Assembly: GCA_031549385.1 (NCBI GenBank)
Contig: JAVBPW010000001.1
Coordinates: forward strand, 224,001-288,000
Reading direction: 5' to 3'
DNA: 64,000 nt
Origin: Alphaproteobacteria bacterium
Lineage (GTDB): Bacteria; Pseudomonadota; Alphaproteobacteria; Rs-D84; SZUA-605
Each line of letters opens with the position of its first letter. Positions within the stretch are counted from its first letter, which is position 1. Below, piece by piece: positions 1-64,000 of the stretch. Under the pieces are notes generated by a model. That model was not told the DNA's origin, did not search any database, and saw only the letters and a program-made list of their open reading frames with translations. Made by a program: the position numbers and the translations under genes.

Positions 1-2742
1 TACTTTTGCAGAGTCATTCCATGATCCACTTGTTGCTATACAATCTGTGAATGCTGGCATAGCTCCACATTTTGTTCCAACCGCTTGTTGACCTGTTCCA
101 TTACATAGGCATTGTTTCAATGTATTATTCCATTCTCCACCTGTTGACTTACAATCTGTGTATGTTGGCATGATTGTACATCTTCCAGATACTAGGTTAT
201 ATCCATCTCTGTTGTCACAAGAACAAGTTCTGATTGCGTTATCCCACTTTCCGCCACTGTCACGGCATAATACATAGTTAGGATCTTGTGTACAATTTCC
301 ATTTGAATAGTATGAACCTTCTGTTGTACATCTCTTTTGTCCTTCAGAGTCTCCTTGTGATACTACAAGTGATTTCAAGCTATCCCAAATTTGATCTGGA
401 ACGTTTGTGTTGCTTTCTTCACCATTTTGTGAGTATACCATATTTTCGAAGTCACACTTTGATACAGCTTCTGCCATAGCAGCTGTTTTCTTTCCTTCAA
501 TTTGACCTGTTCGACAATCATAGTAATTTGTTCCACAATTTGATTTCAAGTAACCATTTACCATTTCCATACATTCTTCAACTGTGTAACCCCAATCTGA
601 TAAAGTTTTTTGTTTAAACTTAGCCCAGATTTCATCAGATCTTGCTGCACGCATTAAGTCTTCTGAACAGTTTGGTTTTTGTGATTCAAGTAATTTTGAA
701 TTTCGGCAATCTTGGAAGAGCTTTAATTCATAGTTTCCTGTTGGATCAATATTATCTGGCAATTCTTGACCTGCTGCAATCGCTGTTTGTGCTGCTGCTT
801 TTGCTTCAGCTGATAATTCAGTTTGTGTCTGTCTTCCACATTGCTTTACCATACATTGATATAGTTGTTCATAACTTGTTTTATCTGATGCGTCTGTAAA
901 TGTATCTTTGAATAAAATTCCATTGATAATTCTTTCCCATACATTGTTTTCATCACTTGCATCAAGATATGTTCCTGCACAACGTTTGATTGTGTCTCCA
1001 CATTGTGTTTGAGCCATTTTTTTAACATCAGCTACAAATCCGTCTTTTGTCTTTGTTTCAGCTGTACCACTTGCACATTTTAATAAATCTTCACCACATG
1101 CTGTTTTTACACAAGACATAGATTGTTCAAAACATTGTTGTGTTGATAATTGTGATCTTGCTAATGTATTTTTCTTAAATGCTTTCCATAATACATCTGT
1201 ATTTGTTTCATCTCTTACTTGACCTTTTGCAAGAGTTGGCATATTAACACCTTGGCATTGATTCAATACTGATTTACATAATGGTTTCTTTGCTTCTAAT
1301 TCTGCGTCTGAGTAACAGTATTCTAAATTAATTCCACATACTGCTTCGTCTTTCATACATCTGTTCAAATCAGTTGAACATTGTTCTGCATTGAATTTGT
1401 TTTTAGTTTTCAAGCTGTATTCTGTATCTTTCATTTGATATTGGTTATATGCATTTTGTTGCACTACTTTCTTTTCAAAAATCTTTGCATCTAAATCTCT
1501 TGAATATGTACGGCAATCATTTCCTGCTAATGTAGAATAAGATTCAACTACTCTTGATTTTGATTCTGGACATAATTCTAATGCTGTTTCGCAATTCTTT
1601 TGAGCTTGCTTAAATAATGCATCACCTTCTTTTCTTACTGAATTCTTTGATACATCACCCATAAATACTTCAAAAATGTCTTGTTCACTTGCAAGACTTT
1701 CATTTGTTACACCTAGTTCTTCTAATTCTTTTGCTGTAACTTCTTTTAAAACTGTAGCAAAATCTTTTCCTTCAGCGTCAGCTTGTGCTTTTGCTGTATC
1801 AAGATTTTTTGTTTGCCATTGTAGTTGGTTTATATTTGCTACTACTTTATTTAATTCTTTTTCTTTTGCTGATTGATTTACTATTGAGCCTGAACACAAA
1901 CATCTTCCTATAACAGAATCATCTGCTGTATCTTGACAGTATGTATCCATACATTTTGTAAATTGTGTTTTACAAGCATCTTCATTAGCCATTTGAGTTG
2001 CTACTTCTTCTTTTGTTTTTGCAGTAACTGTTTCTGTCGATGAAACTAAATCAGAATAATTTGTTGTGGTTGATGTAGTTGTTGTAGTTGTTCCTACTCC
2101 AACTGCTGCAGCTGTTGCTGCACCCATTCTGCTAACTCCACTTCTTGCAGCTGATGTTCCACCAACTGTAGTTCCTGTTCTTGCTGATCTTGCTGTTGAG
2201 GCTCCTGTTGTGCCTCTTGCTGATCTTGCGCTTCTTGCACTTGATGTTCCGCCTGCAACTAATGCTCCGGCCGCACTTCGTGCTGAACGTGCTGTTGAGG
2301 CTCCTGTTGTGCCTCTTGCTGATCTTGCGCTTCTTGCACTTGATGCCCCGCCTTCAACTACTGTTGCTCCGGCCGCACTTCGTGCTGAACGTGCTGTTGC
2401 TCCAGATGCGCCTCTTGCACTTCGTGCAGATCTTGCTCCTGCTGTTGCTCCTGTTGCTGCTCCTCTTGCTGATCGAGCTCCGGCTGTTGTACCTGATGCG
2501 CCTCTAGCACTTCGTGCAGATCTTGCTCCTGCTGTTGCTCCTGTTGCTGCACCTCTGGCACTTCTTGCTCCACTTGCTGCGGCACCTCTTGCGCTTCTTG
2601 CACCTGCTGCTGAACCTTCTGTTCTTACGGTTCTTACAACTCGAACATCCTCTTCTATAATTTCTTCTTCCTGTGCGAAAGATACAGAATTAAACATAAA
2701 AGTAATTGATACTAATGATAATAATGCAAATAATTTCTTCAT
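1..2742 (-). CDS. Large secreted Cys-rich protein with SARSAR low-complexity N-terminus (partial, runs off the left edge, >914 aa)
   Basis: Absent from the ORF track because it has no stop in the window. Hand translation from ATG 2742: MKKLFALLSLVSITFMFNSVSFAQ signal peptide, ARSARG repeats, CKTQFTKCMDTYC...IGRCLC, repeated C..CM...CG...C...W..FK modules, then C..SGG.W......C.C repeats. Paralog of 2818-4449. Confidence 0.9.
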   Translation of the reverse strand, partial: MKKLFALLSLVSITFMFNSVSFAQEEEIIEEDVRVVRTVRTEGSAAGARSARGAAASGARSARGAATGATAGARSARSARGASGTTAGARSARGAATGATAGARSARSARGASGATARSARSAAGATVVEGGASSARSARSARGTTGASTARSARSAAGALVAGGTSSARSARSARGTTGASTARSARTGTTVGGTSAARSGVSRMGAATAAAVGVGTTTTTTSTTTNYSDLVSSTETVTAKTKEEVATQMANEDACKTQFTKCMDTYCQDTADDSVIGRCLCSGSIVNQSAKEKELNKVVANINQLQWQTKNLDTAKAQADAEGKDFATVLKEVTAKELEELGVTNESLASEQDIFEVFMGDVSKNSVRKEGDALFKQAQKNCETALELCPESKSRVVESYSTLAGNDCRTYSRDLDAKIFEKKVVQQNAYNQYQMKDTEYSLKTKNKFNAEQCSTDLNRCMKDEAVCGINLEYCYSDAELEAKKPLCKSVLNQCQGVNMPTLAKGQVRDETNTDVLWKAFKKNTLARSQLSTQQCFEQSMSCVKTACGEDLLKCASGTAETKTKDGFVADVKKMAQTQCGDTIKRCAGTYLDASDENNVWERIINGILFKDTFTDASDKTSYEQLYQCMVKQCGRQTQTELSAEAKAAAQTAIAAGQELPDNIDPTGNYELKLFQDCRNSKLLESQKPNCSEDLMRAARSDEIWAKFKQKTLSDWGYTVEECMEMVNGYLKSNCGTNYYDCRTGQIEGKKTAAMAEAVSKCDFENMVYSQNGEESNTNVPDQIWDSLKSLVVSQGDSEGQKRCTTEGSYYSNGNCTQDPNYVLCRDSGGKWDNAIRTCSCDNRDGYNLVSGRCTIMPTYTDCKSTGGEWNNTLKQCLCNGTGQQAVGTKCGAMPAFTDCIATSGSWNDSAKV
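2180..2610. repeat. Intragenic tandem/nested repeats encoding ARSARG units
   Basis: Near-identical ~55-nt blocks at ~2192/2291 (99-nt period) and ~2405/2495 (90-nt period). Confidence 0.85.
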
Positions 2743-2817
2743 AAAAAAGCCCCTTCTCTTTTATCCTTTGCAAATAGTGTATCATATTTTGTAGTTGATT
2801 TAAAGTATAAACTGTTT

Positions 2818-4449
2818 TTATTTTACTTTATTTAGGACTTGAGTCTTAAAGCTTGACCAAACTGTTGCTTCTACATTCTTACAGTTTGAAAATACTGAAG
2901 AACAATTAATTTTGTGTGATTCAAGTTTTGCTTCTGTTTCACAATGTTGGAAAGTTGCTCCACAAAAATCATCGCTTTGCATACATGTACTTAAAGCATC
3001 AAAACATGCAGCAGCATCATACTTGTTGTCGCTTGCTGCAAGTTTTCTTTCTTTTTCTTGATATTGATTGTAAAGCTTTTGAATCTTTAAAGAATATTCT
3101 TTTTTCTTTACGCCTAATTCTTTTTCATACACACGACAGCTTTTTGCAACTTCGTTTGCATATATACCTGTTATGTATCCTCCAGTTACTCCGCTTGTTG
3201 GGCATAATTCTAAATATCTTGTACAATTATTATGAGCGTCTTTGTAAAGAGCTGCACCTTCTTTGATTTTGTCTTCTGGTGATGAAGTTCCATAATCTAC
3301 ATCATCATAATCTGTGACTTCTGCCAATTCGTTAAAACCTAATTCTGCTGCTATTTCTTCTGTGTATGCTTTATAAACATTACTTCCCAGTTTTCCACTT
3401 TGTCTTTTTACTTCTAACCCTGCAATAGATGATATCATCTGATTTATTCTTGATATCATTGTATCAAGTTCTTTTTTACTGTCTGCATAATCTTCATATG
3501 TTTTTGCACATAAACATCTTCCTATGATAGAATCTTCATCAACTAATTTATCATCACAATAATCATCCATACATTTGAAATATTGTTCCTGACATAATTT
3601 TGCATCTTTAACATCTATATTTTGAGATGCTGTTTCTGGTTCATGATCATAGTAATTTGAAACATAAGCTGTTCTTGAAGAAGTTGATCCAGATGAAGTT
3701 GATGCACTTCTTCTTGAAGAAGATGTAGGTGCAGTTGTACCATCTGTTCTTGCTGTTGCTGACCTTGCAGTAGATCCACCACTTGATGCACTTCTTGCCC
3801 CTGATGCAGTTGATTGTGGAACTGAAACTGTTATAGGCTCTGAACCCATTCCTGAACGAGCTACCGAACTGCCACCTGAAGAACCTCTTGATGACCTTGC
3901 TGAACGTGCACTGCTTTGAGTTGATTGTGTGGCAGTTGCCCCAGCAGATGAGTTTCTTGCACTTCTTCTTGCTGATGCTGATGAGCCACCTGTTTGAGTT
4001 GCTGGTTGCGCTCCACTTCCTCTTGCTGATCTTGCACTTGATCCTGTTGAACCTCTGGCACTTCGCGCTGATGATTGTCCTGTTGATGCACCAGCTGATG
4101 AACGAGCTGATCTTGCTGATGAGCCTGATGAACTCCTTGCTGAATTTTGAGCAGGTGCTGCGGCTTGAGACTGTCCAGTGCTTCCTCTTGCTGAACGAGC
4201 AGATGAACCTGCTCCACCTCTAGCACTTCGCGCAGATGAACTTCTTGTGCTTTTTCTTGCGTTTGGATCTTGTTCATCTTCGTCATCATCCTGGTTTGCT
4301 GTTTGAGATGGAGCAGAAGCGGTGCCTCTTGCTGACCTTGCTGATGACGAACTTGATCTGCTTGAAGTTCTGGAATATTGAGATAGAGCCGAATTTGTGA
4401 ATCCTGCTAGCACGACAAACAATATCAAAAATTTCAAACAACTTTTCAT
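2818..4449 (-). CDS. Secreted Cys-rich protein with SARSAR low-complexity N-terminus (543 aa)
   Basis: Signal peptide, ~240 aa Ser/Ala/Arg/Gly/Thr region, then CQEQYFKCMDDYC...IGRCLC...LELCP...CM...CG domain that aligns by eye with the 1-2742 protein. Confidence 0.9.
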   Translation of the reverse strand: MKSCLKFLILFVVLAGFTNSALSQYSRTSSRSSSSSARSARGTASAPSQTANQDDDEDEQDPNARKSTRSSSARSARGGAGSSARSARGSTGQSQAAAPAQNSARSSSGSSARSARSSAGASTGQSSARSARGSTGSSARSARGSGAQPATQTGGSSASARRSARNSSAGATATQSTQSSARSARSSRGSSGGSSVARSGMGSEPITVSVPQSTASGARSASSGGSTARSATARTDGTTAPTSSSRRSASTSSGSTSSRTAYVSNYYDHEPETASQNIDVKDAKLCQEQYFKCMDDYCDDKLVDEDSIIGRCLCAKTYEDYADSKKELDTMISRINQMISSIAGLEVKRQSGKLGSNVYKAYTEEIAAELGFNELAEVTDYDDVDYGTSSPEDKIKEGAALYKDAHNNCTRYLELCPTSGVTGGYITGIYANEVAKSCRVYEKELGVKKKEYSLKIQKLYNQYQEKERKLAASDNKYDAAACFDALSTCMQSDDFCGATFQHCETEAKLESHKINCSSVFSNCKNVEATVWSSFKTQVLNKVK

Positions 4450-4525
4450 ATACTTTTAAAGTATATCATAGAAGCAGGTGCAAAAAAAGGTTTTTTTTGG
4501 GATTTATTGTGCTATGATTGAGGTT

Positions 4526-5218
4526 ATGACATTTATTCGAGTTTACATTGAGAGCAAAATTATTCCTAATACAAATATTGTAATTACAGGAGATGACTTT
4601 TTTTATCTTAAAAATGTTATGAGAATTAAACTCGGCAAAATTATAAAAATCTTCAATCAAAATGATGGGGAATTTTTTGCTACAATTATTGATATTACAA
4701 AAAAAGAAATCGTGTTAGAGGTTGATAAAAAATTCAGAAATATAGAAGATGAAAAATTAGACAATATTCATCTTTTTATTTCTCCACTTCGACATACTAA
4801 GATGTCTATATTAGTTGAAAAATGTGTTGAACTTGGAGTTGCTCAAATTACACCAGTTATAATGAAAAATACGGCTTTTGATATGGATTATCAAAAATAT
4901 AATACTATTATCAAAGAAGCATCTGAACAATCTGAGAGATTGTCTTTTATGAAATTGAATCCTGAAATAAAATTTGAAGAGTTTTTAAAAATAAAACAAG
5001 ATTTTATTTATCTTAAAGAAAGAGATGAAAAAGCTTTAAGCTTAATAGATGCAAAGGCTAAAAACATTAAAAATATCTTAGTTGGTCCAGAAGGTGGTTT
5101 TGACGAAAGTGAATTTAAACTTTTAGAAAAAACAAAAGGCATTCCTGTTTATCTTGGTGAATTGATTTTAAGAGCTGAGACTGCTGCTATAAAAGCAATA
5201 TCTGTTTTATCCGATTAA
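4526..5218 (+). CDS. rsmE: 16S rRNA m3U1498 methyltransferase
   Basis: EKCVELGV, EASEQSER, ILVGPEGGF, LGELILRAETAAI motifs; ATG 4526 preferred over the GTG at 4478. Confidence 0.95.
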   Translation: MTFIRVYIESKIIPNTNIVITGDDFFYLKNVMRIKLGKIIKIFNQNDGEFFATIIDITKKEIVLEVDKKFRNIEDEKLDNIHLFISPLRHTKMSILVEKCVELGVAQITPVIMKNTAFDMDYQKYNTIIKEASEQSERLSFMKLNPEIKFEEFLKIKQDFIYLKERDEKALSLIDAKAKNIKNILVGPEGGFDESEFKLLEKTKGIPVYLGELILRAETAAIKAISVLSD

Positions 5219-6085
5219 TTCTTTTCTTATTGTATTTTCTGGTAGTTGATGTTTATACCAAGTTCTTTGACGTTTAGCATAATGCTTGCTTTTAAAAATC
5301 ATTTCTTGAATTGCTTCTTGTTTTGTTATTAAACCATCAAAATATTTCTTAAATGATTGCACTCCATCTGCTTTACTTATTGTTCTTTGTTCTGGAATAT
5401 TTAATGATAGAAAGTTTTTTATTTCTTGCTCCATTCCATCATCTAACATTTGGTAAATTCTTTGTTCTATTCTTTCATTAATTTCGTCTTTTGGGCGGGA
5501 TACACAAATTATTTCAAAGTCATAAGGAAGTGCACCTAATCTTTTATTTTCTTTTGCTGATAAAAATGATTTTCCTTCTTGTAGGAAATATTCATATGCT
5601 CGAGATAATCTTTGTCTGTCATTTATATTTATTTTTTGTAAAACTTCTGGAGTATTTTTTTCTAGTTCTTTTGCTATTTCTTCATTAGTCATTTTTGAAA
5701 CTTTATTTCTTATTTTTATATCTGCTTCTGGAAGTTCATGTAGACCATTTAAAACTGCTGAAATATAAAAACCTGAACCTCCTACAAAAACTGGAAGTTT
5801 TCCTCGTGATATAATTTCATCAGCTGTTTCTTTTGCAAGAGATAAATATTTTCCAACTGAAAATTCATCTTTGCCGTCTATAAAATTAAATAGATGATGT
5901 GGAACTTTTTTTAAATCTTCTTTTGTAGGGGATGCTGTTACTATAGGAAGCTCTTTATAAATTTGAAGAGAGTCTATATTTATTATTTCGCCGTTGTTCT
6001 TTAGCGCATAGTCAATTGCAAAACTTGATTTGCCTGATGCTGTTGTGCCACAAATAATTACTGCCTTACTTCTTAGCTCTTGCAT
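5207..6085 (-). CDS. miaA: tRNA dimethylallyltransferase
   Basis: GTTASGKS, DSLQIYK, VPHHL, VGGSGFY, HYAKRQRTW. Confidence 0.97.
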   Translation of the reverse strand: MQELRSKAVIICGTTASGKSSFAIDYALKNNGEIINIDSLQIYKELPIVTASPTKEDLKKVPHHLFNFIDGKDEFSVGKYLSLAKETADEIISRGKLPVFVGGSGFYISAVLNGLHELPEADIKIRNKVSKMTNEEIAKELEKNTPEVLQKININDRQRLSRAYEYFLQEGKSFLSAKENKRLGALPYDFEIICVSRPKDEINERIEQRIYQMLDDGMEQEIKNFLSLNIPEQRTISKADGVQSFKKYFDGLITKQEAIQEMIFKSKHYAKRQRTWYKHQLPENTIRKELIG

Positions 6086-6554
6086 TTTTCATAATCCTTT
6101 GTTTGGCTATGTCCCATTCTCTTCTTTTAATAGTTTCTCTTTTATCAAAAATGTTTTTACCTTTACCAATTGATATATTAAATTTTGCTAACCCTTTTTC
6201 ATCAAAATACAATTTTGTAGGTATTACAGCAAAACTTTTTTCATGTAAAGCTGGTAATATTTTTCTTATTTCTCTTTTTTTAAGAAGAAGTTTTTTAGGT
6301 CTTTTAGGATCTATTTCATCTGTAGAATTATCGTATGGAAGAATTGAAAAATTAGAAATATATAACTCACCATTCTTATCTGTTACATATGCGTCTTTTA
6401 TATTTACTCTGCCAAGTCTTAATGATTTTACTTCTGGACCAAGTAATGCAATACCTGCTTCAAATCCTTCTGTTAAAATATAATTGAAGTGTGCTTTGCG
6501 GTTGTCCGCAATTAATCCTGTTGTCAAAAAAGAGTGTTTCTTTTGTTTTCTCAT
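6066..6554 (-). CDS. smpB: SsrA-binding protein
   Basis: IADNRKAHFNY, EAGIALLGPEVKSLR, GKGKNIFDKRETIKRREW. Confidence 0.97.
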   Translation of the reverse strand: MRKQKKHSFLTTGLIADNRKAHFNYILTEGFEAGIALLGPEVKSLRLGRVNIKDAYVTDKNGELYISNFSILPYDNSTDEIDPKRPKKLLLKKREIRKILPALHEKSFAVIPTKLYFDEKGLAKFNISIGKGKNIFDKRETIKRREWDIAKQRIMKNARAKK

Positions 6555-6555
6555 T

Positions 6556-7848
6556 TTATTTACCTATACAAAACGATGAGAAGATATTATCTAATAAATC
6601 GTTTAATGATACTATACCTATTATCTCAGAAAGAGACACGGATGCAAGTTTTAAATTTTCTGCTTTTAAATCAACTTGATTTTCTTTGTCTGCAATTTGT
6701 AAATAATCATAAGCTTGTTTCAATAATCTTTTATGATGATTTGTTGTTGAATAAATATTAGATGATGATAGATTTTCTGTTATATAATCTTTTATGAATT
6801 CTTTTAATTTATCCATTCCTGTATTGTTCTTTATAGAAACTATAAATTGAGGATTTTTAAAATCTTTATTTATTTCATGTTTTATTGAATCAGATTTGTT
6901 GTAAACTATTATAGTTTTATCATCTATTAAATTTTCATCAAATTTATCTGTTACCATATAGATTTTTAAATCTGCTCGATTTGATAAATCAAGAGCTCTT
7001 TTTATTCCTTCTTTTTCTATTTCATCTTTTGCATCTCTTATACCTGCGGTATCTGAAAGAATAACTTTATAACCATTTATATCCAAAACACTTTCTAATA
7101 TATCACGGGTTGTTCCTGGAATATCTGATACAATTGCTTTGTTACTTCCTAGTAAAAAATTAAATAAAGATGACTTTCCACTGTTTGGTTCTCCAATTAC
7201 AGAAACTATAAAACCTTGAGTTATTTTTGAACCTATATCATTGCTCAAAATGGCAGAAATCTGACTCTTTGCGTCAATTATACGGCTTTTGATACGATTT
7301 TCTAAATCAATAGGTAATTCGTCCTCTGAAAAATCTATTGAAGATTCTATTAATGATTGAGCCTGGATTATTAAGTTTCTTAAATCCATATATTTTTGTG
7401 ATACATCACCATTTTGAAAATGTAGAGCTAATTTTCTTTGTGCATCAGTTTGTGAATTAATTAAATCTAATAACCCTTGAGCTTGCAATAAATCAAGTTT
7501 TCCATTTTCATAAGATAGTCTAGTAAATTCACCACATTTTGCTAAACGAGCACCTTGAGACTCAATTACTTCAAACATTTTATTTATTACCGCCTTACTT
7601 CCATGGACTTGGAATTCTACTGTGTCTTGACCAGTGAATGAATTTGGTCCTTTAAAATATAGTGTTAGACCAGAATCTATTTCTTGTCCTTTGTATGAAT
7701 ATTTATCAAAATATGCATAGCGAGGTTTGAATTCTTTTCGACCTGTTAATGCTTTTGCAATTGATAATGACAAATCGCCAGATATTCTTATTATAGAAAC
7801 TCCGGCTGTACCTGCAGCTGATGATAAAGCATATATCGTGTCTTTCAT
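6556..7848 (-). CDS. mnmE: tRNA modification GTPase
   Basis: DTIYALSS, FKGPNSFTGQD, GEPNSGKSSL, PGTTRD, DTAGIR, C-terminal FCIGK. Confidence 0.97.
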   Translation of the reverse strand: MKDTIYALSSAAGTAGVSIIRISGDLSLSIAKALTGRKEFKPRYAYFDKYSYKGQEIDSGLTLYFKGPNSFTGQDTVEFQVHGSKAVINKMFEVIESQGARLAKCGEFTRLSYENGKLDLLQAQGLLDLINSQTDAQRKLALHFQNGDVSQKYMDLRNLIIQAQSLIESSIDFSEDELPIDLENRIKSRIIDAKSQISAILSNDIGSKITQGFIVSVIGEPNSGKSSLFNFLLGSNKAIVSDIPGTTRDILESVLDINGYKVILSDTAGIRDAKDEIEKEGIKRALDLSNRADLKIYMVTDKFDENLIDDKTIIVYNKSDSIKHEINKDFKNPQFIVSIKNNTGMDKLKEFIKDYITENLSSSNIYSTTNHHKRLLKQAYDYLQIADKENQVDLKAENLKLASVSLSEIIGIVSLNDLLDNIFSSFCIGK

Positions 7849-7894
7849 GAGGCAATATGTAGCACAACATTTTGAAAAATCAAACATTTTTATA

Positions 7895-7922
7895 AAAAAA
7901 GAGCCTTAAAAGGCCCTTTTTC
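7895..7922 (-). terminator. Probable intrinsic terminator after the autotransporter remnant
   Basis: Imperfect GC stem flanked by A/T tracts. Confidence 0.45.
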
Positions 7923-7937
7923 TTAGTTTTTTATAGA

Positions 7938-8940
7938 TTAAAAGTTATATCTTAATCCTAAATTGATAGAAACAGCATCAATTACATTGCTGCTTTCAAA
8001 TGTCACATCTGAATATATATTAAATGCTTTTGGAAGTTTAACATTTAACCCAGCGCTAACTTCAAATGTAGTTCCACTTAGGTCACTTGTGTAATCTTCT
8101 CCAGCATATGTTATATCTGTTTTTCCATCAAGTTCTTGAGCAACTGCTAATTCAACAAATGGTTCGTAAATAGTTTTTCCTATTTTTGTTCCATAGCCAA
8201 ATAATACTCCCGCTCTTGTTACAAGACTTGTTGTTGTGCCATATTCGATTTCATCACCAAATGATGTTGTGAAATCTTTTGCTGCTGCAAATGCATATGA
8301 TAATTCAACTTTTGGTTCTAATAAGAAAGCTGATGACTTTCCTGTTTTGAACTTTAATTGACGTCCAAATTCAGCACTGAATACTGTAAATTGACGAGAT
8401 GGTGAATAATCTATTGCTTGATTTGCGGCACTGTAGGTTGTCATATCCATATTTGAGAAAAAGCTTCTTAAAGTTGCATCCGCAAACCAGCCTTCTTTAT
8501 TTAACCATGTCATATAAGCACCTATACTTGGAGTACTTGCTGAACCTTCTGAATAAATTCCATTGACTATGTTTTGATCTAAATCAATTGACATATTTTC
8601 AAAACTTATTGTACTTGATACTAATTGAAAACAATTTAATGTATTTTGTGATGCAGTAAGCTTTATATTACTACCTTCACCTTTAATTGTTGAAGTAGTT
8701 GATAATTGTTGAAGACCATGAGCATCATTTTCATTAATTAACTGTTACATCATTTTTTATAGTTACAGTAGCAGATCCTGTTATATTTATACCAACATAC
8801 GGATTGTTGCTGAAATCTGTTTGGCCAGCAGTGTCGTCTGGTATTATAATGTCTCCTGTTACATCTAATTGTGTAGCTAATGAACTACTTGATGTGCCAA
8901 AAATGACTAGCATAAGACATATTATGCTTAGTTTTTTCAT
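7938..8940 (-). pseudogene. Autotransporter remnant (frameshifted and internally deleted)
   Basis: The signal-peptide ORF 8734-8940 overlaps a second frame open from 8744 to 7938 that ends in beta-barrel strands (EPKVELSY, EPFVELAV, NLGLRYNF). The passenger is only ~130 aa and joins mid-barrel. Confidence 0.8.
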
Positions 8941-9096
8941 GAAAATCTCCTTGTTTATCCTTTTATTCTAATAATTTTAACATATTTTTGATTTTGAAAC
9001 AAGGCTTTTTATGATAAAAATTCTTGCTGAAACTGAATTTCACTGTGGCTTTGAGAAGTTTGATGATTGATAATTTAAAAAATTTCATTTCTTACC

Positions 9097-9123
9097 GAAT
9101 ACTTTTTATTTACCTCACGTATA
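9097..9123 (+). promoter_or_regulatory. Candidate ECF sigma promoter (GAATAC-N15-CGTATA)
   Basis: CGTA-type -10 typical of ECF promoters, upstream of the gene cluster containing the ECF sigma. Confidence 0.4.
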
Positions 9124-9155
9124 TATGGATGTAACCACAAAAAAAGGAGATTAAA

Positions 9156-9554
9156 ATGGTTAAGAAAATATTATTAGTACCCGCATTATCAATTGCTTTA
9201 TTAACAGGATTATCTGGGGAAGCTCAAGCTAATGCTCAAGGAAGAATTTATAACTTGAAAGGACAACAAAAAAATCAACCTACTCAAGTAAATAAAAATA
9301 ACAAACACAATAATCATAATAACAATAAAAATTATGCACATAATAATCATAATGTAAGACATGTGCCACCTAAACAAGTCGTTGTTGTTAAACCACAACC
9401 TGTTAGGCCAGTTGTAATACACCAAACAGCTCACAGACATGTTTATAACACACCTTGTTATAACGGATGTAACAATAATAAACAAAATGATACTATTGCT
9501 TTAATATCATTAGGAGTACTTAGTGTAGGTATGTTACTTGCAGCTGCTAAATAG
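9156..9554 (+). CDS. Exported His/Asn-rich protein with C-terminal hydrophobic helix
   Basis: GGAG RBS, signal peptide, NNKHNNHNNN tract, C-terminal TM-like segment. Confidence 0.8.
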   Translation: MVKKILLVPALSIALLTGLSGEAQANAQGRIYNLKGQQKNQPTQVNKNNKHNNHNNNKNYAHNNHNVRHVPPKQVVVVKPQPVRPVVIHQTAHRHVYNTPCYNGCNNNKQNDTIALISLGVLSVGMLLAAAK

Positions 9555-9619
9555 TTGCGATTTGAATTTGGTAATGCTAATAAGGAATATATTTATATAA
9601 AAAGAAGGTTGTAGTCTGA

Positions 9620-10171
9620 ATGTACGAAAATGATGATGCTGAATTAATGAAACAAATAAGTGATGGTAACCATAGTGCTTTTACTACACTTGTAAGAAAA
9701 TATACTAAATATTTTTATGCCATCGCTTATAGACATGTTTCAAACAAGGGCATTTCTGAAGATATAATTCAGCAGTCATTTTTAAAAGTATGGGAATGTC
9801 CATATAAATTTGACTCCTCAAAAGCTCAATTTAAAACTTGGTTTGCTAGAATCGTTATAAACCTATGTTTAGATTACAACCGAAAAAATGAATACAATGT
9901 TGAATATAATGACGAAAAAGAAGCAGATGATGGTTCTTGCTGTATAAGCGTTACTATTGAACAAAAACAAAAACAGGAATTACTTGAAAAAAGTATTCAC
10001 AAATTACCTGCATCTCAGCAGATGGCTATTAATCTTGGGTTTTATCAAGGGTTGCCATATGCTGAGGTAGCAAAGATAATAAAAGTATCCGAGCCAGCGG
10101 TTAAATCTTTAATCATGCGAGCAAAAGACAATATAAGAAAATATATGCAAGGAGAAGGCTATGTTGAATAG
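9620..10171 (+). CDS. ECF (group 4) RNA polymerase sigma factor
   Basis: EDIIQQSFLKVW, FKTWFARIVINLCLD (region 2); LPASQQ...YAEVAKII...VKSLIMRA (region 4). Confidence 0.95.
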   Translation: MYENDDAELMKQISDGNHSAFTTLVRKYTKYFYAIAYRHVSNKGISEDIIQQSFLKVWECPYKFDSSKAQFKTWFARIVINLCLDYNRKNEYNVEYNDEKEADDGSCCISVTIEQKQKQELLEKSIHKLPASQQMAINLGFYQGLPYAEVAKIIKVSEPAVKSLIMRAKDNIRKYMQGEGYVE

Positions 10172-10415
10172 AAAATTTGAAGAATCATCAATTGATTTAT
10201 CTGATAAAATTATCAGTAAATCATACACAATAAAACAGCGTAAACCAGCTGGTTTATATGTTAAAGAATATTTTTTTGGATATATGAATATATCTAAAGC
10301 AAACTTTGCATATCTTTCTGTGGCTATGTTTGTTTGTGGGATAATAATGGAATTATCTATTAGTCAAAGCGTTAATGTGTTTGACCTAATGGATAACGTA
10401 TACATTGGAATGTAA
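10161..10415 (+). CDS. Small membrane protein, probable anti-sigma factor
   Basis: Overlaps the sigma stop codon, single TM helix, position between sigma and periplasmic sensor. Confidence 0.6.
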   Translation: MLNRKFEESSIDLSDKIISKSYTIKQRKPAGLYVKEYFFGYMNISKANFAYLSVAMFVCGIIMELSISQSVNVFDLMDNVYIGM

Positions 10416-10440
10416 CTAAAAAGAAAGGAGTAAAAAAACA

Positions 10441-10890
10441 ATGTCAAAAACAACAAAAATAATATTTATAATATCAGTATTGGTTAATGTACTGTTTATC
10501 GGATCAATCGTTGGTGGAGCTATTAAGCATTGCAACCACAGAAGAGAATTTAAATTTACAAAACAATTCTCAAATTTTGATAAAGAACAAAAAGCTAAAG
10601 TAAATGAAGAAAGAGCTAAACTTTTTGAAATATTAAAAGCTGATAATTTTAATAAACAAGAATTTGATGCTCAATTAGATAAAGTGTCTAAGCTTCAAGA
10701 AAATATGTATGTTAAATTTATGAATGATATGGCTACTAATTTGTCAGCTATGCCTAAGGAAGAAAGATTAAAGACTATTGAAGATATCAATAATCGTTTT
10801 GATAAACCTTTCTATAAAAAACCTGGACATAAACGCAGGTTTGATAAAAGACATGAACCAGAAGGTAAACATAGACCAGATAGACCATAA
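10441..10890 (+). CDS. Periplasmic heavy-metal sensor / Spy-CpxP-like helical protein
   Basis: ISVLVNVLFIGSIVG anchor, L..DNFNKQEF...MPKEER pattern of the Metal_resist family. Confidence 0.8.
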   Translation: MSKTTKIIFIISVLVNVLFIGSIVGGAIKHCNHRREFKFTKQFSNFDKEQKAKVNEERAKLFEILKADNFNKQEFDAQLDKVSKLQENMYVKFMNDMATNLSAMPKEERLKTIEDINNRFDKPFYKKPGHKRRFDKRHEPEGKHRPDRP

Positions 10891-10914
10891 GAAAATGCCG
10901 AAAGGCATTTTTTT
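10891..10914 (+). terminator. Intrinsic terminator
   Basis: AAAATGCC-GAAA-GGCATTTT followed by T-run. Confidence 0.85.
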
Positions 10915-11064
10915 AAAATTAAAAATAATTATAATTTATAATGACTTTTAAAATAACCTATTCTATAATTATTATTATCTTTAAATAGGAATTTGTTCTC
11001 ATTGACAAATAATGGTTTTAAAACTGTAATTAAGATTAAATAATATATTTTAAAATTTTATGTT

Positions 11065-11316
11065 ATGAGTAAAAGAAACCATGACAACCAGGGATCAATC
11101 TCACCATCAGAGGCAGCTCAAAAAGCATATGAACATTTGGGTTCAAATGCAAGTTGTGAACTTGATATTGAACATGACAGAGTTAGAAGTGTTTCAGCAG
11201 ATGGGCATCGAAGTGTTTTATTTCATGATCATGATGATGACACAAAAGGTGGTCCTCACATACATTTGAAAACTGAAGGTGAAACAAAAGACACCGTTTA
11301 TCAAATTAACGATTAA
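11065..11316 (+). CDS. Small His/Asp-rich protein resembling a polymorphic-toxin C-terminal tip
   Basis: Own TTGACA-N17-TGTAAT promoter (11002-11030) and terminator; SADG.R...D...GGPHIHL pattern; family call from memory only. Confidence 0.6.
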   Translation: MSKRNHDNQGSISPSEAAQKAYEHLGSNASCELDIEHDRVRSVSADGHRSVLFHDHDDDTKGGPHIHLKTEGETKDTVYQIND

Positions 11317-11322
11317 CTATTT

Positions 11323-11348
11323 AAAGGTGGATTTTTTTATCCACCTTT
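11323..11348 (+). terminator. Intrinsic terminator-like hairpin
   Basis: AAAGGTGGAT...ATCCACCTTT. Confidence 0.75.
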
Positions 11349-11378
11349 ATTAATATTGATATATAGAGGAGAAATTAA

Positions 11379-11717
11379 ATGAAAGACTTTCCAAATGGTA
11401 AATTTTTATACAATTCGACAATAGGTGAAACTTCTGGCCTTTATCTATATCTAGATAAAGTGCAAAATTATCGTGACGAAGTGGTATCTGAATATTCCTT
11501 ACAATGGTATAGCAAAGATTATAAGTTGTCTTATGATGAGTATTATATAGCTTATGGTAAGATTGAAAATGGAAAAAAAGTTTACAGAAAAGCTAATAAC
11601 AGAAATATCATTTATAATACAAAACAAGAATTAGTCGAGGATATAATAAAGGCTATAAAAGAATTTGCCCATATAAATATAAAGAAAGAAGTCATAGAAG
11701 CTTTTGTAGAGTTTTAG
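11379..11717 (+). CDS. Hypothetical protein (Tyr-rich, 112 aa)
   Basis: GAGGAG RBS, clean ORF. Confidence 0.75.
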   Translation: MKDFPNGKFLYNSTIGETSGLYLYLDKVQNYRDEVVSEYSLQWYSKDYKLSYDEYYIAYGKIENGKKVYRKANNRNIIYNTKQELVEDIIKAIKEFAHINIKKEVIEAFVEF

Positions 11718-11725
11718 ATTTTAAA

Positions 11726-11862
11726 GAGGATACAAAGTTATCTTACCTTAGCAGACAAGGACAATATTAATTGTTACAGTTATACTATAGCAACATACAA
11801 TTTTAACTTGTTAGATGAACTTGTTCCTTGTGAAAGCTTCCAATATAAATCTTATAACCCTC
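11726..11862. ncRNA. Candidate structured RNA (long interrupted hairpin)
   Basis: Nested complementary blocks GAGG/CCTC, ACAAGGA-CAA/TTG-TTCCTTGT, TGTTAC/GCAACA; G-U pairs favour the minus strand. Confidence 0.35.
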
Positions 11863-11874
11863 AAGGAATTATTA

Positions 11875-11900
11875 AAAAAAGCGCCTTCTGGCGTTTTTTT
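11875..11900. terminator. Bidirectional terminator 3' of tRNA-Lys
   Basis: AAAAAAGCGCC-TTCT-GGCGTTTTTTT. Confidence 0.85.
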
Positions 11901-11905
11901 AAAAG

Positions 11906-11981
11906 TGGTGGGTGTTACAGGAATCGAACCTGTGACCCAATGATTAAAAGTCATTTGCTCTACCGGCTGAGCTAAACACCC
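11906..11981 (-). tRNA. tRNA-Lys(UUU)
   Basis: GGGTGTTTAGCTCAG...AATGA-CTTTTAA-TCATT...GGTTCGATTCC...CACCCACCA. Confidence 0.97.
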
Positions 11982-12044
11982 ACATTGACGATTTATGCAG
12001 GGTATAATAAAAAAAGCTCCGCGTCAAGTAAAAATGTAAAAATA

Positions 12045-12080
12045 AAAAAAGCTCATAATATTTCATGAGCTTTCTTTTTT
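12045..12080 (-). terminator. Intrinsic terminator
   Basis: AAAGCTCAT...ATGAGCTTT with flanking A/T runs. Confidence 0.7.
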
Positions 12081-12092
12081 AATAAGTAACGA

Positions 12093-12392
12093 TTACCACT
12101 TTTTAGCAGCTTTCTTTACAACTTTTTTAGCAACTGGTTTTTTTGTAGCTACTTTTTTAGGTGCAGCTTTTTTTACAGTTGGTTTTTTTGCAGCTACTTT
12201 TTTAGGTGCAGCTTTTTTTACAACTGGTTTTTTTGCAACTACTTTTTTAGGTGCAGCTTTTTTTACAGTTGGTTTTTTTGCAGCTACTTTTTTAGGTGCA
12301 GCTTTTTTTGCAGTTGCTTTTTTTACAACTGGTTTTTTTGCAGCAGCTGGTTTAGCAGCTGGTGTTACTTTTTTTAAACATTTTCCAAACAT
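12093..12392 (-). CDS. Histone H1-like Lys/Ala/Pro-rich protein
   Basis: GAGGAGG RBS; 15-aa tandem repeat KKAAPKKV(A/V)AKKP(T/V)V (45-nt DNA repeats). Confidence 0.85.
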   Translation of the reverse strand: MFGKCLKKVTPAAKPAAAKKPVVKKATAKKAAPKKVAAKKPTVKKAAPKKVVAKKPVVKKAAPKKVAAKKPTVKKAAPKKVATKKPVAKKVVKKAAKKW

Positions 12393-12497
12393 TTCGTTTT
12401 CCTCCTCTTAAATATTTGTCAGGATCCTCTCCTTAATTTCAATTATATAATTTTTCTTTACGTAATTCAATACCTTTTATTACATTGGTCAAAAAAA

Positions 12498-12998
12498 TTA
12501 TTTAGTAGAAATTATTGATGGCGTAAATTTATCAAAAGTTATTTTTGAAATTTCTTTTGGTAAATCTTTTTTTTCTATCCATATCCATTTTTGTGTTCTT
12601 CCAAATGGTCCAATTTTTCCACGAACATTTAAATCTCTATTAGGCTCTGACCACATAACACAAGTGTATGTCTTTCCTTTTTTTGGATCAGTAATTTTTC
12701 CACCCTTATATTCGTTACCATCTTTTTTCATATCGTAAATTATATCCAATCCACACATAGATGGATCACCTTTAAATTTATCTGCTACTAATTTTTTTTC
12801 ATTGATTGTGTCTTTAACTTTTCCATCTTCATCATAAATTAAAATTATTCTTCCATAAACTTTTGAATTATTTTCATAAACTGCAACAATAGATTTTGGT
12901 TTTCCTGTTTCATCGTCTATTGTTTTATAAAATCCTGTTATCGCATATGCGTTAACTGATATTAAAAGTGTTAAAATTACCATTATTAGTTTTTTCAT
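12498..12998 (-). CDS. DUF2147 family exported protein
   Basis: G.YKTIDDETGKPKSIV, GGKITDPKKGKTY.C, VRGKIGPFGRTQKW. Confidence 0.9.
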   Translation of the reverse strand: MKKLIMVILTLLISVNAYAITGFYKTIDDETGKPKSIVAVYENNSKVYGRIILIYDEDGKVKDTINEKKLVADKFKGDPSMCGLDIIYDMKKDGNEYKGGKITDPKKGKTYTCVMWSEPNRDLNVRGKIGPFGRTQKWIWIEKKDLPKEISKITFDKFTPSIISTK

Positions 12999-13098
12999 GC
13001 CTGCTCCTTTAGGTTAAAATGACATAAACCAAAATTAACTTGACTTTTTACAAAAAACAAGATATTTTTTGCCAGATAGAAACTAAAAAGGTGAAACT

Positions 13099-13521
13099 AT
13101 GTCAAGACAATGCGAAATTACTGGTAAAAAGAGACAAATAGGTTGTAATGTATCTCACTCTAAGAGACATACAAAGAAAACTTTCTTACCAAATACTAAA
13201 AAAGTTAAATTAACTAGTGATGTTTTAAAGAAAACTTTTGAACTTACTCTTTCTTCTCACGGACTACGTACTGTTGAAAAGAATGGTGGGTTAGATGGGT
13301 ATCTTTTAAAATCAAAGAATGGTAACTTAAACGAAACTTTGAAAAAAATCAAAAATGATATTTTAAAAGTACAACCTTTCGAAAAGAAAGAAACTACTAA
13401 AAAAGCTGTTGCTAAAAAAGAAGTTAAGAAAAGAATTGCTAAGAAAGCTGCTGCGCCTAAAAAGGAAACAGCTAATAAAAAGACTGTTGCTAAAAAGGCT
13501 ACAGTTAAAAAAGAAGCTTAA
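13099..13521 (+). CDS. rpmB: 50S ribosomal protein L28 with Lys/Ala-rich C-terminal extension
   Basis: MSRQCEITGK, NVSHS, FLPN, GLRTVEKNGGLD. Confidence 0.97.
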   Translation: MSRQCEITGKKRQIGCNVSHSKRHTKKTFLPNTKKVKLTSDVLKKTFELTLSSHGLRTVEKNGGLDGYLLKSKNGNLNETLKKIKNDILKVQPFEKKETTKKAVAKKEVKKRIAKKAAAPKKETANKKTVAKKATVKKEA

Positions 13522-13540
13522 AATATTAGCAAAACAGTTA

Positions 13541-13568
13541 AAACTCCTTGTAATCAAGGAGTTTTTTT
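13541..13568 (+). terminator. Intrinsic terminator
   Basis: AAACTCCTTG-TAAT-CAAGGAGTTT followed by T-run. Confidence 0.85.
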
Positions 13569-13627
13569 ATTTGCCTTTTTTCAATTTAGCATTTAAACTT
13601 GTTTACAAATATTAGTAGAGGGTAAAT

Positions 13628-14113
13628 ATGAAGTGTCCATTTTGTTCTTTTGAAGATACACAAGTTAAAGATTCCAGAGTTTCTGAAGACGGCTCTTATA
13701 TAAGACGACGTAGAATATGTTCTGAATGTGGCTCTAGGTTTACTACATTTGAGAGAATTCAACTTAGAGATATTACTGTTGTTAAGCGTGATGGACGAGA
13801 AATGCCTTTTGATAGAGAAAAGATTTTAAGATCTATTACACTGTCATGCAGAAAACGCCCTATTGATGGTGAACAAATAGAAAAAATAGTTAATGGAATT
13901 CAAAGAAGCTTAGAAACAAGTGGAGAGTCTACTGTTACTTCTGAATATATAGGACAATTAGTGTTAGATGCATTAGAAGTGTTAGATTTTGTTGCATATA
14001 TTAGATTTTCATCAGTTTATAAAGATTTTGGCTCAAAAGAAGACTTCTTAAAGCTTATAAAAGATTTACCTGAACTGCCTGTGATTAAAAAAGAGAAAAC
14101 TCAATTATTTTAA
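13628..14113 (+). CDS. nrdR: Transcriptional repressor NrdR
   Basis: MKCPFC..DTQVKDSR, IRRRRIC..C..RFTTFE, ATP-cone, VAYIRFSSVY. Confidence 0.97.
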   Translation: MKCPFCSFEDTQVKDSRVSEDGSYIRRRRICSECGSRFTTFERIQLRDITVVKRDGREMPFDREKILRSITLSCRKRPIDGEQIEKIVNGIQRSLETSGESTVTSEYIGQLVLDALEVLDFVAYIRFSSVYKDFGSKEDFLKLIKDLPELPVIKKEKTQLF

Positions 14114-14518
14114 TTAGTATTTAAGTAAGAGGTATGAATTAAGACGTGAAAGAATGTCTTGATTATCTGTTTTAATGCTTTTTGGTAAAGTAGATAATGT
14201 TAGTATTATATTAGTGTTTGGATTGTCCAAAAATTCAAAAAAGTTTAAAAGTATCTTATTATCTAAATTTGGAAGCTGAGTATCTATATCATTAATTATT
14301 ATCAATTTATCTTCTTGATTTATGTTCTTTAAAAAGTTTAAATCTGTAATTGTTGAAGCATTTAAATTGGTTTTTAACCAATCTAATATCTTATTTCTTT
14401 CCTGCATATCATTTCCATAAAGTAAGATATTTTTTGTTGGAAAAGCCGGAAAAGACTTAAGTACTTGAAGTATTTCTTGATTTGGATTAGCATCAAAAAA
14501 TAAATCTGAATTCATCAT
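14114..14518 (-). CDS. Degenerate HdaA/DnaA-like AAA+ domain protein
   Basis: FFDANPNQE, ILLYG, IIINDID, DILSRL; no intact Walker A; ATGA overlap with the upstream gene. Confidence 0.55.
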   Translation of the reverse strand: MMNSDLFFDANPNQEILQVLKSFPAFPTKNILLYGNDMQERNKILDWLKTNLNASTITDLNFLKNINQEDKLIIINDIDTQLPNLDNKILLNFFEFLDNPNTNIILTLSTLPKSIKTDNQDILSRLNSYLLLKY

Positions 14519-15108
14519 TGGCTTATCCATCCTATTAAAAAAACTAATGCAAATATTACTATACATATAAAGATTAGTATGTATTCTAACTTCTTTTCTA
14601 TAAATTCTTTTGCTTGTTCACCATATTTCTTTAATAAAAATGCTATTAGGTAAAATCTTGCAAACCTTGATAATGCGCACATAAAGATAAACATAACTAT
14701 GTCACATTTTACAAAACCTGAAAATAGTGTTACTAGCTTATATGGGATTGGAGTTATTCCACCAAGGAATACTATAAAGGCGTCATATTTATCATAAAGA
14801 GCTGAAAAACTTGCTAATTGATCTTGAAGAGAAAAATATTGAATTAAATGCACACCAATACTATCAAAAAACATATAACCTATTAAATACATTGCTATAC
14901 CACCAAGAACAGAGAACAATGAAACTAAGAAAGCAGCTTTATATATCTTCTTTGGAGCATATATACAAAATGGAATAAGTAATACCTCATTTGGAATTGG
15001 AAAAAATATTGCTTCTGTAAATGAATATATTGCTAATATTAGTAATGCATATGGAGATTTTGCCATATTTGTAAAGTAATTATAAAGCGGACGCAGATAT
15101 TTTTTCAT
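14515..15108 (-). CDS. YqaA/DedA (VTT domain) membrane protein
   Basis: SFTEAIFFPIPNEVLLIP, GITPIPYKLVT, SRFARFY. Confidence 0.92.
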   Translation of the reverse strand: MKKYLRPLYNYFTNMAKSPYALLILAIYSFTEAIFFPIPNEVLLIPFCIYAPKKIYKAAFLVSLFSVLGGIAMYLIGYMFFDSIGVHLIQYFSLQDQLASFSALYDKYDAFIVFLGGITPIPYKLVTLFSGFVKCDIVMFIFMCALSRFARFYLIAFLLKKYGEQAKEFIEKKLEYILIFICIVIFALVFLIGWISQ

Positions 15109-15198
15109 GATTTTTTCATTATAGATACACTACAAAAAAATATCAATAAATTAAATCTTGATTTTTATATTTTTTTTCGTATACTAGTTCTTCGTTGT

Positions 15199-15275
15199 GG
15201 GTGATTAGCTCAGTTGGTTAGAGCATCTCGTTTACACCGAGAGGGTCTGCGGTTCGAGTCCGTAATCACCCACCA
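15199..15275 (+). tRNA. tRNA-Val(UAC)
   Basis: GGGTGATTAGCTCAG...TCTCG-TTTACAC-CGAGA...GGTTCGAGTCC...ATCACCCACCA. Confidence 0.97.
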
Positions 15276-15306
15276 TCTTTTTAATCAGAGTACATAGGAG
15301 CTTGCT

Positions 15307-15531
15307 TTGATAAAACCAGGTCAGAAATATTTCCATTATAAAAATAAAGATAAATTTTACCGAATAGTTGCTGTTGGTAAATATAAATCAAATTTAGAAG
15401 ATGTTGTTGTGTATGAAACATTATACCAGAATCCTTTAAGCAATATATGGGTGAGAACTGTTGAAGACTTTTCTTCATTAGTTGACATTGATGGAAAAAA
15501 ATTTCCAAGATTTACTTTAGTCGAAGAATAA
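15307..15531 (+). CDS. DUF1653 family protein
   Basis: YFHYK...Y...LEDVVVYETLY...WVR...F...PRF. Confidence 0.88.
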   Translation: MIKPGQKYFHYKNKDKFYRIVAVGKYKSNLEDVVVYETLYQNPLSNIWVRTVEDFSSLVDIDGKKFPRFTLVEE

Positions 15532-15595
15532 GGGAATGATTTCTTATTGAACTTTATCTTTCTTAATGGTAAATTATTTTTTTAGAGGATGAACC

Positions 15596-16789
15596 ATGAG
15601 AATAAAATCTATTTTATTGTTTTTTGCTATTTCTTTGTTAATTATCCCAGCGATAGCTCAAGAAAAATTGTCTATTGATAATTCTAAACCTGAAGGAAAA
15701 GAAGAAAAGAAAAAACTATCTTTTATCGATCCTGTGGATGGATATTTTGACGTTAGTCAATTTGTTTTACAAATGCATGGTTTTATTCCTGTTCCTATTA
15801 TTATTACTGAACCTGCTGTTGGAGGATTTGGACTTGGGGTTGTTCCTGTATTTATTCAACGAAATGATCCTATTGTAAAAGATGGAAAAACTTATCCTGT
15901 ATCACCGACTATGACTATGCTTGGTGGTGCTTATACTGCTAATGGAACCTGGTTGCTGGCAGGGGGGCGAGTTGGGCATATTAAAAGATATGGTATAGAT
16001 TATAAAGCAGCTATTGCTTATGCTGATGCTAATTTAGACTTTTACCAATATTTTCCTAAACTTAATCAAACTGCAAAATTTGGATTTAATATGGAAGTAA
16101 TACCTGTTTATTTATATTTAGGAAAAAAACTTTGGGACCCAAGATTTTCTGTTGGGGTGGATTATGTTTTTGCTGATATAAAATTAAAACCTGATTTTGG
16201 ATTAGATGTTCCTGAAGAATGGGTTAAGACTTTTGAATCTAAATTGTCGACTATTGGGTTAGTTGGAGAGTTTGATAGCAGAGATAATACTTTTACTCCT
16301 AATAGTGGAATTAAGGCTAGCATTAAGGCTAAGTTTAGCTCTGAATATATTGGAAGTGATCATGATGTGCAACAATTGGAAGAAGCTATTTATTGGTATG
16401 TACCTTTTACAAAAAAATGGGTGAGTGGATTTAGAGTAGATTTTCAACAAATTTATGGAGACTATCCTTTTTATATGAAACCTTATGTTGATATGAGAGG
16501 TATTCCTGCACTTAGATACCAAGGAGAGAATACTGCTTTGGTTGAAGTGGAAGAAAGATATGATATAGGGTCTGCTGGCAGATGGAGTGTAGTTGGATTT
16601 GGTGGCCTTGGAAAAGGTTTTGATAAATTTAGTGAATTTAATGATATGCCTCTTGCTTGGAGTTATGGCGTTGGTGGACGATATTTAATTTCTCGAATCT
16701 TAAAACTTAGAGTTGGAGTTGACGTTGCTATGGGACCTGAAGGTCCAACATATTACATCATCTTTGGAAGCGGATGGATGAGGCAGTAA
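15596..16789 (+). CDS. Omp85 (BamA/TamA-like) barrel protein lacking obvious POTRA domains
   Basis: Signal peptide, PIIITEPAVG, FDSRDNTFTP, MRGIPALRYQG loop, aromatic C-terminal strand. Confidence 0.8.
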   Translation: MRIKSILLFFAISLLIIPAIAQEKLSIDNSKPEGKEEKKKLSFIDPVDGYFDVSQFVLQMHGFIPVPIIITEPAVGGFGLGVVPVFIQRNDPIVKDGKTYPVSPTMTMLGGAYTANGTWLLAGGRVGHIKRYGIDYKAAIAYADANLDFYQYFPKLNQTAKFGFNMEVIPVYLYLGKKLWDPRFSVGVDYVFADIKLKPDFGLDVPEEWVKTFESKLSTIGLVGEFDSRDNTFTPNSGIKASIKAKFSSEYIGSDHDVQQLEEAIYWYVPFTKKWVSGFRVDFQQIYGDYPFYMKPYVDMRGIPALRYQGENTALVEVEERYDIGSAGRWSVVGFGGLGKGFDKFSEFNDMPLAWSYGVGGRYLISRILKLRVGVDVAMGPEGPTYYIIFGSGWMRQ

Positions 16790-17680
16790 ATGTTCTTTGT
16801 TGATATAGGCTCTTCTACTATTAAAGTTTATCGTTTATTAAACGAAGCACTTGAACATATTCATGAAAGAACTATTCCTTTTAAAAGTGAATTTGATAAA
16901 GATTCCGGTATTTCACCAGAAAACTATAATGCTATAATTAATTATTTTAATGAACTAAAAGTTAAATATGGAGTTAACTCTGAAAATACTTCTTTGTATG
17001 CTACTGGAATATGGAGAGAGTTTAGCATTAATGCTTTAGAAGAATTTAAAAAAAATTTCAAAAAAGATACTGGATTAAATTTTAATATTATAACACATCA
17101 ACAAGAAGCTGATTATTTAAAGAAAGCTAATGAAGGTGATTATAATGGTAAAAAAGTTTTAATTATTAATACTGGTGGAAAGACTACTGAATTTGTTACT
17201 ATTGAAAATGGAAAAACTATTGAGATAAAAATTTCAAATATTGGTATTGCTGATATGCTTAATAAATTTCCTAATGTTGATGATGGATATGCTCCAGCTT
17301 CTTTAAAAGACATGATGGAATTTGCTGATGGACTTATAAAAGATATTGAATTCGAAAAAGATTATAACACTGCTATATTTCGTGAATTAGACTTTCAAAG
17401 AAATGCAGGATATTTATTAGAAGAAAATAAACTGTTTGAAGATTCTAACCATCCTTTAATGATTAGCATGGATAATTTAGAAAAAAGTGTAGAGAGAATT
17501 TTTACAGGTTTTACATTAGCAGAATTATATACCCAGCGACCTCATAATCCTTCATGGATGGATGGCGCAAGACATTTTGCAGCATTATCACTTGCTTTAC
17601 TTAAAAAAATTGGAGTTGAATTTGCAGTACCGTCTAATTTAAATCTTATTAATGGGGTTGTGAAAACTCTTGATAATTAA
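16790..17680 (+). CDS. Ppx/GppA-like ASKHA-fold protein
   Basis: VDIGSSTIK, YATG, QEA, NTGGKTTEF motifs. Confidence 0.7.
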   Translation: MFFVDIGSSTIKVYRLLNEALEHIHERTIPFKSEFDKDSGISPENYNAIINYFNELKVKYGVNSENTSLYATGIWREFSINALEEFKKNFKKDTGLNFNIITHQQEADYLKKANEGDYNGKKVLIINTGGKTTEFVTIENGKTIEIKISNIGIADMLNKFPNVDDGYAPASLKDMMEFADGLIKDIEFEKDYNTAIFRELDFQRNAGYLLEENKLFEDSNHPLMISMDNLEKSVERIFTGFTLAELYTQRPHNPSWMDGARHFAALSLALLKKIGVEFAVPSNLNLINGVVKTLDN

Positions 17681-17704
17681 AAATTAAAATTTATAGTTAA
17701 GATT

Positions 17705-18325
17705 ATGAATGAAATAGATTTTTTAATTAATAACTATCAACCATTTGATGAGCTTGAAAAAGAGCATCTTGATGAATTACGTAATTTTGTAAAGTCTTCA
17801 AAAGATATTTATAAAAGATCATTTAATGGAGAGCCTAACATTACCGCATCATGTATAGTTGTTAATGAAGATTTTAGTAAAGTTCTTGTTATGCATCATA
17901 TTTTTCATAACTTTTATAAACAATTTGGCGGGCATCTTGAAGGAAATTCTAATTTAGCAGAAGTTGCTAAACAAGAATTGGAAGAAGAAGCTGGCGTTAA
18001 GGGAAAATTACTTAGTGAAAGGCCGTTAGATTTTGTTTTATGGAATTGTCCTGAAAGAATAAAGGGAGATATTAAAATTCCTCCTCATAAGATTTATGAT
18101 GTTGCATTTTTATTTCAAATAGATGAAAAGCAAAAAACACAAGTAGCTATAGGAGAAGGTTTTGATATTAAGTGGATTGATATTAATCAATGGAGAGATA
18201 TGGAATTTGATCCAAAATCTCCTGTAATTAAAAATAATCCTCATAATTCTCATTATAATAAGAGAATTTTTAATAAGGTTTCTATGATTAAAGGACTGCT
18301 TGAAAAACAAAAAGAACGTGAATAA
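17705..18325 (+). CDS. NUDIX hydrolase
   Basis: ITAS, GGHLEG...ELEEEAGV Nudix box, H..YDVAFLF. Confidence 0.88.
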   Translation: MNEIDFLINNYQPFDELEKEHLDELRNFVKSSKDIYKRSFNGEPNITASCIVVNEDFSKVLVMHHIFHNFYKQFGGHLEGNSNLAEVAKQELEEEAGVKGKLLSERPLDFVLWNCPERIKGDIKIPPHKIYDVAFLFQIDEKQKTQVAIGEGFDIKWIDINQWRDMEFDPKSPVIKNNPHNSHYNKRIFNKVSMIKGLLEKQKERE

Positions 18326-18402
18326 TCTAAAATTCTTGTTTTTCTAGATTATTATATTATATAATATCCTATATGGGGATAATAAATTAAAAAAGGAGAT
18401 TT

Positions 18403-18588
18403 TTGATGTACAATTTATTTTTGTTTATATTATTTTTAATTATATGGATATTTCAAGGAATTAATATGGCACTTATGGTGCTTGGTTCAATCACATTAGT
18501 TTGGTTGATAATTACTGTGTCTATTACTCTTTATGGACTATTTGCATTATATATATTGAAGAAAAATATGGATAAGTTTAACAAATAG
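18403..18588 (+). CDS. Small membrane protein
   Basis: GGAG RBS, two hydrophobic segments, followed by a terminator-like hairpin at 18610-18634. Confidence 0.6.
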   Translation: MMYNLFLFILFLIIWIFQGINMALMVLGSITLVWLIITVSITLYGLFALYILKKNMDKFNK

Positions 18589-18678
18589 TTAAAAATAAGA
18601 AAAAATTTAAAAGGAGCTTGAAAAAGTTCCTTTTATTATTTTATTGAAAATTTCAGCTTTAAAACATATATTGAGGCA

Positions 18679-20520
18679 ATGATAAAAAAATATGATTGCA
18701 TTGTTGTTGGTGGTGGACACGCTGGAATTGAAGCAGCGTGTGCTTGCTCACGAACTGGTGCAAAGACCCTTCTTATTACCTATAAAATAGATGATATTGG
18801 TGTTATGTCTTGTAATCCTTCTATTGGTGGACTTGGAAAGGGGCATATAGTTCGTGAAATTGATGCTTTGGGTGGAATTATGGGACGAGCTATTGATGCT
18901 GCTGGAATTCACTTTAGAATGCTTAATGCATCAAAAGGAAAAGCTGTTGAAGGAAATAGAGCTCAAGCAGATAGAGATTTATACAAGCAAAATGCTTTAA
19001 AATTTTTAAAAGAAAATAATAATTTAGATTTAATGGAAGATGAAGTAATTGATATTTTAAATGAAAATAATCAAATTACCGGTGTTTTAACAAAGAATAA
19101 TGGGCAAATAGATGCTAATTCAGTAGTTATGACTACAGGAACATTCTTAAATGGAATTATGCACTGTGGAGATATAAAAACAGAAGGTGGAAGAATTGGT
19201 GACGCTGCTTGTACTACATTAAGTTTAGTTCTTAAAAGATTAGGCTTTGAATTAAAGAGATTGAAAACTGGAACACCTGCTCGACTTTCTTTAAAATCGT
19301 TAGATTTATCTAAAACAGAAATTCAAGAATCTGATAATCCTGCTGTTCCTTTTTCTTATCTTAATAAAGAAATTGGGAAAAGAGAGTTTATTAATTGCTA
19401 CATAACTCATACAAATCAATGTACTCATGACATTATAAAATGTAATGTAGATCGTTCACCATTGTTTAATGGACAGATTGAAGGTATTGGACCTCGATAT
19501 TGTCCTTCTATTGAAGATAAGATTGTTAAGTTTCCTCATCATGAAACTCATCATGTGTTCTTAGAACCAGAAGGAGTTAATAGCGATGTTGTTTATCCTA
19601 ATGGGATTTCTACATCATTACCTCAAGATGTGCAGGAAAAACTAATCAGAAGCATTAAAGGTTGTGAAAACGCAAAAATATTACAATGGGGATATGCTAT
19701 TGAATATGATTGTATTGATGCAAGAGTTTTAAAACATACATTGGAATCTAAAGATATTAATGGACTTTTCTTTGCTGGACAAATTAATGGAAGCTCTGGA
19801 TATGAAGAAGCTGCAGGACAAGGAATTGTTGCTGGAATTAATGCTGGATTAAAAGCTCAAGGATGTAAAGAAGAATTTATATTATCACGAGCTGAATCTA
19901 TGATTGGTGTTTTAATTGATGATATTACTTTAAATGGTGTTGATGAACCTTATAGAATATTTACAGCAAGGGCTGAATTTAGATTGTTAATTAGATCTGA
20001 TAATGCTGATTTGAGATTAACTCCTTATGCTATTAAACTTGATATTGTTGATGAAAAACGAAAAAAAATATTTGAAGAAAAGTTTAAAAACTTAACAGAA
20101 TACCGTAAATTATTTGATAATACTTATTTTACTAAAAAAGATTTTATTCGTATTGGTATTGAAAATAGCTGGGAAAGAAAAAGTGTTTCTGAAATATTAA
20201 AAGATGAAAATTACAATAGTATTCTTTCTCAACTTTATGATAGATGGAATAATCTTGATAAAGATATTATTGAAACTTTGCGAATCGAAAATATTTACTC
20301 TGGATATATTGAAAGAGCAAAGAAAGATATTGATACTATGAAGAAAGATGAAGATTTGAAAATTCGTGATGATATTAATTATGACGAGATTCAATCTTTA
20401 ACAAATGAATTACGTCAAAAACTAAAAAAAGTTAGACCTGCAAATATTTTACAGGCTAGCAAAATTAATGGTATGACACCTGCTGGAATTATTGCATTAC
20501 TTCGTTATATTAAAAAGTAG
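18679..20520 (+). CDS. mnmG: tRNA uridine-5-carboxymethylaminomethyl synthesis enzyme
   Basis: GGGHAGIEAA, MSCNPSIGG, KTGTPAR, GPRYCPSIEDK, AGQING..GYEEAA. Confidence 0.98.
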   Translation: MIKKYDCIVVGGGHAGIEAACACSRTGAKTLLITYKIDDIGVMSCNPSIGGLGKGHIVREIDALGGIMGRAIDAAGIHFRMLNASKGKAVEGNRAQADRDLYKQNALKFLKENNNLDLMEDEVIDILNENNQITGVLTKNNGQIDANSVVMTTGTFLNGIMHCGDIKTEGGRIGDAACTTLSLVLKRLGFELKRLKTGTPARLSLKSLDLSKTEIQESDNPAVPFSYLNKEIGKREFINCYITHTNQCTHDIIKCNVDRSPLFNGQIEGIGPRYCPSIEDKIVKFPHHETHHVFLEPEGVNSDVVYPNGISTSLPQDVQEKLIRSIKGCENAKILQWGYAIEYDCIDARVLKHTLESKDINGLFFAGQINGSSGYEEAAGQGIVAGINAGLKAQGCKEEFILSRAESMIGVLIDDITLNGVDEPYRIFTARAEFRLLIRSDNADLRLTPYAIKLDIVDEKRKKIFEEKFKNLTEYRKLFDNTYFTKKDFIRIGIENSWERKSVSEILKDENYNSILSQLYDRWNNLDKDIIETLRIENIYSGYIERAKKDIDTMKKDEDLKIRDDINYDEIQSLTNELRQKLKKVRPANILQASKINGMTPAGIIALLRYIKK

Positions 20521-22177
20521 AAATTTGGCATAAAGAAATTCTGAATTCTGATAAATTATCAGGACATCTTAATGGAGTTCTTGATATTATTCTTTTTGTA
20601 TTTGATTTTGCTATTGGAAAATAAATATAGTTAAACATTACTTCTTTGTCTATTAATTGCACTCTTATTTTATAATCATTAAAGGTTGTTGATAAATCTA
20701 AATCGTCTATTAATGCTTGAATTTCTGTTAAATTAAATCTTGCATAGTTCTTATTTGCATATGGTGCAAAATAGTTTGTAAAATCTTGTTTGCTGTATGG
20801 GGAAAATTCAAAATCTGCAAAGGTCATTTCATAATCATAACTTGATAACTTTCTTTGAAAATCTTGTGCATCAACTGATACTAATTTTAATGTTACTCCA
20901 AGTGATTTTAAATTTTCTTGTAAAACTGTTGCATAATTTACTTGATCTTCATCGTCTTTGTTTACTAATAAACTAATTGTAAATGTAGAATCATTTCTTT
21001 TCAAAACGCCATCTTTAAATGTATACCCATTATCTTTTAAAATAGAAATTCCTTTATGTATTTGAACAAGTTGATCTTTGGAACTTTTGGCTTCAAATAA
21101 AGCTCTTCTGCTTAAATACATATTTTTATCTGCAAATCTTTTGTAAAATAAAAAGTCTTGTTTTTCAAAAATATTAAAATTAAAACCTTGATATTTTGCT
21201 TCTTCAAAAAGGCTTGATTGAGTTACTGGAATTATCCCTGAAAATATAAGCAAGAACCCTTGTCTTATGTCTTTATTTTTAAATGTATCTTTTGTTGTGT
21301 TTAAAAAGATTCCAAATATATCTTCTTTATTAATTTTTATAGTTTTACTTTCTGGAGCTTTATTAGTTACTATATGGTCTAGCGATACGTCTATTTGATT
21401 TGTTTCAAAGGCATTTCTTAATTCATTTTTATTGTTGTATGAATTAATATGTATTTCAGTAAAGTTATTATAACCTGTATTGCTTGGCAATGTTGCATTA
21501 AAATAATATCCATTTTTTTGTAATACTGCTGATTTTAAATTACCATTAGATAATACATATGGACCTGAAAAGGCTATATCTTTTGTTCTTGAAATACCAG
21601 CACTGCCCCAAGTCTTTTTTGATAATACCGGCAATTGAGTCAAAAATAGTATTGTATCTATACCTTTTTTACTCAATTCAAAACGTATTGTTTTTGGACT
21701 CTTAACTCTAACACTGGAAATAGTTTGAAGAATCTTTCTTATTTGTTGGCTGCCATTTTTTAAAAAATAGTTAAATGAAAATTCTATATCTTCTGCTGTA
21801 ATTTTTGAATTGTCAGAAAAACGAGCGTAATCGTTTAAATCAAATTCTACCCAATTTCTTATATTATCGAATCTTGCAGAGGTGGCTATTAATGGTTTAT
21901 ACTCAACTGAATTTGATAAGTCTTTTTTAAACAAAGTATCATGTAATAAATATGGTTCATAAATACTTTGATAATCTGTTAGAGGTAATAAAGTTTCTGG
22001 CTTTGAAATTAAACCTATACTTATTGTTGAAAGCTTTTGTGTTGAAGATGAAATTACATAATTAAATGATTTTGCCTTACCAGATGTATTTTCAAATTTT
22101 CCAAGTTGATTGTATTCTTGGCCAAAAGCAGAATAACAAAATAAAAAACTGAATAAAAATACTTTAAATAAGTTCAT
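20510..22177 (-). CDS. ABC transporter substrate-binding protein, family 5 (YejA-like), divergent
   Basis: Signal peptide, ARFSD..KITAEDIEFSF, SGPY, F.N......F....IRQ. Confidence 0.75.
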   Translation of the reverse strand: MNLFKVFLFSFLFCYSAFGQEYNQLGKFENTSGKAKSFNYVISSSTQKLSTISIGLISKPETLLPLTDYQSIYEPYLLHDTLFKKDLSNSVEYKPLIATSARFDNIRNWVEFDLNDYARFSDNSKITAEDIEFSFNYFLKNGSQQIRKILQTISSVRVKSPKTIRFELSKKGIDTILFLTQLPVLSKKTWGSAGISRTKDIAFSGPYVLSNGNLKSAVLQKNGYYFNATLPSNTGYNNFTEIHINSYNNKNELRNAFETNQIDVSLDHIVTNKAPESKTIKINKEDIFGIFLNTTKDTFKNKDIRQGFLLIFSGIIPVTQSSLFEEAKYQGFNFNIFEKQDFLFYKRFADKNMYLSRRALFEAKSSKDQLVQIHKGISILKDNGYTFKDGVLKRNDSTFTISLLVNKDDEDQVNYATVLQENLKSLGVTLKLVSVDAQDFQRKLSSYDYEMTFADFEFSPYSKQDFTNYFAPYANKNYARFNLTEIQALIDDLDLSTTFNDYKIRVQLIDKEVMFNYIYFPIAKSNTKRIISRTPLRCPDNLSEFRISLCQISTF

Positions 22178-23066
22178 CCATTATATCCTGATATCTTGGG
22201 TTAAGTATTTCAATGTAAAATTCATTTATTGAATCTTTTAAATATTTATCACCTAATGCTTCAGCTTTTTGTTGTATTAAATTTGTTTCTAATTGTTCTT
22301 TTAGCTTTTCATCTTCTGACTTTGAAGGATATGTTCTTGAACATATAAAGAATATTGCTTGGCCTACTTCAGTTTTATGTGGAGGTAATACCTTTCCAGT
22401 TGGAGTGTTTTTTAACATTGTTGCTACATCTTTATCCATTTGGTTCAAATTTACTTTTCCAATATTTCCGCTTCCTGGATGACCCATTTCTTCAGCTGCT
22501 TTATTAAACTCAGCGCAACTTTTAGTGTCTTTTATTGTATCATAAATTTGTAAAGCATGTTCTTCTGTATCTGTTACTATTTGGCTTAAATTAATAGATG
22601 ATCCTGGATGAGCTCCGCTCTTTTTTAATTGTTCTAAGAAATCATTTACTTCTGAATCTGTAATGTTTGCTTTTGGTCCAAATCTTCCATTAACAAATCT
22701 TGCCCACATGATTTGTGTTTTTAAATTTCTATCGTATACTTTTTCATTGAATGGAAGGTCTACTTTTTTTCCTTGGAAAATTCTGTTTTTTGTTTCTTTT
22801 AAATCTGCTTGAGAAACTGCTACTCCATTTTTTGAAGCCATTTGATCTTTCATAGACATAATCATTAATTCATATAAAGCCATTTTTCTTACCTCAGCAT
22901 CTGATTTGCCTTGGGTTGCTGGATTGATGTATCTTAACATACTTGCATATTGCCTTACATCAACGTCTGAAATAATTTCTTTATTAACTTTTGCTAAAAT
23001 TTCTACTGAATATGCAGAATAGCTATATAATGTTACCATCAAAAATAATATAATTCTTTTTACCAT
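22164..23066 (-). CDS. surA: SurA-like periplasmic chaperone/PPIase
   Basis: ILAKVNKEIIS N-domain, parvulin-like GNIG region, directly after lptD. Confidence 0.8.
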   Translation of the reverse strand: MVKRIILFLMVTLYSYSAYSVEILAKVNKEIISDVDVRQYASMLRYINPATQGKSDAEVRKMALYELMIMSMKDQMASKNGVAVSQADLKETKNRIFQGKKVDLPFNEKVYDRNLKTQIMWARFVNGRFGPKANITDSEVNDFLEQLKKSGAHPGSSINLSQIVTDTEEHALQIYDTIKDTKSCAEFNKAAEEMGHPGSGNIGKVNLNQMDKDVATMLKNTPTGKVLPPHKTEVGQAIFFICSRTYPSKSEDEKLKEQLETNLIQQKAEALGDKYLKDSINEFYIEILNPRYQDIMDELI

Positions 23067-25198
23067 GCGTTCTTCTTCTCTAAGTTTTCAAATCCCTCAC
23101 CGATACCAAATGTTCCAAGTGTCTTTAGTGATATATGTACTGCTATACTTTCTTGTCCTTGGTAGTCTCTATCAGAAACATATTCTCTTTTTGCTCCAAT
23201 GTCAATTTTAAAACAATCTACCTCAAATATAAAGCCGCCACCTATTTCACGTTGTTCGCCTGCTGCTATATCATATCGGTCTAATAAATAGAATGCAACC
23301 TTTCTGAAAGGACGAACATAAATTCGTCCGTAAATTTCTTGTCGCTTTTCTTCTAATGAATTTGGCTCTTTGTCATATATATAATCAGCACGGAAATTTA
23401 TGTCATCATTTCCTGCAACCATATTGAATTCATTACGAGAAAATGAAAAATCTTTATTGTCTGCTAAAAACTTATAATTAAATCGGATATATTCTGATGG
23501 ATAAAAGAATATAGATCCTACATAGTCTGATTGGTGATCGTATGAGGCTACATCTGTATATGCTGTAGAATTATCTGAAAGATTATATGTTTGACCTAAG
23601 AAGGTGTTAATCTTTCCAAAAGTTTTACCAAAAATATTCCACCAAACACCGTAATTAAGTCTGTTTCCTGCTTCTACTCGGTCATATCCTTCAAATCTGT
23701 TTAATGAGAACACATTTGATGAATCAAAAACAAATGAATTAGAATCCCAATTTGGAATTCCTGTGTAATCTCTATTAGGAGAGGATACAAGTTGAACCAT
23801 TGGGTCTATGATTTGATAGAAATTTTGGGAGTGTTTATAAAATGGCATGTGTACTTTTACAGATGTTATAGGAGTTGTTCTTGAAGAAAACGCATCCTTA
23901 ACTCGACCATCGTCTGTTACAACATTTGAAAGGTAATATAAGTCTTCTCTTAACTTAACTTCAAAATCTAACATAAGACCAAAACGTGTTATGTATGGAT
24001 ATAAAAAAGATAATTCTCCTGAAAATCTTTGTGATGATTGATCATCTTGAAAGTATAATGAAGCTGTGTCTACTGCTATTGTAAAATATGCTCCATTAGA
24101 AAATGGTTCAAACTTTCTTAAATAATTTACAGCTGGAAGAACAAGAGGAATTTGATCCCCTGTTGTTGTTAGTTCATCATTTCTCATGTCATGAAATTGA
24201 TACATATAAATAGAAAAATAATTTCTATTAGATAATCCTTCTAACTTTATGGTTGATCTTAAATAAGCTTCATTTGATATGTCATACTTTCTTAAGAATG
24301 TATCATCTGATGCGTATTGGATATCAATTAATCCACGCCAAATATCATCTATATAAACATCATTTTTTGAAAACAAGTATCCTCTGTCATCATAATTAGA
24401 ATCTGTTGCGGTGTAGGCTCCTTTAGATTGACTTTTTATATGTGACGTATTTTGTTTATAAGATGCTGCATATAATACTCCCTCTTTTGATGTTATTTTT
24501 GGAGAAAGAATTAATTCAGAATATGGGGACCATGTTATGTAATATGGAATATCTAAAGTAGCGCCTAAATCTTTACTTGTTCCAAACGTTGGAACTAAAA
24601 ATCCTGACTCTCTTTTTGAAACTATATCAGGGTGTGAAAAAACTGGAATATAAAAAACTGGAATATCATAAAACCAAAATACTGCATTTTGATATTTTAA
24701 TTTTGTGTCAGTTCGTATTACTTTATTGGCTGTTATTTCCCATGTTGTTGGACACTTACTTCTGTCACAAGCGGTATATGAAATATTTCTTAATACCATA
24801 TTACCATCTTCTTTGTATGAAGATTCTGCTATTAATGACGCTTCTGAGATGTCTATTTGAATTTGGTTAACTCTCATAGAGTCTATTTTTTCATCAAATA
24901 TTACTGAGTCTATATTTAACTTTTCACCTGATGCTTTGTTTATTGTTACACCTTTATCTGCATAAAACTCTTGGCGTTTTGTATTGTATTCAAATTCTGG
25001 AGCTGACAAAGTTGATTTACCTTGGTTTGCTTTTACACCACCTACAGCTGTTATTACTCCGGTGTTTGAGTCATAAATTGCTTCATCTGCTGAAAAATTA
25101 ATTGGCAAAGCATCATTTGCTTTAGTTTGGGCATCACTGCTTTGTGCAAAACTTTGAAAACAAGAAAAGATTACAAATAAAGAAACTAGATATTTCAT
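23060..25198 (-). CDS. lptD: LPS assembly outer-membrane protein
   Basis: SADE, YTAC...TWEITA, RESGFLVP, NRFEGYDRVE, DCF. Confidence 0.95.
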   Translation of the reverse strand: MKYLVSLFVIFSCFQSFAQSSDAQTKANDALPINFSADEAIYDSNTGVITAVGGVKANQGKSTLSAPEFEYNTKRQEFYADKGVTINKASGEKLNIDSVIFDEKIDSMRVNQIQIDISEASLIAESSYKEDGNMVLRNISYTACDRSKCPTTWEITANKVIRTDTKLKYQNAVFWFYDIPVFYIPVFSHPDIVSKRESGFLVPTFGTSKDLGATLDIPYYITWSPYSELILSPKITSKEGVLYAASYKQNTSHIKSQSKGAYTATDSNYDDRGYLFSKNDVYIDDIWRGLIDIQYASDDTFLRKYDISNEAYLRSTIKLEGLSNRNYFSIYMYQFHDMRNDELTTTGDQIPLVLPAVNYLRKFEPFSNGAYFTIAVDTASLYFQDDQSSQRFSGELSFLYPYITRFGLMLDFEVKLREDLYYLSNVVTDDGRVKDAFSSRTTPITSVKVHMPFYKHSQNFYQIIDPMVQLVSSPNRDYTGIPNWDSNSFVFDSSNVFSLNRFEGYDRVEAGNRLNYGVWWNIFGKTFGKINTFLGQTYNLSDNSTAYTDVASYDHQSDYVGSIFFYPSEYIRFNYKFLADNKDFSFSRNEFNMVAGNDDINFRADYIYDKEPNSLEEKRQEIYGRIYVRPFRKVAFYLLDRYDIAAGEQREIGGGFIFEVDCFKIDIGAKREYVSDRDYQGQESIAVHISLKTLGTFGIGEGFENLEKKNAW

Positions 25199-26346
25199 TT
25201 CTTTTTTTCCTTGATTGGTTTTGCTTTAGAATTGTCAAAGAAGAAAGTAAATACCAAAATTGAAATAATAACAAAATACATTAAATACAAAGCCCAAATA
25301 TATCTTATATTCGTCTCAAAAAAATTAAATGAGAAAATTAATAATGCTTCCATTGCTACAAACACAGATACTGCAATAAGAAGGGTTTTATTTTTTCCAC
25401 GGCCTGTTAAAGATGATGCAAAAATTCCTATTAAAGCAATAAATGCAAAAATCACATGAAATAGTGGTGATAATAATCTTTTATGAGCTTCTATTCTAAA
25501 TGAGGCTTCTTTCTTTTTATTTCCATCAGCTTCTTTGTGAGTGAAATTTTCTATCAGACCTAATTCTTTTGGATTTACTTTTCTTGAAAGTTGCTGTTCC
25601 ATTAAACCTAAATTAACACTATATTCTTCAAAATATCCAAATGTATATTTTCCTTCTTGACTCTTTTCTTGAATGCTTCCCATTGTTAGAGCTATAGTCA
25701 AACCATTGTTAGTTTGAACTAACATTCCTTTTCTTGCAAATACTGCAAGCTGATGTTTTTTATTTCTGTTATCAAAAATAATTATATTGTAGAGAGCATT
25801 GTCTGAACTACGTTCTACATAGATTGTTAAATTTTCTTGTATTTGAGTAAACTTATCTTCTTGAATTACTAAGTTAGATAAATCGTTTCTTATGTTCCAT
25901 TGGAAATTTTTAAATTTAACAGCCGATACTGGCTCCAAATACAAAGTTGAAAAGTATGAAAATATAGTAAGTATAGTCATGCAAATTAAAACAGGTTTTG
26001 CAAGTGTATAACGAGATGCACCTGAAGCTGTCATTACTACAAATTCTCTGTCTTGAATTAACTTGTTATACATGAAGATTAAAATTGCAAAAAAAGCTAT
26101 TGGAAGAACAAGGTTTATAATCTGCGGAAGAAGCAAAGATGTGAAGACCATAAATGATGAAAATGAAAGACCTCTTTCAAGAACATATTTTAAGAGTTTT
26201 AATATCTGGGTTAACCAAGCAATTGCTGCCAGAACTGTTGTTACAACAAAAACACCCAGTAATAGTTGTTTCAACACATAACTGGTTAAGATTTTCATCT
26301 CAAAAAACTTCTGTATCCATAATCGGATTTGGTTTATTTTATCCAT
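25195..26346 (-). CDS. lptF: LPS export permease LptF/LptG family
   Basis: YVLKQL, VLPIA, YNKL..DREFVVM.ASG, EAHKRL; upstream of lptD. Confidence 0.88.
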   Translation of the reverse strand: MDKINQIRLWIQKFFEMKILTSYVLKQLLLGVFVVTTVLAAIAWLTQILKLLKYVLERGLSFSSFMVFTSLLLPQIINLVLPIAFFAILIFMYNKLIQDREFVVMTASGASRYTLAKPVLICMTILTIFSYFSTLYLEPVSAVKFKNFQWNIRNDLSNLVIQEDKFTQIQENLTIYVERSSDNALYNIIIFDNRNKKHQLAVFARKGMLVQTNNGLTIALTMGSIQEKSQEGKYTFGYFEEYSVNLGLMEQQLSRKVNPKELGLIENFTHKEADGNKKKEASFRIEAHKRLLSPLFHVIFAFIALIGIFASSLTGRGKNKTLLIAVSVFVAMEALLIFSFNFFETNIRYIWALYLMYFVIISILVFTFFFDNSKAKPIKEKKK

Positions 26347-26442
26347 ATTTTCTTCTGTAACTTTTCTAATATAATTATTTTATAGACTTTAATTCAAAAT
26401 GTCTATATATTAAATTCCAATTAATGAAAATTTGAGGATAAA

Positions 26443-27210
26443 ATGGAACCTATAGTTTTAGGAAAACTAACCGTTAAACTTGCTGATACGCCAGAGGAGC
26501 AAATGCAAGCTTATGAACTAATGAAAAGTGTCTTTGAAGAAGATAATAATACACCAAAAAATTCTGTGCAACTTGCTACTGACATAAAATCCTATAGTAT
26601 ATGTGATATATTAGTAGCAATTGATAATGATACAAAAAAAGTTGTTGCTACTTATAGATTGACTACACCAAAACATGTTAAAAAATTAGGAAAATTTTTT
26701 ACAGAAATTGAATATGAAATTGAGAATATCAAAAATTATAAAGATGGAAAAATATTAGAATTTTCTAGAGCATGTACTCATAAGGATTATAGAGATAATG
26801 TTACTATGATGACTTTGTGGAAAGGACTTGCTACTTATATTTTTGAAAATGATATTAAATTAATGTTTGGACTTCCATCACTTCATGGACTTAATCCAGA
26901 TGATTATAAAATGGCTTTATCTTATTTACACCATTATCATTTGGCGCCAAAAAATTTAGATGGAAAATGTTTACAAAATAATAAATATGATTATTTACCA
27001 AAAGAGAAGCTTGATAAAAAACAAGCTTATGAAGAAATGCCACCTCTTTTAAAGAGCTATGTTAGAATGGGGGCTTATATTGGTTCTGGACTTTTTATTG
27101 ATCCTGATTTTAATTCTATTGATTTATTATTAATTGTAGATTTTAATCATATAAACCCAGCTTATATGAAACACTTTTCAAGAGGACTTACAGATGATGA
27201 GAATGCTTAA
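26443..27210 (+). CDS. olsB: GNAT N-acyltransferase, OlsB (ornithine lipid) type
   Basis: VVATYRL, LEFSRAC.HKDYR, LWKGLA.Y, MPPLLKSYVRMGA...IDPDFN.ID. Confidence 0.85.
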   Translation: MEPIVLGKLTVKLADTPEEQMQAYELMKSVFEEDNNTPKNSVQLATDIKSYSICDILVAIDNDTKKVVATYRLTTPKHVKKLGKFFTEIEYEIENIKNYKDGKILEFSRACTHKDYRDNVTMMTLWKGLATYIFENDIKLMFGLPSLHGLNPDDYKMALSYLHHYHLAPKNLDGKCLQNNKYDYLPKEKLDKKQAYEEMPPLLKSYVRMGAYIGSGLFIDPDFNSIDLLLIVDFNHINPAYMKHFSRGLTDDENA

Positions 27211-27991
27211 AACAATTTTTGGAATTTTATTAGCTACTATTAGAATTTCTCTTTTTGTTTTATGGTCGTCTTTATGTGTGGTTTTTGGATATGTTTTCTT
27301 ATTTTTACATTTAAAAACTAATGCTTTTTTACATATATGGTGGAAACTTTCAAATAGAATATTTGGATTAAAGCTTAAAGTTGTTGGTCAAATAGATAAA
27401 TCAAAAAAAATTATTTATGTTTCTAATCATATTTCTTATTGGGATATTTTTGCATATGGAGAAGCTTTAAATCCTACATTCATATCAAAAACAGAAGTTA
27501 GAAAATGGCCTGTAATTGGATATTTGTCTGATAAATTTGCAAGACTTTATTTTATGGATAGAAGGCCTTCTGCTGTTAAAACTGAAAAAGAAAATATAAA
27601 TAATTTTTTGAAAACAATAACAAGAAGCATGATGTTCTTTCCTGAGGGAACTACTACTGATGGAAGCTGCATTTTACCATTTAGAGGTGCTTTATTTGAA
27701 AATTTTTTAGAAAAAGATGTTGATATTTGTCTATGCTTTATAGAATACAAAAAAATAAGTGGAATCCCGGTAAAAACTAAAGCTCAAAGAAGAGTTCATG
27801 CTTGGTATAATGACCCTGATCTTAGACTTGAAGATATATCTTTGTTTAAATCTATGTTTAAGGCTGCAATGTATAAGAATTTTGAAGTTCAAGTTAAACA
27901 GATTGGTCTTTTTAATATGAAAAAGATTACTGATAGGAAGGAAATCACAAAACTTTGTGAAAAAGCCATTTTAAAAGAATTTAAAGACTAG
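27194..27991 (+). CDS. Lysophospholipid acyltransferase (PlsC/OlsA type)
   Basis: SNHISYWDI, FISKTEV..WP, FPEGTT; overlaps olsB. Confidence 0.92.
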   Translation: MMRMLKTIFGILLATIRISLFVLWSSLCVVFGYVFLFLHLKTNAFLHIWWKLSNRIFGLKLKVVGQIDKSKKIIYVSNHISYWDIFAYGEALNPTFISKTEVRKWPVIGYLSDKFARLYFMDRRPSAVKTEKENINNFLKTITRSMMFFPEGTTTDGSCILPFRGALFENFLEKDVDICLCFIEYKKISGIPVKTKAQRRVHAWYNDPDLRLEDISLFKSMFKAAMYKNFEVQVKQIGLFNMKKITDRKEITKLCEKAILKEFKD

Positions 27992-28009
27992 CCAGATTAT
28001 AGAATTTTG

Positions 28010-28161
28010 TTGACTCCTAATTTTTTTTGAATTACACTCAAATTATGAGTTTCGATATCTTTTGCCAAATGTTTCTTATAATATTTGAGAAAGGCTTTAA
28101 AAACTCGCTCTTAAGAGAAGTCTTAGGAAAAATAACAACAATAATATAAGGAAAAACGACT
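28010..28161 (+). promoter_or_regulatory. csp promoter (TTGACT-N17-TACACT) and long structured 5' UTR
   Basis: Sigma70-like boxes; hairpin GAGTTT...AAACTC at 28047-28106. Confidence 0.55.
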
Positions 28162-28368
28162 ATGGCAAATGGTACTGTAAAATGGTTTAATGGTAAAAAA
28201 GGTTTTGGATTTATCCAACCTGAAGCTGGCGGAAATGATGTATTTGTACATTTTTCAGCTGTAAAAGACGCAGGACTTAGAACTCTTGATGAAGGTCAAA
28301 AAGTATCTTACGAATTGACTACAGAAAAGGGTAAAACTTCTGCTACTGGCTTAAAACTAGTTAAATAA
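28162..28368 (+). CDS. cspA: Cold-shock protein
   Basis: [21 protein letters not shown]. Confidence 0.97.
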
Positions 28369-28384
28369 GTTTACAAAAAAGATA

Positions 28385-28412
28385 AAAATACCGCTTTTAA
28401 GCGGTATTTTTT
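28385..28412. terminator. Bidirectional terminator
   Basis: AAAAATACCGC-TTTTAA-GCGGTATTTTTT. Confidence 0.88.
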
Positions 28413-28413
28413 A

Positions 28414-29052
28414 TTACCAATTTTTACATGGAGCCAGCTGATCAGCATAGCTTTCTTTAGAATCTAGTTTTGTGTTTTGAGATAATCTTTCTTTTTCAAA
28501 ATTTTCTCTTAATGTTGTTACAGATGGATCTTCATCAACCTGTTTTATAAATCGGTCTGTTACTTTTTCTACATTATCATAACTATCTATTTGAATTGGT
28601 TTTATATCTTGAATTAGTTCTCTTGTTGCTTGTTCTATTAATGGAGAATATTGTAATAGCAATTTTTGATGCACTTTAACATGCTCGTTTTCATGATTTA
28701 TAATTTGAGTAAATTCACAGGTGTTTTGTTTGTATTTATTATCTACATAAACAAACATATCTGGATAACCATATTCTAATACCAATGTATCAAGGTATAC
28801 ACAAATTGAACCATTTTTTTCTATTGTCATAGCTTTAAGTCGGTAATTGATAACAAATTTAGCTTCTGTTAGTCCTATTACATTGTTTTGTCGAGCAAGA
28901 GATTTAAGTTTTTCTGATGAAATTTCAAAGACCCTTGGTTGACCTGTGTTTACATGAAATTCTAATTTAGGTTTAGTTTTGTTTATTTGTTCACAAACAT
29001 TCCCATAAGCCGTGGTTGATACTAATAATAAAGCAATAAAGATTTTTCTCAT
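28414..29052 (-). CDS. Exported protein with HExxH motif (DUF922-like putative Zn peptidase)
   Basis: Signal peptide, GLT, C...I.NHENEHV. Confidence 0.7.
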   Translation of the reverse strand: MRKIFIALLLVSTTAYGNVCEQINKTKPKLEFHVNTGQPRVFEISSEKLKSLARQNNVIGLTEAKFVINYRLKAMTIEKNGSICVYLDTLVLEYGYPDMFVYVDNKYKQNTCEFTQIINHENEHVKVHQKLLLQYSPLIEQATRELIQDIKPIQIDSYDNVEKVTDRFIKQVDEDPSVTTLRENFEKERLSQNTKLDSKESYADQLAPCKNW

Positions 29053-30131
29053 TAATATCTTGTTCCTTTTGGAAGAAGAATATAATAGCTTCCTTGGCTC
29101 TTTTGAATACCTGCTACTTTTAATGCTTTATCACCTGTGCCAAAATATATATCGCCTCTTACTGCACCTTTGATTTTTACTCCTGCATCTTGGGTTACTA
29201 ATAATTTATTATATGGAGCTCCTGATACTGTTGTTGTTAAGAAAATAGGCAAACCTAATGGAATTAATTCTGTATCTATTGCTAAACTTCTTTGTGGTGT
29301 TAATGGCACTCCTTGAGCTCCTAGTGGATGAGATTCTGGAGCTTCTTGGAAAAATATATATCTGTCATTTTCTTTTAAATACTTTCTTGATAACTCTTTA
29401 TTTTCTTTACACCAAGTCTTTACACTTTCTGCTGTATAGCCATCTGCTGGTCTTATCCCTTTTTCCATTAAAATTGTTCCTGCACCTTTAAATGGATGAC
29501 CATTGTTTGCTGCATAATTTAATGATGTTTTTTTACCATCTGGAAGGACTAAAATACCTGAACCCTGTACTTGAAGATGAAATAATTCTTCATGCTCAGT
29601 ATAATATAAAATTGGAGCTTTGCCTGTTACACAGCCTGCTTCAATTTCTTTACGAGTATTATATTTACTTCCTGAAGTTAAATCTGATGGTTTACCATAA
29701 ATTGGAGTATCAAATTTTGCTGTCTTTGTTTTTGAACCTTGCAAATATGGTTGGTAATATCCTGTAAATGTTCCTTTTGAATTACCTTCTGAATTAGACA
29801 CTAAATAAGCATCAAAATGTTGTTCAAAAAATTTACGTGCTTGGCCTTGGTCTACTTTTGCTATATCCTTTGGTAAATCATCACATATTTCTTTTAATTC
29901 TTTTGTTGATACATATATATCAGCTCCATTAACATATTTACCAGCTTTTACTTGCTTACATGATAAAGAAAATGCATATAAAGCATTTGTTGCATTATCT
30001 GTCTTCCATGAAGGAAGTGATGAGTAACTTGTCTTTTTCAAATTTACTTTTTTTGAGCTTACACTTGATAATGTATCGCAACCTGTTAAAAACAAAATTA
30101 TTGAATAAATAGCCGCTTTTTTTAATGTCAT
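29052..30131 (-). CDS. mltA: Membrane-bound lytic murein transglycosylase A
   Basis: Lipobox LTGC, FTGYYQP, LQVQGSG, NDRYIFF, QDAG..IKGAVRGDIYFGTG. Confidence 0.95.
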   Translation of the reverse strand: MTLKKAAIYSIILFLTGCDTLSSVSSKKVNLKKTSYSSLPSWKTDNATNALYAFSLSCKQVKAGKYVNGADIYVSTKELKEICDDLPKDIAKVDQGQARKFFEQHFDAYLVSNSEGNSKGTFTGYYQPYLQGSKTKTAKFDTPIYGKPSDLTSGSKYNTRKEIEAGCVTGKAPILYYTEHEELFHLQVQGSGILVLPDGKKTSLNYAANNGHPFKGAGTILMEKGIRPADGYTAESVKTWCKENKELSRKYLKENDRYIFFQEAPESHPLGAQGVPLTPQRSLAIDTELIPLGLPIFLTTTVSGAPYNKLLVTQDAGVKIKGAVRGDIYFGTGDKALKVAGIQKSQGSYYILLPKGTRY

Positions 30132-30141
30132 TTTTTTCCTT

Positions 30142-30681
30142 TTATAATATTTCTTTTAATTGCCAAGAAGTATCTTTAATTTGTCTTTGTAATATCCAAT
30201 TTTCTTCTAACTGCAATTGATCTTTCTTATTTCTTTTTATTATTTTATTTTGCGAATTTAAAGTAAATCTTATCTGATTACTTATTATTTTTACATTGAT
30301 TTTTGCCGTGTCTGGCGTAAAATTTGTTTTAGTAATTTCTACTTTTTTATATGATTCAATTTCTATATGATTTGCTATTTTTTGTTTTTGATTTTCTTTT
30401 ACTTCATCATAAAAAATATTATACATCTTTGTTGATAATAATGGAGATAAACCTTGAATATCATTTTTTGAAAATAGTTCCCAAATTTTTCCATGAAAAG
30501 ATTTTACTTGATCAATTATTTCTTTTTTTATCTTTTGTTCTTGTTTTTTAATTTCTATTTTTGTTGGTATAGAAATTGTTGCTTTTTTATCAACTTTTGA
30601 TGAGCGATGTAATATATAGTAAAACACACCAAAAATGATGATAGTTAAGGCTAATAATATTATTAAATCTATATATTGCAC
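30142..30681 (-). CDS. Tim44/TimA-like protein
   Basis: N-terminal TM, E.W.L.R.....WQL C-terminus, conserved position between secB and mltA. Confidence 0.8.
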   Translation of the reverse strand: MQYIDLIILLALTIIIFGVFYYILHRSSKVDKKATISIPTKIEIKKQEQKIKKEIIDQVKSFHGKIWELFSKNDIQGLSPLLSTKMYNIFYDEVKENQKQKIANHIEIESYKKVEITKTNFTPDTAKINVKIISNQIRFTLNSQNKIIKRNKKDQLQLEENWILQRQIKDTSWQLKEIL

Positions 30682-30751
30682 TTTAAATTTCCTCTTGGTA
30701 TTATTATATTAATAGTGATTGATAAAATCAATAAAATAAAGGAAAAATGAT

Positions 30752-31219
30752 ATGGAAAATAAACAACAAGAAAAACCAGAAATAGCTATTTTAACACAAT
30801 ATGTTAAAGACTTTTCTTTTGAAGCACCTAATTCACCAGAAATATTTTTTAATAAAGAAAATATTTCTGCAAATATCAATTTGAATATCGATATTAAAGT
30901 TAAAACATTAAAAGAAGATCTTTATAATGTTGATCTTATTTTTAAGATAAATAATACTTATGGAGAAGAAAATAAAAACATATTCTTGATTGAATTAGTT
31001 TATGGTGGGATTGTTACTTTAAATATGCCTGAGGAAAAAAGAGAAAAAACATTACTTACTACTGTTCCTTCTTATTTGTTTCCACATGTTAGAGCTTTAA
31101 TTACACGAGTAACTTCTGAATCTGGATTTCCTCCATTTACACTTGCTCCTATTGATTGGGAAGTAATGTATACAAATAATAAAAATAACGTAAATTCTGT
31201 AAATACTAAAGTTCATTAA
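30752..31219 (+). CDS. secB: Protein-export chaperone
   Basis: QYVKDFSFEAP, ELVYGG, P..LFP..R, GFPP..LAPID. Confidence 0.96.
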   Translation: MENKQQEKPEIAILTQYVKDFSFEAPNSPEIFFNKENISANINLNIDIKVKTLKEDLYNVDLIFKINNTYGEENKNIFLIELVYGGIVTLNMPEEKREKTLLTTVPSYLFPHVRALITRVTSESGFPPFTLAPIDWEVMYTNNKNNVNSVNTKVH

Positions 31220-31244
31220 AAAATAGAACTTAAAAATAAAAAAA

Positions 31245-31293
31245 CCGGCTTTTAGTCGGTTTTTTATTTTTATAAGTCTTTGTTTTATGAGTC
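31245..31293 (+). repeat. Oriented intergenic module (copy 1; also a terminator hairpin)
   Basis: CCGGCTTTT...TAAGTCTTTGTTTTATGAGTC. Confidence 0.85.
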
Positions 31294-31296
31294 TTA

Positions 31297-33220
<1,924 letters not shown>

Positions 33221-33224
<4 letters not shown>

Positions 33225-34027
33225 GCAACTTTCCTTATTTCGTTTTGGTTATTTCTTTGTAGTAATTCTGACGCTAAGGATATGTATGATTTTGATCCAG
33301 CACAATTTAAATCATATAATAAAACTGGCTTACCATGTGATGGAGCTTCTGTTATTCTTACGTTTCTTGGTATTACTGTTTCAAATACTAAATTCTTAAA
33401 ACATGAACGAACATCACTTTCAACTTGTCCTGAAATACTGTTGCGGTTATCAAACATTGTTAATACCACACCTTCAACTTCTAATGCTGGGTTATATTCG
33501 TGTTTTATTTGAGATATTGTTTTTACTAAGTTATGTATTCCTTCCAATGCAAAGAATTCACATTGTAATGGAATTAAAACTGAATCTGATGCAGATAGCG
33601 CGTTAATTGTTAAAAATGATAAAGCTGGTGGGCAATCAATAAACACATAGTCATATTTATCCTTTATACCTTCCAAAGCTGTTTTTAAACAAAAAGCCGG
33701 CGAAATATGATTTGCTAGCTCATTTTCAGCACGTGCAAGTGAAGTGTTTGATGTTATTATATCTAAATTTGGAATATTTGTTTTTGAAATTGCATAATGA
33801 ACCATGTTTGGATTTATTAACATGTCATACACTGTTACTGTACGAGCTTGAGCTGAAACACCTAATCCTGTAGAAGAATTTCCTTGTGAATCCATATCTA
33901 TAATCAAAACTTTCTTTTGTGTAGATACCAAGGCTGTGGCTAAATTTATTGTTGTTGTTGTTTTACCAACTCCACCTTTTTGATTTGCTACAGAAATTAT
34001 CTTTGCTTTTGTTGATAAAGTACTCAT
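33221..34027 (-). CDS. parA: Chromosome partitioning ATPase
   Basis: NQKGGVGKTTT, DSQGN, IDCPP, QCEFFALEG, IPRNVRITEAPSHG. Confidence 0.97.
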
Positions 34028-34155
34028 TTCTTCCCCTTAACTGATTTTACTCTCGGTCATCATTTTAATAAATAAAAAAGTAAGTGCAAGCACTTTCTTA
34101 GACTTTTTACTTGAACTTTTTCTTTTTTTAATATACATTATCTTCCTGTTAACGT

Positions 34156-34232
34156 GTGCCCTTAGCTCAGCAGGATAGAGCAACAGATTTCTAATCTGTG
34201 GGTCAGGGGTTCGAATCCCTTAGGGCACGCCA
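34156..34232 (+). tRNA. tRNA-Arg(UCU)
   Basis: GTGCCCTTAGCTCAG...ACAGA-TTTCTAA-TCTGT...GGTTCGAATCC...AGGGCACGCCA. Confidence 0.97.
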
Positions 34233-34253
34233 CCAACTTGAAGTTGGACACTT
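34233..34253 (+). repeat. tRNA 3' trailer palindrome
   Basis: CCAACTT-G-AAGTTGG-ACACTT directly after CCA. Confidence 0.9.
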
Positions 34254-34295
34254 TAGTTTTATATAATATAGAACGTAACTTGAATAAAAAATTAT

Positions 34296-34373
34296 GGCGG
34301 GTGTAGCTCAGTTGGTTAGAGCGCCAGTTTGTGGTACTGGATGTCGCCGGTTCGAACCCGGTCACTCGCCCCA
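34296..34373 (+). tRNA. tRNA-His(GUG) with encoded G-1:C73
   Basis: G-GCGGGTG...CCAGT-TTGTGGT-ACTGG...CACTCGC-C-CCA. Confidence 0.97.
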
Positions 34374-34394
34374 TCAACTTGAAGTTGAACACTT
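34374..34394 (+). repeat. tRNA 3' trailer palindrome
   Basis: TCAACTT-G-AAGTTGA-ACACTT directly after CCA. Confidence 0.9.
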
Positions 34395-34448
34395 AATTTT
34401 GGATTTTATCAATTTTATTGATTTTGATTAAAAAAGAAAAGGGATTTT

Positions 34449-36122
34449 TTACTTCCCTTCTACTGATTTTAGCTTTTCTTTTAAATCTTCTTTTTCTATA
34501 TCACTTAAACCTTTATTGAAAAGTTCTGCTACTTCCCATTGATAACGAGCATCTCTGAACTTTCCTTGATCATAATATGCTTCGCCTAAATGAATTCTTA
34601 TTGGAGCGTGAGTTGCATTTCTTGAAACACATAATTCTAATAGTCTTATTGCTTCTTTTTGCTTTCCCATTTTGTATAGAGCCCATGCAAATGAATCTAT
34701 ATAATCAATATCTAATGGATTTGAAATTACTGCTTGTTCTATCATCTTTAAAGCATTATCTTGATTTTTATCATGATCTATCCAGAAATACCCTAAATAG
34801 TTTTGAACAACTGGATTGTTTGGTGAAAGAACTAATGCTGTTGCTAATAAATCTTCTACTTTATCAAACTTGCCTAATTTATCGTTGCATAATGCTAGAT
34901 AATAATAAATCTTCCAGTCTGTTGCTTTTTTATTATCTTTTATCTGTTTCTCGGCTGATGAGAATATTTCTAATGCTTTTTTGTAATTTGCTTGTTCAAT
35001 ATATTTTTCACCTAAATACATATAAGCAGTCATATAAAATGGATATTTAGAAATAATTCTTTTGAATATCTTTATTCCTTTTTCTTTATCCCCAGTTTTA
35101 TAAAGATTGTTTGCATACTTTAATTGTGTTGATGGATAAAGGTATGATGTTTTTGGTATTGATAAATATATTGCATTTGCTTTGTCTATTACATTTCTTG
35201 CTTCCCATACTTCTGCTAATAATACTTTTGAAAACTCATGATCCGGAGTTAAGTATAATGAAAGTTGAGTAAAGAACATTGACAGTTCCCAATTTGCAGG
35301 ATTAAATATTAATAATGCAAAATTAGAAAATGCTTCTGAAAAACCATCATTTACATTAGAAAATATGTTTGAATCCCCTGCTTTGTAATTTTGAATGTAG
35401 GAATTTAAAAGAGATGCCATACTTTCATCTATGATTTTTTCATTTACTACTTTTTGAGCTTCTTCAAATTTTGCTTGTTGGCAATAATATTGAACTAATA
35501 ATTGAGCTGCTCTTATACTTATGTTTTCTTTTTGAAATTTTGGTAAAAGTTCATTTATTGTTTTTTCATCTTTTAAATTAATCGCTAAATAAAGCTTGTT
35601 TTGATTTATTAAAGATGTTAATCCTTTTGAATTAATTTTACCAAGAGCATTATAAGCTGCTGTCTTATTATTTTGACCTGCATAAACCCATGCTGATAAT
35701 AAATGTTTTAAAATTTCTTGTTTTGATTCTTGTACTTTGTTTAAATCTTTTCTTGCTTGATCAAAGTTTCCTTCTTTTACTGACATTGCTACTTTTACAA
35801 AGTTTGCTGTGTTTTCTTTTTCAGGAGCTACTTCTGCTGCTCTTTTGAAATCACCCTCTATGATTGCTAAGATATATTCGCTTTTTTTTATTTCTGGAGA
35901 TGAATCTAGTTTTTCTAATTTATCAAAAAAGTTTGTTGCTGCATCAAAATCTGATGTCTTTTTTGCATATGTGCCTGCTAAATACAATGAATATTCATTT
36001 GGAGTTAGTGGTTTTGATGTTGTTAATGTTTCTCTTAAATCTAGTTTATCTTTTAAAATGATACATATTCCAAATATTAAAATTAGTATCCAGTATAGTT
36101 TATATCTTCTTGTCATTTTCAA
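34449..36122 (-). CDS. Membrane-anchored/periplasmic TPR protein
   Basis: YLAG, TPR helices, PVVQNYLGY.W, YIDS.AWALY, HLGEAY...AR.QW typical of the alphaproteobacterial TPR family. Confidence 0.9.
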   Translation of the reverse strand: MKMTRRYKLYWILILIFGICIILKDKLDLRETLTTSKPLTPNEYSLYLAGTYAKKTSDFDAATNFFDKLEKLDSSPEIKKSEYILAIIEGDFKRAAEVAPEKENTANFVKVAMSVKEGNFDQARKDLNKVQESKQEILKHLLSAWVYAGQNNKTAAYNALGKINSKGLTSLINQNKLYLAINLKDEKTINELLPKFQKENISIRAAQLLVQYYCQQAKFEEAQKVVNEKIIDESMASLLNSYIQNYKAGDSNIFSNVNDGFSEAFSNFALLIFNPANWELSMFFTQLSLYLTPDHEFSKVLLAEVWEARNVIDKANAIYLSIPKTSYLYPSTQLKYANNLYKTGDKEKGIKIFKRIISKYPFYMTAYMYLGEKYIEQANYKKALEIFSSAEKQIKDNKKATDWKIYYYLALCNDKLGKFDKVEDLLATALVLSPNNPVVQNYLGYFWIDHDKNQDNALKMIEQAVISNPLDIDYIDSFAWALYKMGKQKEAIRLLELCVSRNATHAPIRIHLGEAYYDQGKFRDARYQWEVAELFNKGLSDIEKEDLKEKLKSVEGK

Positions 36123-36175
36123 TTCTCCTTGCTAGTATAGCATAAACTAATGTTTTAAAAAAAAGAAGTGAAAAA

Positions 36176-36754
36176 ATGGACGAAAATAAAAAAAATTATC
36201 CTAAACTAGAATTATATTTGAACTTATTGAAAGAATGGAATGAGAAGTTTAATTTAGTTGCTCCTTCTACTATTGATAATGCATGGGAACGCCATTTTAT
36301 TGATAGTTTACAGTTAGAAGATTTATTACCTAATAAAGATGTTCTGATTTATGATTTAGGAGCTGGGGCTGGATTTCCTTCTTTAGTTTTATCTGCTCAA
36401 GGATACAAAAACGTATTTGCTGTAGAAAAACTAGCAAAGAAATGTGAATTTTTAAAAGAAGTTAAAAAACAACTCAATTTGCCTGTGAATATTTTAAATA
36501 CTAATATTTCTGCTTTAAAAATTAATAATAAGCCTATTTTTGTAGCAAGAGCGTTTGCTTCTTTGACTAAGATATTTGAAATAACTAAACCTTTTTTTAG
36601 ATTGAATCCCGAATATGTTTTGTTAAAAGGTGAAAACTGGGAAAGAGAAATTGAAGAAGTTAAACAGTATTTTAACTTTGATTTTAAAACTAAGCCCAGT
36701 ATTACTTCTGAAAAAAGTATGATTTTAATTATTAATAATGTGAGGAAGAAATAA
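36176..36754 (+). CDS. rsmG: 16S rRNA m7G527 methyltransferase
   Basis: WN..FNLV, WERHFIDS, DLGAGAGFP, ARAFA, LKG. Confidence 0.95.
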   Translation: MDENKKNYPKLELYLNLLKEWNEKFNLVAPSTIDNAWERHFIDSLQLEDLLPNKDVLIYDLGAGAGFPSLVLSAQGYKNVFAVEKLAKKCEFLKEVKKQLNLPVNILNTNISALKINNKPIFVARAFASLTKIFEITKPFFRLNPEYVLLKGENWEREIEEVKQYFNFDFKTKPSITSEKSMILIINNVRKK

Positions 36755-37392
36755 TGAAATATGTAGAAGAAATTTGTGAAATATTTAAAGACCTTATTCC
36801 AGAACCTGACAGTGAATTACAATATGACAATGAATGGACCTTTGCTGTTGCTGTTATTTTATCTGCTCAAGCAACCGATAAACGAGTTAATATTATAACT
36901 CAAGACTTGTTTAAAGTTGCTAAAACACCGGATGATTTTATTAAATTAGGTCTGGATGGGTTAATTCCTTATATTAAATCTATTAATTATTTTAATAATA
37001 AAGGAAAAAATATTATTGCAGCTGCTCATATGGTTAAAGATGAATTTGGTGGAAAACTTCCTCATACAAAAGAAGGATTATTAAAAATACCAGGTATTGG
37101 TAATAAAACTGCTGGAGTTATTATTAATCAATTATGGGATGGTGGATGTATTCCTGTTGATACACATGTTTTTAGAGTTGCTCATAGACTTGGCTGGGCT
37201 AGTGATAAAGATAATAATCCAGATAAGGTTTCTGAAACTTTAGATAAAATTATACCTCAAGAATATAAAAATGATATTTCTGATTGGATGGTTTTACATG
37301 GAAGATATACTTGCGTGGCTAAAAATCCTAAGTGTGATATTTGCCCTATTACTCAATATTGCGCTTATTATAAAAAATGTTTTAAGAGTTAA
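36754..37392 (+). CDS. nth: Endonuclease III
   Basis: ILSAQATD..VN, HhH motif LLKIPGIGNKTA, VDTHVFR, C-x6-C-x2-C-x5-C. Confidence 0.97.
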   Translation: MKYVEEICEIFKDLIPEPDSELQYDNEWTFAVAVILSAQATDKRVNIITQDLFKVAKTPDDFIKLGLDGLIPYIKSINYFNNKGKNIIAAAHMVKDEFGGKLPHTKEGLLKIPGIGNKTAGVIINQLWDGGCIPVDTHVFRVAHRLGWASDKDNNPDKVSETLDKIIPQEYKNDISDWMVLHGRYTCVAKNPKCDICPITQYCAYYKKCFKS

Positions 37393-37446
37393 AAAACTTC
37401 TTGATTTTAAATTGTTCGTACATATAATAACTAATGCATCAAAAAT

Positions 37447-37520
37447 TGGGGAATCGTCTAATGGTAGGACATCGGTTTTTGGTACCGCGAATCAGGGTTC
37501 GAATCCTTGCTCCCCAACCA
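37447..37520 (+). tRNA. tRNA-Gln(UUG)
   Basis: TGGGGAATCGTCTAATGGTAGGAC...CGGT-TTTTGGT-ACCG...GGTTCGAATCC...CCCCAACCA. Confidence 0.95.
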
Positions 37521-37540
37521 CCAACTTGAAGTAGACACTT
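37521..37540 (+). repeat. tRNA 3' trailer palindrome (degenerate)
   Basis: CCAACTT-G-AAGTAG-ACACTT directly after CCA. Confidence 0.85.
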
Positions 37541-37548
37541 TAAAAGAT

Positions 37549-37569
37549 AATCCCGTGTGGGATTTTTTT
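37549..37569 (+). terminator. Intrinsic terminator
   Basis: AATCCC-GTGT-GGGATT followed by T-run. Confidence 0.75.
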
Positions 37570-37588
37570 ATTTCCTTAATTTTAAATA

Positions 37589-37604
37589 TGTTTCATGTGA
37601 AACA
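37589..37604. promoter_or_regulatory. parS site
   Basis: TGTTTCATGTGAAACA, one mismatch to the consensus TGTTTCACGTGAAACA. Confidence 0.92.
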
Positions 37605-37687
37605 TTGAGATAAGTTGTTGTAATTGACTCGCATTTTGAATCGGGTCATTTTTATCTGTTTAAATATATCAAAAATGCATTTAAATA

Positions 37688-37703
37688 TGTTTCACGTGAA
37701 ACA
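37688..37703. promoter_or_regulatory. parS site
   Basis: Perfect TGTTTCACGTGAAACA. Confidence 0.95.
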
Positions 37704-37748
37704 TTTGGATAACTTACTGTAAATGACTCGGATTTTTGAAAAAGTCGC

Positions 37749-38501
37749 TTAAAAGTCGTATTTTTTAGGTTTAAATGTAGTTTGAGCTTTTTCTTTACTC
37801 ATAACTTCATCTTTTTCATATAAGGATAAATCTTCTAATACTATTTTACCAAAATAAACTCTCATAACTGGTTTCTTTGGATTACTTAAATCTGATGCCC
37901 AAATTTGTGCTGCACCTTCTGTGTCGACTACATTAGGTTGACCATATTTTTCATAAACTCTTTGAAGGAATGCTCTTAGCTTTTCTTTTCTTTGGTATTC
38001 ATAAGCCTCACCAATACCTTCTACTTTATTGGCGTCGTTTTCATATTTGATTTGATATACTAAATTTTCTGTTTGATTTGAGGTAAAAAATAATTCTATT
38101 TTTTCACCAGTTTTATCATTTTGTAGCTTCATATAGTTTGTATAAACTTGCTTTTCTTTTGATGCCTGTTCTATTGTGCATCTTTTTAATTGCTCTGGAG
38201 TTTTAACTTTGCCCCCTCTTCTGCATTCATAATTATAGTTGTATTCAAAGAATTTTGGATAACGTGTGTCTTCTTTTACTACCTTGTAATCACTCTTACG
38301 AAGAGCTTCTTCTTTGATATATTCATAGGTTGAACCTAATACTATTTCATTGATATCAAAGACTTGAACCATTGCTATATTTGGTGAAATTTCCTTTGTT
38401 GTTGATGATTTAAATAAACCAAAAATTTGTGCTTCTGATTGTGAATGCATAAAAAAAGATACTGCAAATAATGGTAAAATCAACTTCCTCATGTTTTTCA
38501 T
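37749..38501 (-). CDS. Exported hypothetical protein
   Basis: 250-aa ORF with signal peptide. Confidence 0.8.
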   Translation of the reverse strand: MKNMRKLILPLFAVSFFMHSQSEAQIFGLFKSSTTKEISPNIAMVQVFDINEIVLGSTYEYIKEEALRKSDYKVVKEDTRYPKFFEYNYNYECRRGGKVKTPEQLKRCTIEQASKEKQVYTNYMKLQNDKTGEKIELFFTSNQTENLVYQIKYENDANKVEGIGEAYEYQRKEKLRAFLQRVYEKYGQPNVVDTEGAAQIWASDLSNPKKPVMRVYFGKIVLEDLSLYEKDEVMSKEKAQTTFKPKKYDF

Positions 38502-38535
38502 TATAGAAAGCTTTTTATAAAAATAAAGGCTTTTT

Positions 38536-39099
38536 TTATTTTTTGATGTTTTTCAATAAAAAATGGTATGAAGCTGAAACTTGCTTGAACTTTTCTTCTT
38601 TTTCTTTATTTCCACCAGTTATATCTGGATGGTATCTTTTAGATAGTTCTTTGTATTTTTGATTAAGCTCTTTCTTGGTTGTTGGCCAAGAAATGCCTAA
38701 AATCTTTATTGCTGTTATATGTTCTCTTGGCAAATTGTTTAGTGTTGGGTCCCCTTTTGAGTTGCTTGTAAAGTCAAAATTTAGGTTATATTTTTCTAAG
38801 ATTTTAAACGGATCTTCCAAACCTTTTATTTTTTCAAGCACTTTTGGATTAATTCCTACACCCATTTTCCATGTCTTTCGTCGGCCTATTATATCAAAAT
38901 CATTTAACATTCCTATTTCTTTTTCATCCATATCTTTATAAAAATTCCAGTTTTTATTGTATTCTGAAGCATGTTTTTGACAGAAATAATGATAATCATG
39001 TGAATTCTTTTTAGGAGCTTTATGTAAACCCTCTTCTTTACAACCCTCTTGATCACAGGGTCTGAACTCTTTCTTTTCCTCTTTTTTTCTGTAATACAT
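38536..39099 (-). CDS. J-domain protein (C-terminal DnaJ domain, alphaproteobacterial type)
   Basis: C...GC...G.HKAPK, FC..HA.EYNKNWNF, C-terminal YHPD. Confidence 0.92.
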   Translation of the reverse strand: MYYRKKEEKKEFRPCDQEGCKEEGLHKAPKKNSHDYHYFCQKHASEYNKNWNFYKDMDEKEIGMLNDFDIIGRRKTWKMGVGINPKVLEKIKGLEDPFKILEKYNLNFDFTSNSKGDPTLNNLPREHITAIKILGISWPTTKKELNQKYKELSKRYHPDITGGNKEKEEKFKQVSASYHFLLKNIKK

Positions 39100-39980
39100 T
39101 ACTTTTCCTTTTTTGATAATGGATGAAAATTTTGAACTGTTTTTACTAATCTTTCATCCATTATGTGAGTATAAATTTGAGTGGTTGATATATCTTCATG
39201 ACCTAATAACATTTGAACTGAACGTAAATCTGCACCACCTTCTATTAAATGAGATGCAAATGAATGGCGAAAAACGTGTGGAGAAACCTTTAATGGTGAA
39301 ATTCCTGCTGCTAATGCTTGCTTTTTTAACATCTTAAAAAATCCATCTCTGGAAATATAACCCTGTTCTGAGTCACTTGGAAATAGAAAGTTGGATATTT
39401 TACGGCCTTTAGGCAAGAAATTGTTGCGAATTTGTAAATATTTGATTAAGGATTCTTTTGCTTTACTATGAAGTGGTATTATTCTTTCTTTATTACCCTT
39501 CCCTGTTACTGATATTTGATCTTTTTCACCTATGAAGGCTGCCAATGGCAATGATACTAATTCTGAAACTCTTAAACCACAAGCATAAAGTAAATACATC
39601 ATAGCCATCAACCTTATACCATTATTATCATCTGGGGTTTTTAATATTAATTCTAGCTCATCCTGAGTTAAATATTTTGGAAGAGAATTTGTTCTTTTTG
39701 GATTTTCTATTTTTTCCATTGGTGATATTTTTATTTCTTTTTCTTCCATTAAGAATTTATAAAATGTTCTTAAAACTGATAGTTTTCTTGAAAGAGTTTT
39801 TTGACTTAATTCTTGTTCATACAAATATTGTATGTAGTTTTGAATATCTGATTTAGTCGCTTTAGTTATGTCATTTTTATAAAAAGAAATGAAATCCTGT
39901 AAATCCGTTTTATAGGAAAGGATTGTGTTTTTCGAATGCCCCTTTTGAGCAAATAACATTTCTAAGAATCTCTCTTGCAT
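39099..39980 (-). CDS. xerD: Tyrosine recombinase XerD
   Basis: LYACGLRVSEL, GKGNKER, SPHVFRHSFASHL..GADLRSVQMLLGH.DISTTQIYTH. Confidence 0.92.
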   Translation of the reverse strand: MQERFLEMLFAQKGHSKNTILSYKTDLQDFISFYKNDITKATKSDIQNYIQYLYEQELSQKTLSRKLSVLRTFYKFLMEEKEIKISPMEKIENPKRTNSLPKYLTQDELELILKTPDDNNGIRLMAMMYLLYACGLRVSELVSLPLAAFIGEKDQISVTGKGNKERIIPLHSKAKESLIKYLQIRNNFLPKGRKISNFLFPSDSEQGYISRDGFFKMLKKQALAAGISPLKVSPHVFRHSFASHLIEGGADLRSVQMLLGHEDISTTQIYTHIMDERLVKTVQNFHPLSKKEK

Positions 39981-40039
39981 TCTTTAATTATAGTTAATTA
40001 AAGGTGAAATTTCAATGAAACATTGATAATTTTATTTTA

Positions 40040-40071
40040 TAACATATTGTTTTTGGATTCTTATTTGACTC
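40040..40071 (+). repeat. Oriented intergenic module (copy 2, no CCGGC)
   Basis: TAACATATTGTTTTTGGATTCTTATTTGACTC. Confidence 0.75.
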
Positions 40072-40101
40072 TTTAGTTTTAACTTAAATTTACTTAAAAT
40101 A

Positions 40102-40162
40102 CCGGCTTTTGATAAAGTTTTTATATTTTATAAGTGCTTGATCTTTGATTCTTATTTGACTC
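40102..40162 (+). repeat. Oriented intergenic module (copy 3)
   Basis: CCGGCTTTT...TAAGTGCTTGATCTTTGATTCTTATTTGACTC. Confidence 0.85.
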
Positions 40163-40245
40163 TTTTGATATTTTTTATGATTCAATTTGAAGCTTCAAAT
40201 AATTTTAAGTGGTATATTCTTATTGCTTGGTTTATAATTTTTTAC

Positions 40246-41148
40246 ATGAATTTTGATAAATGGATTGTTATTGATAAGCCTTTAGGAATGACTAGTACAC
40301 AAGTACTTGGCAAAGTTAGAAAATTGTTAGGTGTAAAAAAAGTTGGCCATTTGGGTACACTTGATCCTTTAGCTACTGGAGTTTTACCTATTGCACTTGG
40401 AGAGGCTACTAAAACTATACCTTTTATTAATGACCATACAAAAGAATATGAATTTAATATAATATTTGGAATTGAGTCAGAAACACAGGATTTAGAAGGT
40501 ATAAACTTAGAAAATTTACACGATTTTGAATCTGTTAGCGAATCTGCAATAAGAGCTATTTTACCGGCTTTTAATGGAAAAATTACACAAACACCTCCTC
40601 AATATAGTGCTGTTAAGATTAATGGAGTACCTGCTTATAAGCTAGCAAGAGCAGGTGAGGTGGCTGAAATTAAGCCTAGGGAAGTTGAAATTTATAGCTT
40701 AAAATTTTTAGGAATGGTAAAACCTTATGAAGCTTCTTTTAAAGTTGTTTGTTCTACAGGAACTTATGTTAGGTCACTTGCTGTGGATATTTGTAAAAAA
40801 TTAGGAGTTAAAGGTGTTGTTTCTTTAATCCGCCGACTTCAATCTGGAGTGTTTAAAATTGAAGATTCTATTTTACTTGAAAATTTGGAAAAAATTTCTT
40901 ATAATTTGCCGGAATCGCAAAATGATGTCGTTAATGAAATATTTTTATCTTTAAATAAGGTTCTGGCCGACATCCCGGGTCTTGTTTTAAATCAAGATGA
41001 TATTTCATTGCTGCAACATGGGCAATTTGTGAAACACGAATTTGTTCAGGGTCAAGTTAGAATTGTCGATGACAAAAATAATTTGATTGCGATTGCAAAG
41101 AGTGAAGATGGATTTCTTAAACCTTTGCGAATTTTTAACAACAAATAA
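40246..41148 (+). CDS. truB: tRNA pseudouridine 55 synthase
   Basis: IDKPLGMTS, KVGHLGTLDPLATGVL, QTPPQYSAVK, CSTGTYVRSL; ATG 40246 preferred. Confidence 0.97.
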   Translation: MNFDKWIVIDKPLGMTSTQVLGKVRKLLGVKKVGHLGTLDPLATGVLPIALGEATKTIPFINDHTKEYEFNIIFGIESETQDLEGINLENLHDFESVSESAIRAILPAFNGKITQTPPQYSAVKINGVPAYKLARAGEVAEIKPREVEIYSLKFLGMVKPYEASFKVVCSTGTYVRSLAVDICKKLGVKGVVSLIRRLQSGVFKIEDSILLENLEKISYNLPESQNDVVNEIFLSLNKVLADIPGLVLNQDDISLLQHGQFVKHEFVQGQVRIVDDKNNLIAIAKSEDGFLKPLRIFNNK

Positions 41149-41162
41149 AAAGGAGCATCGCG

Positions 41163-41432
41163 ATGTCGATTACTAAAGAAAAAAAAGCTGTTATCATTAA
41201 AGATAATGCTATTAGTGAAAAAGATACTGGATCTGCATTTGTGCAGGTTGCTGTTTTAACTGAACGTATTAATTCTTTAACTGAACATATGAAAGCTAAT
41301 AAAAAAGATTTCAATTGTCGTTTAGGATTAGAAAAGTTAGTTGGAAGACGTAAAAGATTATTAGCTTATTTGAAAGAAAATAATGCTAAGGCTTATGAAG
41401 AATTAATTAAAAAATTAGGACTTCGTAAATAA
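41163..41432 (+). CDS. rpsO: 30S ribosomal protein S15
   Basis: DTGS..VQVA.LTERI..LTEH, GL..LVGRRKRLL.YL, LGLRK. Confidence 0.98.
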   Translation: MSITKEKKAVIIKDNAISEKDTGSAFVQVAVLTERINSLTEHMKANKKDFNCRLGLEKLVGRRKRLLAYLKENNAKAYEELIKKLGLRK

Positions 41433-41440
41433 ATTGGAGG

Positions 41441-41462
41441 AGGGGTGTTTGCACCCCTTTTC
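41441..41462 (+). terminator. rpsO terminator
   Basis: AGGGGTG-TTTG-CACCCCT followed by T-run. Confidence 0.85.
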
Positions 41463-41498
41463 TTGTAATATGGTAAAACATATTATATAATTGTGAAT

Positions 41499-41586
41499 AA
41501 GATAAGGACAATATGTATAAAATAGTTTTTTTATACACAGTTTAAAAAGTTGTGCATAAGTAAGCTATTTATATTTTCCTTGTCTT
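41499..41586 (+). promoter_or_regulatory. Long hairpin in pnp leader (probable RNase III autoregulation site)
   Basis: AAGATAAGGA/TCCTTGTCTT, AAATAGTTT/AAGCTATTT, TTATACACAGTT/AGTTGTGCATAA nested stems. Confidence 0.7.
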
Positions 41587-41620
41587 GAAGTTAACTTAAA
41601 CATTAAAAAGGAAAATAAAA

Positions 41621-43714
41621 ATGTTTGGAAAAAAATCAATGTTCAACGAAACTAAAGTTGAATTTAAATGGAATAACGCAAAAGTTGTTCTGGAAACTGG
41701 AAAATTAGCTAGACAGGCTACTGGCGCTGTTTGGGCTACTATGGGAGAAACTAAAGTTCTTGCGACCGTGGTTGCTGCTAAAAAAGCAACTGAAGGACAA
41801 GACTTCTTCCCACTTACTGTGGATTATGCAGAAAAATATTCTTCTGTTGGAAGATTACCTGGCGGATTTAAAAAGAGAGAAGGGCGACCAAGCGACGACG
41901 AAATTCTTGTTTCTCGTTTGATTGATAGACCTATTAGACCTTTGTTCCCAGAAACATTCTTCAATGAAGTACAATTGCTTACAACTGTTTATGCTTATGA
42001 TGGTGTTAATAGCCCCGATATTTTGGCTTTAATTGCTGCATCTGCTTGTTTGAGTATCTCTGGTGTTCCATTTATGGGACCTATTGGTGCTGTTAGAGTT
42101 GGATATATTAATAATGAATATGTTTTCAATCCTACACCAGAAGCAAGAAAAGAATCTGCTCTTGAATTAGTTGTTGCTGGAACTTCTAATGGAGTTTTGA
42201 TGGTAGAATCTGAAGCAAAACAATTAAATGAAGATATCATGTTAGGTGCTGTTAAAGCTGGATTTGAAAACTTCCAAGTTGTTATTAAAAATATTAATGA
42301 CTTTGCTAAAAAAGCTAAAAAAGAAGCTTGGGAAGTTCCTGCAAGAACTCCTGCTTTTGCTGAAGTTATGAAACTTTTAGAAAAGAAAGCATTACCTGAT
42401 CTTACTAAAGCTTATAAAATTAAAGACAAGTTAGAAAGACAAGATGCTGTTGCTGCTGCTAAAGAAGCTGCTAAAGAAGCTATTGCTGAAAATGAAGAAT
42501 TATTACCTGCATTTGAAACTGCTTTCTTTGAAACAGAATATAAACTTGTTCGTGGAATGGCTTTAAATGATAAAAAGAGAATCGACGGAAGAAAGTTAGA
42601 TGAAGTTAGACCTATTGAATGTGAAGTTGATATTTTACCAACTAATCACGGTTCATCTTTATTTACACGTGGAGAAACTCAATCTCTTGCTACTTTGACT
42701 TTAGCTACAGTAGATGAAGGTCAAATGATTGATGATATTTATGGTATTAGAGATGAAAATTTCTTATTACATTATAACTTCCCAGCTTTCTCTGTTGGAG
42801 AAATTTCAAGAAGAGCATCACTTGGTAGACGTGAACTTGGACATGGAAAATTAGGTTGGAGAGCTCTTCACCCTGTATTGCCATCTCTTGAAGAATTCGG
42901 TTATACTATCAAAATTACTTCTGATATTTTAGAATCTAATGGTTCATCTTCTATGGCTACTGTTTGTGCTGGATGTATGGCTTTAATGGCTGGTGGAGTG
43001 CAAATTAAAGCTCCTGTTGCTGGTATTGCTATGGGTCTTATTAAAGAAGGTAATGACTATGTAGTTCTTTCTGATATCATGGGTGACGAAGATCATCTTG
43101 GAGATATGGACTTTAAAGTGGCTGGATCTAAAGAAGGTATCACATCTTTACAAATGGATATTAAAATTACTTCTATTACTTTTGAAATTATGGAAAAAGC
43201 TTTGAAACAAGCTCGAGATGGACGTATTCATATCTTGGGTGAAATGGCTAAAGCTATTAAGGCACCTAGAAAAGATCTTTCTAAGAATGCTCCTCAAATA
43301 GAAGATATTGAAATTCCTGCTGCTAAAGTTAGAGAAGTTATCGGAAGCGGTGGATCGGTTATTAAGAAAATCCAAGAAGATTTCCAAGTAACTGTTAATA
43401 TCGACGATAAGAATGTTGCACATGTTGCATCTGCTAACCTTGAAAATTTAGAAAAAGCTGTTGCTTTTATTAAAGGTATTTTTGCTGAACCTGAAGTTGG
43501 GCAAATTTATACAGGTGAAGTTGTAAATATCCAAAAGTTCGGTGCATTCGTTAGATTTTTTGGCCAACAAGATGGACTTGTTCATATCTCTGAATTTGGT
43601 ACAAAAGAAAAACGTGTTGATAATATCGAAACAGTTGTAAAACTTGGAGATAAATTAAAGGTTAAATACCTTGGAAAAGAAAAAGGTAAAACTAAATTAC
43701 AATTAGTAAAATAG
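41621..43714 (+). CDS. pnp: Polyribonucleotide nucleotidyltransferase
   Basis: ETGKLARQA, RLIDRPIRPLF, FTRGETQ, ESNGSSSMA, GDMDFKVAG, KH and S1 domains. Confidence 0.98.
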   Translation: MFGKKSMFNETKVEFKWNNAKVVLETGKLARQATGAVWATMGETKVLATVVAAKKATEGQDFFPLTVDYAEKYSSVGRLPGGFKKREGRPSDDEILVSRLIDRPIRPLFPETFFNEVQLLTTVYAYDGVNSPDILALIAASACLSISGVPFMGPIGAVRVGYINNEYVFNPTPEARKESALELVVAGTSNGVLMVESEAKQLNEDIMLGAVKAGFENFQVVIKNINDFAKKAKKEAWEVPARTPAFAEVMKLLEKKALPDLTKAYKIKDKLERQDAVAAAKEAAKEAIAENEELLPAFETAFFETEYKLVRGMALNDKKRIDGRKLDEVRPIECEVDILPTNHGSSLFTRGETQSLATLTLATVDEGQMIDDIYGIRDENFLLHYNFPAFSVGEISRRASLGRRELGHGKLGWRALHPVLPSLEEFGYTIKITSDILESNGSSSMATVCAGCMALMAGGVQIKAPVAGIAMGLIKEGNDYVVLSDIMGDEDHLGDMDFKVAGSKEGITSLQMDIKITSITFEIMEKALKQARDGRIHILGEMAKAIKAPRKDLSKNAPQIEDIEIPAAKVREVIGSGGSVIKKIQEDFQVTVNIDDKNVAHVASANLENLEKAVAFIKGIFAEPEVGQIYTGEVVNIQKFGAFVRFFGQQDGLVHISEFGTKEKRVDNIETVVKLGDKLKVKYLGKEKGKTKLQLVK

Positions 43715-43737
43715 AAAACCAATTTTTAAATAAAAGG

Positions 43738-43785
43738 CCGGCATTTAGCCGGCTTTTTGTTTATTAAACACTTGTTTTTGGATTC
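43738..43785 (+). repeat. Oriented intergenic module (copy 4; includes pnp terminator hairpin)
   Basis: CCGGC-ATTTA-GCCGGCTTTT...TAAACACTTGTTTTTGGATTC. Confidence 0.8.
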
Positions 43786-44026
43786 AATTTTGCTCATAGA
43801 ACAGAACATGTTCCTCTGATTGAGGAGCTGTTAGTTCAACTCTTTGACAAAAGACATCTTCGCCAGATTTGAGAGGAACCCCTTCTTGTGGAAACATGTA
43901 AACAATGTCTCCAGAAATAACTGTTTTTAGCGTTATCCGTGCTTCGGATACGTCTATAATTCTGCACCTTACAGGAGTCTTTATTTCTCCTTTTGATACA
44001 GCTCTTAGAAACTGTTTTCTGGTCAT
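43784..44026 (-). CDS. Small hypothetical protein (80 aa)
   Basis: Higher GC than flanks, own TTGACA promoter, leader shared with 44331-44582. Confidence 0.6.
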   Translation of the reverse strand: MTRKQFLRAVSKGEIKTPVRCRIIDVSEARITLKTVISGDIVYMFPQEGVPLKSGEDVFCQRVELTAPQSEEHVLFYEQN

Positions 44027-44145
44027 TTCTTTTATATGTTTTTAGGTTTAAAATTTAAAAGTTCTTTTGGTTTTAATATATATTGAATCTAATGTCAAAA
44101 GAATTATTGATTTTATTAACATTTATTTATATATTCTTCTTACGC

Positions 44146-44220
44146 GTCCCTATCGTCTAGCGGTTAGGACAGAGGGTTCTCAATCCTCCAACACGGGTTC
44201 GAATCCCGTTAGGGATGCCA
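44146..44220 (+). tRNA. tRNA-Glu(CUC)
   Basis: GTCCCTATCGTCTAGCGGTTAGGAC...GAGGG-TTCTCAA-TCCTC...GGTTCGAATCC...TAGGGATGCCA. Confidence 0.96.
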
Positions 44221-44241
44221 GCAACTTGAAGTTGCACACTT
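44221..44241 (+). repeat. tRNA 3' trailer palindrome
   Basis: GCAACTT-G-AAGTTGC-ACACTT directly after CCA. Confidence 0.9.
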
Positions 44242-44274
44242 TATTAGGGGTTATAGCTTGTGTTAATGTTATAA

Positions 44275-44308
44275 AAAAAGAGTCTGATTTTTCAATCAAA
44301 CTCTTTTT
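44275..44308. terminator. Bidirectional terminator-like hairpin
   Basis: AAAAAGAGT.TGATT...AATCA.ACTCTTTTT. Confidence 0.65.
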
Positions 44309-44330
44309 ATAAAATAACTGGAAATTTGTT

Positions 44331-44582
44331 TTAACCATCTATGACAAATTCAATGAAGAACCAAATGCTGCCGAGGAATATAAGTCCGCCAAAAATAACA
44401 AGAATAACAGTTATAATAAGTGGAACTTCTGGAATAAAGAAACCTGCGCATACTATCAATATACCTATAGCAAAAATACAAAGGGTTATTAAGGTGTGTA
44501 ATATCGTAAATAAACACCCTCCGCCCTTTTCATCACCTCCATAATGTACAGGAGGTATTACAGTTGGAACAATGATTACCAT
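44331..44582 (-). CDS. Small two-TM membrane protein
   Basis: Two hydrophobic helices, TTGACA-N17-TATATA promoter. Confidence 0.65.
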   Translation of the reverse strand: MVIIVPTVIPPVHYGGDEKGGGCLFTILHTLITLCIFAIGILIVCAGFFIPEVPLIITVILVIFGGLIFLGSIWFFIEFVIDG

Positions 44583-44727
44583 GGTTTTATGTTTTTAAGG
44601 TTTATGTATTTTTAATACATCTATGAACTTTATATAGTAACATATACTATATTTGTCAAGAGTCTTTCATATATATTTTTTATGTATTTTATGGTAGAAT
44701 TAGTAAAATAATTTAATAGGAGATATT

Positions 44728-45174
44728 ATGGGTTTTTTGGGAGAGTTTAAAAAATTTGCTATGCGTGGTAATGTTATTGATATGTCTGTCGGTATCATTA
44801 TTGGGGCTGCTTTTGGTAAAATTGTTGATTCTATGGTGAAAGATATACTTATGCCAGGGATTGGTATGCTTGTTGGTAATGTAGATTTTAGTAATATTTT
44901 TATTACTCTTAAACATGGAAAACAAGTTGATCCTTATAACTCTTTAGCTCAAGCTGTTGCTGATGGAGCTGTTACTATTAATATTGGGGTTTTTATTAAT
45001 ACTTTTATTACATTTATAATTGTGGCTTTTGCTGTGTTCTTGTTGATTAGAACTATTAATAAGGTTGATAAAAATCAAATACAAATCAATAAACAAAAAA
45101 GTTGTCCAGAATGCTTTGAAAAGATAAATATTAAAGCTAAAAGATGTCCTAATTGTACTTCTAAATTAGACTAA
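44728..45174 (+). CDS. mscL: Large-conductance mechanosensitive channel with C-terminal CxxC-CxxC
   Basis: EFKKFAMRGNVIDMSVGIIIGAAF; CPEC...RCPNC tail. Confidence 0.97.
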   Translation: MGFLGEFKKFAMRGNVIDMSVGIIIGAAFGKIVDSMVKDILMPGIGMLVGNVDFSNIFITLKHGKQVDPYNSLAQAVADGAVTINIGVFINTFITFIIVAFAVFLLIRTINKVDKNQIQINKQKSCPECFEKINIKAKRCPNCTSKLD

Positions 45175-45177
45175 ATA

Positions 45178-45226
45178 CCGGCTTTTAGTGATATTTTTAA
45201 TTTTATAAAGTATTGTTTTTGGATTC
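45178..45226 (+). repeat. Oriented intergenic module (copy 5)
   Basis: CCGGCTTTT...TAAAGTATTGTTTTTGGATTC. Confidence 0.85.
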
Positions 45227-45260
45227 TAATTTGTTGTTTTAAAATATAAAGGAGATAATT

Positions 45261-45728
45261 ATGAAAGTTTCAGGTGAGTATAAATTAAAAGATTATTTTA
45301 AATACTTTTTCTATATTATGTTTTCAAGGAGATCTATTCCTGTTTTTATAATAGTAGCTCTTATATTTGCTTTTTTATATGAAAGTTTATTCGTTGCATA
45401 TTTTTGTATAACTTGGTTTTTAGTTATATTTATATTTGTACTTTTAATTACTTATTTTAGATATAAAACAATGAAAAAAGCTGCTAAACTTGGATTGAAA
45501 TTTCGTTCTGATATAACTCTTGGTAATGAAGAATTAAAAGTAGAAGATTTTGTAGGAGATGCTGTTTTTAAATTTTCTGATTTTAGAAGATTATACTGTG
45601 TTAAAGAATTTAAAAATTATTTTTATGTTTTTATAATTAGAAGTCAGGCTATTATTATTCCAAAAAGATTTTTTAATAATAAAAATGATATGCAAAAATT
45701 TAGAGAAAAGATTGTAGAATATTTATAA
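45261..45728 (+). CDS. YcxB-like membrane protein
   Basis: Two TM helices then VKEFKNYFYVF....AIIIPKRFF. Confidence 0.8.
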   Translation: MKVSGEYKLKDYFKYFFYIMFSRRSIPVFIIVALIFAFLYESLFVAYFCITWFLVIFIFVLLITYFRYKTMKKAAKLGLKFRSDITLGNEELKVEDFVGDAVFKFSDFRRLYCVKEFKNYFYVFIIRSQAIIIPKRFFNNKNDMQKFREKIVEYL

Positions 45729-45731
45729 AAT

Positions 45732-45781
45732 CCGGCTTTTAACCGGATTTTTTATTTTTATAAGTCTTTGTTTTTTGAATC
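45732..45781 (+). repeat. Oriented intergenic module (copy 6; also a terminator hairpin)
   Basis: CCGGCTTTTAACCGG...TAAGTCTTTGTTTTTTGAATC. Confidence 0.88.
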
Positions 45782-45785
45782 AAAT

Positions 45786-46466
45786 TTACCAAATGTTGTC
45801 TTTTAGTTTTGATATGAAATCTAAATGATTTTTTAAGTCATCTTCTTGGATTGGAAATATTCTTGGTTCTTTGTAAGTTTTACCTTTTAGTTTTACTTGT
45901 TTTAAGTCACCTTTTTTTTCTGATTCAAAAAATTCTTGTTCTCTGTCTACTGTTAATTCTAAATAAACTTCTGATAAAATATAACTATCAAGTAATGCTC
46001 CATGACCTTTTTCATTACGTTCACTTAAATCAATTTTAAAGTACTCACAGAGGGCATCAAGTGAATGACGTGATATGTCTGTTAATTTTCGACGAGCTAT
46101 CCATAATGTGTCAATTAAACGCGTTTGTGGTATTGTTGGACGACCTATCTTTGTTAGTTCACTGTTTAAGAATTTAAAATCAAATGTTCCATTATGTGCA
46201 ACAAGAGGTGTATCATGACCTATAAATTCAATTAAATCGTTTACTATTTCACAAAAACAAGGTTTATCTGATAAAAAATCATTAGATAATTTATGTACTC
46301 TTAGCGCACCTTCTGATACTTCTTTACCTTCTGGGTTTATATAAGCATGGAAATGCTTTCCTGTTGGAACTTTATTAATTAATTCTACACAACCTATTTC
46401 AATCATTCTGTCGCCAGATACTGGATCAAATCCTGTTGTTTCTGTATCAAATACTATTTCTCTCAT
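45786..46466 (-). CDS. dnaQ: DNA polymerase III epsilon subunit
   Basis: MREIVFDTETTG, IEIGCVEL, VAHNGTFD, HGALLDS. Confidence 0.97.
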   Translation of the reverse strand: MREIVFDTETTGFDPVSGDRMIEIGCVELINKVPTGKHFHAYINPEGKEVSEGALRVHKLSNDFLSDKPCFCEIVNDLIEFIGHDTPLVAHNGTFDFKFLNSELTKIGRPTIPQTRLIDTLWIARRKLTDISRHSLDALCEYFKIDLSERNEKGHGALLDSYILSEVYLELTVDREQEFFESEKKGDLKQVKLKGKTYKEPRIFPIQEDDLKNHLDFISKLKDNIW

Positions 46467-46467
46467 T

Positions 46468-47493
46468 TTATTCACGCACCACTAAACAATCTTTATTTTT
46501 TTTCTTTATATTCTCACATATTTGATTTGCTTTTTCAAATGTTAAATTTACTAATTGTGGTTTGTAGATTATTCCTTTTTCACCTTGGCTTACCATAACT
46601 TGACTTTGGGCTGATAATCCTTCAACCACCTTTAATGCTTGGTCTTTATTATAAAATGCTCCGAGTTGAACTTTATAATCTTGGTCTATCTTTTTATATT
46701 TTTGATTTTTTAATCCTACTTTTTGAAAACCATAATCTAATAAAATAACTACTTCTTTATCTCTTTTCTTGGCTGTTTTGTTTCCTAATGATACTGCTAT
46801 GATTGTTTTACCTTGGCGAGTGGCTGATGCTATTAAATTATACCCTGATTTATCTGTATAACCTGTTTTCATTCCATTACCACCTTCATAAGTATTTAGG
46901 ATATTATTATGTGTTACATATTTCTTACCTTTATATTTAAATTCTTTAGTTTTAAAGTATTTAAAGTATTGAGGAAAATGACTATATATTGCGTAACCAA
47001 GCATTGCCATATCATATGCTGTACAATATTGATTTTCATCTGTAAGACCTGATGCATTTTTAAATGATGTGTTTTGTAGACCTATTTGTGCGGCAGCTGC
47101 TGTCATTATATCTGAAAATCCATTTTCTGTTGTTCCTATGTTTTCAGATAAAACTACTGCTGCATCATTTGCTGATTTTATTATTAATGCATATATTGCT
47201 TCTTTTACTGTTATTGTGTCGCCTATTTTTAAACCTAATTTAGTTTGAGGTTGTTGTGTGGCTCTATATGATACTTTTAATTTTTGATCTTCTTTTATTA
47301 CACCTTTTTCAAGTGCATCAAAAGTTATATATAAAACCATTAATTTTGTGAGTGATGCAGGATAATTGTTTTTAGATTCTGCTGATTTGTATAGTAGGTC
47401 ACCTGTGTCTGCATTTAATACTACATAGGAATGTTCTAATGCATTTGCATTAAAAGTGAATAGTATAGTAAAAAGTAGTATCAGTTTCTTCAT
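46468..47493 (-). CDS. D-alanyl-D-alanine carboxypeptidase (S11) with SPOR-like C-terminus
   Basis: Intact SxxK (ASLTK), SxN (SAN), KTG; YKVQLGAF. Confidence 0.93.
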   Translation of the reverse strand: MKKLILLFTILFTFNANALEHSYVVLNADTGDLLYKSAESKNNYPASLTKLMVLYITFDALEKGVIKEDQKLKVSYRATQQPQTKLGLKIGDTITVKEAIYALIIKSANDAAVVLSENIGTTENGFSDIMTAAAAQIGLQNTSFKNASGLTDENQYCTAYDMAMLGYAIYSHFPQYFKYFKTKEFKYKGKKYVTHNNILNTYEGGNGMKTGYTDKSGYNLIASATRQGKTIIAVSLGNKTAKKRDKEVVILLDYGFQKVGLKNQKYKKIDQDYKVQLGAFYNKDQALKVVEGLSAQSQVMVSQGEKGIIYKPQLVNLTFEKANQICENIKKKNKDCLVVRE

Positions 47494-47520
47494 AACAAAT
47501 ATTTATATATTAAAAGTTAT

Positions 47521-47740
47521 TATTATTACTGTGTTAAAAATTGTGAAATTAAGAAGTTTTTCATAAGTTTTTCACAGGTAAGTTTGTATTATCATTTCTA
47601 TGATTTTAAAGATATTTCAATCTTAATCAAGAGGGTTGTTAAAAAAAGAAAAACTGTTAATAAGTTGTAGTTAGATTTTAGTAAAAAAATTATTATTATT
47701 ACTATTACAAAGTTATTCACATATAGTTGTGGAAAAGTAA
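47521..47740. other. Candidate replication origin (DnaA-box cluster)
   Basis: TTWTNCACA matches at 47568-47576 (+), 47713-47721 (+), 47728-47736 (-); one-mismatch boxes at 47637 and 47655; (TAT)n-TACTATTAC tract; ~10 kb from parS. Confidence 0.55.
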
Positions 47741-47766
47741 AAAAAATCCCCAGAGGGATTTATTTT

Positions 47767-48066
47767 TTATATAATACAATTATTAATTATGTTTTCATAT
47801 TTTTCTTTTACTTTTTTAATTGTTTCGATACTTGCTTTTTTGTATCCATCATTATTTTTAATTGTTAAAAGAATTAAATTTAATAACATCATTAAAATTT
47901 CATCTTTGGAGTTAGTGTTTATTAAATTTTCTAAATCCTTTTCGATTACTTTTTCAGGTTCTGGTGGAAGAATGATTGTTTCCATTCCGTCTATTACACC
48001 TGCATGTATTATTTTATCATAATTGATATTATTACCGTTAAAGGTAAAAATTATTAAATAATTCAT
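47767..48066 (-). CDS. Small hypothetical protein (99 aa)
   Basis: TTGACT-N17-TATTAT promoter, downstream hairpin at 47741-47762. Confidence 0.55.
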   Translation of the reverse strand: MNYLIIFTFNGNNINYDKIIHAGVIDGMETIILPPEPEKVIEKDLENLINTNSKDEILMMLLNLILLTIKNNDGYKKASIETIKKVKEKYENIINNCII

Positions 48067-48134
48067 AAGATTTATTTTTTAAAGTTTAAATAAATAATAT
48101 CATTATTTTATATCATAGTCAAATTTATATTTTT

Positions 48135-48184
48135 CCGGCTTTTTAGTAGTTTTTTTATTTTTGTAAGTCTTTGTTTTTTGAATC
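48135..48184 (+). repeat. Oriented intergenic module (copy 7)
   Basis: CCGGCTTTTT...TAAGTCTTTGTTTTTTGAATC. Confidence 0.88.
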
Positions 48185-48248
48185 GAATTTTAAAGTTGTA
48201 AAAAATCATATTTTTTGGTATAATTATATACCTGTAAAGGAGAGTAAT

Positions 48249-48542
48249 ATGAAAGAGACTGTATTAAAGGCAGTTGCACAGCCACCACAATTTTTTAAAG
48301 CACCTTATAGATTAGCTATTTTTAATATTTTATTTCATGTAGCTCTTATGTGTGTTGTGCTTGTTGTGGTTTCTATTGTTAATCCTTTATTTTTTATTGT
48401 TAGTGGTTTTTTAGTTCATTTTTATTTAATATATCTTTATAAAAAAGAACCTCATATTGATAATATTTTGAAAAATATAAAAATTGTACTTAGATCTACT
48501 AATAATTTAGATGGTGAAAATGTAAAAAAGTATTTTAATTAA
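48249..48542 (+). CDS. virB3: VirB3-like type IV secretion inner-membrane protein
   Basis: LKAVAQPPQFFKAP then two TMs and KEPH; directly upstream of VirB4; ATG 48249 with GGAG RBS. Confidence 0.75.
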   Translation: MKETVLKAVAQPPQFFKAPYRLAIFNILFHVALMCVVLVVVSIVNPLFFIVSGFLVHFYLIYLYKKEPHIDNILKNIKIVLRSTNNLDGENVKKYFN

Positions 48543-48553
48543 GAGGATGTAGC

Positions 48554-51028
48554 TTGTTTGATTTTGTTTTAGATTTTTTTAATTTTGAATTGAATTTTAA
48601 AAGTATTGTGCTTTTTATTGTAGCTATATTTTCTTTTTCACTGTTTTTACTTATTTTTGTTAGAAAGTTTGTTGATAAAATTTTACCAACTGTAAATGAA
48701 ACACGTTTAAAAGATTTTTTGCCTTTCTTGGGTGTTGATCAGGATAAAAAAACTATTCTTTGTAATGATAATACATATGTTCGTGTTTTTTTAGTTGATG
48801 GACTTAATATGATACTTGTGTCTGATAAAGAAAAACAACTTTATTTAGATGTTAGAAAAAAATTTATAGAATCTTTAGATAGTGAAAGTGTTAGTACTAA
48901 ATTTGTTACTTTAAGACAAAAAATTTCTCAAGATACTACAACTGATCATACTAATTTTGTTTTAAAGAAAATTAATGATAAGTGGAATGAAAAAATGAGA
49001 ACTATTTATTCCAATAAATATTATGTAGTTGTTTCTGTTAAAGATGTTGTTAAAAAGAATGCTTTGCAAAAGTTAAATGAAGTAGAACAAATTTTATTAA
49101 CTACTCTTTCTCCATTTAGTCCAAAAGTATTATTACAACAAAATGATTTGAATAAAGATTCTTTGTTGGATGTTTATTCTTATATGGCGTCACCTATTAG
49201 CCGACCTAATATTCGTGGAGATGTTAGTATGGCTTCTATTAATGAGTTAGTTTCTGGAGATGAAGTTGTTTTCAATAAAAATGGTGTTATAGAATTTAGA
49301 TCAGGTGAGAAAAAAAGATATATGACTGTTATAGGTCTTAAAAGAGTACCTGATTATATTGATGAACAAATGTATTCTGATTTAATGACACTTGATTATG
49401 AAATGATTTTCTTAAAATCTTTAAAAGTTTATCCTAATTTAAAAGGAGCAGCGGTTCTTAATTCTCAAAAACGAATTGATCTTTCTACTAATTTTTCTTC
49501 TGAAGTGGAAGGACAATATGATTATGCTATTGATGAACTTAATGATATTGCTGAAAAATCTCAAAAGTTGGTTGATTTTGGAGAAGCTATTTATTTATAT
49601 TCTGATAATTTGCAAGAATTGGAAAAAGGTGTGGAAGATGTATTTAAAGTTCTTAGACTTTATATGGCAACACCTGCTCGTGAAACTTGGGTTGCTCAGA
49701 TTTCATGGTTCTGCTTATTTCCATCTTATGATATAGTACCACGTGTATATAAATTATTATCACGTGCTGTTGCTTGTTCTTTAGTTTTTGAAAGAGTACC
49801 AACTGGATTTATGGGTAATGATTGGGGTGATGGATGTATTTCTATGTTCCCAACTGCTAATGGAACTAATTATAGATTCCAATTCCATATTTCATCTGCG
49901 CCTGCTGCCGTTGCTCACTCTGTTGTTATTGGACCAACTGGTATTGGTAAAACTACACTTTATGCTTTCTTGTGTGGGGCTGCTATGAGATATCCTAAAC
50001 TTAAAGCTTATTTCTTTGATAGAAATAGAGGTATTGAAATCTTTACTAATGCTGTTGGTGGATCTTATCTAACTTTCGTTAGTGGAAAAACTAAAGATAT
50101 TGATTATGGAAAACAAACTTATATGAATCCTTTGAAACTTCCAGATTCACCAGAAAATAGACAGTTTTTAAGACAATGGTTAAAAGCTATTACTTATATG
50201 GATACTCAAGATTATATAAAAGAAGAAGCTGGGGTTGAAGAAGAAATAGCACGCGCTGTATCTGTTGTTTATGATTATTTAGATTATGATTTAAGATCTT
50301 TGAAGAATATCTATAAATCATGTTTTAATCCTAAAGGAATTGTAAGACAAGAAATTAAACGTTGGGTAGATGATGAACAATATGGAATGCTGTTTAATTC
50401 TCCAGTTGATAATTTAGACCTTTCATCTCAATTAACATCTTTTGATTTTACTAATATTTTTGAAGATCCAAAATTAGCACCAGCTATTATTTCATATATT
50501 ATGAATCAGATTAATAATATTTCTACACGAACAGGGGATCCGTCACTTGTTGTAATTGATGAAACTGCACCTATGTTGGAAAATCCTATGTTTAGAAGTA
50601 ATTTCATTATTGGATTACAAGAGGGTAGAAAGAAAAGACAAGCTTATATGGCTGCATTTCAACAACCTAATATTATCGATAAATTAGGAGTAGGGGAAGC
50701 AATCAGAGGTCAATGCCAAACAGTGATATTCTTTAAAAATCCACAAGCAACCTCACAAGATTATGCAGGTTGGAATTTAAATGAAAAAGAAATGGCATTT
50801 ATAGCAGGTAAACTTTATCCAGAACTAAGATATGCTATTTTGATAAAACGACCATTCATAAATGAATCAGTAATTCTAAATATAGATCTTTCATTTGAAG
50901 GACAATATTTGAAGATTTTTGATAGTGGAAGAAAGTCTGTAGTGTTGGCTGATGAGATTCTCAAGAAGATGGGGGCTGGGGCAGCTGGAACAGAGAAGTA
51001 CTTTAACGAGTTATTAAAATCATTATAG
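48554..51028 (+). CDS. virB4: VirB4-family type IV secretion ATPase
   Basis: Y.FQFH....AHSVVIGPTGIGKTT (Walker A), FDRNRG.EIF..A.GG.Y, VIDE (Walker B), EGRKK. Confidence 0.92.
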   Translation: MFDFVLDFFNFELNFKSIVLFIVAIFSFSLFLLIFVRKFVDKILPTVNETRLKDFLPFLGVDQDKKTILCNDNTYVRVFLVDGLNMILVSDKEKQLYLDVRKKFIESLDSESVSTKFVTLRQKISQDTTTDHTNFVLKKINDKWNEKMRTIYSNKYYVVVSVKDVVKKNALQKLNEVEQILLTTLSPFSPKVLLQQNDLNKDSLLDVYSYMASPISRPNIRGDVSMASINELVSGDEVVFNKNGVIEFRSGEKKRYMTVIGLKRVPDYIDEQMYSDLMTLDYEMIFLKSLKVYPNLKGAAVLNSQKRIDLSTNFSSEVEGQYDYAIDELNDIAEKSQKLVDFGEAIYLYSDNLQELEKGVEDVFKVLRLYMATPARETWVAQISWFCLFPSYDIVPRVYKLLSRAVACSLVFERVPTGFMGNDWGDGCISMFPTANGTNYRFQFHISSAPAAVAHSVVIGPTGIGKTTLYAFLCGAAMRYPKLKAYFFDRNRGIEIFTNAVGGSYLTFVSGKTKDIDYGKQTYMNPLKLPDSPENRQFLRQWLKAITYMDTQDYIKEEAGVEEEIARAVSVVYDYLDYDLRSLKNIYKSCFNPKGIVRQEIKRWVDDEQYGMLFNSPVDNLDLSSQLTSFDFTNIFEDPKLAPAIISYIMNQINNISTRTGDPSLVVIDETAPMLENPMFRSNFIIGLQEGRKKRQAYMAAFQQPNIIDKLGVGEAIRGQCQTVIFFKNPQATSQDYAGWNLNEKEMAFIAGKLYPELRYAILIKRPFINESVILNIDLSFEGQYLKIFDSGRKSVVLADEILKKMGAGAAGTEKYFNELLKSL

Positions 51029-51114
51029 TTTTGGGCACATTGAAAATGGGTTGCAAATAACATTTTCACCTCATTTTGAATGGCCGCAGATATGTTTTAT
51101 GAAAATTAAAAAAG

Positions 51115-51174
51115 ACGGTGTTTGGTGAGATTTTTATATCTATAACTCTCTGTTTTTGGATTCTAATTTGACTC
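51115..51174 (+). repeat. Oriented intergenic module (copy 8, degenerate ACGGT head)
   Basis: TAACTCTCTGTTTTTGGATTCTAATTTGACTC. Confidence 0.75.
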
Positions 51175-51298
51175 TTTTTGTTTTTTAATAATCTGTATTT
51201 TCTTTTGTTTGCTTTTTTAATTTTTATAATTATTGATTTTTTAGTTCAAATTTGGTATTAATCAAACAATTAAAATTTATTGAAAAAAGGTGTTTAGT

Positions 51299-52972
51299 AT
51301 GTCACAAAAAGTTCTTATTACTTCTGCTTTACCATATGTTAATGGAGTGCCTCATTTAGGTCACTTGGTTGGGTGTTTATTGCCTTCTGATGTTTTTGCT
51401 AGATTCAATAGGCTGCTTGGTAATGAAGTTTTGTATATTGGTGGAACAGATGAATATGGTACACCTACTGAAGTTGGTGCTCTTAAAGAAGGAATTCCTG
51501 TTAGGGAATATGTTGATAAATATTTTAATGTGCACAAAGAAACTTATGATAAATTCAATTTATCTTTTAATAAGTTAGGGAGAACTTCTACTGATACTCA
51601 TACTAAATTAGTGCAATCTGTTTTTTTAGAATTAAAAGAAAATGGATATATCGAAAACAAAGAAATTGAACAAGTTTATAGTATCAAAGATGATATGTTT
51701 TTGGCTGACAGATATATCGAAGGAACTTGTCCTAAATGTGGATATGAAAAAGCACGTGGAGATCAATGTGATAAATGTGGGTCACTTCTTGATCCTGTTG
51801 ATCTTATTAATCCTTATAGTGTTATTTCTGGATCTCATGATTTGGAAGTTAGAAAAACTGAACATGCTTTTTTGAAATTAAAATCTATGCAGGGGTTAGT
51901 TGAAGATTGGATTAAAACTCGTGTTGGCTGGAGCAAGGTTGCACTTTCTATTGCTAATAAATGGCTTAAGGAAGGTTTGAAGGATAGATGTATTACTAGA
52001 GATATTAAATGGGGTATTCCTGTTCCTGATATGCCTGGAAAAGTTTTTTATGTTTGGTTTGATGCTCCTTGGGGATATGTTTCTATATCTCAAAAATGGG
52101 CAGAAGAAACTGGCGGAGATTGGAAAAGGTTTTGGTTTGAAAATGATACAAGATATTATCAATTTATGGGAAAAGATAATGTGCCTTTCCATAGTGTAAT
52201 GTTTCCTGCTGAAGAATTGGCTACTACTACTAAATGGAAAACAGTTGATGTTTTAAAAGGTTTGAACTTTTTAAACTTTGGTGATGGAAAATTTTCTAAA
52301 TCTTTAGGAAATGGTTTTTCTGGATTAGATGCTGTTGAACTTTTTGATGTAGATTATTGGAGATATTGGTTAATGGCTAATTCACCTGAAAGTGATGATG
52401 CTGAATTTACTTTTAATATTTTTGCAGATCAAATTAATAAAGACCTTAATGATATTTTAGGTAACTTTGTTTTGAGAGTTTTGAAATTTTGTAGGTCTAA
52501 ATTTGGAACTAATGTTCCTGAAAACTTTGGCAATACTGACGTTGAAAATAAATTATTTTCTCAATTAGATGAAAAGGTGGAAGAATATAACTTTGCATTA
52601 TCAAATTTAGAATTTAGAAAAGCTACTAAGGCTTTGCGTGAAATTTGGGTGCTTGGTAATGAGTATATTGCAAACAGTGAACCTTGGAGTGTTATTAAGA
52701 CTGATGAAAAAAGAGCTATGACTATTATTCATAATTCTATTAAATTAATTGCTTTGTTTGGTGTGTTGTCACAACCTATTATGCCTGGAGTTGCCAAAAA
52801 ACTTTTAGCTTTTGTTGGTGTTGAAAAAGAAAACCTTTGGGTTAATGACAATGTGGAAGATTTTGTTAATTCTTTAATTGTTTCTGGAAATGAAATATTT
52901 GTGCCAGATACTTTGTTTGAAAAAATAGATGATGTTAAAGTTGCAGAACTAAAGGAAAAATATAAAGGATAG
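51299..52972 (+). CDS. metG: Methionyl-tRNA synthetase (two zinc-knuckle type)
   Basis: ITSALPYVNG.PHLGH, GTCPKC..ARGDQCDKC, YVWFDA, GKDNVPFH, KFSKS. Confidence 0.97.
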   Translation: MSQKVLITSALPYVNGVPHLGHLVGCLLPSDVFARFNRLLGNEVLYIGGTDEYGTPTEVGALKEGIPVREYVDKYFNVHKETYDKFNLSFNKLGRTSTDTHTKLVQSVFLELKENGYIENKEIEQVYSIKDDMFLADRYIEGTCPKCGYEKARGDQCDKCGSLLDPVDLINPYSVISGSHDLEVRKTEHAFLKLKSMQGLVEDWIKTRVGWSKVALSIANKWLKEGLKDRCITRDIKWGIPVPDMPGKVFYVWFDAPWGYVSISQKWAEETGGDWKRFWFENDTRYYQFMGKDNVPFHSVMFPAEELATTTKWKTVDVLKGLNFLNFGDGKFSKSLGNGFSGLDAVELFDVDYWRYWLMANSPESDDAEFTFNIFADQINKDLNDILGNFVLRVLKFCRSKFGTNVPENFGNTDVENKLFSQLDEKVEEYNFALSNLEFRKATKALREIWVLGNEYIANSEPWSVIKTDEKRAMTIIHNSIKLIALFGVLSQPIMPGVAKKLLAFVGVEKENLWVNDNVEDFVNSLIVSGNEIFVPDTLFEKIDDVKVAELKEKYKG

Positions 52973-52974
52973 AT

Positions 52975-54165
52975 ATGAGAAAGTTATTAATTATTCTTTG
53001 TTTATTTTCTTGTTTCTTTGTACAGGCACGTCCTTTAAAGACACCTGGAAAAAGTGGTATTGTTATTGATTATGAAACAGGACAAATATTGTTTGAAAAA
53101 GATGCTTTTACTCCTATTGCACCTTCTAATATTTCTAAATTGATGACACTTTATACTGCTTATACTCAAATAGATAAACAAAAGTTAGATGTAAATGATA
53201 GTTTTTTTGTTTCTGAAAAAGCGTTAGAAGGAATTGATACAGGTGAAGTTACTGTTTTATTAAAAGTAGGGCAGAAAATTAAAATTAAAGATTTGTTGGA
53301 AGCAGTTGCTATTACTTATGCTGTGGATGCTTGTAAAGTTCTTGCAGAAGGAATTGCTGGAAGTGAAGAAAAGTTTATTGAAATGATGAATTCTACTGCA
53401 AAAGAATTAGGGTTGTCTTCATCATCATTTACTAATTCTTATGGAAAGAATGAAAAAGGACAAGCTATGTCACCATATGATATTAGTGCATTGTTTAGTA
53501 AAATAATTAGTCAGTATCCAGAATATTATAAATCATTTAATAAAAGATTCTTTGATTATGATGGGGCTACTCATGAAGAGAAAACTAAGTATGTTTATAA
53601 TTTTGGAAACAAAAATAAAATTATTTGGGATATGAGAGGGGCTGATGGTGGTGTTGTTGGGTTTACTAAATATGTAGGATATAACATTGTTGCTTCAGCT
53701 GTTAAAGAAAATAGAAGATTAATTGTTGTTCTTTCTGGATTAAAAGCTCAGGGTAGTTTGGAAGAAATCAATCTTGCTCGAGCTCGAGAGGCTAAAGCAG
53801 TTATGAATTCTGTGTTTGAAGATTATACTATTAAGACTTTTTTTAAAACTGAAAAGCCTATTGCAAAAATTGATTTGATGTATGGAAAGAATAAATTTGT
53901 TGCTATTTATCCAGAACGAGATGTTTATTTTATGTATCCTAATAATGCTAAACATAATATTGTTTTGAATGTTTCTTTTTTTGATAGAGTTACTGCCCCA
54001 GTTAAAAAAGGACAAATTGTTGGAAATATTGACATGGTTGTTGATGGTATTAAAATAGATAGCTATAAGGTGATTATTGGAGAAAATGTGAGGTCTTTAT
54101 ATTTTGGACCTGCTAGATTTTTTGAGAACTTAAAACAATTTTTATTATTATTTATTAAGAGGTAA
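52975..54165 (+). CDS. PBP5/DacA homologue, predicted catalytically inactive
   Basis: S11 fold plus PBP5 C-domain (APVKKGQ.VG) at the dacA-tmk locus, but SxxK is NISK, SxN is YAV and KTG is VVG. Confidence 0.85.
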   Translation: MRKLLIILCLFSCFFVQARPLKTPGKSGIVIDYETGQILFEKDAFTPIAPSNISKLMTLYTAYTQIDKQKLDVNDSFFVSEKALEGIDTGEVTVLLKVGQKIKIKDLLEAVAITYAVDACKVLAEGIAGSEEKFIEMMNSTAKELGLSSSSFTNSYGKNEKGQAMSPYDISALFSKIISQYPEYYKSFNKRFFDYDGATHEEKTKYVYNFGNKNKIIWDMRGADGGVVGFTKYVGYNIVASAVKENRRLIVVLSGLKAQGSLEEINLARAREAKAVMNSVFEDYTIKTFFKTEKPIAKIDLMYGKNKFVAIYPERDVYFMYPNNAKHNIVLNVSFFDRVTAPVKKGQIVGNIDMVVDGIKIDSYKVIIGENVRSLYFGPARFFENLKQFLLLFIKR

Positions 54166-54167
54166 TT

Positions 54168-54830
54168 ATGGTACGAGGAAAATTTATTTCTGTTGAAGGT
54201 GGAGATGGTAGTGGAAAAACTACTCAACTTAGACTTCTTGCTAAATATTTAGAAGAAAAAAATATTCCTGTGTTGTTTACTAAAGAACCTGGTGGCACGG
54301 AAGTTGGAAAGGAAATTAGAAAAATACTTTTAGAAGGACATAAGGAAATAGATTCACTTACAGAATCATTATTGTTTTTTGCTGATAGACGATTGCATGT
54401 TGAAAATGTTATTAAGCCTGCTTTAGAAAAAGGCATTAATGTTATTTCTGATAGATTTGCTGATACTACTTATGCTTTTCAAAAAGCAGCTGGTGGAATT
54501 GATGATAAAACTTTTGATGGGCTTTACAGAGTGACTATTGGGGATTTTAAACCTGATATGACTATTTATCTTGATATTGATCCAGAACTTGGACTTAAAA
54601 GATCTTGTAGAGTGCAAAATCACGAAACACGTATGGAAGAAAAAGGATTGGAATATCATAAACTGGTTAGAAAAGGGTATTTAGATATTGCTTCTAAAGA
54701 TAAAAACCGTTTTAGAATTATAGATAAAGATGCTTGTAGCACTATGAATAAAGAAGATGATATTTGTTGCACTTTTGAGTTAATAAAAAATTTTGTTGAA
54801 GAAGGGTTAGGATTAAAAAAGAATGGATAA
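54168..54830 (+). CDS. tmk: Thymidylate kinase
   Basis: FISVEGGDGSGKTTQ, KEPGGT, SDRF. Confidence 0.97.
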   Translation: MVRGKFISVEGGDGSGKTTQLRLLAKYLEEKNIPVLFTKEPGGTEVGKEIRKILLEGHKEIDSLTESLLFFADRRLHVENVIKPALEKGINVISDRFADTTYAFQKAAGGIDDKTFDGLYRVTIGDFKPDMTIYLDIDPELGLKRSCRVQNHETRMEEKGLEYHKLVRKGYLDIASKDKNRFRIIDKDACSTMNKEDDICCTFELIKNFVEEGLGLKKNG

Positions 54831-55719
54831 AAACTTTTTAATTAATTGTGAGAAAAATGAAAAAATTATTCTGGATGCGTTTAATTCAGATTCATTACAT
54901 CATGCCTATCTTCTTGTTGGAAATAAGGGTGTTGGTAAATTTAGATTTGCTATGAAAATGGCTAGGTTTTTAATGTCTGGTTTGGAAGCTCCTGCTGTTA
55001 GTGTTGATCTTCCTAATGATGATCCTATTTTTTCGCGAATCGAAAAAGGTGGAATTACTGATTTTAAATTTGTTAAAGTTAATGATGGAAAAAAGGAAAT
55101 TGTTATTGAACAAATCAGAGATATTAATGATTTGTTTTATACTACTTCTGCTATGGGTGGATACCGAGTTGTTATTATCGATGAAGTTGAATTGATGAAT
55201 AAAAATACTGCTAATGCTCTTTTGAAGAATTTAGAAGAGCCTCCATTGAAAACTATATTCTTTTTAGTTTGTAATAATTTGAATGCTATTTTGCCTACGA
55301 TTAGATCACGTTGTTTTATTATGAAATTTGCTGATTTGACTCCTGCTCAAATTAAAGAATGTATCGAAATGTATAGTCCTGATTTCAATAATGAATATAT
55401 GGATGAAGTTTTAGAATATTCTGATGGAAGTATTGGGAAAGCGTTAGATTATATTGATAATTTTGAAGTTATTTCACAACTTAATATGGTGCTTGATTTA
55501 GTTAAAGCTGGAAAACGTGATGATGTTTTTAACTTTATTATTTTGGTTGATCAAAATGATGCATATAAAATTGTGTATTCTGTATTACTTAAAAAAATTA
55601 GAAGTGAATCTGTTTATAAAAAATTTGTGACTGAAGTTAATATTGTTAATGTGCTTAATTTAGATAATCAAATGCTATTGTTATTGTTGTTAGAAGAGGT
55701 TGCTAAAAATGCTGATTGA
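54823..55719 (+). CDS. holB: DNA polymerase III delta' subunit
   Basis: HHAYLLVG.KGVGK, ANALLKNLEEPP, LPTIRSRC. Confidence 0.93.
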   Translation: MDKNFLINCEKNEKIILDAFNSDSLHHAYLLVGNKGVGKFRFAMKMARFLMSGLEAPAVSVDLPNDDPIFSRIEKGGITDFKFVKVNDGKKEIVIEQIRDINDLFYTTSAMGGYRVVIIDEVELMNKNTANALLKNLEEPPLKTIFFLVCNNLNAILPTIRSRCFIMKFADLTPAQIKECIEMYSPDFNNEYMDEVLEYSDGSIGKALDYIDNFEVISQLNMVLDLVKAGKRDDVFNFIILVDQNDAYKIVYSVLLKKIRSESVYKKFVTEVNIVNVLNLDNQMLLLLLLEEVAKNAD

Positions 55720-56470
55720 TTCACATTGTCATTTAGATGATGAAAAATATGTTGTTTTAGATGAAGTAATTGAAAGGGCTGCTGATAATAATGTTTGTGG
55801 AATATTATCTGTGGCTGCTGATATTTTGGAATGGGATAAGGTTGTTAGTATTGCTGATACTTATAATAATGTTTGGGCTGCACTTGGAATTCATCCCTAT
55901 GGATGCTGCGATTACCAAAAAATAAAAAAGTCGGCTTTTGAGTCAAAAAAAGTAGTAGCTGTTGGTGAATGTGGTTTGGATTATGCAGGCGATAATGCTG
56001 ATGATAAAAAAGGACAAAAGAAAGCTTTTATTTTTCAACTTGATTTAGCAAGAGAATTGGACCTTCCAGTAATTATTCATACCAGAGATGCTGATAAAGA
56101 TATGGGAGATATTCTTTCAAGTGAATATAAGAATAAACCTTTTAGAGCAGTGCTTCATAGTTATACATCTGGATGGGATTTATTGAAAATTGGGTTGGAT
56201 TTGGATTTTTTTGTTTCTGCTTCTGGAATTATTACTTTTAAAAATGCTCCTGAAGTTAGGGCTAATTTTGAAAAAGCACCTGTGGATAAAATATTAGTCG
56301 AAACAGATGGACCTTGGTTGGCTCCTGTTCCTTTCAGAGGAAAAATTTGTGAACCATTTATGGTTAAATATACTGCTGAAAAATTAGCAGAATTGAAAGA
56401 TATGAAGTTTGAAGATATTGAGGATATTACTACTGATAATTTCTTTAGATTGTTTAATAAATGTTTGTAG
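55709..56470 (+). CDS. tatD: TatD family hydrolase
   Basis: IDSHCHL, GIHP, GECGLDY, IIHTRDA, VETDGPWLAP. Confidence 0.96.
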   Translation: MLIDSHCHLDDEKYVVLDEVIERAADNNVCGILSVAADILEWDKVVSIADTYNNVWAALGIHPYGCCDYQKIKKSAFESKKVVAVGECGLDYAGDNADDKKGQKKAFIFQLDLARELDLPVIIHTRDADKDMGDILSSEYKNKPFRAVLHSYTSGWDLLKIGLDLDFFVSASGIITFKNAPEVRANFEKAPVDKILVETDGPWLAPVPFRGKICEPFMVKYTAEKLAELKDMKFEDIEDITTDNFFRLFNKCL

Positions 56471-56480
56471 GGAAGATTTT

Positions 56481-57011
56481 ATGAAAAAGATTTTAGTAGC
56501 TTTGACTATTTTACTTTCTGCACCATGTTTTGCATGGGGAGAAGATTCTTTTGTTTATTTGGATTTTAAATTGGCTAGTGCTTTATCTTCTAATGATGAT
56601 TATGATGGTTATCAACATGATGTGTTTGGAGCTGGGTTTGCTGGTGGGGTAGTTATTCCTTTAAATGATTGGTTTAATTTTAGAGGTGAGTTGGCTTATG
56701 AATTTGGTGTTCTTGATTCTGGTGGACTTTCTGAACAAAAATGGATACTTTATCCTATGTTTAGAGTTGGGTTAGAAATGCATTACAAAGAGTTTCCTGT
56801 TATACCTTATGCTTTGATTGGGGGAATGCCTCATATAGAAGGTGTGTTTGAATATCCTGGTTGGGACGCAACTGTTGGTATCAGACTTCCTGTGTTCGGT
56901 GATGAGGGGTCTGTATCATTTGGTATGGTATATGGTCAACTTTACCCTGAAGATCCAGGTGACGATGTTAAAAAACATATGGGATTTATTTCTTTAAGCC
57001 ATTCTTTTTAA
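56481..57011 (+). CDS. Small outer-membrane beta-barrel protein
   Basis: Signal peptide, FRGELAY, VIPYALIGG, C-terminal Phe. Confidence 0.75.
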   Translation: MKKILVALTILLSAPCFAWGEDSFVYLDFKLASALSSNDDYDGYQHDVFGAGFAGGVVIPLNDWFNFRGELAYEFGVLDSGGLSEQKWILYPMFRVGLEMHYKEFPVIPYALIGGMPHIEGVFEYPGWDATVGIRLPVFGDEGSVSFGMVYGQLYPEDPGDDVKKHMGFISLSHSF

Positions 57012-57094
57012 GTTTCTTTTAATTATATTAAAACTTGACAAATTAAATTACTAAACTATGTTATAAATATATAACTTAGAAAAGTGAGTCGTTT

Positions 57095-57842
57095 TTGAAA
57101 ATTTTTTTAATACTGTTTTTAGCTGTTTTTTTAGTTGTTCCTTCTTATGCTGCTGGTGATAAGAAAACTTCTTCTAAATCATCTTCTAAGACTGCTAGAG
57201 TTGAGAAAAAAGCTAAAACACCGATAAAAGCTAAGCAAGTTAAGAAAGAGGCTCCTAAAAAAGAACAAGTTAAAGAAAAAATCATTATTAAAAAAGAAAT
57301 TGTTTATAAAGAACCTGAAGTTGTTTATGTTAGGGTTGAGCCTGTTATTAAGACTAAAACATACATAGAAGCACAAATTATGGAAGGTTTGTATAAGGTT
57401 AAGGTAATAGATATGGAGTCTATGCCTACACGCACTATGCCAGGAGCTTCAATTTCAGCAGGATTTACAACCCCTATTAACAATACTTTATATTTTAGAA
57501 GCGAAGGAGCTTATATATTTGGTTATAAGATAGATGATCAGACTAATTATTCTTCTTTTATGCTAAGGGCAGGGTTAGAAGTTAATCCATATAAAGCCAA
57601 GGTTATACCTTATGTTTTATTAGGTGGAGGGTATGTTGCTATTGATCCTCCGCATGCGTCTGTTTGGACTGCACCTGGTTGGGATTTTAACTTTTGGAGT
57701 TAAAGTGCCTATTAAAAACGGATGGAGTGTAGCTGCAGGGGCAACTTATATGCAAACTATTATGCACTATCCAGAATTACAGGGTAGGAGTGCTCGATTT
57801 GAAAGAATGGTTGGGTTTTTGGGCGTAAATAAAACTTTTTAA
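57095..57842 (+). pseudogene. Paralogous outer-membrane beta-barrel gene with a single-base frameshift
   Basis: Removing one T at 57685-57688 fuses 57095-57703 with 57624-57842, giving PGWDLTFGVKVP...NKTF, matching the paralog PGWDATVGIRLP...SHSF. Confidence 0.8.
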
Positions 57843-57904
57843 AAAATATTTTTTAAATAGCTTGCAATCTTAATATTTTAGAGTTATAGTTTGGTTCTTC
57901 TTAT

Positions 57905-57981
<77 letters not shown>

Positions 57982-57992
57982 CTTAATTTTCA

Positions 57993-58703
57993 ATGAATTA
58001 TATTGGGTTTGTAATGTCTTCATTTAAAAAATATTCATTTCAAGATAGCAAAGGTATAGAATTAAAAGCGAAGAGTGAAGAATTATCTAAAGCTCAACTA
58101 ACCGCTTTTACAAATGGTAATATTAGTACAGAAAGAAATATGTTTAATGTAGCTATAAGTAATATGTTTTATTCAAATATTGCAGCTTTTATAACTCTTT
58201 CAGAAAAAGGAAATTTTTTAGCAGCTAATGCTGTTGTAAGAATGCATATTGATTGTTTATTAAAATTGTTTTCTTCATTTATAATTTCTCCTGAAGAAGA
58301 TTGGATAAAATTTATGTTATTTTCTGATAGTTCACAAGATAATAAAAAAATTAAATATACTAATGGTAAAAAAACAGATATTAATTATAAATTTTTATAT
58401 CAACAATTTGAAAAACATACAAAAAATAAGAATATAGAGGCTTTATACAAGTACTTTTGTAAATATGTACACATGACAGAGGCTCAATTTAGACAATGTA
58501 TTGCATTTAAAGCTCCTTTTAAAGAGGCAGAATGGAGAGCATGTACAAATATTAACGGAATCCAAGACATGTTTGAAAATGATGTTAAGTATAGTTATAA
58601 TGCAATGTTACAAATTTCTAATGAAATAATTGCGTTTATGAAACTTTTAAAATTGCCTGAAAAATATAGAACTATTTATAAGAAGTTTAGTCTTATAAGT
58701 TAA
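57993..58703 (+). CDS. Hypothetical helical protein (DUF5677/HEPN-like pattern)
   Basis: A..VVR..ID and LY..FC.YVH pattern; starts 11 nt after the tRNA CCA. Confidence 0.6.
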   Translation: MNYIGFVMSSFKKYSFQDSKGIELKAKSEELSKAQLTAFTNGNISTERNMFNVAISNMFYSNIAAFITLSEKGNFLAANAVVRMHIDCLLKLFSSFIISPEEDWIKFMLFSDSSQDNKKIKYTNGKKTDINYKFLYQQFEKHTKNKNIEALYKYFCKYVHMTEAQFRQCIAFKAPFKEAEWRACTNINGIQDMFENDVKYSYNAMLQISNEIIAFMKLLKLPEKYRTIYKKFSLIS

Positions 58704-58718
58704 AAATATATGTTTACC

Positions 58719-59240
58719 TTATGGGTGGATTTGAATCGGGGTGCGGAGAGGGACTGATACATATAATTCGTCTATCTCTTCACTTGTTACTGCTATACAA
58801 CCTAATGTCCAATCAGATAGTGTATGGGCTGAACCTATTGCTCCCATACCGTTTGGAAGTCCGTGAATCTTTATTAATCCTCCTGGGGATTTTTTATTCT
58901 TTTTAGCAAATACTTTATCAGTTTCGTTTGGATAGGAGACGCCTAAATTTTTATGATAACTGCTGTTTGGATTTTTACCATCTATGTAATATAAACCTTC
59001 TGGGGTTTTCCCGTCGCCTTCAAATTGTTTTGCTCCTGTTGGGTTTGTACCTAAGGCTATTTTATAAGTTTTTAATAATTTTCCATTTTGATAAACTTTC
59101 ATTTCTCGTTTGCTTTTGAAGACTTCTATTTTATCTATTTTAGAATCTTTTGGAAGTGGGGCAGATGAGTTGGCAGTTAGAATCGAACATGAGAGGATTC
59201 CTATTATTAATACAGATAAAATAATTAAAAATTTTTTCAT
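58719..59240 (-). CDS. L,D-transpeptidase (YkuD/YafK-like)
   Basis: KQFEGDGKTPEG.Y, SYPN, IKIHG, WTLGCIA. Confidence 0.93.
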   Translation of the reverse strand: MKKFLIILSVLIIGILSCSILTANSSAPLPKDSKIDKIEVFKSKREMKVYQNGKLLKTYKIALGTNPTGAKQFEGDGKTPEGLYYIDGKNPNSSYHKNLGVSYPNETDKVFAKKNKKSPGGLIKIHGLPNGMGAIGSAHTLSDWTLGCIAVTSEEIDELYVSVPLRTPIQIHP

Positions 59241-59339
59241 TAGTTTTATTGTAAATAGTTTGGAAAATATGTCAAAGGAATTAATGCTTTACAATTTTTA
59301 TTTGAAATAGGATAATAATCCTAATTGAGAGGTTTAAAT

Positions 59340-59981
59340 ATGAAATTTTTGAAAAAACTTTTTACTACTAAAAAAACAAAAAGAAAAGAATTATGGAAAG
59401 AACAAAATAAACATAATTTTACTTGGATGGATGGAAAGTTTGATATTTCTAAAGTTCAAGTTGGCAATTATAGTTATGGACCTGTTAAAGCTTATTTTTG
59501 GGGTAGTGAAGGTGAAAAACTTGTTATTGGTAATTTTGTTTCTATTGCAAATAATGTAACATTTATTTGTGGTGGAAATCATCCTTATATGGGATTTTCT
59601 ACTTATCCTTTTAAGAGCTATTTTTTTGATGAACCTGATGATGTTTATTCTAATGGTTATATTGTTATTAAAGATGATGTGTGGATTGGTATGAATTCTG
59701 TAATAATGTCTGGAGTTACTGTTGGACAGGGAGCTGTTATTGCTGCTGGTGCGGTTGTGACTAAAGATGTTGAACCTTATGCTATTGTTGGTGGAAATCC
59801 TGCTAAACTTATTAAATATCGTTTTGATGAGGAAATAAGAGAAAAGATGTTGAGATTTGATTTTTCTCGATTAAGTAAAGAAATTATTATGAGAAATAAA
59901 GATATTTTGTATAGACCTTTAACATCTGAAAATATTAAACAGTTTGTAGGGGAGCGAAAATCAGAAATTGATTCTTTTTAA
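59340..59981 (+). CDS. CatB/Vat-related hexapeptide O-acetyltransferase
   Basis: VGNYSYG, IGNFVSIA, GGNH, STYPF, DDVWIG, KDVEPYAIVGGNPAK. Confidence 0.92.
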   Translation: MKFLKKLFTTKKTKRKELWKEQNKHNFTWMDGKFDISKVQVGNYSYGPVKAYFWGSEGEKLVIGNFVSIANNVTFICGGNHPYMGFSTYPFKSYFFDEPDDVYSNGYIVIKDDVWIGMNSVIMSGVTVGQGAVIAAGAVVTKDVEPYAIVGGNPAKLIKYRFDEEIREKMLRFDFSRLSKEIIMRNKDILYRPLTSENIKQFVGERKSEIDSF

Positions 59982-60940
59982 AATTCTTTTTTTTGTGGGC
60001 GGGAAAATAAAGCAGCAAAATTTTCTTTTAAATCTTTTCCTTCAAAGATTACTTTGTATAAACCTTGTGTGATTGGCATTTGTATTTGATGCTTTTTACA
60101 TAGGTTGTGTGTGGCTTCTAATGTGTCTACACCTTCTGCTAGTTTTTCCATCTTTATGCCTTTAACTAAATTTTCTCCGTATTTTCTGTTGTGACTGTGT
60201 GGAGAGAATAGAGTGGCTTCATAATCACCTAAATGTGCTAGTCCATAGGCAGACATAGGATTGCCTCCCTCTGCGTCTATCAAGCGGCTTATTTCTTTTG
60301 TGGCGCGTGACATTAATGCGCCTTTTAAAGATGAGTAGCCTAAGCCATCTAAAATACCAGCTGCTATTCCAATTACATTCTTTGTTGCAGCGCCTATTTC
60401 ATTTCCTATTAAATCATTTCCATAATAAAAACGAATCATTTCTGAACTGAAATTATCTACTATTTTTTTTGTTGTTTCTGGATTTTTGGAATCTATTACC
60501 ATGCAGTTTGGAATTCTTTTTACAAATTCTTGAACATGACCTGGACCTACCCAGATGGCTAATTCTATATCTTGATTAATTTCTTCTTCCATGATTTGTG
60601 TTAATCTTTTGCCTGTTCCTTTTTCCAAACCTTTCATGCAAAGGATAAAGGTTTTACCTTTTAAATCATGTGTGTTTAATTCTTTTGCTAGCCCTCTTAG
60701 ATTTTGTGAACCTATTGAGATTATTATTGTATCTGATGTGAGGGCTTGCTTTAAGTCTGATGATAATTCTATGTTATCATTTAATTCCAAATATTCGTTC
60801 TTTCGTGTTGTGAGAAGAGTTTGAAAGTCTGGAGCAGATGCTCTACTGTACAAAATTACTTTCTTAAATAAAAGGGAAGCATGCCATGCTTGGAATGTTC
60901 CCCATCTTCCTGAACCTATTACTGAAATTTGATTTTTCAT
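59978..60940 (-). CDS. gpsA: NAD(P)H-dependent glycerol-3-phosphate dehydrogenase
   Basis: GSGRWG, MKGLE, GPGH, GAATKNVIGIAAG, LGD, AEGV. Confidence 0.93.
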   Translation of the reverse strand: MKNQISVIGSGRWGTFQAWHASLLFKKVILYSRASAPDFQTLLTTRKNEYLELNDNIELSSDLKQALTSDTIIISIGSQNLRGLAKELNTHDLKGKTFILCMKGLEKGTGKRLTQIMEEEINQDIELAIWVGPGHVQEFVKRIPNCMVIDSKNPETTKKIVDNFSSEMIRFYYGNDLIGNEIGAATKNVIGIAAGILDGLGYSSLKGALMSRATKEISRLIDAEGGNPMSAYGLAHLGDYEATLFSPHSHNRKYGENLVKGIKMEKLAEGVDTLEATHNLCKKHQIQMPITQGLYKVIFEGKDLKENFAALFSRPQKKEF

Positions 60941-60948
60941 AGTGCTAA

Positions 60949-61836
60949 CTATTTAACCTTCTTTTTTGTGGTGATAATTCTTTCGTATTCTTTATGTGAT
61001 AAAACATAAATGAATACTTTGTGTTTTTTGCATAAAGCAAATACTTCTTCTTTATCAACTATCATTGCACCATCTTCAAGAATTACTATTCCTTGGAAGC
61101 CTGCTTCAATTACAGAATTAAGAGTTCCTGTTCCAACTGCTGGAAGGTCTACTCTCATTTCTTGTCCTGGTTTTGGTAGTTTTACTAAGATTGGTTTTGA
61201 ACCTGGCTTCTTTAGTTTTCCACCTCTTTTTATAGTTGCATCTGTTCCGTCTTCGCCTTCCAAAGATAGAGCAATTTTTTGTTGAACAACTGCTGATTGA
61301 CCTGCATCACATGCACCTATGTGATATGATACTAATGATCCAAATTCTATGTCAGTCATTACTTCTTTGCTTAGTTTTGGAGTGTAGCCATGAAGGCCTG
61401 GTTTTAATACTATTTCTGGAGCAAAATCTTGAACTGGTAAAATTTTGAATCCTTCTGATTCTATGTGTTCAAATAGTGCTCTAAATAGTTCGTCTGTTGA
61501 TTTTTTTGAAAGAGCTTTTTTGAAAAGTACTTTTAACGTGTAAAAATCTGGTATTAAAGATTTCCAATTTGGTCTTGAAATTGAGCCTGCGAAAATTAAA
61601 TCTTTTACATTTGCTTTTCTTAATTCTCTTATTGCTGCTCCACCTGCACCTAATCTTACCCATGCTTGAGGTAATTCTGTTGGAATCTTTTTTGGGTCTG
61701 CAAAACCTTTTAAACATAGTAAGAAAAAATCTTTCTTTTGTTTTTTCAAGTTATCAATTATGTTTAATGGAAGGTTTCCACCACCACATATTAGACCTAA
61801 CTTTCTAGTCTCAGATTTTTCAGTTTTACTTTTCAT
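60949..61836 (-). CDS. lpxI: UDP-2,3-diacylglucosamine hydrolase
   Basis: GLICGGGNLP, D.GQSAVV, E..DGTD..I.R, VKLPKPGQEMRVDLPAVG. Confidence 0.92.
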   Translation of the reverse strand: MKSKTEKSETRKLGLICGGGNLPLNIIDNLKKQKKDFFLLCLKGFADPKKIPTELPQAWVRLGAGGAAIRELRKANVKDLIFAGSISRPNWKSLIPDFYTLKVLFKKALSKKSTDELFRALFEHIESEGFKILPVQDFAPEIVLKPGLHGYTPKLSKEVMTDIEFGSLVSYHIGACDAGQSAVVQQKIALSLEGEDGTDATIKRGGKLKKPGSKPILVKLPKPGQEMRVDLPAVGTGTLNSVIEAGFQGIVILEDGAMIVDKEEVFALCKKHKVFIYVLSHKEYERIITTKKKVK

Positions 61837-61861
61837 CGGTTCTCCTTTGTTGTTTGGTTAA

Positions 61862-62845
61862 TTAAAACTTGTATGAAACACCTATTCTTAATATCGGTAT
61901 ATATTTAGCTTTTTTTATCTTGCTTTCAATCCATTCTTCTTCTTTTCTCAGATCATCTGGAGAAACGTATGTGCTGTTTGGTCCATATAATGATAATGTC
62001 ATTGAAGGTGATGGAGTGAACATTGTTCCAAGATCAGTTGTAATTGCAAGACCTGGGAGAACTGGAATATCTATACCTAATCCTAAATATGGAGTGAACT
62101 TTTTGCTCCAGTTCATTTCACCATACATTGTATATCCGTCTGGAAATGGATATGTTGTGTCACCAATTGTTACGTTTCCTGAAAGTTGAACTGCTCCATT
62201 AAGTTTTGAATTTTGACGATAGAATCCGCCTGTTATTCTTAAAATCTTTTTTAATGGATATACGTCTAATAAAATTCCATATGATTCACTTGAGAAAATT
62301 GCTTTTCCTTTTGAGAAGTCTAATTCAGTATCTGTTTTTCTTTGTATTAAGTCGTTTACATTTGATTGAGGAATTCTTAATGCATTTAAATAATTTGCTT
62401 CTAATCTTAATCCAAAGATACTAAAGAAACCTAATGTGCTTTGAAATGGTCTGTAACCTAATGAAAAATTTAACCCAGATGTTAATCCATAACCTGCACC
62501 TATTGTTAGTCCACTTATTATATCCAATGGATTTGGTACACTTGGAACACTTATGCTTGAAGAACTTGATGATGCTTCAGATGCACTTTTTTGTGCTGTT
62601 GAATTTACAGCTGATTGTGTTTGTGTTGTAGTTGGTACTGTTGTTTTAGCTGCTGTAGTTGCAGCAGTTGTTGTTGCAACTCCTTTAGTTTCAGCTTGCG
62701 CAATTGTAGTTCCACTTTGTGGTATTACTTTTACTAGTTGAGGTTGTGTTGTTGTTTTTTTCTTTGTAGTCGTTGCTTTTTTAGTTTGGGCAAATGATGG
62801 TGATGCTATTGCTGCAATTAATAAAAGTAATAAATATTTTTTCAT
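61862..62845 (-). CDS. Outer-membrane beta-barrel protein with Thr/Ser-rich N-terminal linker
   Basis: Signal peptide, T/S-rich stretch, LLDVYP, PYLGLG, IGVSYKF C-terminus; GGAG RBS at ATG 62845. Confidence 0.8.
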   Translation of the reverse strand: MKKYLLLLLIAAIASPSFAQTKKATTTKKKTTTQPQLVKVIPQSGTTIAQAETKGVATTTAATTAAKTTVPTTTQTQSAVNSTAQKSASEASSSSSSISVPSVPNPLDIISGLTIGAGYGLTSGLNFSLGYRPFQSTLGFFSIFGLRLEANYLNALRIPQSNVNDLIQRKTDTELDFSKGKAIFSSESYGILLDVYPLKKILRITGGFYRQNSKLNGAVQLSGNVTIGDTTYPFPDGYTMYGEMNWSKKFTPYLGLGIDIPVLPGLAITTDLGTMFTPSPSMTLSLYGPNSTYVSPDDLRKEEEWIESKIKKAKYIPILRIGVSYKF

Positions 62846-62950
62846 GGTTTCTCCTGTTTTAATAATAAAAATGAGCATAGTATTTTTTTTCCTAAGAGTC
62901 AATAAAACATTGAAGTTGATTTTATCATTAATTTGTCAGATACTTAATTT

Positions 62951-63748
62951 ATGAAGAAAATTTTTTTGTTTTTTATTGCTGCTATTTTTTCTGTTTCTTG
63001 CACTGCAGGAGTAGATGAAAATAAATTTGGAACTCCTATTAAGGAAGAAACCGAGTCGTTTTTGGGTGTGCCTTATGTTTTATCTCCTCTTGGTGAAGGT
63101 AGTAATTCTGATGTTGATAAAGATCCTTTGTGGAGGTTTGATGCGTTCGATTGTATGACATATGTTGAAACTGTTATTGCTATGCATAATTCAAAAAACC
63201 AAAAGGAATTTGAAGAGACTATGAATAATATTAGATATATGAATGGAAAAATTAGTTTTGGTTGGAGAAATCATTTTACAGAACTTGATTGGATAAGAAA
63301 TAATTCTAAATATGTGAAAGATATTACTTCATCTTTTAAAGAAGCTAAATTAAAAGAATTTCAAATTAATAGAAGTGCTTGGGTTTGGAAACATCTTAAA
63401 GTTCCAGAAATTTGTACAAAGGGTGGAGTTAAGTGCAAACTTGAATCTTATGATGCTCCATATGGAAATAATGTAAGGATATCTTATATTCCTAAAGGTA
63501 AAATTACAAAAGAATTTTTAAACCAATTGCCGGATAATGTGGTTATAAATATTGCTCGATGGAATGAAGAAAAAAATAAAAAACAAGGGTTTGATATATT
63601 TATCTATCATATGGGTTTTTTAATAGATAACAAAGATTTTTATCATGCCTCATCAACTCAAAAAAAAGTAGTTAAAGTTGACTTTTTTGAATATATTGCG
63701 AATCAACCTAAAGATTTTGTTGGGATAAATATATTGGAAATTAAATAG
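62951..63748 (+). CDS. DUF1460 family NlpC/P60-like amidase, lipoprotein
   Basis: Lipobox VSC, FLGVPY...LGEG, FDCMTYVETV.A, RNHFT..DW, HMGF, HASS. Confidence 0.88.
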   Translation: MKKIFLFFIAAIFSVSCTAGVDENKFGTPIKEETESFLGVPYVLSPLGEGSNSDVDKDPLWRFDAFDCMTYVETVIAMHNSKNQKEFEETMNNIRYMNGKISFGWRNHFTELDWIRNNSKYVKDITSSFKEAKLKEFQINRSAWVWKHLKVPEICTKGGVKCKLESYDAPYGNNVRISYIPKGKITKEFLNQLPDNVVINIARWNEEKNKKQGFDIFIYHMGFLIDNKDFYHASSTQKKVVKVDFFEYIANQPKDFVGINILEIK

Positions 63749-63793
63749 GCTTTGTGATATAATAGTAATATTATAAAAATAGGAGAAGAAAAA

Positions 63794-63988
63794 ATGAAAA
63801 CAGTTAATTTTATAATTTTATTATTAATAGTAGCAGGTGCTTTAAATATTGGTTGTGAAGGATTGTTCGGTATTAATCCATTAGCTTGGGTATTTGGTGC
63901 ATTCGTTCTTAAAATTATCTATATTGCTATTGGTGTTGCGGGGGTTGTGGGAGTTATATATATATTAACCGGCAAACGTTCACTTTAA
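63794..63988 (+). CDS. DUF378 family small membrane protein
   Basis: LLIVAGALNIG..GLFG.N......G......IYIAIGVAGV. Confidence 0.85.
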   Translation: MKTVNFIILLLIVAGALNIGCEGLFGINPLAWVFGAFVLKIIYIAIGVAGVVGVIYILTGKRSL

Positions 63989-64000
63989 AATTAATACTAT

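Follow-up and report, generated by a model that had tools for sequence, protein, structure and literature searches.

We found that a short hairpin fused to the CCA end of four tRNAs belongs to a family of 17 members in a 0.93-Mb genome. Each member is about 25-30 nt long, with a 4-6-bp stem that varies in sequence while remaining paired, a YTGAM loop in which TGA is invariant, and a U-rich tail of the form A(C/G)RC-TTWA, often followed by GTTTT. Sixteen of the 17 copies begin at the last functional base of a gene. Based on sequence comparisons we suggest, with about even confidence, that the family is a REP-like miniature palindromic DNA element that spread by strand-asymmetric copy-and-paste and is co-transcribed with its hosts as a weak hairpin plus an RNase E-like site. 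It resembles bacterial REP repeats rather than a tRNA-specific signal. Below, the window means the whole stretch of 64,000 nucleotides that was analysed.

Hairpins behind four tRNAs of the window

Four of the seven tRNAs that ARAGORN finds in the window (Arg-TCT, His, Gln-UUG and Glu-CUC) carry the motif with zero spacing after CCA, as the initial annotation had reported (Table 1). The common pattern is N-CAACTTGAAGTTG-N'-ACACTT. Behind CCA, the Arg-TCT trailer reads C-CAACTTGAAGTTG-G-ACACTTTAG, the His trailer has T and A as outer bases and continues with ACACTTAA, the Glu-CUC trailer has G and C and continues with ACACTTTA, and the Gln-UUG trailer, degenerate and 1 base shorter, reads C-CAACTTGAAGTAG-ACACTTTA. 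The exact 13-mer core occurs three times on the + strand. Allowing up to 2 mismatches gave 14 matches, compared to 3.09 +/- 1.86 in shuffled sequences; 14 was reached in 0/100 shuffles.

The copies fold as small hairpins. Copy 1 has the stem C-CAAC / GTTG-G (34233-34247) and the loop TTGAA (-5.8 kcal/mol), or a 6-bp stem with the loop TGA if the T-A pair forms, and is followed by the tail ACAC-TTTA-GTTTT (34248-34260). Copy 2 has the stem T-CAAC / GTTG-A, the same loop and the tail ACAC-TTAA-TTTT (centroid structure, -4.1 kcal/mol). Copy 4 has G-CAAC / GTTG-C, again the same loop, and the tail ACAC-TTTA (-6.3 kcal/mol). Copy 3 reads CCAAC TTGAA GTAG ACAC TTTA, with one stem mismatch and no outer partner. 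The compensatory outer pair first proposed for these trailers is thus present in the Arg-TCT, His and Glu copies; the Gln copy has lost it, and in a fifth tRNA copy, on Arg-CCT outside the window, the outer bases are C.C. The conserved unit also runs further 3' than first described, to ACRC-TTWA and often through GTTTT.

Separate terminator-like sequences past the Gln and Glu copies had been noted previously, and we found both. The inverted repeat past copy 4, which looks like a terminator shared with a convergent gene, is absent from the terminator scan list, having few G-C pairs. Copy 4 itself is the only one of the four window copies to pass a loose terminator scan and is weakly terminator-like. 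Contigs from one DNA run and two RNA runs of a single study, compared with positions 33900-44500, leave the trailers uncovered.

A promoter-like element overlaps copy 1, with its -35-like hexamer inside the copy. This arrangement is local to copy 1: reading the flanks of the other copies revealed no comparable -10 hexamer. A role for the family as a promoter of the downstream gene was rejected, as only the Arg-TCT copy makes a good -35/-10 pair.

The remaining tRNAs include two, tRNA-Lys and the tRNA-Met at 57905, that read CCA-CTT, as the initial annotation had stated; tRNA-Val reads CCA-TCTT. CCA-CTT[T/A] opens 6/30 motif-less CCA-ending tRNA trailers of this genome and 5/18 in the sister genus, and CTT[T/A] also follows every family copy. 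These counts fit the earlier idea that such trailers are empty sites.

Table 1. Hairpin copies, host tRNAs and neighboring features in the window.
Feature	Position	Strand	Evidence
tRNA-Arg(TCT), host of copy 1	34156..34232	+	ARAGORN; Rfam tRNA, 68.7 bits
Family copy 1	34233..34260	+	Sequence read, RNA fold, pattern scan
Promoter-like TTGAAG-18 nt-TATAAT, upstream of tRNA-His	34238..34267	+	10/12 matches
tRNA-His(GTG), host of copy 2	34297..34373	+	ARAGORN, Rfam
Family copy 2	34374..34400	+	Sequence read, fold, pattern scan
tRNA-Gln(TTG), host of copy 3	37447..37520	+	ARAGORN, Rfam
Family copy 3, degenerate	37521..37542	+	Sequence read, fold; 3/4 inner pairs
Intrinsic-terminator-like hairpin AATCCCGTGTGGGATT + T-run, G+C-containing, 6 nt past copy 3	37549..37571	+	Read, terminator scan
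tRNA-Glu(CTC), host of copy 4	44146..44220	+	ARAGORN, Rfam
Family copy 4	44221..44243	+	Sequence read, fold
Inverted repeat GAGTCTGAT...ATCAAACTC then TTTTT, ~37 nt past copy 4	~44281..44309	+	By eye
tRNA-Lys(TTT), empty-type site CCA-CTTTTAAAAAAA, then terminator	11906..11981	-	ARAGORN + read
tRNA-Met(CAT), empty-type site CCA-CTTAATTTTC	57905..57981	+	ARAGORN + read

A covarying family at the ends of unrelated genes

We found that the hairpin is not confined to tRNAs. A scan of the genome for arm + YTGAM + arm + A[CG]R[CT]TT gave 14 hits, compared to none when the genome was reversed. In the same scan, 4/5 control loops likewise gave none; the fifth, [AC]TGA[CT], gave 7 because it overlaps the real CTGAC loop. 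Without the demand for pairing there were 77 loop-plus-tail matches, 14 of which have 4/4 inner pairs. Of 12 CTGAC-loop hairpins in the genome, 8 are family members. The palindrome is 13-15 nt long, the borders of the copies are sharp, and their flanks are unrelated. A search with the 3' arm and tail revealed no longer versions of the element. The build is a mosaic, in which copies are linked with a shared terminator and a 65-nt repeat family. Rfam 15 models for tRNA and tmRNA were the only ones to match the window and eight copy-bearing loci, with none for the element itself.

The stems covary. The same loop and tail accompany stems as different as GGAC/GTCC, GGAAC/GTTCC, CCAGG/CCTGG, CCAC/GTGG and AAAC/GTTT. 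Among the 15 of 17 copies taken into the covariation test and tail alignment, 93% of cells were paired and two-sided changes occurred in 5/5 pairs, a result matched by 0/500 shuffles. The covariation proposed from the window copies is therefore stronger in the larger set. In 15/17 copies the identity of loop base 1 (U/C) correlates with that of tail base 3 (A/G); a loop-tail pseudoknot was rejected as the explanation, this being an isolated pair, and common descent of two subfamilies is simpler.

Covariation bears on the reading of the motif as a double-stranded site for a dimeric protein, which the initial annotation proposed in the form of a dyad guarding integration hotspots; such a site might also serve as a roadblock or operator. 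The core CAAC-N5-GTTG is indeed a dyad, with the -35-like TTGAAG within it. However, a protein reading the sequence would forbid stems from turning to unrelated sequences that are still complementary, and the asymmetric tail in a fixed orientation and the location of the copies downstream of genes also argue against a dyad, which we consider very unlikely.

Copies sit flush with gene ends. Sixteen of 17 lie outside coding sequence, apart from a shared stop-codon base, and 16 of 17 are in the sense orientation relative to the host gene. Six follow a tRNA CCA, five directly and one (tRNA-Phe) where the tRNA 3' end is present as a displaced copy. One lies at the modelled end of tmRNA: the hairpin begins at 1665/1666 of L004, on which the tmRNA model runs to 1667. 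Nine are at the ends of protein genes, starting on the last stop-codon base or the next base: for dnaJ, topA, rpoD, carD, rpsU and rlpA the first stem base is also the last base of the stop codon, whereas the stem behind bamA and a 96-aa ORF starts just past the stop codon. The protein hosts (these seven named genes and two others) are housekeeping genes. The bases 5' of the copies share only a final A (16/17). The seventeenth copy is intact and lies antisense within a methyltransferase gene; in an alignment with four relatives, the only difference seen was a variable loop longer by 2 residues. The nine copies at stop codons, the tmRNA copy and the intragenic copy do not fit the initial view of an element targeted to tRNAs.

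The location at gene ends raises the question of transcription termination. A weak, atypical intrinsic terminator or pause site would consist of the short hairpin, rich in A+U, and an interrupted U-tract set 4 nt behind it. Like intrinsic terminators, the copies have a hairpin and then U-rich sequence (TTTAGTTTT) at gene ends, and the Glu copy is listed by the loose scan. No second terminator was seen after the rpoD, dnaJ, bamA, tRNA-Arg(TCT) and distal tRNA-Phe copies, and the rpoD genes of relatives have an ordinary terminator where the copy sits here. In contrast to intrinsic terminators, the stem is weak and A+U-rich (-3.4 to -6.3 kcal/mol; z-scores of -0.7 to -2.3), the conserved ACRC separates it from the U-tract, the conserved loop and tail are not needed for intrinsic termination, and separate canonical terminator-like hairpins usually follow (about 10/16 gene-end copies, within roughly 100 nt). 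Termination would also leave the strand rule described below unexplained, and we regard this reading as improbable. The initial annotation was right that the hairpin is not an ordinary terminator; its statement that the motif lacks a U-tail is only partly true, as the tail is U-rich.

Strand, lineage and candidate enzymes

All 17 copies are on one DNA strand per contig. On contig C7, 12/12 copies are on the + strand, with 203/385 ORFs and 11/21 tRNAs on the - strand. On all four copy-bearing contigs the copy strand is the one that is T-rich (G/T-rich) at third codon positions. Approximately half of the genes and tRNAs are on the strand opposite the copies; the element is on 6/17 tRNAs of the copy strand compared to 0/18 of the other strand (P = 0.008), and 0/372 ORFs of the opposite strand carry it. 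The intragenic methyltransferase copy, antisense to its gene, still follows the rule. Third-position skews make the + strand of C7 look leading throughout. Contrary to this reading, rplB is on the - strand at 75 kb, as are 135/225 ORFs of C7:0-270 kb. dnaA is on contig C5 and DnaA-box clusters occur at several places. Ter-like replication terminus sites were considered and rejected: by plain GC skew, C7 has no terminus close to any copy, and sites of this kind would not be expected to abut genes directly.

The family appears to be specific to this genome, judging from the sequences compared. The motif was found in 0/29 tRNA-His trailers of relatives, 0/18 tRNA trailers of the sister genus and 0/22 readable rpoD ends of relatives. 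A scan of 60 genomes from the same order yielded neither the family nor any enrichment; exact-motif matches in three relatives (G007, G012 and G022) sit in unrelated contexts. Scans of three public collections with CAACYTGAMGTTGNACRCTT gave scattered single matches, 21 from genomes, 33 from metagenomes and 3 from viral sequences. CCA precedes none of the 54 from genomes and metagenomes, and the family was not found in these collections. Two of the three viral matches are contigs already in the metagenome scan. A literature search for four core 13-mers yielded one unrelated primer.

These distributions bear on the possibility that the family is a selected RNA module, in which the stem-loop would tag precisely where tRNA, tmRNA and mRNA end. 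RNase E would cut in the single-stranded ACRC↓UUWA tail, or an RNase P/Z-like enzyme at the hairpin foot, removing the downstream terminator and setting transcript stability. RNase E recognizes RN↓WUU, cleaves close to the 3' ends of tRNAs and shows enrichment around stop codons, according to the part of PMC5222698 available to us. Like such sites, the tail (...R-C↓U-U-W) is predicted to be single-stranded, is A+U-rich, and lies behind a stem at tRNA trailers and stop codons. In 15/15 aligned copies it reads R-[C/T]-T-T, with U at +2, and so has the RN↓WU part of the motif; +3 is T or A depending on the copy. The genome encodes an RNase E/G, and the pentamer A-C-U-U-W opens the motif-less trailers counted above (6/30 here, 5/18 in the sister genus). 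The position of the first base, 0 or -1 relative to CCA or the stop codon (16/17), the sense orientation (16/17), the loop and tail conserved while stems covary, the housekeeping hosts, and the terminator-like hairpins past about 10/16 gene-end copies, which place the element within transcripts, all agree with RNA processing. In contrast to the RNase E sites in that source, the match is one of sequence, the motif is short and common, and the conserved loop is unexplained.

Several results argue against an RNA module. The element is missing from 60 relatives and from the sister genus, all of which possess these tRNAs and genes, it occurs on only 6 of the 35 CCA-ending tRNAs of this genome, it is absent from the tRNAs (0/18) and ORFs (0/372) of the other DNA strand, and it has no Rfam match. 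One intact copy is antisense in coding sequence, and a hairpin on CCA would probably impede exonucleolytic trimming. We consider a selected RNA module possible and clearly less probable than a REP-like element. The general tRNA 3'-processing signal proposed initially is itself unlikely, given 6/35 tRNAs here, 0/18 in the sister genus and 0/29 in tRNA-His of relatives.

A more specific version would make the hairpin a punctuation mark for gene ends, in an organism that is a free-living relative of the mitochondrial ancestor. The hairpin and its 3' A-C-R-C would form an acceptor-stem-like minihelix, and an endonuclease cut exactly at its 5' foot would give the mature tRNA CCA and the tmRNA and mRNA 3' ends. 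Alternatively, the element might be added at RNA 3' ends and copied back to DNA; if so, its flush position with CCA and the stop-codon A would follow from this. Mitochondrial tRNA punctuation and t-elements would be analogues. We hold either version to be a long shot.

We searched for an enzyme that could mobilize the element. The Y1 HUH transposase family of REP elements (RAYT, tnpA-REP; PF01797) had no match in this genome, rated 97% complete; in a control search PF01797 had hits in 6/14 reference genomes. No rve, DDE_Tnp_1 or reverse transcriptase domain was found in the same genome, and Pfam identified no nuclease family in 10 ORFs scanned around the window copies. The rve result bears on the likeness to the inner part of some IS3-family inverted repeats that the initial annotation suggested, as an IS3 element would be expected to bring an rve transposase. 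A selfish GIY-YIG cassette was rejected: the sole GIY-YIG domain is in a 605-aa ORF that is probably UvrC-like. GTAG, inverted REP pairs and target-site duplications are all lacking from the copies.

The genome encodes four tyrosine recombinases; the nearest one in the window is at about 39.1-40.0 kb and does not adjoin a copy. Such integrases might suggest that the copies are att-site scars of integrative elements that target gene 3' ends, and the tRNA-Phe locus has tandem units that each end in a copy of the tRNA 3' end, with the motif past the last one. There, however, the motif behaves as old chromosomal flank, outside the inserted units. None of the four window copies has a duplicated tRNA 3' end beside it, inspection by eye of the flanks at the 16 sites other than tRNA-Phe showed no duplicated gene 3' ends, copies also sit at protein genes, and decayed islands would hardly leave an exact 25-nt remnant at each of 17 sites. 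There is little reason to expect that the copies are att scars.

Likeness to REP repeats

We favor the REP-like reading because of the size and specificity of the family, the sharp borders, the flush position, the covariation, the strand rule, the lineage restriction and the mosaic build. It retains one of the initial proposals, the footprint of a mobile element, without the tRNA targeting. Against it are the failure to find a mobilizing enzyme, the small number of copies (17), the lack of GTAG, inverted pairs and target-site duplications, the conflicting signs on the direction of replication, and the lack of an evident DNA target motif, as the flanks share only the final A. The flush position, the 16/17 sense copies, the conserved loop and tail and the housekeeping hosts also fit a selected RNA function.

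The nearest likeness is to REP/REPtron elements, in particular those of group 3, such as Marinomonas REPMb with a 5-bp stem and a 4-nt loop 2 nt from GTAG (PMC8266576; here and below, as described in the part of that article available to us). REPs are small perfect palindromes next to a conserved tetranucleotide, with critical loop bases and cleavage at CT/CA (PMC8266576). Like REPs, the copies have a short palindrome beside a tetranucleotide, some invariant loop positions, stems that diverge and still pair, an extragenic location at gene ends (16/17) and a form readable as a single-strand hairpin, and they form mosaics with other short repeats, as REPs do in BIMEs (PMC8266576). In contrast to REPs, the copies carry ACRC 3' of the hairpin (on the complementary strand, GYGT 5' of it) rather than GTAG, no tnpA-REP gene was found, there are 17 copies rather than hundreds, all in one orientation without inverted pairs, and they start exactly on the last base of a gene (PMC8266576). 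Read in the REP manner, with the tetranucleotide 5' of the hairpin, the active strand is the complement of the strand called sense here.

Two other systems share some of these features. Single-strand transposition shows a strand bias and a preference for highly transcribed genes, and IS608 enters rrn genes (PMC5027513, from the portion available). The family is like IS200/IS605 elements in its hairpin, strict strand orientation and preference for highly transcribed genes, but has no Y1 transposase that we could find, one hairpin rather than two, and no fixed 4-5-nt 5' target (PMC5027513). In elements of this type the active strand is expected on the lagging-strand template; for the copies here, the third-position skews and the strand of rplB point in opposite directions. 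Rickettsia palindromic elements, in the accessible part of PMC10969869, are likewise lineage-specific palindromic repeats of a reduced alphaproteobacterial genome that also occur in frame within protein genes; they are about 150 bp and encode a peptide segment, whereas the copies here are about 25 nt and 1/17 is intragenic.

We propose that the REP-like element multiplied in this lineage by strand-asymmetric copy-and-paste of a single-strand hairpin. It would insert between a terminal A and the usual trailer start, CTTWA, and the ...AC(R) with which the element itself ends would restore A-C↓UUW locally behind the insert. Transcribed with the host gene, it would give a weak stem-loop and then a single-stranded site that fits RN↓WUU; 3' maturation of the host gene could still work through that site, and the insert would be tolerated. 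Stem complementarity may be kept because the hairpin itself, as ssDNA or RNA, is what gets recognized, and template switching at the quasi-palindrome may add to it.

The spread and role of REP-like repeats are still poorly understood. This case is small and clean, with 17 copies of about 25 nt in 0.93 Mb, nucleotide-exact borders, a strict strand rule and no recognizable transposase. For annotation, such trailers should not be taken as tRNA-specific signals or terminators. If the family is mobile, it would be a minimal element with single-base precision for gene ends; if it is a selected RNA module, it would be an end-mark common to tRNA, tmRNA and housekeeping mRNAs.

A hairpin element at the ends of genes

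We found that the palindromic trailer described in the initial annotation is fused to CCA with no spacer, as claimed, at tRNA-Arg-TCT, -His-GTG, -Gln-TTG and -Glu-CTC, and that the observation extends beyond tRNAs. ARAGORN predicted seven tRNA genes in the window, and an Rfam search of the window gave no match beyond these. Exact matches to the 13-mer CAACTTGAAGTTG were present at three places on the + strand. With up to two mismatches there were 14 matches, compared to 3.09 ± 1.86 in shuffled sequences, none of which (0/100) reached 14. A good promoter-like site lies ~30 nt upstream of tRNA-His: a -35-like TTGAAG, located within the Arg-TCT copy, is followed after 18 nt by a perfect TATAAT. 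The region between the Gln and Glu copies encodes a 293-aa tyrosine recombinase with a Phage_integrase domain, Xer-like by size, for which we saw no connection to the element.

The search was extended to the whole assembly (931,143 bp, 30% G+C, 8 contigs). Of 37 predicted tRNAs, 35 end in CCA, and the element directly follows CCA in five of these, the four in the window and Arg-CCT. The exact 13-mer is also present at the rpoD stop codon; the stem there begins on the G of TAG. A profile built from six copies yielded four further copies. A scan for arm, YTGAM loop, arm and A[CG]R[CT]TT tail gave 14 matches in the genome and none in the reversed genome, and four of five control loops gave none; it brought in members with very different stems. 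Host protein genes were named by Pfam.

The family has 17 members: six at tRNA-type CCA ends, one at the tmRNA end, nine at protein stop codons, and one intragenic and antisense. The element is not tRNA-specific. At the tmRNA, the hairpin begins at position 1665/1666 of the excised locus, in which the alpha-tmRNA model ends at 1667. Of the nine stop codons bearing the element, six are TAG, compared to 125 of 761 long ORFs; the G of this codon is paired with a C on the opposite side of the stem.

Two further loci were observed. Two adjoining tRNA-like genes on C2 (Rfam scores 54.7 and 44.5 bits) lack the encoded CCA that the other 35 tRNAs have. The anticodon of one is CTA and so would read TAG, the stop codon at six of the nine protein-gene copies of the element; the anticodon loop of the other is odd. 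The pair may represent suppressor tRNAs of phage origin. Separately, the ends of contigs C1 and C5 carry paralogous sequence. Each has a hairpin-family copy, TTTTGAATTATAAAAAA and a terminator, and a convergent gene ends there; this repeat probably caused the assembly break.

Locations of hairpin-family copies and other features (C1-C7, contigs of the source genome)
Feature	Location	Description	Basis
Copy, tRNA-Arg-CCT	C7:160959	directly after CCA	
Copy, rpoD	C5:5265	at stop codon	exact 13-mer
Copy, dnaJ	C7:9273	after TAG	profile search; ORF end checked
Copy, topA	C7:55495	after TAG	profile search; ORF end checked
Copy, tRNA-Phe	C7:22038	behind last tRNA-Phe 3'-end copy; stem AAAC/GTTT	profile search
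Copy, U5-methyltransferase gene	C4:13411	antisense, intragenic	profile search
Copy, bamA		TAA then CCAGG TTGAA CCTGG AGAC	pattern scan
Copies, carD and 96-aa ORF		GGAC CTGAC GTCC ACGC	pattern scan
Copy, tmRNA end		CCAC CTGAC GTGG ACAC	pattern scan
Copy, fucosyltransferase gene		AAAAT TTGAA GTTTT ATAC	relaxed-tail scan; surroundings read
Copies, rpsU and rlpA ends		TA-G GAAC CTGAC GTTC C ATCGC	self-BLAST
CCA-CTT trailers	window 11903-11897 (-); 57982-57988		
Promoter-like site	window 34238-34267		
Tyrosine recombinase	window 39099-39980 (-)		
tRNA-like pair	C2:66626-66797 (locus L129:1627-1797, -)	no encoded CCA	
Contig-end paralogues	C1:1-215; C5:91781-91934		
~65-nt repeat family	C7:99947-192808	at least 13 copies	
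~65-nt repeat, examples	C7:125024-125116; 157479-157545; 160854-160882		
DnaA-box-like cluster	C7:445255-445700	near right end	

Pairing and covariation of the stem

We found covariation at all five aligned pairs of the stem. In an alignment of 15 of the 17 copies, 93% of the cells of a five-pair helix were standard pairs, compared to 16-44% when the helix was slid. Both-sided changes occurred at all five pairs, which none of 500 shuffles matched. The pairing count is partly circular, since five aligned members came from a scan requiring pairing; in a pairing-blind check, 14 of 77 loop+tail matches formed all four inner pairs. The co-varying outer pair noted initially belongs to this wider covariation. 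Pairing is lost at the outer position of the Arg-CCT copy, which has C.C, and the Gln copy is degenerate; these are the exceptions. The hairpin is weak (-3.4 to -6.3 kcal/mol). Loop TGA and tail TT are invariant in the alignment, and the members fall into two subfamilies, in which loop TTGAA goes with tail ACAC and loop CTGAC with tail ACGC. Covariation by itself cannot separate a mobile element from a selected RNA function, because the same pattern is expected from an ssDNA hairpin and from template switching at a quasi-palindrome.

Transcript context and strand placement

By our reading, some 10 of the 16 copies at gene ends have a separate canonical terminator within ~100 nt behind them, which places the element within the transcript and means that it is not the main terminator. 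No other terminator was seen after rpoD, dnaJ, bamA, Arg-TCT or the distal tRNA-Phe copy.

In tRNA-Lys and tRNA-Met (57905), CTT directly follows CCA, as noted initially. Among the 30 CCA-ending tRNAs here that lack the element, 6 have CCA-CTT[T/A] at the trailer start, as do 5 of 18 in the sister genus, a strong over-representation relative to the ~0.4 in 30 that we estimate from base composition. This start could be where tRNA 3' ends are normally processed in this bacterial family. C-T-T-W follows ACR in every copy. It looks as if the element was set between the terminal A and the CTTW trailer start; its own A-C-R end would then restore the context A-C↓U-U-W behind it. The pentamer A-C-U-U-W fits the RNase E consensus RN↓WUU, and both RNase E/G and Rho are encoded in the genome. 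In Salmonella, RNase E is described as cutting close to tRNA 3' ends, with enrichment around stop codons (PMC5222698).

A selected RNA function is a serious rival to mobility. Conservation of the loop and tail fits it, as do the sense orientation of the copies, their flush position at gene ends and the housekeeping host genes. The placement of copies on one strand points to a strand-asymmetric process at the DNA level. C7 carries 12 copies, every one on the + strand, although its - strand has 203 of the 385 long ORFs and 11 of the 21 tRNAs. Third-position skews were split into a gene-strand part and a remainder, and the copy strand is T-rich and at least weakly G-rich in all four copy-bearing contigs. 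Six of 17 tRNAs on the copy strand have the element, and none of the 18 on the opposite strand does (P = 0.008). The strand rule also holds for the intragenic copy, although that copy runs antisense to its host gene. This rule matches the description of IS608 (PMC5027513), whose single-strand transposition is directed at the lagging-strand template and at genes with high transcription.

We do not claim a link to replication, because rplB (S10 operon; C7:75 kb) is on the - strand, "lagging" by composition, 135 of 225 ORFs in C7:0-270 kb (bin counts) are on the - strand, and dnaA is on C5 (75.6 kb), not C7, with DnaA-box clusters scattered. One cluster on C7 has four DnaA-box-like 9-mers, two perfect. 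By replication-type GC3 skew the genome has two compositional compartments, which set C2, C4 and C6 apart from C1 and C5. The skew is ~0.3-0.4 in C2, in C6, in C7:270-455 kb and over the initial 60 kb of C4. In C5 and C7:0-210 kb it reaches only ~0.05-0.1, and its sign stays the same along C7.

Lineage restriction and relation to known repeats

The element was absent from 29 tRNA-His loci of relatives, from 18 tRNA trailers of the family's only other genus, and from 22 readable rpoD ends (a further locus was truncated at the end of its contig). The loop+tail pattern gave 11 forward and no reverse matches in this genome (control 0/2), and at most six per strand in each of 60 relatives, like their controls. 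Three public sequence collections gave scattered single matches only, and the searchable literature contained the core sequences only in one unrelated primer.

Searches of the genome for Y1/RAYT, rve, DDE_Tnp_1 and reverse transcriptase were all negative. The sole GIY-YIG domain is within a 605-aa ORF, and none of four tyrosine recombinases adjoins a window copy. The build is mosaic, with the element joined to a shared terminator and a 65-nt repeat. Full copies of this ~65-nt repeat (core TTATTAAAAACAGGGTTTTTAACAATTTAACAAGTTTAATAATAA) are all on the + strand and carry -35/-10-like hexamers. It lies directly behind the tmRNA, rpsU and rlpA members, and one copy ends just before tRNA-Arg(CCT).

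These results fit a REP-like (repetitive extragenic palindrome) miniature element that multiplied recently in this lineage, because of its sharp borders, unrelated flanks, high identity among copies and lineage restriction, together with the strand rule, the intragenic copy and the mosaic with terminator and 65-nt repeat. Its build, a small perfect palindrome with a critical loop and an adjoining conserved tetranucleotide, most resembles group 3 REPs (PMC8266576). It lacks the features that define REPs: GTAG is missing, no tnpA-REP was found, copies are few, and none form inverted pairs. The mobile-element and RNA-function readings are not mutually exclusive. The element is of a known kind, a short interspersed palindromic repeat; what is unusual here is its single-base precision for gene ends and its strict strand rule.
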